DNA of 64,000 nucleotides from positions 62,001 through 126,000 of the forward strand of contig NW_026925650.1 in NCBI RefSeq assembly GCF_032062105.1, in the 5' to 3' direction. The notes beneath the pieces are model-generated. The model was given only the letters and a program-made list of their open reading frames with translations, did not search any database and had not been told where the DNA came from. The translations under genes were made by a program, and so were the position numbers. The stretch is from Saccostrea cucullata (lineage: Eukaryota). Below, piece by piece: positions 1 to 64,000 of the stretch (the first letter of the stretch is position 1; each line of letters opens with the position of its first letter).

Positions 1-556
1 CTTATATAATACTGTATATTCGGTTGTACAGAAATATTTCTTCTGAAACATTTTAAAACTTTATTTTGGTTTTATTGATCATGAGGGTTTAGATTACATA
101 AAGATTATTCACAATAACACATTTTACCAGCAAAATAAAATTCTCAAAAATGCAACTCATATTGCTTTAATAAACTCTTCCTTTTTATTACAAGTCAAAG
201 AGTTTGACAACATAAAACATTTTTTATAGTCTGATAATTTAAAACAACATATTGGCAGCGTATTACCCTGGTAACAATGTCAATATCACTAAAGCTGTTA
301 TAAGTTTCGACGTTATAGCCGCGAATAGGATATTCAAAGGCAACTTGTGAATAGTAACATAAATTATGATAGAATGTTCAAACCGAGGGCATCGTAAAGT
401 TGAGTAAATTCTCGCAAAAGATCAAAACATAATTCGACATTGATTCAAATGCAAAATTATTTCACTTCCGTTAAGCACACAAGACAAACTACCCCCCCCC
501 CCCCCCAACAAGAACTCTACTAAAACCCCTATAACTCCGCTGCAAAAGAGACTTAC

Positions 557-3533
557 TTTGTTTAACCTCCAAAAACTCTAGCCTTGTGCTGGCTTTCGTG
601 TAGTCCCCGCGGTCCTCTAATCCAGCGTTCACAAACTTATCAATGGTCACCTTAAGTAGGTCAATGTCCTTCACAGCTGTGGCTTCCTTGACCCCCTTCC
701 TCAACAGCTTCTCTCGAGCATTCTGTAACATACAGAACGCATTAATACGGTTCAAACAAAAATACAGACGGCGAGAAAAAGAGAGTACAATCTAATCTTT
801 TTTATTATTTTCCAATCATTAATTCAGTATTTGGTGCTAGTTAGATTCCCCTTTATAATGAATTTGTTTGTATTTAAATTCAACTCAACAAAAAATATAA
901 ATGACTTGCATGCAAAGAAAAGTATGGTCCCCGTTACATTGTCATATTTTTTGCAATCCGTTATTCGTCGTTTAGCAATGAATTCAACGGACGCAGAGTT
1001 ATTATCTTGCAACTCTTTATCAACAGTATATGGGAAAATTAAAAACTGTACAAAATTGATTGCTGGCCTAGGTGCGATAGGGCGAAAATTAGCCTCTGGA
1101 CATTAAACTTGGTTTTTACCTCCCATCCCTTCCTCCTCTTGGTTGAGGGTCTTGGATCTTCTGTACAGATCATGTAATTGCAGATATTGGCCATCTCTCC
1201 CCTCACGCCTTTGGTCTTACCGTAGATTTTGATCAGATAGTCCCCGTGCTGAGGAATTTTCCCCATAATATCGATCCTCCCTACGTTCTTTTTACAATAA
1301 AATCTTTCCTTTAGTTCATTCTCACTTAGAAGGATGTGCAAGAACTTCACTTTAATGTTAATACCAGTTTCAACCATGATTGTGATGTGAATGTCTTGAT
1401 GGGGTTTCATGACGAGTAGTCCTGATTTTTGAGAAGGATCAATTAGTCCACCCTTCTGGGCTTCGTATGAATAACCAAGACCGATCCACGGCGCATCGGG
1501 GAAAGGTACACAATTTTCTCGCGGATTTTCACAAACAAGGCGAAAATCTGCAATCCATGGAACATTTTCACGGTCGACATGTCCACCGAAAATTGACAGT
1601 TTGTACACACCGGGAACTGGGAATCTAACAATAAAAGTCCAAATATTATCCTCATAATTCATGAGGACGTATTTGTTCAATGGCGTCTTGTTGTCAAGGT
1701 CAACCTCAGACTCGTCACGCTTGAACAGCAGGTCATAGTTCATTTGTGTTGGGTAGTCGTCGGGAACTCGGAACGCGATTTCAACAACGCCGTCAATATC
1801 GTGTAAAATACAGCTTTGTTCTGTGATCAGCTTCAAACCCAGTCCAAAATATGCCTCCTGTAAAAAAGGAACGCGGACAAAGCGGTTAAGGTCATACGGT
1901 ACGGTCAAGAGCTGCCATTTTGGGTCGTCCGGGAAGCAGAAATAGAGGAAGTCATGCGGATCGGTGAGAAAGAAAAACTCGTTGATTTTCTGTATGGTCC
2001 ATCCTTCTGTGTTTTCCTCTTCGTCGTCGTAGGCCGTCCACTTGTCCAGGCCTGACTTGCCAATCACTGTTTGACACGCCCACAAAGGATGGATCAATCT
2101 CCAGCTGTCCTTGACCCAAACCACGTTCCATTTGGACCTGAGGTCTTTCAGTGTATCCGTAGTCCCTACTTCGTATCCGGCACTTTTGCAGACTCCCTTT
2201 ATTATCGCACATTTTATTCCCGATTTTCTACAAAGGAATAATACATTCCTCAAGAATATTAAAGATAAATGTTGTACACAAATGTTGTTCTTAATAGTTT
2301 TTATTTTACAGAAGAATTTGTTTCCATATGTATTCATTATTTTTACCTGCAGAGTACTGCAAAGAGCGAGGCATACGAAGCTCTCCCCTCCTTAATGAGT
2401 TTCATGAATCCTCTTGGTGTTCTCGCGAGATCTTCAGGCGGGTATCCTTCCAGATTTTTGTATTTAGTTGTTGTGATTGGCTGAACGCATAGCCACATGA
2501 ACAGCGCACGCACCTTCTGCATGTCAGTCCTGAACGGCACCACGAGGTAGTCGAGAAGCTGCTGGAAAGATAAGTCGATCTTACCAGGAATCTGGAAAAG
2601 AATGAAATTAATTTAAACGTATAACTTCTTCTGCAATGAAACTGAAAATGAAAATAAAAGGCGATGAGAATGTGATGCGTGATGGTATTAATTCAGTTAC
2701 TTTGGATAAAAAATGTTTACGTAGAAAGATAGTAGGTCTAAATTGGTTCTTGTGCTATCAAACGCTGTTACTGTGACAGAGGCAAGGATATCCAACCCCA
2801 AATATAGATTATTTGTAAAATTGATTCCATTAAATTCATATATTTATTAACTGCAAGTATTATAACTAATCCTTCGAGAATCTGAATCCGCCGCTGAAAT
2901 AAACAGCGTCGTACAAAAATGGTCAGTTCATATCAGTAATTTTTGTCAGTACTATTTCGCTGGTTCTACTTTCCCCCTAGCTGCTTATATCCCACCCTGA
3001 TCTGAAAATTTTCATAAGTCGACATAAATAATATAGATTTGTTCACACCTTCCTGACATGCTGGTGTACATCTTTATACTTCCAGTGTTCGTAAATATCG
3101 TCTTTCTTCAGAGAATTCTGTTTGGGTGGAGGGTAGTCCTCGTCCGGGGGAAACTCGGGGACGTCTACCTATCATTAGGAAGGTAATTAAAAGATTAAAT
3201 TTAGCTACATGTAGGTCAACTTAGGAAACAAACTAAAAAATAAAATACATATGTATTATGCCAAGTTTATGCTAAACACATCTTACGTGTTCCATGGGAC
3301 CTGTTTTCAGGAAATATTTTTTCTGCTCCAAAAACTACTAGAATTCTTTGTGGCATGTGCAAGTTTTTTTATATTGATACTTCAGTACATGAAGTTCGGT
3401 TTACGTGCTCTAGTTGGACAGAAAAAAGACAATTCAGCTGTATACTTACGTCTTCTTCGTCTGGCTCCCGTTGGACTCCAGGCTTTTTGACATTCGATGT
3501 CGAGGATGCTTGTGTCGAGGAATTACTGCCCAT
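557..3533 (-). CDS. Hillarin / kyphoscoliosis-peptidase (KY)-like transglutaminase-fold protein, 3' end outside window
   Basis: Exons (minus) 3533-3450, 3168-3049, 2591-2347, 2227-1120, 722-557; all GT-AG and phase-consistent (574 codons in window). Starts MGSNSS (N-myristoylation-like). Contains hillarin/KY motifs: KVRALFMWL, SYASLFAVLCR, IIKGVCKSAGYEVG, WNVV..KDSWRLIHPLW, INEFFFLTDP, FPDDPKWQLL, and Ig-like RFPVPGVYKLSIFG repeats. Last exon ends in phase 1 and I found no further exon before position 1. Confidence 0.85.
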
Positions 3534-3855
3534 CTCCAGTTTTAATCAAGCCATATTTCACAAGATATTATTATCTGTTCTTCATTGCTTTAATTTTCTT
3601 CTTCAAAGTTCAGTGGTTAATTATTACTCGTAGCCGTGGAAAGTGTTTAAACAAATCGTGATTTGACCAATGATGCAGTTGGTTGCATGTTTTGAATTAT
3701 TGTTCTTAGGTAGCACTAGGCATAATTTAAAGGAATAGTAACGTCAAGGACAACAACTCTTAAACGAATTTAAGATTAAACTAACACAGTTTTTGCCCGT
3801 GCATTTTATTCTTCACAAAAAGCAGTAAATATGTACATTACAATTTAGACTAGTT

Positions 3856-6659
<2,804 letters not shown>

Positions 6660-7254
6660 TGGTCCTCAGTGTTCTTACCTTTTCATACACGTGCATATGT
6701 ACCATGCAGCCGGAAAAAAAACAGTAGCACAATACCATGAACTATGTTAAAGATTTTAGCTAAGGTCTCCGTTTGTTTGTATAGGTCATGTCCACCTAGA
6801 TTATCAAACAATGTCAACATGTATCAAACGATGTAAACATGCGAATAAATAAACTAAATAATCCAAATATATTCAATATGCACAGGATATAAAGCATCAC
6901 GTGGTTTTAATTCCTTTTAATTAACAGTAATTAAGATATATAACATTCAATTACTCACTTGTAAAAGTGTATAAAGCTTTTATCTTACACCTTATACTCG
7001 TGCACCAAGCCAATACTTAAACACTTTCTAAGGGAGTTTTCAAATACATTGTAACAGGATATGCAAAGACATGTCAATAAAATACCTGTAAAGTCAATAA
7101 ATAGTTTATACTGGTGTCCAATTTCAGATAGTACAAACACGGAACTTGGGACGTAAAAAATTCTGTAACTTTTTTTGTTTAATATTGAAAAGGGATTGTA
7201 TTACATATATACATTGTAATGAGTGAAAAATAGTAATAACTAAATGCTCATATG

Positions 7255-7482
7255 ATATCGAGACGCCACCAATTGCTGGCTTAGAGCTGCAAATTAAACA
7301 TACTCGGCACTCACGGCCATTGATCAGTGACGTATCTTTCGCGGGTCAACACCTACTACGACACAGAACAGTCTCGCCCAAAGTACCGGTCTCCACATCT
7401 AGCTGTGGGATTCTAATTCAGAACGTAAGGACCAGCTCCTTATTTTGCGACTCTAGAGCAGACGTTCTAACCATTGTGACAC
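7255..7482 (-). mobile_element. Degenerate tRNA-derived SINE fragment
   Basis: Decayed match, from memory, to the common bivalve SINE body (gagacg.cacca.tgc.gg...gctgcaaa...tactcggcactca.ggccatt...cacacctact.cgacac) ending in a reverse-complement A-box-like 'ctctaacca'. Confidence 0.5.
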
Positions 7483-9224
7483 TGACTTTATGACCTCTGT
7501 TTTACACTTCCGGGTCTCCGTACAACTTCCTGTCAGATATACAAATATCAAAAACGCAAGAAAAAGATTATAATTTAAATTGGTACTTTTTATAACTTTT
7601 GTTTTAGTGTAATGACTTACATATCGCAAACGCATTTCAGACCGATTTATTTGAACGGTGTGTTTAGAGAAATTCCTTTCTTTGAAAATTATCATAGGTA
7701 CCAATTTCGGAAGTTATATATAGCTAGCCCTCTCTTTTAACTGAAGTTTATGTTTAGGAAAAGTGGAAAATCTATCATATGATGTGTGAGTTTACTATAG
7801 TACTTTTTTAGGGGATAATAAGATATTTTAAGATTCAATAAAGAAGCAACAATGCTGTGAACATTTTTAGCCCTCCATACCCAGCCAATAGGAAGGAGAT
7901 GGTCTGCAATATAGTACACATTCTCACATTGACAAAAAATCGCCACGGCACGTTCGTTTTAATAACATTTCTTTGCACATGAAGGAAACCCACGGCACAA
8001 AACTGAAGTTAAATTTCATCGATTAGAAAGTGGTTTACATGCATGTATTTGATCAGGATCAACCCGTCTACTACAAAGGGGAGAAAGATGGATATTTAGC
8101 AAATGTTTAGAAGGGAACTAAAATTACTAAATAGTCATTTGCAAGGGGATGTATTAAGACATTGGGTCTATTTTTGGAACAAGACGCAATTTCTAGTTTT
8201 TATCTATTATGTCTCTTACTGATTTATTCTACTGTACATTGTGTCTCAAAAATGCTTCTGCTTAAAGTACATTAATTGTTTCAGAAGTCATTGTTAAGAT
8301 GTAGTGTTGACCATTGATAACATCCAAAGTGCAGTCTGGAGAAGACACAAATTGCAACAAGTCACGCCCCTGTCCGTCAAAACTAATTTGCTCCTGCCCC
8401 GAGAGGAACATTTCATTCAGGATTTACTATCAGAGGGTTGTCAAATGTCTGAATGCCCCAATACACAAAACAGATCTATTTTGTTTGATGTTTCTGAAGT
8501 GATGTATTCCGATACGTCCTTCTGTCCTTCTAGATATTTTTTGTTGATAGAACAATTCAGAATTTAAAAGTCACTCTGTCAATGAGTTTGACAGGGGGGT
8601 AAATGTACAAGGGTATGTACCCACTCTTTTAAAATACGAGTGTACTGCAAAGTAGGATGGGAGCAGAATTGCACATTTCACCTACTCCCTCGGGGTTTGA
8701 GAATAAACAGGTAAGGACAATGCTGGATTTATTAAAAAAAATTGTATTAATAAAATAACTGTACTTTTTTCTTTTCGTATGTCAGCATTTGTAAAACTGC
8801 AATTGCCCCTTTTAACTTTCATTAATTACCAATGGAAGGGTGTGATTTTCAATAAAATTCTTGATGGATATTTAATTACGTTTCTTTAAAAACTTTCTCT
8901 GTAAACTTGGGTATTTTGCAGTGTAGTTTTCCGTTCTTTCAAATAGAAAGTTCTCTTTCAAGCTTTTCTTCGTCATATAATGAAACAATTTCTGTTTCAA
9001 TCGTAAAAGGGGAAACGGAATTCAAAAAATCCCTGTGTGGAAAGGTTACTGACCGAAATATGGCGCATATGACCATAACTTTCTTATTTAATTAAAGAAG
9101 ACATATAAATTACTTGATATTACGTACTTAGAGTTTTGAAAGAGAATGAAATGACCAAAGCTACATTTCTAATAAAAATACTTGATCCAAGTCGTCATTT
9201 TCAGACGGAGAAAAGGGAGTTCGA

Positions 9225-11586
9225 ATGATCAACCCTTACAAAATGTTAGAATTCTACAGTCATGGAATTGTAAGCATACTTGTACTCTTTTTTGAAACCA
9301 AAATTCGGAATTATATGTAATATATGATGTAATAGACATGTAACTTGTTTGTGTCTGTAAATAAAAAAGTATTAAATTATATGAATAGTTTCCTATCATG
9401 AAAATATTTCAATTTCAGGAGTTTCAAAAAAAGGTGCTATGGATTTGTGGGAAAATTCTTACGATAATCGGTGAGTTTGTATATTTGTCACAACTTCGTA
9501 AATAACAGACACTCAGTTTTTCGTGTTACACGTATCTATATCTGACTGAATGCGATGATAAAAATTAAAATTAGAGGTACTGTGAGTACTGTGCTCACTA
9601 AATGATACCTCTGCCTCCCATATGAATATAATGGCAAATTTCATGTTTTGCTCTGGGAGACCCGAAATATGTATCAGACAAAAAATAAAATAAGAGGGAC
9701 ACAATGGCATTATGTAATAAAGAAGCGGTGAAAGTATCGCAAAATTTTATTCAGCGGTATAGGAGGAGTTGCGGATAAGAGATGGGCACTGTAGCAACCG
9801 CTAATGATAGAACGCCGCTTAATGATGCAAATATCATTAAGCGTTGCAATGTCATAAATCATTGCATTAAAAGTTGACATGCTCATCCGCTTAATGATAT
9901 AATTCTTTCATTAAGCGGCGATTTAGCATTAGCGGTTGAAAAGGTCAACCATTAATGCAATGACTTATAGTATTAAGCGTTACAATTGCAACGGTTAATG
10001 ATATTTGTATCATTAAGCGACATTATATCATTAGCGGTTGCTACAGGGCACCCTTCAATATTAAACAAAGAATGGTAGTGTCCATCTTTTGCTATGGAAA
10101 CCCAAAGTATTGATAAAAACATGTAAAACATATATCTATGTACAAAAAACAAGTAAAGGAGTGAATTTTGTCATCTTTGATTCCATGATTTACTTTTTGA
10201 AATGCAGAGATCAGCATATGCATACAATACATTGTTACTAATTTGTGTCAATGTGATACTGGTTTAATATAACTTTCAGTTCATATGAAATCATTTGTTC
10301 AACACAAATAAAATGTAACATCGGGTTTTTATGTCCTATAGCTTCTGTCTCCTCCCTCTGTGACGTCACGACACAGGAAATTTCTGCCGATACCAGCTGG
10401 AGATCCTTCACATCCGTCGGATTTAACGGAGGGAGCGGATCCTACATTAAGTAGGTGGATTCAATTTGAGAAGGAAAAATCGTCAGAAATCTCGCGTAAA
10501 TACTAGCAGGCTACAAAAAAGTAATTTCCCCAACAAATGTTTGATAAGTCATTTTGCTATTTATATGAACAAACTAAAATATAGTACTTAAAGGACACGA
10601 GTGTGTTTTTAAAAAAAATATTTATAGTAACATGGATTGTTGGTGGCGGATTGACTCAGGAGCGGATGACCTTCGCCTTTTGTTATTTCTGACCTTGGAT
10701 ACTGCGTGTCCCGGCGATAAAGTTTATATTTACGATGGTAAGTATCTTGTCAAATCTAGTGTACAAAGTGAAAAAGCCGTAGAATTTCAAATTATTATTT
10801 ATGTTTGAATCTAGAATCAAAAGGGGTGTTTAGTTTTTTTTTTTACAAATACTACTACTTTTAATGATAAAAGTATTTAAAATTCCTGTTTATATTGAGC
10901 CCACACATTATTTTGTACATATGAACTGGTTCTTTACTTGATCGTTGAGTCTTATATCTCTGTACATTTCGACGTGCACATAATTTGTTTGTCTTCTGTT
11001 TAAGTACCAGTCTAGCATTTCAAAGAAACTTGACGGGTACTTGACTTTACCTACTCTACATTTTTTATTATCTGAAAAAAATTCTGTTTGCTTTTTTATG
11101 TCATTCTGTATTTTGAAATCGAATAAATTAAGTAATATATCGATAAGTACAAAAATTAATTAACATAACAAATACATACCTGCTAAAAATCTAATATTTT
11201 TTGTTTGACCTTACATTTTGACCTACATCAACATTTGCTATAATATTAACTTTTGAAGAGTTTATGCTAGGGCTTTTATATTTCAAAAGTGTCTATCTTG
11301 TGACAAGACCTATACCTGTACATTTGTTCTAATAATTTTGACATTGACATTGGAGTTTGACTAACTTTAAAAAAAAAAAGAATTAACTTTGGTCCTAACT
11401 TTTGAACAGTAAGTGCTTGGATTTCATATTCCAAACAAATATATATATTCACTGAGACACGTCCTTTCTTAGGGTGACGACATATTTTTATCTCTTGACC
11501 TTTGGATATGACTTCCATTTGAGGAACGCCAACCGTCGCTATATAATTTATGCTTCCGTGAGGGCATCAGTGTTCCACAAACACAT

Positions 11587-11617
<31 letters not shown>

Positions 11618-13417
11618 GTTTTGTCTGTTTGATGGTTGTTTGGTATTGTTTTTGTATAAAAAGGATTAAAAATCTTTAATTTGTGAATAAAAGCCTGTAA
11701 TTTTAAAAGGAAATTCAGCAGCAGCCACTGCCCTTGCAAATAACAAGTGTGGAACACCGGCCACGCCTTCACACTATTCGACGACTCAGCGATTCGCCTA
11801 TCTTCGAATGGTAACCGACGCAAGCGTGCAGAGGGCTGGGTTCAAGATGGATTTTATTGCTGCCCAAGATTACTGTATGTTTACAATATACATGTAACTG
11901 GTATATCTTCAAATGATTTTTAAATCATGACTATAATCAATAGAATTTAAGGAATCATTGCTAGGATTGCAAGACTTTCTTGTTTCTTTCTAAATTAATT
12001 TCATCTCAACTGATTGAATTGCTAAGGGTACATGTTTCCTACTAGCATGGGCTGGCGGGTTAACCCTTTAGCTCAATCGGCTGAGTACTGGAATGGCAAG
12101 CCAGAGGTTCCGGGTTCAATCCCCAGCATAAGCAGTTACATGTCTATGTTATATTTTGACGCCCGTGTTGGTATCCGGGTGTTCTTTGGAAGGAAAAGGT
12201 TGATTGCCCTCACAACTTCGCCCTACAGGTGTCGGCACTCAAAAAGATGAGGACTTCTCATTCTCTCGAGGGGATCAATAGAGACATGTACATGTAACTG
12301 CCTCTGCTTGGGATTTTATCGGGGGCCTGTGCCAGTCTGGTGCTCTACCGATCGAGCCAAAGGGTTAACCCACCAGCCGAAGCTAGTAGGAAGCCATGTA
12401 TCTGACACTACCACAATAAGGTGCTAGTGAGTAAAACAAAACCAAGTGTTATATATTCCCTTCGTTTCAGCCGGAACCGGATGTACGTCGACGCAGTCCT
12501 TGTCCGCAGGAGATAACGTACAATTCCTTTCTAGCCCGAATTTCCCTGGCCTATATAACAAGTGAGAATGTCTTTTTCAATATAATTAATTAATTATAAT
12601 GTAGATAACCCCCGGACCTGTGTATATATACACTAAAATTCTTCACGGAATATTTTACTCTTTTTTAACAGTGGTAAAAGTTGTCGCTGGGTGATTACGA
12701 GCGCCACCGGAAATGTTGATCTTGACGTCATGTTTTCAGACATTGAGGACGATCTTCCAACTGCGTGTAACTATGATAAATACTACATTAATGATGGTGA
12801 GTAGCACACATTAATATGATCAATACATAAACAAAAGCTTACTATCTTACCAACGGCAAATTCTATTTTGAAGGAAATGATCGATGCGATAATAATGCAG
12901 TAAGAACTGTGTGCTCTCAGTACCCAAAGGTCGCGCCCTTCACCTTTACGTCTTCAGGGTCATCTGTTGTGGTATCGTTCTTTAGTGACAATACTGTAGG
13001 ACGCCATGGTTTTCTTATTAAATACAAATCGAATGTGACGGAGACAACGACTACTGCGGAACAGACAACGGAACTGAGCTCAACTCAGACAGCAACCCCG
13101 AACCATGCAAAGGTCACAAAAGGTAAAGGTCGCCAAATTTTAGAAATACGTTTGATTTTATCTCTATTTGCAAAGCTGCAAGTAAGAGAGAAAAAGATAA
13201 CTGTACAGATTATAGAATGTAAGCAGCTTTAGATTTCAAATATAGACGAAAAATTATTTTTCATGTTTCAGATTCAGACAGGTGCATGGATGTTAGACTC
13301 GTGATTGGCATTGTATTTGGGTCTTTGGTCACGGTAATCTTCTCCTGTACTCTTGTTATACTGATGTTAGTACGAAGTCACAATTTACAGAAGAAGGCAA
13401 TAAAGCCAGACGATTGA
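9225..13417 (+). CDS. Type-I membrane protein: 2 CUB domains, Thr-rich stalk, TM helix, short tail (about 363 aa)
   Basis: Exons 9225-9269, 9419-9470, 10342-10450, 10628-10737, 11710-11874, 12471-12561, 12672-12796, 12874-13122, 13272-13417; GT-AG and in phase. CUB motifs: NMDCWWRI, CPGDKVYIYDG, VTDASVQRAGFKMDF; FLSSPNFPGLY, KSCRWVI, CNYDKYYINDG, FFSDNTVGRHGFLIKY. TM segment LVIGIVFGSLVTVIFSCTLVILMLV. The first exon and start codon are less certain. Confidence 0.85.
9575..9789 (-). mobile_element. Truncated HINE/Helentron-type repeat (same family as 14760-15082), host of the MITE
   Basis: Aligns by eye to 14765-14985 (ggtactgtgag..ctcactaaatgatacc...ggagttgcggataagagatggg). Confidence 0.75.
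9790..10045. mobile_element. 256-bp MITE with 20-bp perfect TIRs and 6-bp TSD
   Basis: TGTAGCAACCGCTAATGATA...TATCATTAGCGGTTGCTACA, flanked by GGGCAC on both sides (9784-9789, 10046-10051); internal ttaatga/tcattaa repeats. Confidence 0.9.
11205..11590 (+). mobile_element. 3' part of a HINE/Helitron-like non-autonomous repeat
   Basis: tttgacctt motifs, same family type as 17163-17865 in opposite orientation; ends ggcatcagtgttccacaaacacatc followed by a T run. Confidence 0.6.
12029..12400. mobile_element. Fold-back element whose ~115-bp inverted arms are tRNA-derived
   Basis: Left arm 12029-12143 is an imperfect reverse complement of right arm 12290-12400. Left arm has A box TAGCTCAATCGG and B box GGTTCAATCCC; right arm on the minus strand has TGGCTCGATCGGTAGAGCA. 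Confidence 0.75.
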
Positions 13418-14468
13418 TTAGTACTTCCTTGGATCAAAGTTATTTATTAGCTTTTTAACTGTCATGTGTACTCATTTTTAGTTAAGATTGCATAAGATGT
13501 TTCTTTTTCCATGACGCTTATCACAGAAAATTTAAGAGCAAGGATGACTCGGTAGGGAATTTCTTTACTCGTATTAAACACTATAAAGGAGTGCATGTAA
13601 ACATCGGAAGACAATGTATAAATACTTGTAATGTTTACTCAGCAGATCCTGTAAATTGATACCTGTATTTAAAGGTAAAAAATACGCCTATTAGAACGGG
13701 TGCATACATTGTATCGGTCGTGTATCGGCTTGATTATTGAGAAGTGATACAAGTACAAGCCCCTGAATAATTTTTCATTCGACTCAAAATCCTGAATATT
13801 TTTTAACTTCAAAAATATGTTATTTTTATTCATTAATTTTTTTTTTATTATTTTTATTTTTCGCTGCATATTTTGCCGACTTGATTTGTATGTTTTGTTT
13901 TTCTTTGTGAGAAATAATTTATACTTTAATTATGAAATAGCTGAACTGCTCACTGATTTGTTTGGGCAGGAAGTGGCTATTTTAAAATAGCAAGCTTGTC
14001 AGATTAAAGTTGAATATAACAATAAATTTGGAATATGATTCGACATGTGTCAGTTTGACATATGATTGCATTATAATACCAGCACGAGGGGTTTTACACG
14101 GGTTTAAGGACTAACGTTAGTTCTATAAAAACTTTTAGAAATTCAGTCAGGAGAATGACTTTCAACTCCCCAAAACATTAGACATAGGTACATAAGGCAA
14201 TCTTGCTCTAATCAAAGTCACACAAAAGTTTTTTTTTCTCCGATGTTAAACTGTTTAAGTATAGTATTAATTAAAAAAATTGCTGTTCTTTTTCCTTGAA
14301 TTGTAAAGAGATTCTTTGACTAGTTTGCACTAATTAAGTACATGTTCATTGATTTAGTTCTCAGAAACAAACGCATAGGTCGTGCAAGGTCATTTTGAAC
14401 GAAGATTAACACAAATGTTAAGGCCTTTTACTTTGAACATGTAGTTCTCCTCTAAAGCAACACTAGAG

Positions 14469-14700
14469 ACAAGAGGCCCACGGGCCTTATAGGTCACCTG
14501 AGTATCATCTAACAACTTTCCAGCGATTGTAATTGGTTCGTGTTTTAATCCAAAAGCCATGAAATTCACAAATTTTGAAGGAGGTACCATTGCTTATCAA
14601 AGGGCAGATTTCAAAGCATTAATTCATTTTTAGTCAAAGTACCCCCCTGGTACCCCTGACCCAGCGGCCCTGAAATTATCTATTTGAAAGAGGCCCCTTT
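14469..14700 (-). mobile_element. 3' end of Helentron/HINE (family of 26166-28642)
   Basis: acaagaggcccacgggcctt hairpin plus taggtcacctgag subterminal repeat; reverse complement of 28560-28642. Confidence 0.75.
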
Positions 14701-14759
14701 CCTCCTTATAAGGCCAGCATTTTTTTTTTATGTTTAGGTTTAGTTATGAACATGAGAAT

Positions 14760-15082
14760 AAACTAGTGGTACTGTGAGCGATGAGCTCACTAAATGATAC
14801 CCCCCGCCTCCATATAGTTATAATTGCAAAGTCCATGTTTTGCTGTGGCCGGGAAACCCAAAATATGTGTCGGATCAAAAAGTAAAATAGGAGGTGCACA
14901 ATGGCAATATGTAATAAAGATTCTGTGAAAGTTTCATCAAATTTCATTCAGTGGTATGAGAGGAGTTGCGGATAAGAGATGGGTACCCCAAAACGTAACA
15001 GACGGACGGACGGACGGACGTACAGACGGACGGAATTAACGATTACTATATACCCTCCCGCTTTTCAAGCGGGGGGTATAAA
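14760..15082 (-). mobile_element. Short complete HINE-type element
   Basis: 5' hairpin (tataccctcccgcttttcaagcggggggtata), GACG microsatellite, 3' gtgagc...gctcac hairpin and aactag end. Confidence 0.75.
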
Positions 15083-16029
15083 AAGTCCCGAAGGAGAAGG
15101 AAATAAAAATTTTTTTTTTGATAAATCAATTATTAACATTTGTACATTCTTCTTTTATGCTATTCTAACATGTCTAATAGGCTTCTTACTACTGGACACA
15201 TAATGCTTACAAATAGTAAATTAGTAGAACATTTAATTGCTTATTTCATCATCTGCCAGTTTGGGCCAGTTATATAAATTTTGTGATGTTGGTCAAAATA
15301 TATTTAAAAAAATCAATTCTTTAAAAGTCTTTCAATATATTTTCATTTTTTTTAATATGTGTTAGGTGAATGTGTAGACATTGTTCTAAAATTTACTTGA
15401 TGCCTAAAATTATAATTCCTATCGTAAAACAGACCGGGAGTATTGGGGAGTAGGGTGAACATCTTGCCTTTTAATAGTTGAATTTTTTTTTAATTTCCTC
15501 AGGTTATTGTTTATTTCTTCCTCAAATGGACTTAACTTCTCCCATAGTTTTATTCATTACATCTGATGCATAAGCAACCCTTTTCTGAAGAATGATGCTT
15601 AGACTGTAAGCTATAACAGAGACCTAAACAATGTCGCTGGCAATATGCAATAGCTACCACGGGCAGTTTAAAACCTGGGGGAGGAAAATAATTTACAGAC
15701 AGATATTTTTTAAACGAATACATAATTATCTCACCAGCATGTCAATGTGCAACAAAGTCGTCAGCATTTTATTTGTCCTTTGAACGGGTGAAACGTTTTG
15801 AATGGCACTCGTATCGATGAATTTTACACTAAACCAAGTTATCTTCTCAGATCTAGCTTTATTTACCCGCCGTTTCATCTTAAAACCGGAAGTGCGAGTT
15901 CGTAAATTTGAAATCTCGATCCCGACACAAATTTGAAAAATGTTTTATATTTTTATGAAAATTCAAAACCTTGAGCGGAGGGTTTGTAAAACAGAAAATA
16001 AAATAAATCCTGGCCATAAATATGTAATT

Positions 16030-29495: not shown

Positions 29496-30248
29496 TTTTA
29501 TACCCCCCTTCGAAGAAGGGAGGGCATATTGCTTTGTCGGTCGGTCGGTCTGTCGGTCCATTTAGTTTCCGTTCATTTTCTTCGCAACCGTTGCACATAC
29601 TGAAATCAAATTCGGTATATATAGATATATCATGAATATCTAGGTCAAGTTCTGTTTTGGGTACAATCTCACCATTTTTGACAGAGTTATGCCCCTTGGA
29701 CTTGGAAAAATTTCAATTATTTGCAGTTTCCGCTTATTTTCTTTGCAACCGTTGCACATACTGAAATCAAATTTGATATACAGATATATCACATTAATAT
29801 CTAGGTCAAGTTCTGTTTTGGGTACAATCACACCATTTTTGACAGAGTTATGCCCATTGGACCTGGAAAAATTTAAATTATTTGCAGTTTCCGCTCAATT
29901 TCTTTGCAACTATTGCACATACTGAAATCGAATTTGATATACAGATATATCACAGTAATGTCTAGGTCAAGTTCTGTTTTGGGTTCGATTGCAGCATTTT
30001 TGACAGAGTTATGGCCCTTGGAGTTTGAAAAAAATTCCAATTATTTGCAGTACTGTTCATTTTCTTTGCACCCGTTGCACATACTGTGATGAAATTTAAT
30101 ATACAGATTTATCAGATGAATATCTAGGTCAAATTCTGTTTTGGGTACAATCGTGCCATTTTTGACAAAGTTATGCCCCTTGGACTTACAAAAAAAATCC
30201 AATTTGGGGGGAGGGAGGCATAAGTGTTTTACAAAAATCTCTTGTTTT
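29496..30248 (+). mobile_element. HINE-type element with ~3.5 internal ~165-bp repeats
   Basis: 5' hairpin cccccttcgaagaaggg, GGTC microsatellite, repeats of tctaggtcaagttctgttttggg, 3' ataagtgttttacaaaaatctcttgttttt. Confidence 0.85.
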
Positions 30249-30856
30249 TTTTATTTTCAGGTATTGTTGATATATGATTGTTCTCTTTCTTAGGAACCTC
30301 AATTAACAATCAGTTATTATGTCAAAGAACTTTGCGACAAAGTTACTTGTTGATTATTTTTTCATTGAACGATTAGACTGTTATGGGCAAAATATCCAGA
30401 ATCCATGACATATGAGTATATTTTTTAGTTTGCAAGATAATCAATACTGCGTAGAAGCATGTTATCAATATGATCTCTGCATATTGCAAAACCCCCTTGT
30501 TCTATATTTGTCACTGACCTCTTTAAGCTAAGGATATTTAATTGACTATATATACGCTTATTTTTGGAAAGGATATTCTTATCGACCTATTCTGTTGCTG
30601 ATATTTGACCATTTCCGACAAATAAACTGTTCTTGTTATAAAAATTAACTTACATGGAAAGAAATATAAAACTCAGAAAAAATCTTTCAGCTTTTGTGAC
30701 AGAACGCTACGGAAGGGGTCACGTGACCGCCTATATCACCTGATTCGCGCATGAGCAGAACGGTGGCAGATGTGCATTAAATCTGAAGTGGACTAATCTA
30801 AAAAATAAGCAACATTGAAACCACATATTGTTTCTTTTATTGAATTTATTCAATTA

Positions 30857-30885
30857 GTTCGCGAACTTTTTGATCACCCCTCGTA
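30857..30885. mobile_element. Solitary mariner-type TIR remnant
   Basis: Reverse complement reads TACGAGGGGTGATCAAAAAGTTCGCG, a typical mariner terminus; I saw no partner TIR. Confidence 0.5.
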
Positions 30886-31694
30886 TAGTCGATCAGCAGT
30901 CAACGGGTGTAAGCAAAAAGGTTAGTTTGTTTTTGCCTTCTGTCATAAAAATTAAAGTATTTGCATGTTTGTTGACGGATTTAACTGGCCTTTTATAAGG
31001 TGGCTGGAATATCAATAATTTTGTGTAATATCATACACTTTAATTTATGGTTGTGGAGAAAAGTTAATTGTACGACGAAAAAAAGTTTAAAGCGGAGCGA
31101 CACTGAAACTTTATCTCGTCAGAACCAGCATTTACATACCAGCTGAATGAACCGTAAAAACTGCGTAGAAAAGTTTGAGAGAACATGTCAATTGGATTAA
31201 GTTTTGCCCTGCGTGACCACATCGTAACCAGTCATAAAATTTGTAGAAAACCACATTTTTGTTTACAGATTACTTCCAAATTGGGAAAAAAGAAAACATT
31301 TTTAAATTTTGGTACAAAATGCAAATATCTACACGCATACCTCTTTTAGAACTTAAAAGTCGTTAATCGTTCAAACATTCATTTGCGCATCTCCTATTTT
31401 GTAATGTTTTGTTGACATTGATATTGATTGTTATAGGGCCTACCTTTAAAAAATTGTTCCTATACAAATCTATAGTAAAAAAGTCCAACATTTCTAATGT
31501 TTTACTGTGCGGGCATAAAAAATCGCAAGAGGTTACATTACGGAAGAAGTGCAAAATACATGTATGTAAAAAAAAAAAAATAAAATGAAAGGTATAACAA
31601 AACATTTATTGACTATGTGGGTTACATCACGGAAGAAGTACAAAATACATTTATGTAAAAAAAAAAATTAAAATGAAAGGTAAAAAAAAAAACA

Positions 31695-31829
31695 TTTATT
31701 GACTGTTCTCGGGCAAAATGCGTTTTGTCGACCCTCGAACCTAATTGTCTCCCTTCGTCCTAACGGCCTCAGGCAGACAGTTAGGATCTTGGGTCCGACA
31801 AAACGCATGTTGCCCTCGAACTCAATAAA
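31695..31829. repeat. ~135-bp imperfect palindrome (Crypton-like non-autonomous element core), preceded by an ~80-bp tandem duplication (31531-31704)
   Basis: tttattga...gggcaa.atgcgttttgtcg ... cgacaaaacgcat.ttgccc...tcaataaa. Confidence 0.65.
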
Positions 31830-31942
31830 TCTATAATACTGTTCGACGTTGTCTCCATATCGTTCATTTTATAAATATATGTGATTTTTTAAGATTTTCA
31901 AATTTTTCTCTTATAATACACGTACATGAGATTAAACATTTC

Positions 31943-32095
31943 TTAGTCCCCTACGGGTGAAACAGGAGGGGGAATATAGGTTTCCTCTGCGTCTGTCCGT
32001 CCGTCCGCCTGTCTTTCCCCCATGTCTGTCAGTCTGTCCTACTTGGTTTTCCGCACTTTTTTTTCTAAACGCTTGCAGATATTAAGCTGATTTTT
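31943..32095 (+). mobile_element. Truncated HINE 5' end abutting the raftlin-like exon
   Basis: ttagtcccctac..gtgaaac.ggagggg hairpin, GTCC microsatellite, gatattaagctgattttt. Confidence 0.7.
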
Positions 32096-32115
32096 TTTTT
32101 CAAAATAACACAGGT

Positions 32116-33618
32116 ATGGGTTGCGTTGGAAGTTCACAGTCCACGCTTGTTGGGATACCCCCACAGCCTCCCTATCATGGCGCCCCATGTGAATACCGAT
32201 TTGAGAACTTCGAAATTACTTACGTGGAGCAGTTTAATCTGGCATTTATGCCCACTGCAGGCAAGCCATTCATGACCTCGGACGAAAAGGTTTACAGCGT
32301 CACTTTGGGGTCATTGTATGACCTTGGATTCCGTTTGTTGACTTTTTCGGTTATTCCAGCTTCGCTCAAGGTCAGTGGGGTTTTTACAGTTAATGTCAAG
32401 CACACGCAAAAGTATCAAGGAATCTGTAGGAAACTGCCCGAGGACGAATTACCCCAGCAATGGTCACTCAAAGTCGTCAAGTCCTATTTGCCCTCTGAAG
32501 TTTTCACTCATGGGGTATTCCGAATGGGCGATGGAAAAATTACTGCCGACGCCAATCACATATTTCAGACAATCACGAACGAGGCTGCAAACGGGGCTAG
32601 GCTTCTTTGTATTGAAATAACAGGGTTTAACTCTCAAAATGTAAAGCAACACGGAGCAACAAGCGCCGCTGCCGGCGCCTTTGATGGCCAAGGTGCTATG
32701 AATGTTTGCTTCTCTGGCCAGAGTCCAGACATGAGTAAGTATTTTTATTTGTTAGTTTAATTGTTTTTAATACCGAAAAGAATCTTCAAAAATATTTTGA
32801 AGGACAGCAAGCAGACAAGACAGATGAATCACTATGGGTAAAAAATAAACCAACTATTTTTCTTTCATAAACCAACTATTTTTCTTTCATCGATACACGA
32901 ATACGCTTTTGAAAAACACGTATATCTTATTCAAAATGTACAATCCATTGTACATTCACTTTTAGCTATTTTACCCATTGTTTCCAAGTACATGTATTAA
33001 TTTTCTCTGTCTTTAGTTCCAGGAGTGGACATCTTCTTTGAGATACCCCGGAACCCATCCTCCAACCGATACATTTACCAGTGTGTTACAATTCCAATGA
33101 AAATCACCTGGACAATGGCCATGGCATTGGGAGGAAAATGGATTGTCGAGATGAAATGGGTTGGTGTGACGTCACAGTACCTTGGCACGGGTTGGAAACT
33201 AGTAGACATCTTCATGGACCAAAACAATAGAGGTTTCCGGGATGGGTTCACCACGTCCAAAATAACGATCAACCAGAACTGCGTATTTATTTTCGAAAAA
33301 GAGCAGTCGAAGCTAAACGATAACAAACCAGTGTACGAAGCTACAATGGTAGAATACAACGCCCCCGGTAAAATGGGTGGAATTGGTACCGCCACGGCGC
33401 AGTTCAACCCGGCATGGGAACCAGTTCTTGGCCAGCTTGGAACTTATGGATGGGAGCTAGTCAAAATTTTAGACACACCAGCAATAAAAATTGACGGCGG
33501 TGGATTCGGCTCATTTTCATATAAAAAGGTCATGTGGATGTTTTTGCATCGAAAAATAGTTGCTGCTCCACCTGATCCCTCCGGTGGCGCACCGACTCCA
33601 GCGGAACCACCAAAATAA
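32116..33618 (+). CDS. Raftlin-family lipid-raft protein (406 aa, 2 coding exons)
   Basis: Exons 32116-32734 and 33017-33618 (phase 1). N-terminal MGC dual-acylation motif. Raftlin-like segments CEYRF.NF, LYDLGFRL, W......LGTGWKLV, CVFIFE, VLGQLGTYGWELVKILDTP, FLHRK. Confidence 0.8.
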
Positions 33619-36600
33619 TCGACAGGTGTAAAACTTTTCCGAACTTGTCTTACTGTGATATCTTCGCGTCTATTGGACATCTACCTGCAACTAGTTACTC
33701 TATCTGTCCTTTCAAACTAGTCGCCATTCAACAACTCACTAGGTCTTGTCTGTGATATTGTCTATTGAATCTCTATTTGGACTTGTGTCGGCTTCTTCTT
33801 TATACAGGCACATTGTATTTATAAAGGAATGAGTAAATTTTACCATGCATGTAATATAGCAAAATGTCCAAGATTTGGTGCCCTCCAAATGAGAAATGAT
33901 TTATTAATTGTGTCTGCGAGTTGTAGACAACACAGAAAAGCAGCAGCATTTTACTGCTCTGACATTTTTGGCACTCCATTTTGCATGTTTCATTATTTTG
34001 TAAGAACATGTATTTCAGTCTCTGGAATGATTAATATTTCACATAATTAAAGAAACTACCACTAGATTTCTTTGATCTAGTTTATATAATTATGTGTAAG
34101 TACAGAAAGAAGAAAAAAATACTAAGTAATGCAAAATGTTTTAAGAGTGTTACATGTAATGTAGTAATATTCATGTAACAAGAACGATATACACTTATAC
34201 GTAAAATAGTCTCTTTTACTGGAATAACATGGAATCCTTTTTTTCAATATCTATATATAATTACTAAATTCAGTATATATTCCTTATGCTAAAAAGAAAA
34301 AAAAAAACGATGAGTACCGGATATAAGAAAGAGCCATAGCTGCCTTACCGACGAAACGGCCGACTCAAGTATTTAAAAGGAAATCACCTGTTTCAATTTT
34401 TATCTTTATCACAATTTAACTGCACTTTATGGCGCTGCAATGCCGATCAAATACAATATAGAATTAATCCAATTTTGTTTAATTTTATGGGGAATTTATG
34501 GGGAGAAATTGTTGAAACTAATACTTTTTAAAGATGTTAAATTCAGTTTTCTTTTTTAAAAAGTTTGGAAAACAGACTTGTTATTTTCTTTTTAACAATG
34601 CCATTGTAATATGCATTTTAAAGGTCTTTCAACAGAGTTACGTATTGCTGATTTTTGTCAAACGACTAGTTTGGTTGTATGAAAGATTGAAAAAGAAACA
34701 GTTCTCCTTGTTGACTGATGAGTGAAACCAGAAGAGAAAGAGAAAAGTACTTAAGCAGTTGGGAATTGAAACTTTACAACAGCATTAAATAGAATAATGA
34801 TCCTTGATCAAGTCTCTTTATGTTCTTAGTGTAGTCTACTTACATGCCACATTACATTATAATCAGACTAAAAATGTATTTGGAGTAGCATTTTGAGAGC
34901 ATTTAAGGTAAGGTTTGCGTCTCCCTCCAATTCATATTTTTTAAAATCTGCACACATGTTATATATCAATTTATTCAGGGAGATTACCTTCATCATTTCA
35001 TATGATTTTCAAAGAAATCGCCCGTCCCATTTTTTTAATAAAAGACGCCAAATTTAACGTATTTCGTATTTCACCTCGAATATTATTTTCATTGAAAAAA
35101 TTGATTTATTTTATAAATTATCAAACTCAAATTATTAAATTGACCTGAATTAGTATCATTCATGCTTCTATTATTTAAACTTTTAATTTTCCATTATCAA
35201 AAATGTGATAATTTGGGTAAAAAAGAAGATTTTTCAATTTTCCTTCATAAAGTAAATCTGTTGCCATGGCAACAAAAATATAAAAATCAACATTTTCCAT
35301 ATCTACCGATTCCATCAAAATCCATGAAGTTATTAATTTGATCATTTTCATTAAATTGAACTGAAAAAATATGTATGTCCCCAATATTATTTCCATGGAA
35401 ACAAGGGCTATATTAGGGTTCTGAACATAAAAATCATGCTTTTTCTACACTTTGAAAGACAACATTGATATCACTTTGTCATGGAGTACTCATCAGACTA
35501 AATGTTATTTATTATATTGTTTTTAGGCATAAATTGGCCATAAATATTCTAAATAACACTCCATCTGTGCTACATGATGGTATAAAAATTTATTTCATGG
35601 AAGAACTCTAGTATTTATGGCAATCTTTGCATCTGAATATTCTGATGAAATTGTCCATAAATTATACTGCAACACCTTTTGAAGTATATGTATATAAACA
35701 TACTTCAGAACGTGTTGCAACTAAACCAATTAAGATCCAATGAATTTAAACTCATGCATTTAGTCATTCCAACATGTATTATTTTCTAGACATCTTTGTA
35801 GCAATTTAGCAAAATATCTGTATTCAGTTATGGCTGGCGACTTTGTCATTATACATGTATGCCATTCTAGTGAAATGTAAGCATTGCATCCACGAAGCTG
35901 CTGTTTTTATTATTTGATGATTTCTTTACTTCGAAAAGTAGAAATGCTATCTTTAAAGTAATGTTTGTTTGCCCTCTCTTGACTCAGGGTAAAATTATTG
36001 GGTCAGTAGGTGAGAAAATCTTCAACATATTTTTTAAGGGAATAGGAGGAATAAAAAGAAAAAAATTACGGTCCTGTATTGAAAAAAAAAGTTTTGAGTC
36101 TGGCCATTTTAGTCAGTCGGTCGGGAGAGGCCAGCAACCAAACATTTTTTTAAAGACGGCCTAATCTATTTCTACACTTCATGGACATTAGATCAATCAT
36201 TGAATTACTGGTAGTCTGAGAATCTAAATTGAAATGTCTGAAAGTAAGAACAAAAAAGATAAAATTCTAAGTGACATCAATTCATACTTTAATGAGTTTA
36301 CAGAGTACTACTAATTTCATAGAAAAGGCAAATTCTGCAAAATGACATAACGTTACACTGTCGTAAATATTTGTCAAGAACAGGGGAAAAGAAAAAATGC
36401 TACAGTGACAGATATATCCCCTGGACATCTATGAAATAATAATTTAAATAAAACAAAATTTTCTACTTTATAAAATCTAAATAAATAAAAAATCAAAAAA
36501 TTATAAATGTAAACAATTTTAAAAATGAAAAAACCTTACAACTTACTAGACAGGACGTTGTAAAAAACATTAAATTTTCTTCTATACTATCTATAGACAT

Positions 36601-36932
36601 AATAAAATATGCATTGGGTATAACAAGTCAGAAGTCTTCTCCAAATCTCCATTGATATAACCATATCTGGTTCAACACCTTAGCTTGATCCATCCAACTT
36701 TCTTTAATATTCTTGAGCTGATATAGGATGACCTCTACTTTGACTGATGACACAAATCTTTTAAGGAAACACTGAAGTACTTTTTCTTGGTTCTTAACTG
36801 TTCCAATTAATGACCCATAATCTGAAACCATATGCGTTCATTTTTACAATAACATTTAAGGAAGGAGAAAACTCAATGAAATGAAAAATCAATAAATTCC
36901 CAAAAAATCAATGAAGAATCAATATGGAACTA

Positions 36933-37150
36933 CTGTATAGGGGATAAATTTCACGGGTTGTTATTTTCACGTTTTTCTCTTCTTTGGCACAATCACGGTT
37001 TCTTGAATTCACGGAATTGGTATATATTAAAAGTTTCCTCCCTTATCTATACCTATTGAAAACTTATTCACTGTTTCTTGAATTCACGGATTCATTAACA
37101 CCGTGAATATAGCGAATATTAACACCGCGAGCTATTTTCCCCCTATACAG
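36933..37150. mobile_element. Tc1/mariner-type MITE (TA TSD) nested in the Kolobok-like element
   Basis: TA|CTGTATAGGGG...CCCCTATACAG|TA with internal ttcacg repeats. Confidence 0.85.
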
Positions 37151-37433
37151 TATTGTAAAATTTACAGAATGAATTAGTTAAATGCAAATGTTTGATAAAG
37201 AAGGTTCTTTTCATGCACAATCTGTAACTCTTTTTTATTAATTAGAAAATGAGATATTAATAAAATTCAAACTTCATTTACAGAAGTTAACTTGAACGGT
37301 TGAATGCATGTTCCAATGTTACAAATGTTAGGCCTTAAAAAGCAAGGATTTTATTTTTCATAATTTCTTGGAAGACTGCTTTTTTTGGCAATGTTGGGAT
37401 ATTAGTGAATTTAGTCACATCCTGACACCCTCC

Positions 37434-40414
37434 CAGGGATGGGGTAATTGAATAAAGTAATTGTAATTGAGTGTAATTAATTACATTTTTCAGAGTAATT
37501 GGAAGTAATTTATATTTGAGCAAGCCTTCAATTACAAGTAATTGAATGTAGTATTTAAATACATTTCAAAAAAGGCCATGTATTTTCAATTACTTTTCAA
37601 TTACATTTGAATTACTTTTTTTTTCGAAATGAAAGTTTATATTTAAAAAGGGGTCTTATACTGATACATAGTTTTATACTGGTGAGTTTATATTACCTAT
37701 TCCCATGTTTTATAAATCCCAGTTCTCCCTATTCCCACTTGCAAATAATAATGATTCTTTAGATAGTTAATTTGTTTTACAGCAATTAGACTAACTACAT
37801 CCCCTTTTAGATTTACCTGTATTCTATTCAAATAATGAATGGAATTGTGATAGATTTTATTTATTTCCTTCAAAAATATGGATTTGAGAAAATAACAAAA
37901 AAAATCTTGCCATACACCATACTGGTGTAGCATGGGCTTGTGTTTGTACAATAATTAATTGCCTCATAATGTTTAATTTGTTTATACAGTGTGTCACACT
38001 CATTCTAGGTCTAATTTTGACCAGGTGTAAACCCCCATCATACCCAAGAACAATCAAAGTACTGCGAGTACTGAAAGACGGTGGCATGAATGATTTTGTT
38101 TGTTTAACACATTTTCGAGAATAAAATTTTTAGCAGCGAAGGATATTTTTCTGGCTAGCAATTACTGCGACACGGGATCTCAGTCTGAATTAAGGGCCGA
38201 TATCCATGTCACGCAGTGGGAGTCGAATCTGCGACGTCGGTATAAAAGATGGACTTCTTCAGGTCCGTGAGTCCAAAGCAAACCTGCTACTTCAATGGCG
38301 ACTGGCAGTATATAAGAAAAAAATGTTTTAAGATTTTGTAAAATGATATGGAAATTATAAAAGTTTATTTCAATTTTTCACAATATATCTACCTGTATTT
38401 TAATATATTAATTTATATTTTTTGTACTAAAAAGTATAAGGCGTTATGAATTGTCACTGTTTTCTAAAATTGTTACTATCCTATTAAAATTTTCATTAAA
38501 AAACATAGCAAATTTCAAATAGGTATATGCATAAATAAACAACTGCAAATTATCAGATTTCATTTAATGTGTTTTGTCGCCTTACGACACACGGATGATA
38601 ATGATGTCAAAATGTCTAAAGCAGCGTCAAGACGACACAATAGATAGTGAATAAAAAATAGGATAATGTTTTCCAAATTACTATTTAATACTTTTATTTC
38701 GAAACAATACTCATGTATTATTTTTAAAACCGTTTTTTTTTTCGTGCGTAAGTACATTGAAGCATGTTAATGAAGTATTAATTTTTTGTCTATATTATAT
38801 CAAAAGAATTCAGATACACTAAAATATGATAAATAAATACTTGCGAAAAATTTCATCGTGCAGCGCCTACTATTTTTCGAGAAAAACGCTTTGTACACGA
38901 CAACCCTCTTATACTGCTCGAAAAAAAAGATAGAAAAAAAAGAATAATAAAATATTTTTCTGTCTCTATTTTCTGTCGTCTCAAGTCACGATCGGAGTCT
39001 GTATATATGCGCATTTAGCTTTCTCCAGAATGGGAGAGGATCGTACATTTTGGCTATGGTTTGCGATGATGGTACTTCTCATACGCAATATTCTAATAAT
39101 TATGCAATAACCCTGCAAATCAATACATATTTACTGCTTTGTGAACACACCAGAAGACTGACCTAAATTTAGCCCACTAGAATCGCATAAAATCCTAATA
39201 ATAGTATTATTTCATGCACATGTATTTGAGTTCCTTTTTTGTACACCCTTTAAACAGTAAATTTACTAGAGGCACGTAACTTAGAGTTTCTAAATAGGAA
39301 TGAAATATATGGGTAAATTGTCCGTTATAGTCTTTGTAATTATAGCTTTGACAAATTTTTATCCGTTGAGTCGTTTTTGTGTCCGAGATAATCAGACAAA
39401 GTTTTATTTTTAAAAACTAGAATGGTAATAAACTTAACAAATTTTATGGCATCATATACCTCCAACAACCATTTCATTAACTGATTAAGATGTAGTGATC
39501 TTTTTTCTTCTTTCCTAAAATACATATATTCGTTTTACTAATATAGTATTGTAAACAGATATAAGAAATTCAAACAAAAAGACAAAGTTTGTTAAATTTC
39601 AATAAACTACTTTTGTCCTTTTTTTTAAGTTTTATTGTAAAAAAAAATTCACGAAGCAGTATTCAAGAAACAGCCGTGTGTTGTTTAGCAATTACTAGTA
39701 TTTGATTTCGGAGTTAGATAGTGAAACAATCATACAATGAAATCTTCAAATATTTTTCAACAATTAATTGGTAATTTTAAAGAAACACAATGTGCGTACG
39801 AAACGGATTTTTCGAACATGAGACAAAAAACGAAAAAAAAAAATGTACGAATTGACATTTCTAGTTTGCATACAAATATACGAGTCGTTTGGTGTACGAG
39901 TTAGTTTAGTTCGGCGTAACTCAATGAATATTCATGAGGCGAGAAATATTGATAACGGTAAATATCAGGAATTAGGCTTTGTATCCATCAACGAAATGTC
40001 TTTGAAATAATTTGAAAGTATTTGTTAACTGTGTACATTTTATTTTCAAACATCGAAATAAGTCTACTTTCATTATTTTGACTCTGCAAAAATCGCCGCT
40101 AGGGTCTCCGTGTGTTTACACAGACCAGCAGCAATAGCGTGTGGCTATATATAGCCACCGTCTAAAAACACTGAATGAAAGTTCGAATTCGATCGCTATA
40201 GAAAAGATCTAATTTAAAAAAATCTTTATTTTTTTTTATAAAAATAAAACTCGAAGTAATTGAAATGTATTTAATTACATTTGTCAAAGTAATTGAAAGT
40301 AATTAATTACATTTGAAAAAATCAATGTAATTGTAATATTGCAAGTAATTGACAAAATTATCAATGTATTTGAAAGTAATTAATTACATTTCAAAGTAAT
40401 TGACCCCAAGCCTG
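37434..40414. mobile_element. ~3-kb hAT-like non-autonomous element with GTAATT subterminal arrays, nested in the Kolobok-like element
   Basis: CAGGGATGGGGTAATT ... AATTGACCCCAAGCCTG termini; dense gtaatt/aattac repeats at 37440-37620 and 40255-40400; TSD not clean. Confidence 0.65.
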
Positions 40415-41067
40415 CGTGACCCTCGTACCGTTTATTCATCGCTTTCAAATCCGTAGTCAGTAGATCATTCATAACTTTCAGTTATTGTAATGTTTTCGCG
40501 GTAATAAAAGACAAATACATAAAATGAATAGTTAAATAATTACCTGATGAAAATAATATCAACAATCTAATTGTCAACATGATCATTGGACATGATCAAA
40601 TGCACCGTGACTTTTCTTCCCTGCTCGGACTGCATATAGCGTAACACTTTACAGGATACTCTCGGGTCTTTTCTTTTTTCTTTCCCATCGTCATTTAGTT
40701 TAGTGGTGAAGCGAGAAACACACAATGTTCAATTATTTGCATCAATGACTTTCTTCTGACTGGAATGACCGTGCAACTTGCCACGTTCCGTATCGAAAAT
40801 AAACAAGTCCTCCTTTATTTGTTCATCCACGTGCATCACGCTGAACTCAAAGGCTTCTAATATTCCTATGCTTTGAATTGTTATAAGATTTTCTCCTGAA
40901 AATGCCCTTGTTTTTAGTCCTAACAATAAGTGACAACGAACATCAACTATGACAGAGGAAATTCGTTACTGAGTGAATGCTTAGCATCGCTGGTTTAAAA
41001 TCGCCTGTTTCAAACGCTTTGGTGATTCGTAAGAGTTATCTCCCTGTTAATGCAAACCTTACCTTAA

Positions 41068-42788
41068 CAGAAATTTCTATTTTAAGTAATCAACGCAATA
41101 ATGTTCATCGAAGTCAAAAACTTATCCGACTAAAACTGTAGGAGGAGTACAATTTTGAAAGAATTTCAAAGAAATTTCTATTTTTAGTAGCAACGCCAAC
41201 ACCGTTCATCGAAATCAAAAAACTGATACACAGAGTTATGTATCTTAGTAAAATCTACTTGTGTGCTAAGTTATATTGATATCAGACCAAAACTGTAGTA
41301 GGAGTAGCATTTTGAAAGAATTTCAAAGAAATTTCTATTTTTAGTAACAACGCCAACACTGTTCGTCGAAATCAAAAACCGATACACAGAATTATGTATC
41401 TTAGTAAAGTCTACTTGTGTGCCAAGTTATATTGAAATCAGACCAAAACTGTAGGAAGAGTGGCATTTTGAAAGAATTTCAAAGAAATTTCTATTTTAGT
41501 AACAACGCCAACACCGTTCATCGAAATCAAAAACCGATATACAGAATTATGTATCTTAATGTAGTCTACTTGTGTGCCAAGTTATAATGAAATCAGACCA
41601 AAACTGTAGGAGAAGTAGCATTTTGAAAGAATTTCAAAGAAATTTCTATTTTTAGTAACAACGCCAACACCGTTCATTGAAATCAAAAACCGATACAAAG
41701 AATTATGTATCTTAGTGTAGTCTACTTGTGTGCCAAGTTATATTGAAATCAGACCAAAACTGTAGGAGGAGTAGCATTTTGAAAAATTGTTTACAGACAG
41801 ACAGACAGACAGACAGACGGACAGACAGACGGACGCCGAACGCATTACTATCGCATAAGCTCTTCTGGTCAACGCCAAGTTATATTGAAATCAGACCAAA
41901 ACTGTAGGAGGAGTAGCATTTTGAAAGAATTTCAAAGAAATTTCTATTTTTAGTAACAACGCCAACACCGTTCATCGAAATCAAAAACCGATACACAGAA
42001 TTATGTATCTTAATGTAGTCTACTTGTGTGCCAAGTTATATTGAAATCAGACCAAAACTGTAGGAGAAGTAGCATTTTGAAAGAATTTCAAAGAAATTTC
42101 TATTTTTAGTAACAACGCCAACACCGTTCATTGAAATCAAAAACCGATACACAGAATTATGTACCTTAGTGTACTCTACTTGTGGGCCAAGTTATATTGA
42201 AATCAGACCAAAACTGTAGTAGGAGTAGCATTTTGAAAGAATTTTAAAGAAATTTCTATTTTTAGTAACAACACCAACGCCATTCATCGAAATCAAAAAC
42301 CGATACATAGAATTATGTATCTTAGTGTAGTCTACTTGTGTGCGAAGTTAAATTGAAATCAGACCAAAACTGTAGTAGGAGTAGCATTTTGAAAGAATTT
42401 CAAAGAAATTTTTATTTTTAGTAACAACGCCAACATTGTTCATCGAAATCAAAAACCGATACACAGAATTATGTATCTTAGTGTAGTCTACTTGTGTGCC
42501 AAGTTATATTGAAATCAGACCAAAACTGTAGGAGGAGTAGCATTTTGAAAGAATTTCAAAGAAATTTCTATTTTTAGTAACAACGCCAACACGGTTCATT
42601 GAAATCAAAAACCGATACACAGAATTATGTATCTTAGTGTAGTCTGCTTGTGTGCCAAGTTATATTGAAATCAGACCAAAACTGTAGGAGGAGTAGCATT
42701 TTGAAAAATTGTTTACAGACAGACGGACGGACGCCGGACGCATTACTATCGCATAAACTCTTCTGGTCTCTGACCAGTAGAGCTAAAA
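41068..42788 (-). repeat. HINE-type element with 156-bp tandem satellite (about 10 units) and a duplicated 5' terminus; continues left of the Kolobok insertion (about 34800-34906)
   Basis: Unit starts at 41161, 41318, 41474, 41629 and 41927, 42083, 42239, 42395, 42551. GACA/GACG microsatellite plus terminus at 41790-41870 and again at 42715-42788. Confidence 0.9.
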
Positions 42789-42854
42789 AAGGAGAATGAT
42801 GCAGATAAGCACCAGGTAGTATAAAGGGGATTTATTTAGTAATGGTACATGTAC

Positions 42855-44400
42855 TAAGAGCTCAGTTCTCATCAAACAGAAGTTATTACTTGCATTCTTG
42901 AAGGACTGATTTGGTTATAAGTAAAGCATCCAGAGGAATCTTTGATTGACGAGAGATTTTTTTTCAATTGCAAACTACTCCACTCTGCTTTTTAGAAAAA
43001 ATATAAATGCATTACATTGTAACGCTTGAGGACATGTCTAATTTAAACATATTTGATCAATTTGATAATGAGGCTTAATAGTGAAAATAAGTATGATGTT
43101 TTGTGTTTGACTTATGAGTGTTCATTTTAACACTGAAACAATTAAAGAGCCGAATAACTTGTAGAAAAATGAAGAGGGCTTTTCATTACTGCTAAGCAGC
43201 ACTTGGTTAATGAGATGAACTCACAATAAGAGCAAACTTAACACCTGTCATTACCGTAAAGTACTCTGACTGTTACACTTGATCGGTTGTAAGTGACTCT
43301 CTTAAGTCTTATATAGTATAGAGGCATGTTATTCGTGAGCATTTCTTAAGTATTTGCATAATATATAGCAGGCGTTTTTGCAGCGTTGTTCGAAGGGACG
43401 TAATTTGAGTTATCGAACTTTGTTCCAAACTTGCTTTATGCAAATTTCCAATCCTAAAATAATGGCAAGTGAGAATTGTATATGGCAGATGTATTTAAAG
43501 TGTGGATGGTGGAGAATGTTCAAACAAAATCAACTTTGTAAAATTAGTCTTTCAGAGTTTGATGATAAATATGATTAAATATCCATATTTTTCAGAGTTT
43601 GGAGATAATTATGATTAAATATCCACACTTTTGAAAAAATAAGTTTTCAAAAACAGACTGGGTGGGAATTTTTGTTTTTAATTCACATTTTCTTGATATA
43701 TGATTGTTTTCTTTCTTAGGGTTCTTAATTGGTAGGCACAAAATATCCAGAACAAATTAACACTCCCCCATGACAAATGAGTATATTTTTTGTTTACAGG
43801 GAATTAATACTGCTTATTTTAAACATAATTTAATTGCACTGTATGGCACTGCAATGTCGACCAAATACAATTTTAAAGACTTAATCCAATTTTATTATAC
43901 ATGAGTTTATGAGGAAAAATTAATTAATTGATAACCTTAATTAACAATTACAATGTAATATGCATGTCAAAGGACTTTTCGACAAAGTTACATATTGCTG
44001 ATTATTTTTGGACGACTAGTTTGGGTATATGAAAGACTGAAAATTACAGAAATCTGGTGTTTGACTGATGAGTGAAATTTTTGAGATTGCTCAAGATAAG
44101 CAACAGGAAGAATAAAGGGACTTTATTTTAATAACAGTACTTAGAGATCAGTTTACACCAAACAACAGTTATTTTTCTGAATTTTTTATATTAAAGGGGT
44201 TATTTGGTCATCCATTAAATATGCATGTCAATGGACTCTTCGACAAAGTTACGTAATGCTGATTTTAGTTTCGGTATATAAAAGAATGAAAATAAAGAAA
44301 TCTTATGTTTGATAAGTGAAGATTTGGGGAGTGATGCAGATAAGCAGTAGGAAGAATAAATGGAATGTATTCTGTTAACGGAACATAAATATCCACACCT
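42855..44400 (+). repeat. Duplicated block, copy 2 (matches 28735-29420, 30265-30450, 34400-34730)
   Basis: Colinear shared strings seen by eye. Confidence 0.75.
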
Positions 44401-44539
44401 CTATAATTTTGTGCATTGAAAAGAAAAAAAGTTTTCAAAAACAGAAGTCTCTACATGAGTGAAAAACTCTCGAATGGGACTTAAAACAACATTCAATCAA
44501 CAATCCATAACAGACTGGATGGGATTTTTAGGACACCTG

Positions 44540-44740
44540 GGTCCGCCGTCATAAAACATACTTAAGTCTGAGAATGCTCTCAAGTCTGAGAATTTTCTCA
44601 AATCCAAAATTCTCAGACTCAGTGTTGAGAAAAATAAAAAGTCCTTCAACTCTTTTATTTTAAAATTCTCAGCTGAGTAATTCTCAAAAGTTGAGTTGAG
44701 AATTTTTTTGAGAATTTCCAAAGTTTTATGACGGCGGACC
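44540..44740. mobile_element. 201-bp PIF/Harbinger-type MITE
   Basis: CTG|GGTCCGCCGTCATAAAAC ... GTTTTATGACGGCGGACC|CTG; 3-bp CWG TSD; internal tgagaa/ttctca repeats. Confidence 0.88.
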
Positions 44741-47700
44741 CTGAACTGAAAATGTATTGATTCTATGAAAATCTTCTCGTCTGCTCCTGGTTATTAATCA
44801 AATTAACTACATACATGTAAATACATTCAATTATGATAACTGAATAAATAATGATTTTATATAATGAATTTAAAAAAATTATTTTTTCTTTGAAAAAATA
44901 TATTTTAGAGTTTCTTGAGGGGATGTGATTGCCTTCATTCGCATTGTAATCTACGAAAGAGAATTCCAGAGGGACGTGAGGTTTACTGTGATCTCTAGCA
45001 TACATGTAGTCTTGCTAGTGTAAGGATACCACTGCATGGCAACCGTTATCATAGTAACCTTGTTGACAGAACGTATCAGCGGATCATTGGCATTTCATTG
45101 GTCACCTGTTTTGACTTGAAGTCGACATAAACATCACAATTACCGGTAAACCATGTAAGCAATTGGATTTCCAATTTACACTTACAGAATTGTTTTCTTT
45201 TTTAAATTTTGAATGTCCACGAAACCTTTTCATTGTAACATATAACTTATTTTACTTCAATTTTAATTCAAAATGCAAAATTTGCTATGTCGGTTGCAGA
45301 GTCATAACCCATTGTTTCCAGCAGGAAAAAAACGAAAATTATATCGTACATGTATATCATTTTTATTTGAATATTACTAACATAGGTGAACTTAATTTGA
45401 CATTTGACAATTTTTTTTATTTTTGGACACGTAGATCCAATTTTTACTTTTAACTACACAAATCTTAATTTTAATTTTGAAAAATTCGCTGGTGAACTGG
45501 ATATACATGTACATTAAAATTTATTGAAAGGAAACAAATTGAGGGGCGTTTTTGGTTTTGTTTGTTTTTTAAACGTGTGTACGAATCTTTTTTGTGCTAT
45601 AATAATATTCTTTACATATTTAATCAAACAATGTTGAAATAGAGCTAGATGAATACCACTGTGAAAACTAAAAAAAAAGTCAATATTCATTATTTTAAAA
45701 TTAAATTTTGATAAAAATTTGATGTCATAGTTTGGAATCTTTTCTGTCTAAATATTTAATATTATTCCTATGATTTGCAAATAAATATCGAAAACAATTT
45801 TAAAAGTGTATTTGGAGTAATTGAGGTATGTTTTAATTTAAACAATATTTATTCACTGATGTTATTGTGAATAGAATTGGGTAGCAGGCGCAGCCTATTT
45901 TAGCCCTCTCCCTACATGTTATATGTTTTAATGACTGGAAGGTAGGGATTTGTGGAATAAGGGACTTTTAGGCTTATAAAGTAAGTTTTTTCGGAGTTAT
46001 TGAGGTTTGTTTTAATGACTGGGAGGTAGGGTTTTGTGGAATAAGGGACTGCTAGGCTTATCTCTTTATCAGGCTGTGGTTAAGGCTGACACCGAAACAT
46101 TCCCTCCAGTAATGGAAAGTTTTCCCAAACTCCATCACCCCGTACCGCTAATGGCCGCGAGATGGCGAGGCATGACGTCACGGATTCATAATGAGACTGT
46201 TTGTATAACAAGCCCATGCTCCGAATATTTCTACGACATGATGCCAATACGAGGTGAAATTTTAGCACTTTTTTATTTTATACCATATACTTTTTCCATG
46301 TTTTTTTTTCTAAATAAAAAAAATAGACATTTTCCACCAAAGATCATCTTCGCAATGCCAGGGGTCCTGAATCAAGACATTGCCGTGGTGACAAGATTTA
46401 AATATAAATTTTAGATAACCATTTCATGTATTTGTATAGATTACAGATTTAGCAGTACTAGTCAAATCAGGGACTCTATATGACAGTAGATAAGTCGCTG
46501 GTGAAAATGAAATATTTCTTTAATTAAATTTCAATCATATTATAAAAATAGTTAAGAATTGTATTTTTTACGTAAAATTATAGTTCAATGAAGTTTAATG
46601 ATATATTCGCCATTTGACAGACCCTAATTACGTACCTATTTTACAGGAAGGGTTTTTGAACACTTAGTGGTTTCAAAATATTAAAAGTTCTTTAAAACAC
46701 ATATTTCAAAAAAATCATTTTCATGTTAAATTTGATCGTGGAAAATGTTAAAAAGATGAATATATACATGTTTTTTTGTTTTGTTTTGTGTTTTTTTTTA
46801 TTTTTAAACTTTTATATGCAATGCTATTTTGTCTCTTGTCTCCTCCACTTCTGACCTTTTTTTATTTTTTCTAAATTTTAGTACAAACTAAAAAGTATTT
46901 CTGACCAAAAGTGAGAGATGAGGGTCATATAATTAATGTTACAAACAAATAGAAGAAAAGTTGTTCAGTTTTGTTTTTATAAAAGCTTTCAACTACTCTA
47001 AAATATACTTTGTGACAATTCTCTTCTTCCAGTATTGTTTTTCTTTTCTTTTCTTTTTTTTTAAGAAGAAACTCATAAAATTAATTTTGCAAGATCTTAT
47101 GATAAGCTCTTTTTTTTAAAACAAATCTCAGGACTGGTGTGTAGCTTATTAAACAGTAAAATTTAACGTAAAGTGTAAGCCATGTCCCCCTTTTGCGAGG
47201 GATGTTGTATACATGTATTACAAATGCACTTCTTATGGAAAAAATACCACTTTCCTTTGACCAATGCCATTGCTGTCAAAATACTCTTCATTAATTCAAT
47301 CTGAAGAATTTCGTACTTTATCATTGTAAGTCCATGCAAAAGATTGGATTGCTCATCAAAGATTATATAATGTCTTTCTTTCTTGAAATAATTTATTGAA
47401 GAAAAAATTAAAACAAACTAAAAAGAACACAGGAAATCTCGAGCGAAAATTCTGAAACTTTGCAGATTCAAATAACTTTCAAGTGAACGTTTTACAACTA
47501 ATTCTGGTTATGAACTGAATGATTTTATATGAGGTAAAACAACCAATTTACCATAAAAAAGTTTATCAATAAATTAATATATTATGACTAATATGTGACA
47601 TAACTGGTCTTACCCACCACTAAGTTGATAAAATTTAATGTGATTCAAATATTAATATTTTATTGGTAGACGCTTAAGGGGAACGATCCTTGTAATTTCA

Positions 47701-47986
47701 ATTCATACTGTGCGCTCAGATTATAAAATAAAAAGATAAACTTGGAACTTCACGGACAATGTAAGCAAAACATTCTTATTTGCAACAAAATTTTTTTTTT
47801 CAATTTAAAAATAAGCACAAAAAGCCTTAAAATGCAAGTAAATAACAAATGTAATCAAGCCACGATTCTCATAATATAAAAAAGACAAAGAGTCATGACG
47901 CAATATCACAATGTACAATGTTACAAATGACATCATATCGTTTGATATCGTTTGATATGTAAATGACGACATCAGAGGTCACGTGA

Positions 47987-49704
47987 CTATCCACAAAGCT
48001 GACTGAGCCGGGCTGCTTGACCCATGAGGGTCATGATGTCGGAAGTGGCCGAGTTCAGAGTCGTATTCAGGCTGGACATCTTTGTGTTCATGTCCGTTTT
48101 AATGGCGTCCACGTACTGCTTGGCCGACTTCCCGTTTGTGGTGAAGTTTCCTTTTAGAGCATGGACATCCTGTTCTAACTGTAGAAGTTCTCCAGCTTGT
48201 GTTGTAATCTTAAGTCAACAACAACAACAAATATGAAAGATTACAGGCAATCGGAAATATTTTGCATAAATTTTGCAATATTTATTGTTACTGACTTTTG
48301 AAATTTTTATTTTTTATCGAAAATGTATATTTGGTAAAATTTCAATAAAATATAGATGCAAACAATTTCAATGCAATAAAGGGCCATATCTGCATCTTTT
48401 TATGCATTTATGAAATTTGCTACAGATTTACGAATGAATAAAGTTAAATCACTTACCGTGGTGTTGAGATTCTGCAAATCCTTTTCGACTTTGAGGGCGT
48501 CTGGAATGAGTTTGGATATATCTCTCTTGTTCTTGAAAATCTGCATCTTGTCCTTGATAATGTTACCTCCCAGCTGCTGAAGGTTAGCGATCACCGTAGA
48601 CACGTTCTTGCTGGTCTCCAGTATCTCCTGTTGAAGTATGGTCATTTTTGGCGTGACGTCCTTCTGGAATTGGGTGAGGTTATTAATGGCGTCCTTGACC
48701 TCCTGCTCTGTGACCTTTAGCCTGGAGAACGCCGCCTGTGACGAGGTTTTGGCTTTGGCGATTTCTTGCGTCTGGTTGGTTACTTCTGTCTTGATTTGGT
48801 CTGCTTTGTTGGTCAGGTCTGTGATCTGTTTAGAGTGAGACTGTTCTACTTGTTTTACCTCTGATTCGAGTTTCTGGAGTTGAGACTTGAGTTGGTTCAG
48901 AAGAGCCGTGGGCGCTGTTGGCGCCGGTCCAGTGGTAGCTGCAGCGCCACTTGTGGTGCGCGTGCCTTGGGTGGTTGTTGTGGTCGCCGGTGGCATTGTG
49001 GCGGCAGGCGTAGATCCCGATTGTAAATTCTTCAGCATATTCTCAAGAGTTATAAGCTTCAGCTCAGCAGCTGCTATTTTAGTCGTCTGGTCGTTGATCT
49101 GTTTATTTAAAGCCGTCTGAATCTTCATTTCTTCAACAGCACTCTTTTGCAATTGCATAGTAACGTTGAAAATTTTACCGTTAATGTCACTGATGGCTTT
49201 CGTAAGTAAATCTTTGGTATCGTGTAACATCTGATTCAGCACTGCAGAATTTCCGGATGATCCTCCGCTTCCAGTGGATGCAGTGGCCGCCAACTGCTTT
49301 AATTTTTGGACTTCGTTGGTCAAGTCATTCAATTTGCTCATATAACTAGCGCCATCACTCTGAATACGGGCTAGCGTGCTCTGAATAATGCTGTTCTGAG
49401 ACACATATTGGAACTTTGTTTTATCGAGATCCTGTTTCACTTGGTCCACTTTCTTATCCAAAGCAGAGGAAGTTCCAGCACAAGCGCCTTTTGGATCTGC
49501 CACATGGAATTGGTAAGTACATGTTCCACTGTTTTGAGTGTTGCCACTGTTAGGAGCGGGCTGTGGCGGTTTTGTCGTCGTTACTTTGGCTTTCTGGGTG
49601 GTTGTTGTTTTTAAGCTCAATTTCGTCGGCAAGGGTTTGATTGGAATAAACTGAGCGGAACAAGCCGCCAGTGCCACCAAAAATATCGTGAGTTTTCCGT
49701 ACAT
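47987..49704 (-). CDS. Secreted long coiled-coil glycoprotein A (489 aa), angiopoietin-like Cys N-terminal motif, no C-terminal globular domain
   Basis: Exons (minus) 49704-48457 and 48208-47987 (phase 0). Signal peptide MYGKLTIFLVALAACSA, T/P/K-rich linker, CTYQFHVADPKGAC, heptad-rich body with a T/P/A hinge, several N-glycan sequons, ends LSQLCG. Confidence 0.88.
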
Positions 49705-49771
49705 TATTGAGTCTGAATTAGCCGTTCCGATGCAGACGACGTTTATTAAAGTGGTCAGGTAGTCTCGGATC

Positions 49772-49778
49772 TTTATAA
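49772..49778 (-). promoter_or_regulatory. TATA-like box upstream of coiled-coil gene A
   Basis: Minus-strand CTTATAA(AG) about 70 bp upstream of the ATG, with a GC box (ggggcggg) just upstream. Confidence 0.4.
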
Positions 49779-52700
49779 GTTTAGGGGCGGGAGAGTTGTG
49801 GGGCTTATCTTGTTTGCATAAACAATTGGCGAATGATTGGCGGATATGAGAGCTGAAGGCAAACTGAACAAACAGGCTTCTAACAGCTTCATGTTTCTCA
49901 GGAAAAAGACATCCTGGTAATCTAAGAGACTGAAAAAAATGACTGATGTTGACCAGTTGTCCGAGTTAAACTTATACAAAGCCATCGGTAGTGGTTGGGG
50001 GCTGGTTTTGTCGCTAAAACATGAAACTTGCACCCTGTGCTCTGTATCGGCACTTTGCGTCAGAATTACCAAATAAATGGCGATTCCAGACTGCAGAGAG
50101 CGGCTCCACATACAACCAAATTAAATTTACTTTAGATTCTTTCGCGAACTATAAACTTGTTCCAATTTTCTAGACGTGTAATATCTAGGTGTAGCATCAT
50201 TTGGCTATGTATCTATAATCTAACAGGTTTTTTTACCCGTTCTAGGGGAAAAGTGTTGTCATTTTAGTCCAAACGTATATAAACTTTTCCTTGGTTGTCC
50301 TGATTATCTACCAATTAAATGGGGGTCATGGCGAATTGCTGCGTGTTTTACGGGGATTGGAATGAACACAATTTAGATTTCATGTAAGTTAGTGCTATAT
50401 TTCCCCTCATGTTTTGGCCATGAGGTATAAACTAGGTTTTGATTTGAAAAGCTGCTTATCTTAGTCATACACGCCTCTTTAATTTGATAACGAGAAAAAT
50501 ATAAACATTTATAGTAATTGTAAAGAAATCAGAGAGATTTTCAGTTTATGTTATTTTTTTCCTTTTGCACTGCTTGCATTTTGCCCTGAAAATTAAAAAC
50601 TTCTCTTTGAAAAAAGGGGGACTTAAAATGATGCAAAAATCTATATACATGTATAAATAAGTCAAGCCTAAGTAACAAAACAAAAATATACTTTTTTCTT
50701 TGCAAATCTCAGACTTATTTTAAGTCTATGAATGTGTTTGCAAAACCAATTCAGTGTAAACAAATCTTGACCAAAAAAATCCTATTCCTCCAAGTATCTA
50801 AGTTGTAGGACATTAAAAAAAATCTTATTTTTAATACATTAGCTTATTGTAAAAAATATTGAACAAAAATAAATGTAACTACTTAGTATATTAATTCAGC
50901 GAAGAATTAAAGAGTTTTCATCTTAATCGTAAAATGTTTTGTAAAAAGGGTCAAAAGAGATACATGAATATCCATGATTTAGGAATATATCGCATTTATG
51001 AAAAGAAACTAGAGATACTGCTCACTAAATGATACCCCCGCCTTGCATATGGTTAAAATGTTAAAATGTTTTGCTCAGGGAGAAGTCAACGTTTATCATA
51101 CATGTAATGTTTTATGTTAGGTTACCACTAATATCTTTTATCTACTTAAAATATCAAATTAATGAAAATATATAATAGATTGTCAGACTTTCGTATTTTT
51201 TTTTATTTGAGGTGAAAGGGAAATATCAAATCAAATTTTAAAAAGTTCTCTGAAGAAGCTATTACAATTAAAGTGCAATTAATATTTAGCGATATTTAAT
51301 TTTAGCGAACTTGGCACCATCGCTAATAATGCCAAAATTAAATCCTCGCTAAAAATTCTACTTATATTGTTAATGTCGATATATGTTTATCTAAATGTCC
51401 AATTCAAGGCCAGCAGACTTTTCTTTTTCTAGAAGTATTTGAAAAAAAATATGCTTCATGTGAATACAGAAATAGATCAGCGCAATAAGCACCCATGAAA
51501 ATTCCGGCAGATTTTTGGAAAAAATTTTCTGGAGTAAAAAAAATGCGTTCTCTGTGCTTATGAAGGTGTAATATAATCAATTATCAGTCAATCATTACAA
51601 AGTCTGAAACTAATCACAGAAAGTCGCATACATGTATTTTAACAAGACATATTTTTAAAAAATAGTAGTTGAATTTAAATTCATTAAAAGTGTAGTAAAA
51701 AATGGGTATCCAAACGGAGAGAAAGGAGTGTAATTTAAAAGAAAAAATAAATTTACCCTTTTTTCGTTTCTAAGAGATACAATTTATCTACAATGACTAG
51801 TTCTATCATCAATGAAGTTTTAAACATTTGTTTGTGTACCAGGATTGTTCTTTCAGTCGAAGATGAGTAAAAGTTTGAATGAAATGTTGTGAAACATAAG
51901 ACAATAAACATCGGCATTTCCTTAATTAACGCGCACTCATCCTTTGTAAAAGACGAGGGCACACCTTTACCAAGGCATGGGTTATTCTAGATCTTCTCTT
52001 CTTAGTAGGGATACCTTGATGACAAATTCAACCAATTTAGACAATCGTTATAGGGAAGTTAAAGAAAATGTACTGTAATCACAAGAAATTACCAGTATTT
52101 CTCTGATTCAATAAAATTCCAGTTGAATCACAAATTAATAAATTAAATAAATGAAACGATATCAAAATATTGCGCGTTCGATTACATTAAAAGCAAAATA
52201 TGTTTTGAATTAAATATTTAAAACTATGTATTAGTCTAAAACAAATAATATTAATTATCAAACGAAATCGTGTCAAAAATTTCGAATTCGATAACATTTA
52301 ATTAGAACTTTAATTTTTTCAAACAAATCAATGCTTCATTTTGCAGAAGATAACTTAATAAAAATTCAAACAAAAGCAAGCCAGTTTTTAACATGCTCAA
52401 ACTTGAAAATTAATGACTGAATGGTTAATAACCTCTTTGCCATGTTCCCGTTTTGCACAAATCTGATACCTCTTTGTATCAAAAGCATCCTGATATTAAT
52501 AATGTAAATTAAAGATATTGAATATTAAATTAATAATTTTTAAAATAAAAATTATTATTCATATATATGAAAATATTTAACAACAAAATTCTTCGAACGA
52601 GTGTAAATTAGCTACGGGTATGAGGAAGTATCTATTGTTGAAAAGGAAGAAATATACACCGATGAGATCATCGTCATGTGAACGTTTGTCAGAACAACAA

Positions 52701-53253
52701 AATTTCAAATTTCGGGATAAATATAGTTTTTAATGGATGGAGGTCGCATAAAATTAGTTGTTTCGTAAGCTGATTTGGTGGGAGTTTGGTTTCACAGCTA
52801 TGTTTGACACTAAACAATGAAAAACAATACGATAAAGTTTCTATTATGTGGGGTACTTAATCGGCGCCGAGAATAAGTCTTTTTGACAAAACACTATTTT
52901 ATTTGGTCATTTCAAACCACGGGTCCCGTGAAATCTTGATTTTACAGTTTCACATAATCCGAAATATTTTCTGTTTATCCCCTTACGATAAGATTAGAGA
53001 GGAGGTTGATGGCTGCAGCCAAACTTTCAATTAGTGTATTCTGTCGACATTCCATTGGAAGCTAGGAACAAAATCATTATGCAACCAATAAGCGATTTTA
53101 GGGGGATTTCAGTCGCAGTTGTTTTCCTCTCATTGGTGATGGTAAAACAAGTTCATTTCCGTCGTCGATAGCAGGCAATCACTCCGCGGCCTAATCTACG
53201 AAGCCTGACGTCGACGCCTCCTATACTCCATCAAATCGCTCACGTTTTTCGGC

Positions 53254-53260
53254 TATAAGA
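53254..53260 (+). promoter_or_regulatory. TATA-like box upstream of coiled-coil gene B
   Basis: TATAAGA about 70 bp upstream of the ATG at 53323. Confidence 0.4.
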
Positions 53261-53322
53261 TACGACTCCGGTTCAGGTGGTGGACAGATTTGATTTAATC
53301 CCTTAAAGAAGTAACTACCAAC

Positions 53323-54573
53323 ATGAAGCCTGTGGCAGTCTATATTTGGTTACTTCTGGGCGTGTCTCGCGCTGTGTGGGGATCCAATTCCTGTAGCTAC
53401 TATTACAATATACCCAAATCTTCGGGGGCAACGTGCGAGTCCCAGGGCGGTGTGGATAGAGACTTAGAGGAAAAAATATGGAAGTTGGAGGGAGGCATTG
53501 AAGGAATCAAAGTTATCGGGAAAGGGAATATGAATTTAGTGACAACGGTTCAAAATACTGCTGGTCAGGTACAATCGAGTCAAAAGATGTCCGACCTGAA
53601 TGCCTTACAGAAGCAGATTGATGGTCTAAAAACTATTTTTAAGTCGCTCCCAACCGGAAATCAACACCCGCGTGCTGCTAAACCAACGCTTCAGAAAGAG
53701 GCTGCAGAATTATCAATGGCGGAATGGAAGTTGATCAATGTTTCCTTGGAATTTAAAGCGAATCAAAGAAGCAGATCTATTGTGATGAGCGGCATAGAGC
53801 AAAAACTACAGGCTCAAGAGAAAAAATTGACAGATTTACTTAACAAGATCGCCATTTTAGAGACCAAGATCATGTCGCACGTGTCTCATCATAGAGGTAA
53901 ACGCGCCGCTACGCCATCTTCTCAAGATGCCGTAATAACCAACATGACCAACCAAGCCATAGATCTGCGGGTTGACGTTCGCTCTATTGGAAAGAATGAG
54001 CAGAAGAAGTTAACAGATTTAACTAAAACGATAGACGGATTGAAGAAACCGGTGACGGACGCCAAAGCGGATCTGAAGAATCTCACCTCCTCTCTCAATG
54101 GAGTGGCAACCAGATTAATGAAGGTGTCTAGCGATGCTAAGAAACTTCAGCAAACCGCGCAGAATGTGTACGGGAACGTCAAACCGAAGCTGGATCAAGT
54201 CCAGAAGGAATATCGCAACCTCTCCGAGCAACTCCGAAATGCCACCATCGATTACAGTACAGCCCTAAACGACCTGGCACAGAAGTCAAACGATGTGAAA
54301 CAAAACACGAAAGACGTTGCAAAACTGAAAGCTGATTATATTAAGTTTACTAATGACTTAAGCTACTTGCATATGAATGTAACGGTCCAGCATAACGATA
54401 TGGTGAAACTGGAGAAAAACCCCATCGTTTTGATCGGAAAGGTGGATTTCGACGTAAAGACCTTCCTTTTGAAGGCTGATAAGTCCCTCGCTCAAGTCAA
54501 CAGAGTTCTACCAGTTCTACAAAAACGTATTAAAATGCTCGGTGGCAAACCAACAACAATCCCCTCTGGTTAA
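53323..54573 (+). CDS. Secreted long coiled-coil glycoprotein B (416 aa, single coding exon), paralog of A, with furin site RGKR
   Basis: Signal peptide MKPVAVYIWLLLGVSRAVWG, CSYYYNIPKSSGATC, heptad repeats, HHRGKR, several N-x-S/T sequons; AATAAA at about 54707. Confidence 0.9.
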   Translation: MKPVAVYIWLLLGVSRAVWGSNSCSYYYNIPKSSGATCESQGGVDRDLEEKIWKLEGGIEGIKVIGKGNMNLVTTVQNTAGQVQSSQKMSDLNALQKQIDGLKTIFKSLPTGNQHPRAAKPTLQKEAAELSMAEWKLINVSLEFKANQRSRSIVMSGIEQKLQAQEKKLTDLLNKIAILETKIMSHVSHHRGKRAATPSSQDAVITNMTNQAIDLRVDVRSIGKNEQKKLTDLTKTIDGLKKPVTDAKADLKNLTSSLNGVATRLMKVSSDAKKLQQTAQNVYGNVKPKLDQVQKEYRNLSEQLRNATIDYSTALNDLAQKSNDVKQNTKDVAKLKADYIKFTNDLSYLHMNVTVQHNDMVKLEKNPIVLIGKVDFDVKTFLLKADKSLAQVNRVLPVLQKRIKMLGGKPTTIPSG

Positions 54574-56426
54574 AATGACCTTCGATGCGTCCGTGTCAAG
54601 GACAAATGGTGCAGTGACATTTGATTTTTCGAAAAACGATTGATTTTAGATTTTTTGTGTTTTTGTTTTCTTTACAATGGTAAGGATGTTAATATTTAGC
54701 TTATTTAATAAATGGTTATATTTCTCGAGCATGCAAAATCGAGGTTAAAGAATTTTGTATAAACTCTTACAAAACAATTAAAATTTTACAGAGCAGACAC
54801 ATGAACAATTTCATTGTTTTAAATAATTTAAGCTTGTAGAATGTTTACATGTGCATATATATCGAAACAGTTTATGATTATTTAAATATCATTATTAAAT
54901 GAGAAGAATTCATTTTAAGGTTTAAACCACACCTGTTTTGGAGTGTAAGCTCAAAGATTTATTTATTACTATACAAATGTTTTCAATAATACTTTACGTC
55001 ATTATGATCGTATATTCCAAATTCCAAAGGTGGGTGCTTTTCTAAAACCTATGTATACCACTATGATACCAGTTACAAAGTAAAAGCAACATAGAAGGAA
55101 AAGAATATTGTTAATTAATGGGACTTGATACTAAAAAAAATTCTTCAGTTAGTAATTCCTCTTAATGATAAAAATAGCCTATTCAAAAATCCAGGTTGTA
55201 GATTATTCATTAGTTTCCAACTTGAATATAAATTTGTAAATAAGTAATCGTAAAATCATCCTGTTTCATGGTTTAAAAAATGGATAACTAGATGGGCAGG
55301 GAAATGGGGTTGTTTTTCTTAAATTGTGTTTACCTGCTCGGACTGACGCTCTCTGGCAATAACGCTCACATGGGCCGCATTCTTGTTACAAGAACCATAA
55401 CTTCTGCACGGCGTATGAAAGCTAGTATAGGAAAATATAATCTTATACACAGTCTTTAGATAATCATTATTTTTTCCCAAAGACTAACATGCCTTTCTTA
55501 TTATCAATTGTACATGTACGTGGTCACGAGGTCGTAATTTAAATTCTTACATGAAAATGTTAAGTTTTCAAAACGTTATAAGCATAACATGTGAAAAACT
55601 GGTATCTTGTAAAAAAAAAATATCTGATGTTTATCAAGGTCTATTCAATTTTCTCAGATTTAGAAAATAAAATTAAGTGTCAATAGATGGCGCCAATGTC
55701 AAGTAGAATCCTTTGAGATCAATGAAACCGATGGCGACATCTGTCAATTGCATTTAACGTCAAAAGCGACCTCTACCGGAACAACTTAACGAGTGCAATC
55801 GAGATTAAATTTGTCTTCCTTGAATGCATTGATTTATATATTTAAACAAACGACAACATTAAGAAGTATATAAAATAGGAAGGGAAAAGAAAAAGTCACA
55901 AATCGCTAGTTCTGCTATCTAGACCGCGTCGGTTCGAGACCGCGGTACTATCAGCCTAGCCCCGCCCAGATCACCGAGAGAAGAACAGCGCACAATGCCC
56001 CGGCTGTGATGGCTTTTGACGTCTTTCTAATTGGGGAGATGGTTATTATATCCATATTGTATGTTTGCTGTCTCTTAGGATCAAATTGCCAGCTAAACTT
56101 CAAGCAATAAGACGTTTCCTCTTAAAGAAACCCAAATTTGAGAACGGAGTTGAGGTTCATTTATAAGACTTAACCGTCACGCAAAACCAAATTACATCCT
56201 GGTGGCATACTTATTAATTCGATTTAAGGACTACTTTGTTTAAAAAGTCCTTTTGTTTTATTAGAATTAATCAAAATGATCGAATTGGAGGCTCGACTTT
56301 GGCTCGGATTTTCCCTGTGAAATCCATGAATGCTTATAATAAGCCGACTTGACACGAAAACTTTTAGGAAATATAAATAGTATTAGCATGTGCTAGAACA
56401 GTTTCTATAGAGTTCCAGGGATAATA

Positions 56427-59400
56427 ATGTTGCCAACTCATTTTCCGGGACAAGCAAGTCTAGCTGGGTTCCATAGCATTGATGCTCTTTTAGGAATTCG
56501 CGAGGAAATGCGAGAGAATTACAGCATGTGTTCTCACCCTGGACAAAAACACGTGCAGGGAAATTCCAGAGTTCAGTCAACTTCATCTGATGCAGGTAAG
56601 TTTTTTTCATGTAGATAATTTTACTTATATTAAATGTACATCAAAATTCGTGAGATTATGATAATCTTTTTTAAAAATATCAATTGATATCAAGGATGCA
56701 TTGATTGAATTATTTTATCTGAATACAGTTTAATTATGCATTGGCCCCAAATTGACGTTAAAATAAAATGAAAAGCAACAATTTTCTAATTCAATGTTGT
56801 TCAGGGAAAAATACACAAGATAAGAATTAAATAACTGACAGTAAAATAAAAACTGATAAAAATTATGTATGAAATTAAAACTAAGATTAAAGTTGGCTGC
56901 ATGTAAAAAAAAACAAACAAACAAACAAACAAACCTAAATCAGAAAAAGATGGGGAAAAAATAATTACTAGTTTTTCTTATACGAAGAAGCTTGGAAACC
57001 CAAATCGGTAGATATATTTTTATCAGATGTACATATATTTATTTATCATTGTCTTTTATCAAAATAATCAATTTGAATCCTTATTATATAAATGAAATGA
57101 TGTGTGTTTCGGGAAACCTGAAATAAATTATATAAATGTTTGTACCTTACTTAAATACACAAAAGTAATTAAAAAATCAGGAAGACTTCTTGTTAAAATT
57201 AGATATTGTAATTGTAAGTAAAGTTCAATGTACACATATTTAGAATGTTTTGGCTACCAACTACATATTTCTTTGTGTATGGTCATTTGTTATAATATTT
57301 TTTGTACAAATTAAAACAATGAAATAGTGAGTCTCGCACGAAATATAACATCAGAAATATTTTTTGAGAATTTAAGATACTCTCTCTAAGTTAATTAGCG
57401 TTATAAAATAATAATAAAATTCATGTATGGTTATTTAACAACAAAATCGATGGATTCGGCATTGGTCCTTTCAAAAGAATGAGAATTTTAGATAAAAATC
57501 TATATATAATCTAACTTAGAAATATTATATTAAGAAACATGTCTATTACAATGCTTAAAAAGTAATCTAGAATGGTGTTTTCATAACCTATAGTTTAACA
57601 CCGCAATACTAATTTCAGATCCTTGGGAAAGAAATGTTCCCACATGTACGATTCAATTTCAAATTATGTAAAAAGTTTTGAAAACGGAAAAAAGGCTGTA
57701 TTTGAGAATAAAATTTTATTGCAGTCGCTCATTTCTTTGTTCAATTAGGGTGTTTGTGTTTTTAATGAAGAAAACTACCTAATTGTGTTAATTCATTTTG
57801 TAAGTTTTGCTCAAAGTTAAATTGATTTTTGTTTGAAGTTTATTTATAATATATAACTCTAACATGTAGTTTCAAATAAGTAAATTGACTTAAACTTGTG
57901 CACCACAAACTGCAATAGTTATTGCCGAAAAGAAATACACTAAAAAGTTAAAAACACACAAAAAAATATTGAAAATAATAAAATAATGAAACCACAAACA
58001 CAACGGCAAAATACGAATGTAACTACCAGGCACAGTCTTTATAATTAACTCTCCTTAAAGTTAACAAAATATTTTGTATTTATTATGAATTTAAACGGAA
58101 TATTCTTAAGAGAGAGACTTAAGATTATGTGTCCTTCAATTAAAAATTCAAATTTCAATTAAAATTTCACTATACATATAATCAAACTTTACATTTCACT
58201 TTGAGTAATCCAAGATGAACCCGATAGAAAAATGTCAATTAAGGAAGCTATAAGATTCCTCTTAATAAATATATGCCAAAAAGAGGCTCGTCAAACCTAA
58301 TTAAAGTTTTTATCTTGTTAAACTGAAATCAAAGGCGCGTTTGTATCGAAGGTATTAAACTTAAATGACACCACCATTGCATTGAGAAAATTATAATTTT
58401 TTGAAGAGAGAAACGAGACACCGACATCGTAATGCGCTGTCACATCTCAATTCAATAGCAACCTCGTTAGCGGCTGGAGAGCGCGGCGCGGCGCAACACG
58501 GGCGACAGTTTGAAAACTAAGGATGTCGCCTGCAAGTTAAAGAAATCCCGGGTGTTAAATATCTTCTTATTTCCCCATTCTTCTTTAAACGGCGCCCATT
58601 TACAGTTATTGAGCTGTGAAATTTGTATGTGTATTTTGTGGAAAATAAACTTAATTCAATTATAAAATCTCGCCTAATGATATATTTTGAGGCATTTGGT
58701 GGCGCGGGTTCTTTTGTTAGATGTAATTTGAGAGGGGTGTCGAAAAGATAAATGTCAAATTTTATCATTTGTTACCTCGGGTCTATTAAAGATTGTATCA
58801 AGCTTTACAACTCATTCGACGTGTCATTTTGGCTCTTCTCTGTCAAAAACATTCTCTGAAGTTTGCATCGTTGATTTTCAATTTATTTGAGGTGGGTTTA
58901 AGCAAATATTTTGCACAAAAGAAAACAAAAATATAAATCACACGCTCAAGCAAATTTATCTATTTCCCAAATGTAATGCAGGTATATATGGATCAAAAGC
59001 TAGATTAAACTCTCGTATAAAGACCGTCAATATTTCCGTCTTCGAATTTATTTGTCTTTGATATCTGTGATGATTGTGCTATAATTTAATCTAGGAAACG
59101 ACATGAAGCTGCAAAGAAATATTGAAGGAAGAAAATCCGGGAAGTTGGAAAGAAATTCGGACCCCCGCAAGAAAACAAGGCGAAACCGCACGACGTTTAC
59201 AACATATCAATTACACGAGCTGGAAAGAGCGTTCGAAAAGTCGCATTACCCGGATGTATACAGTCGAGAGGAACTGGCCATGAAAATAGATCTCCCGGAA
59301 GTCCGAGTACAGGTATGTTTAGAGATTTATTGAATATTTTACACTTGGAAAACTAATCATGAATATGAGTGATATTATTAAGTTTTAACATGATAATTAT

Positions 59401-60856
59401 GCTACTCTAAAAAGTCCACGAAATACTTTTTGTTTCGTTCTGGGTTTTTATATCATATTTTGACATTTGGTGTTTTTTTCGGTCTTTTATTTTATTCATG
59501 GCATATTTTTCTCCATTTGCATCCTTTTCTGCTTGTGTTTGAAAACAAATGACCATACCGTTATGAATTAATATATAGTGTTTTAGTTTGATTATATGTA
59601 CAAAGTTTGGTCTGATGAATGATAAAACATCCTAACCCCAAGTAATGTATGTAATCGACTTTTATCTTTAAAAAAAAAGATTGATTAGAATTGTTTAAGA
59701 CTAGTTCATTAGCTCGATTCATTACAGTTTATACATTTTGTCAATAGCTATCCTCTGTGACAGAAGGGTCTTTCATATGACTTGGGGTAACCTCGTTGTG
59801 CTAACAAGGTTTATAGGAAAGATATCAATGGAGAGATGTTAGACTTGATCCATTCTATTGCAGCTCTTAGCCCCGGTAATTGACTTAGCATGGGATCAGC
59901 TCACTTTGTACTTCAGTGTCCGATACAGAGGGACAGCTGGCCGTGTGACAGAGATAATCCGGACTCAACTATAGGCCGTCCCCACTAACAAGTTAATGGC
60001 TCAAAAGTAACCCTCAATTATGCACATGAATGAACTCCGAATCGAGTAAAGAAAGGCGACGAGTGTTTTTAATTGCATCCAAGAGTTTTTCGATGGGGGG
60101 GATTTTTAAACCAATCTTTTCTCTGTCTGCATAGCTTTAGGGTACGTCACGCGGCGCGCCCCGCCCCCTCCTTGTTCGCCCCCGATTCGATATTGTATCT
60201 ACTGATTCTAAATCAAACAGAATCGTTTTTACTGACGTCTGTAGTATTTGGTGTCTTTGTTCCTCTGTCTTTTAGCGTGTTATTCAATTAACTGGATATT
60301 TCTATCAAACGAGGGGTCCACTTTCACGAAATATGTCGTCAAGTTTTTGAGAAATTTAAATAGAATAAAAACAGACCTCTACTGCAATTGAAAATTATAA
60401 GTATATATAATATGTATTTTTTCAATAATATTTAATTCTAAATCTCAGGTGTGGTTTCAAAATAGACGGGCTAAATGGCGGCGTCAAGACAAGCTGGAAA
60501 ATTCAACGCTGAGGATCAATGAAGACTTCAGTTCTGGGCTGGTTCCACGAAAACCTCCAGGTGCCTTCGGATCACCCTTACCTCTCGATCCATGGCTTAC
60601 GCCGTCTATGAAAAACGCCGAGTCATCCAGTGTGACGTCAATTGCGCCAGACACTTGTTTGACATCATACCCCAATCTGTTTCCTTCTCCATATGCACAT
60701 TCTAGCAATGGTATGGGTAATACATACCGAGGATTCACGGGAGTTTTTGGAGGCTGTCCGAAAATAACAGACTTTGATCCCCGAAATTCTAGCTTAATAG
60801 CGTGCTTAAGAATGAAGGCAAAAGAACATGTGCATAGTGTTGATAAAAAGTACTGA
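56427..60856 (+). CDS. Rx: Retinal homeobox protein Rx (264 aa, 3 exons)
   Basis: Exons 56427-56595, 59095-59312, 60449-60856 in phase. Octapeptide HSIDALLG; homeodomain [45 protein letters not shown]|[12 protein letters not shown] with the conserved PRD-class intron; LPLDPWL motif; OAR-like [16 protein letters not shown]. Confidence 0.95.
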
Positions 60857-61440
60857 GATTTGCTGTTTGCATGGTATTACATGAGCAATTCTAAATATGA
60901 AATGTATACATCGTCAAATTTTTTTCAATAAAAAAAATCATATTTCATATCCAAATGCAGTAAGACATGGTTGTAATGAACATCTTATACATGTATGACG
61001 CTTAGTGCGAAGTGATTTTCATTCCCCTTGAATTCAAACAAAATGTAATGTGAGATTAACGGATATAACGAATTACCTGTATAACGAAGCAAAACCGTCT
61101 GTCCGTTGCACTTCATTATAAGCGTGTTTTACTGTATTTTCTGTCTGCACACAAACAAATTAAAAGTACCTAAAGCATAAAATATCAATACACGTACATT
61201 TTTAAAATGGCGAAAATATCATGAAACGTTCCATTTTTTTTTCATATTCCGTCTTTTTTCCATTTATTAATAAAACAAAGTGGGATAGTCAAATAGGAGA
61301 AACCTTTAGTTACATGTATTCATAGTATTGTGTTATGTATTTTTGATAGTAAAGCATCATCATTTGATTATAATATCTTCAGTTCATATTGTTTTAGTTT
61401 TAAAAGTATGAATTCATCAATGTACATATATTGTGTAGTA

Positions 61441-61563
61441 CAGTAAAACTCGTATAGTAAAAATACGGATATTACGAATTCAAGGTTATAGCGAAGTTAT
61501 CTTGGATCCCCAGGTAAGTAATTTCATAGGTCCTAGTGACTTCGTTATAACCGAGGTTTACTG
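61441..61563. mobile_element. pogo/Tigger-like MITE (TA TSD); related half copy at about 61055-61136
   Basis: TA|CAGTAAAACTCG ... CGAGGTTTACTG|TA. Confidence 0.8.
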
Positions 61564-62589
61564 TACCTCATTTAGGCAGCTAGATGATGCTTCTGTTCTG
61601 TCGTTTCTTTTTAAATGTATAATTCATTATTGTTTCTAAACCCCCATGTTCGAAATTTGGTCCAGATGAGCAAATATGACTGGAAAACATAACGTTTTTA
61701 ATCGATTTTCTGGGAGGTTCCCACATTTTTTGTGCAGTGTATTATTAGAACTATCATACTAGGACATGGGGAAAAGATATGTTGCATTAAAAATTCAGAA
61801 TTTACCAATTTCTTTTTCTTAAGTTTTATTCAGTGTGAAACATGTACAAAATTTGTAATTGTAATTCATGAATATTATATTTTTTTAAAATAATTACCCT
61901 GAAGTTAACTGAAGTCAATTTGTTCTTACAAGAAAATTAATTCATTTATCACTTCCTACATGTATATGCGTTCATTTTCATTGATTAAACTAAATACATA
62001 TTTCATTTTAATTGACAAGCACATTTAAAAGTCGTGGTCAAGATCAGATTTTCTTTTTTACAGTGGGTCAAAGTTGTTTTTAGGAGGGTCACACTTCAAT
62101 GTCAAAGGGTCAACATTGATAGTACCCAGGGGAAGGTACTGGCACAAGAAATACACATGTGAAATATAGAAACCCCAGCACGAAATGTTAAGAAGTTATG
62201 ACCAAGATTACTTTTCTTTCAAAAGCAGGTCAAACCCCAAGTTTTTTTTTCAAAAACTTAATAAATCTTTGACCGTAATTCCTGCATCAGGACGTATTGC
62301 TTCAATGATAATTGCATAACTTTTTTGATATTATGAGCAAACAAGACAGTTGCAATATGCGACTGTGCAAAACCATTGCCCTTCCGAAAGTAAGATACAT
62401 GTAACAAAAACGGAAAATCACAATTTTCTCAACTCACATGTTCGCATTGTGACGGAGGGTGCAATTTCAATAATTTTTATTTGTGATTTTCTGTATTTTT
62501 TCGGACGCTTGTGAATAAGGGTCGTATGGAGATAACGAACCGTTATCAAGGTCAAAAGTTCATTGAAAAAAAAATGCAAATAAAGACCA

Positions 62590-62960
62590 AAGCAAACAGT
62601 GACCTCTAAAAATACCAGAGGTGGGATTAGGTGCAATGAAGAAATAAACATCCCCTTCCAGCCGGTTACACTCGCCGTGCGCTTCTTGTCATGATTGGGA
62701 AAAAAAAGAAAAATCTGTTCAGTGTGTAGAAAATGGCCTAAAAATAAGAATTAAAAACGTAAATCATTATTCGACTAAATGATAGATTGTATTTGTTTAC
62801 TATGTCATTGTATCGAACATATAGAACTTGCAAACTGGTGACTTTATACGAGTCTGTTTATATTCTTGTTTCATCAACCTTTTTGTCAATAGCTTGTCCC
62901 GCATTTCTCCTACAAGTAAGAGCTAAAAACTGGAAGGCCATATCTCGGAAACTAGAGATG
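62590..62960. repeat. Decayed interspersed repeat (possibly retroelement-derived terminal repeat)
   Basis: gacctcta...agaggt.ggat.aggtgc...ccggt.acac.cgccgtg motif that I recall as a common oyster repeat; not verifiable here. Confidence 0.4.
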
Positions 62961-64000
62961 GTACCATCACTATTTTTTCATAGAGGTGGTATCTGACCCC
63001 TAGTACCCCACCCTCAAAATTTCAGACCACACAGCTAAATCTAAAATTTTGAATTGCGAATTGCGTTCTAGAACGCAGTTCACTTTTGAATTGCGAATAG
63101 CGAACTGCGAACTGCGTTCTAAAATCTGAACGCCGCCTCGGTTAACGTCCCTACGCTCCTTATATACGTTACGCGGCGCCAAGTCAAAAGTATCTCGCCG
63201 TGAACCTCTAGCATGCTGGAGTAGTCTCGCATATATATTAGAAACTGCAAGATGTTCTTTTGAAGTTAAAAGGTCAACTGTACAAAAGTTTTAGCCAAGA
63301 TTAACATTAAGTAATTTGAAATTTTTTTCCAAACCCCAAGGTCACTGTCAAAAAGTAAAATATGTTGGTGTCCAAGAAAGGTCTTGTCGCAAAAAATACA
63401 CATGAATTTTGAAACCTGAAATCCATGAAAGTTGAAAGTTTTTTGGCAAACAGACAACGGACAGACGGATATAAGAAAGGAGTGTTTTTCCATTCCTGTG
63501 AAACATTCTTTTTGCTAGCGCTGAGCCCCAGTCATTATCTGAGTGATTGTTCTAAACAAAGACAAGGGAGGTTTTATTTACGTCTAAGCCAAGATGGACT
63601 CTACACGTGTATTTTCAAGACCTCACCACAGTAAAAATATATTCTATATGCTCTCAATCATGACAATGTAGGCAAACCAAGAAATTCCATAATTACAAGA
63701 ATTTACACTAAAAATGACAAAAAAATCCATTATTATGAAAAGAAATTCTGTGTATGGCTTTTAACCCAACAGTTCTTGACAAAGATGACCCAAAGGGCCA
63801 AGCCACTTCACATCTTCTCATTTGGAACTCTCTGGAAACTCCAATGGGTCAACACAAAAACTTCACCCCCCCCCCCCCCCGTTCGTTTCTTTACCTAGTG
63901 TCTGTAAAATACATTTTCACAAAAAATATAACTTTATCACACCAAGCCTCGATAAACATTAAACAAATTCAGCAAAGTAAATCTCTTGATCACGGACCAT

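What the first reader, a model, noticed from the sequence alone, without database searches (positions are those of the whole stretch)
47987..54573. Head-to-head pair of paralogous 'headless angiopoietin-like' secreted coiled-coil proteins with gapless register conservation: candidate heteromeric extracellular fibre
Seen: two divergently transcribed genes 3.6 kb apart, both with a signal peptide, a C-x-Y-x-[FY]-x-[VI]-x(4-5)-GA-(T)-C motif and long coiled coils. My manual alignment is colinear. A 45-residue block (KIFNVT...KLITLE vs KLINVS...KIAILE) and a 137-residue block (KQITDL...QLE vs KKLTDL...KLE) align with no gaps. The longer block has about 32/137 identities, including a shared V-x-P-K helix break, and runs across gene A's intron. 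The NV[ST] sequon is at the same position in both. Known: the Cys motif resembles the N-terminal clustering motif of angiopoietin/ANGPTL proteins (CxYxF), which normally end in a fibrinogen domain; neither protein here has one. Inference: conserving exact length at about 23% identity plus a shared upstream region suggests co-expressed subunits of a disulfide-clustered heteromeric rod or fibre (adhesive, mucus, shell or larval matrix).
Basis: partly seen in the sequence, partly recalled or inferred. Interest (0 to 1): 0.85.

Follow-up and report, generated by a model that had tools for sequence, protein, structure and literature searches.

The report
Unnamed mollusc secreted rod-protein pair
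Two back-to-back oyster genes are the two ancient branches of an unnamed protein family, found here only in bivalves and snails, that makes secreted jointed rods about 50 nm long; they probably build an extracellular fibre or gel, possibly together, but where and when they are made is still unknown.

Summary
Observation confirmed. The window is rock oyster (gene A is identical to Saccostrea cucullata LOC134269474). A (489 aa, one intron) and B (416 aa) are true paralogues: 32/137 gapless identities, beating shuffles and, in the ungapped and held-out-profile tests, 118 unrelated coiled coils. Each is single-copy and under purifying selection, and the head-to-head pair is kept in Magallana and Crassostrea.

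They belong to an undescribed family (no Pfam, structure or paper found) with A and B branches, spanning oysters, scallops, mussels, clams, unionids, abalone, whelk and sea slugs. All share a two-Cys N-terminal motif; most keep fixed-length coils, variable hinges and one N-glycan site. None has a globular head, and 29/33 end in Gly or Gly-Lys, an amidation signal.

Gapless register is family-wide, so it does not prove a heteromer. Each gene has its own conserved TATA promoter, and no partner lies within 10 kb in seven non-oyster loci. Angiopoietin membership was not met. For coupling: oyster A and B are unexpectedly alike at A377-418 (0/1000 simulations), and charges mildly favour A/B pairing. 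No expression data could be obtained. The scan had not reported this family on other DNA.

The parts
48457..49704 (-). Gene A exon 1 (residues 1-416)
   Evidence: ORF; equals P0005 1-416; orthologues in oysters, scallops, mussels
48209..48456 (-). Gene A intron, phase 0, GT-AG; same position in mussel and scallop A genes, absent from B
47987..48208 (-). Gene A exon 2 (residues 417-489 and stop); ends Cys-Gly
49654..49704 (-). A signal peptide (1-17), followed by Gln (possible pyroglutamate)
   Evidence: read from sequence; Gln follows the leader in most A-type members; processing inferred
49480..49521 (-). A two-Cys motif (C62-C75)
   Evidence: both Cys aligned in 33/33 family members
49159..49167 (-). 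A conserved N-glycosylation sequon (N180)
   Evidence: sequon in 27/33 members at this column
48904..49026 (-). A Thr/Pro-rich hinge between coils 2 and 3 (227-267); length varies 15-53 across the family
48457..48915 (-). A long coil 3 (264-416, continues to about 433 in exon 2) with stutters near 290 and at Pro352
48457..48576 (-). A tract 377-416 with oyster-specific excess similarity to B
49714..50262 (-). Conserved proximal promoter block of A (TATA at 49771-49777, CCAAT, GC box)
   Evidence: 76-79% identical in Magallana and Crassostrea; CCAAT, GC box and TATA also seen upstream of mussel and scallop A
52812..53318 (+). Conserved proximal promoter block of B (TATA at 53254-53260, CCAAT)
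   Evidence: 78-80% identical in two other oysters
53323..54573 (+). Gene B, single exon, 416 aa; ends Ser-Gly
   Evidence: orthologues about 70% identical; dN/dS about 0.07
53323..53382 (+). B signal peptide (1-20)
   Evidence: read from sequence; conserved hydrophobic leader
53392..53436 (+). B two-Cys motif (C24-C38)
53737..53745 (+). B conserved N-glycosylation sequon (N139), aligned with A N180
53893..53904 (+). B furin-type site R-G-K-R (191-194) in the hinge between coils 2 and 3
   Evidence: invariant in oyster B, absent at this place from non-oyster B
53932..54414 (+). B long coil 3 (204-364), in register with A coil 3
54259..54378 (+). B tract 313-352, counterpart of the A excess-similarity tract

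Best explanation
A and B are the oyster's single copies of the two branches of an old mollusc family of secreted structural rod proteins. Shown: signal-like leader, two-Cys motif, four helical segments with heptad periodicity joined by variable hinges, no head domain, a conserved N-glycan site, terminal Gly. Inferred mechanism: the chains pass through the secretory pathway of a gland cell, are glycosylated, probably amidated at the C-terminus (A also probably capped by pyroglutamate; oyster B probably nicked by furin), zip into parallel in-register two- or three-stranded coiled coils about 50 nm long, are tied together at the N-terminal cysteines, and bundle into an extracellular fibre, membrane or gel made at a restricted stage or site. 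Mixed A/B rods in oysters are about as likely as not (about 0.45); A may also work without a neighbouring B.
For: Homology and fold; helices and hinges match in both models; period 3.5 and shared stutters. Coil lengths nearly fixed (63/70/85/68 residues in most members) while hinges vary 10-53. Family range and two branches, support 99/98. No domain in any member scanned. 29/33 end in Gly or Gly-Lys against 11/111 ending in Gly among unrelated proteins. Purifying selection, dN/dS about 0.04 and 0.07. Single copy each. For coupling in oysters: linkage in three genera, excess A-B similarity at A377-418, net g-e' charge favours mixed rods in three species (+1, +3, +2 against -2, -3, -1). Precedent: whelk egg-capsule proteins form secreted heterodimeric coiled coils (PMC9999432).
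Against: Structure models are single-chain and low-confidence (pLDDT 42 and 50). Core side-chain volumes of A and B are uncorrelated (r 0.04). The charge preference is small and the three species are not independent. Promoters are separate and the genes are unlinked within 10 kb outside oysters. Terminal Gly is a signal only; amidation is not shown.
Confidence: 0.6

Rival explanations
1. Obligate A/B heteromeric fibre: the two chains must pair, like type I and II keratins or whelk egg-capsule proteins, which is why both branches and their register have survived since before the major bivalve groups split.
For: Equal coil lengths and stutters in both branches; two long-lived branches; linkage in oysters; local excess similarity; mild charge preference.
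Against: Register conservation is equally seen among A orthologues. No B-type sequence could be assigned to mussels or scallops, which carry one or two A genes, though the B search was insensitive. Separate promoters; no core-size complementarity.
Confidence: 0.3
2. Independent homo-oligomers: A and B each build their own rods in different tissues or stages; their adjacency is a relic of the original duplication, and the local similarity is an old gene-conversion scar between neighbours.
For: Two separate conserved promoters with little conserved between; not adjacent elsewhere; the similarity tract is short, strongest just before A's intron, and carries B-type Asp residues at heptad g positions that scallop and mussel A mostly lack.
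Against: Third codon positions are saturated and give no conversion signal; the whole coil-3 tree still separates A from B; retention of the tract since the oyster genera split needs selection.
Confidence: 0.3
3. Soluble multivalent signal or scaffold rather than a material: a clustered, amidated, furin-processed secreted factor acting like a headless angiopoietin-type regulator (compare ANGPTL8, from memory), perhaps from neurosecretory cells, given the Rx-like neighbour.
For: Terminal Gly, N-terminal Gln and a furin site are marks of regulated secretory products; Cys spacing recalls angiopoietin and myocilin (memory only); Rx-like gene linked in three oysters; no spliced oyster A sequence among the Logan, ENA and JGI proteins seen, which may mean low expression.
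Against: No receptor-binding domain; the rods (about 350 helical residues) are far longer than in such factors; fixed rod length with freely varying surface suits a structural role; furin site is oyster-B only; ANG-1 model does not match.
Confidence: 0.15
4. The similarity is generic coiled-coil convergence and the genes are unrelated.
For: Only about 22% identity; one long repetitive control outscored B in gapped alignment to A.
Against: An A-only profile of the N-terminal half ranks all nine B proteins above all 118 unrelated coiled coils by best-domain score; each gene is the other's best genome-wide hit; motif, sequon, stutters, Pro and terminal Gly all coincide.
Confidence: 0.02

Closest known systems
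Whelk egg-capsule proteins (ECPs of Busycon/Busycotypus and Pugilina)
   Same: Molluscan extracellular coiled-coil proteins with two or three helical domains split by linkers, used as two or three paralogues that most likely form heterodimers (PMC9999432).
   Different: No named ECP appeared among the family hits whose names I looked up; no direct sequence comparison was possible. This family is also in oysters, mussels and clams, which make no such capsule (own knowledge), and has four segments, a two-Cys motif and terminal Gly.
Mussel stem protein MSP-1
   Same: Bivalve extracellular coiled-coil protein with three coiled regions and short linkers, with relatives in oysters and scallops (PMC12568988).
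   Different: 584 aa, no signal peptide, intermediate-filament domain and an NCX-like C-terminus; the mussel member of this family is 441 aa with a signal-like leader and no such domain.
Angiopoietin/ANGPTL proteins and myocilin (N-terminal clustering segment plus coiled coil)
   Same: Signal peptide, then a short two-Cys segment, then a coiled coil. Angiopoietin-1 has a superclustering domain, coiled coil, linker and fibrinogen-like domain (PMC4609988). Motif and Cys spacing look alike from memory.
   Different: No fibrinogen or olfactomedin head in any member scanned; rod much longer and in four parts; Pfam ANG-1 (PF25443) does not hit the locus at E up to 10; no angiopoietin among solved-structure hits.
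Paramyosin and other labels given by automatic annotation ('paramyosin-like', 'EEA1-like', 'FAM81B-like')
   Same: Long heptad repeats.
   Different: These are intracellular proteins (own knowledge); no such Pfam domain passes its cut-off here. The labels are coiled-coil artefacts, and the three papers whose 'paramyosin-like' entries I read list it with muscle proteins or, where an accession is given, a different one.

Membership tests
Angiopoietin/ANGPTL | C-terminal fibrinogen-related domain | tested here: not met
   No Pfam domain in A, B or the other members scanned; stops conserved right after the last coil
Angiopoietin/ANGPTL | Match to the Pfam ANG-1 model PF25443 | tested here: not met
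   Locus absent from 95 genome matches at E up to 10; whether the model covers the Cys motif is not known
Angiopoietin/ANGPTL | Homology of the two-Cys clustering segment | tested here: inconclusive
   N-terminal profile finds no angiopoietin in Pfam or PDB; no reference N-terminus was available by tool for a direct comparison
Angiopoietin/ANGPTL | Signal peptide followed by coiled coil | tested here: met
   Leader read from sequence; helices and period 3.5
Angiopoietin/ANGPTL | Inter-chain disulfide clustering | not testable with these tools
   Needs non-reducing gels or mass spectrometry
Intermediate-filament-like secreted proteins (MSP-1, hagfish thread keratins) | Intermediate-filament rod domain above cut-off | tested here: not met
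   PF00038 scores 10-13 bits in A and B against a cut-off of 40
Intermediate-filament-like secreted proteins (MSP-1) | No signal peptide (unconventional secretion) | tested here: not met
   Leaders present across the family; MSP-1 lacks one
Whelk egg-capsule proteins | Head-rod-tail layout with helical domains split by linkers | tested here: met
   four segments here against two or three
Whelk egg-capsule proteins | Sequence homology to ECPs | tested here: inconclusive
Whelk egg-capsule proteins | Heterodimeric assembly and gland-specific expression | not testable with these tools
C1q-domain, multimerin/EMILIN or olfactomedin proteins | C1q, EMI or olfactomedin domain | tested here: not met
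   the multimerin-2 shape hit covers only the rod, TM 0.47 on a low-confidence model
Substrates of peptide amidation (PAM) | Secreted protein ending in Gly or Gly-basic | tested here: met
   29/33 members; background 11/111; the modification itself was not tested

The most novel reading that the evidence does not exclude
A and B are the two partner chains of an undescribed extracellular fibre that bivalves and snails have shared for about half a billion years: a disulfide-clustered, C-terminally amidated, length-controlled heteromeric rod, whose partners in oysters have stayed linked and partly re-matched in sequence.
Probability: 0.25. Interest if true: 0.75.

Novelty: new variant of a known kind. 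Interest (0 to 1): 0.52.

Why it matters
Molluscan coiled-coil materials (egg capsules, byssus root) are few and each is tied to one lineage. This family spans bivalves and gastropods, has no domain model, name or paper that I could find, and is hidden under wrong automatic labels or left uncalled (B is missing from the Crassostrea virginica gene calls). Its fixed rod length and near-universal terminal glycine point to a shared secreted structure and, if amidation is confirmed, to an unusual use of peptide-hormone processing on a 45-50 kDa structural chain. With one A and one B gene in a farmed, well-sampled animal, its site of expression and the heteromer idea can be tested directly.

Tried and rejected
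A Logan contig with a spliced-looking member (SRR27896758) could not be tied to a paper. Literature: twelve accessions in main texts and three papers' supplements gave nothing. The word-indexed search with a B alignment missed even known B members, so B's range is undersampled. Pfam, PDB and Atlas gave only generic coiled-coil hits; three arthropod Atlas clusters scoring 0.81-0.85 for both proteins are untested leads. Rejected: a downstream head exon; a compact bidirectional promoter; whole-coil gene conversion; a DNA-level conversion signal (saturated); core-size complementarity; further family copies in this genome. The bacterial promoter scan does not apply to this animal.

Full report
What is there. 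The region holds two divergently transcribed genes whose start codons are 3618 bases apart. Gene A (minus strand) has exon 1 at 49704-48457, a phase-0 GT-AG intron and exon 2 at 48208-47987. It is 100% identical to Saccostrea cucullata LOC134269474, 489 aa (P0005). Gene B (plus strand, 53323-54573) is one exon of 416 aa. On method: I searched A exon by exon by reference and submitted no joined sequence of my own to any search. Full-length work used the database record P0005 that the tool returned; the exons were joined only inside one local script, to check that they equal P0005.

The 45-residue block is gapless (8 identities; score 38, next offset 23). The 137-residue block has exactly 32 identities (score 136, next offset 50) and crosses A's intron. 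BLASTP gives E 2e-12 and profile comparison 97.3%. The gapped score of 230 exceeds all shuffles, including heptad-preserving ones (maximum 144). Against 118 unrelated natural coiled coils the ungapped block reaches at most 101, although one long repetitive control scored 247 with gaps. An A-only profile of the N-terminal half ranks all nine B proteins above all controls by best-domain score. In the 1.17-Gb genome each gene is the other's best hit, and no third copy was found. Both are under purifying selection between Saccostrea and Magallana (dN 0.135 and 0.193; dS about 3 and saturated).

The family. A has orthologues at 73-79% in other oysters and 35-41% in scallops and mussels. A profile search of 1.84 billion representatives returned full-length members from Haliotis, Nucella, Elysia, Mercenaria, Mya, Mactra, Potamilus and Sinanodonta, plus unlabelled assemblies. 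Every named member is a bivalve or gastropod; other molluscan classes and other phyla were not seen, but only the best 150 hits were listed. A tree of 33 members splits into A and B branches (99/98). The A branch broadly follows mollusc phylogeny, and B includes a unionid on a long branch, so the duplication predates at least the oyster-unionid split and, by midpoint rooting only, the bivalve-gastropod split.

Shared anatomy. Both cysteines are aligned in 33/33 members, the N-glycan sequon in 27/33 and the coil-3 proline in 24/33. Single-chain models are low in confidence (pLDDT 42 and 50) but give the same four helices in A (80-142, 152-228, 264-433, 445-487) and B (46-107, 122-185, 206-364, 367-407), about 50 nm in sum. 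Hydrophobic period is 3.5, with the same two stutters in both branches. Coil lengths are almost invariant (63, 70, 85 and 68 residues in most members; B's first coil is 66-69), while hinges range from 10 to 53; some snail members have a shorter rod. No member scanned has a fibrinogen, C1q or other domain, and the stop codons are conserved in three oysters.

29 of 33 complete members end in Gly or Gly-Lys, against 11 of 111 unrelated proteins ending in Gly, across both branches and with otherwise different tails. For a secreted protein this is the established signal for C-terminal amidation (own knowledge). Most A-type leaders are followed by Gln, a pyroglutamate candidate, and oyster B has an invariant furin-type site in the hinge where A has a Thr/Pro tract (first noted in finding s1-711104). 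That site is absent at this place from non-oyster B proteins. These modifications are inferred, not shown.

Is it a heteromer? The head-to-head pair is conserved in Magallana gigas and Crassostrea virginica, beside an Rx-like homeobox gene. No B gene lies within 10 kb of A in two mussels, a scallop (two tandem A genes), a clam, an abalone or an unlabelled assembly, nor A near B in Sinanodonta. Intergenic conservation is almost confined to two blocks of about 500 bp, one before each gene, each with its own TATA and CCAAT boxes: two promoters, not one shared one. Gapless register also holds among distant A orthologues, so it is not evidence for pairing. On the other side, oyster A and oyster B are 20% identical over A353-428 where all other A-B combinations give 12-13%. 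The excess peaks at A377-418 and was reached by 0 of 1000 tree simulations for the best 42-residue window (the model is site-homogeneous, so the value is optimistic). No such excess in identity is seen in the N-terminal half. This could be co-adaptation, shared constraint or an old gene conversion; third positions are saturated and the whole coil-3 tree still separates the branches. Charge pairs at g-e' slightly favour mixed rods in all three oysters, but core volumes are uncorrelated. I put co-assembly in oysters at about 0.45 and an obligate, family-wide heteromer at 0.25-0.3.

Where it acts is unknown. One indirect hint: of the Logan, ENA and JGI A proteins that reach the splice junction, 63 read into the intron and only one non-oyster sequence looks spliced. 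This may mean narrow expression, or may reflect how that collection was built. Short forkhead-, GATA- and K50-homeodomain-like motifs occur in both promoter blocks, but I did not test their enrichment. Adhesive, mucus, shell or larval matrix all remain open; presence in non-byssate clams and in sea slugs argues against a byssus- or cement-specific role and fits a larval or gland product (inference).

Comparison with known systems. It works most like whelk egg-capsule proteins: paralogous rods split by linkers that most likely form heterodimers (PMC9999432). Homology to them could not be shown. Mussel MSP-1 differs in size, lacks a signal peptide and carries an intermediate-filament domain (PMC12568988). 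Angiopoietin-1 has a clustering domain, coiled coil and fibrinogen-like domain (PMC4609988); the defining head is absent here and the Pfam ANG-1 model does not match, so these are not angiopoietins, though the Cys motif may cluster rods in the same way. No paper in the library names any of twelve accessions tried.

Verdict. A real, ancient and apparently undescribed family of secreted molluscan rod proteins, with good evidence for its anatomy, a testable amidation hint, and an open question on co-assembly and site of action. New variant of a known kind; interest 0.52.

Noticed in passing
window 56427-60856 (+): Paired-class homeobox gene with octapeptide and OAR motif, Rx-like by my reading, starting 1.9 kb after gene B; linked to the pair in three oyster genera, with conserved flanking blocks at 55714-55816, 55956-56511 and 58135-58928.
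   Followed up: partly
window 47979-47986: A CACGTG palindrome directly after gene A's stop codon is conserved in all three oysters although the stop codon itself differs.
   Followed up: no
window 48805-48832 and 49078-49105; 53819-53849 and 54002-54032: Both genes carry an internal repeat between coil 2 and the start of coil 3 (77-79% DNA identity), hinting that the rod grew by internal duplication.
   Followed up: no
L010 5215-6459: The B orthologue is an intact 414-codon ORF in Crassostrea virginica but is missing from that assembly's gene calls.
   Followed up: yes
window 19120-19656 and 30451-34399: The Jiraiya-domain gene lies about 28 kb from gene A here but about 6 kb away in the other two oysters; a Raftlin-like gene lies in between.
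   Followed up: partly
L007 1270-1980 (G000:C22112): Another ORF with a hydrophobic leader and coiled coil, weakly similar to B (E 0.007) but without the two-Cys motif.
   Followed up: partly
   Followed up: partly
ESM Atlas clusters of 440, 541 and 545 aa: The same three unnamed arthropod clusters are the top feature matches for both A and B (0.81-0.85, below the reliable range); possible distant relatives.
   Followed up: no
window 1039-2337 and 6126-6659: KY-like immunoglobulin-domain ORF and a pyridoxal-dependent decarboxylase exon; ordinary neighbours.
   Followed up: no
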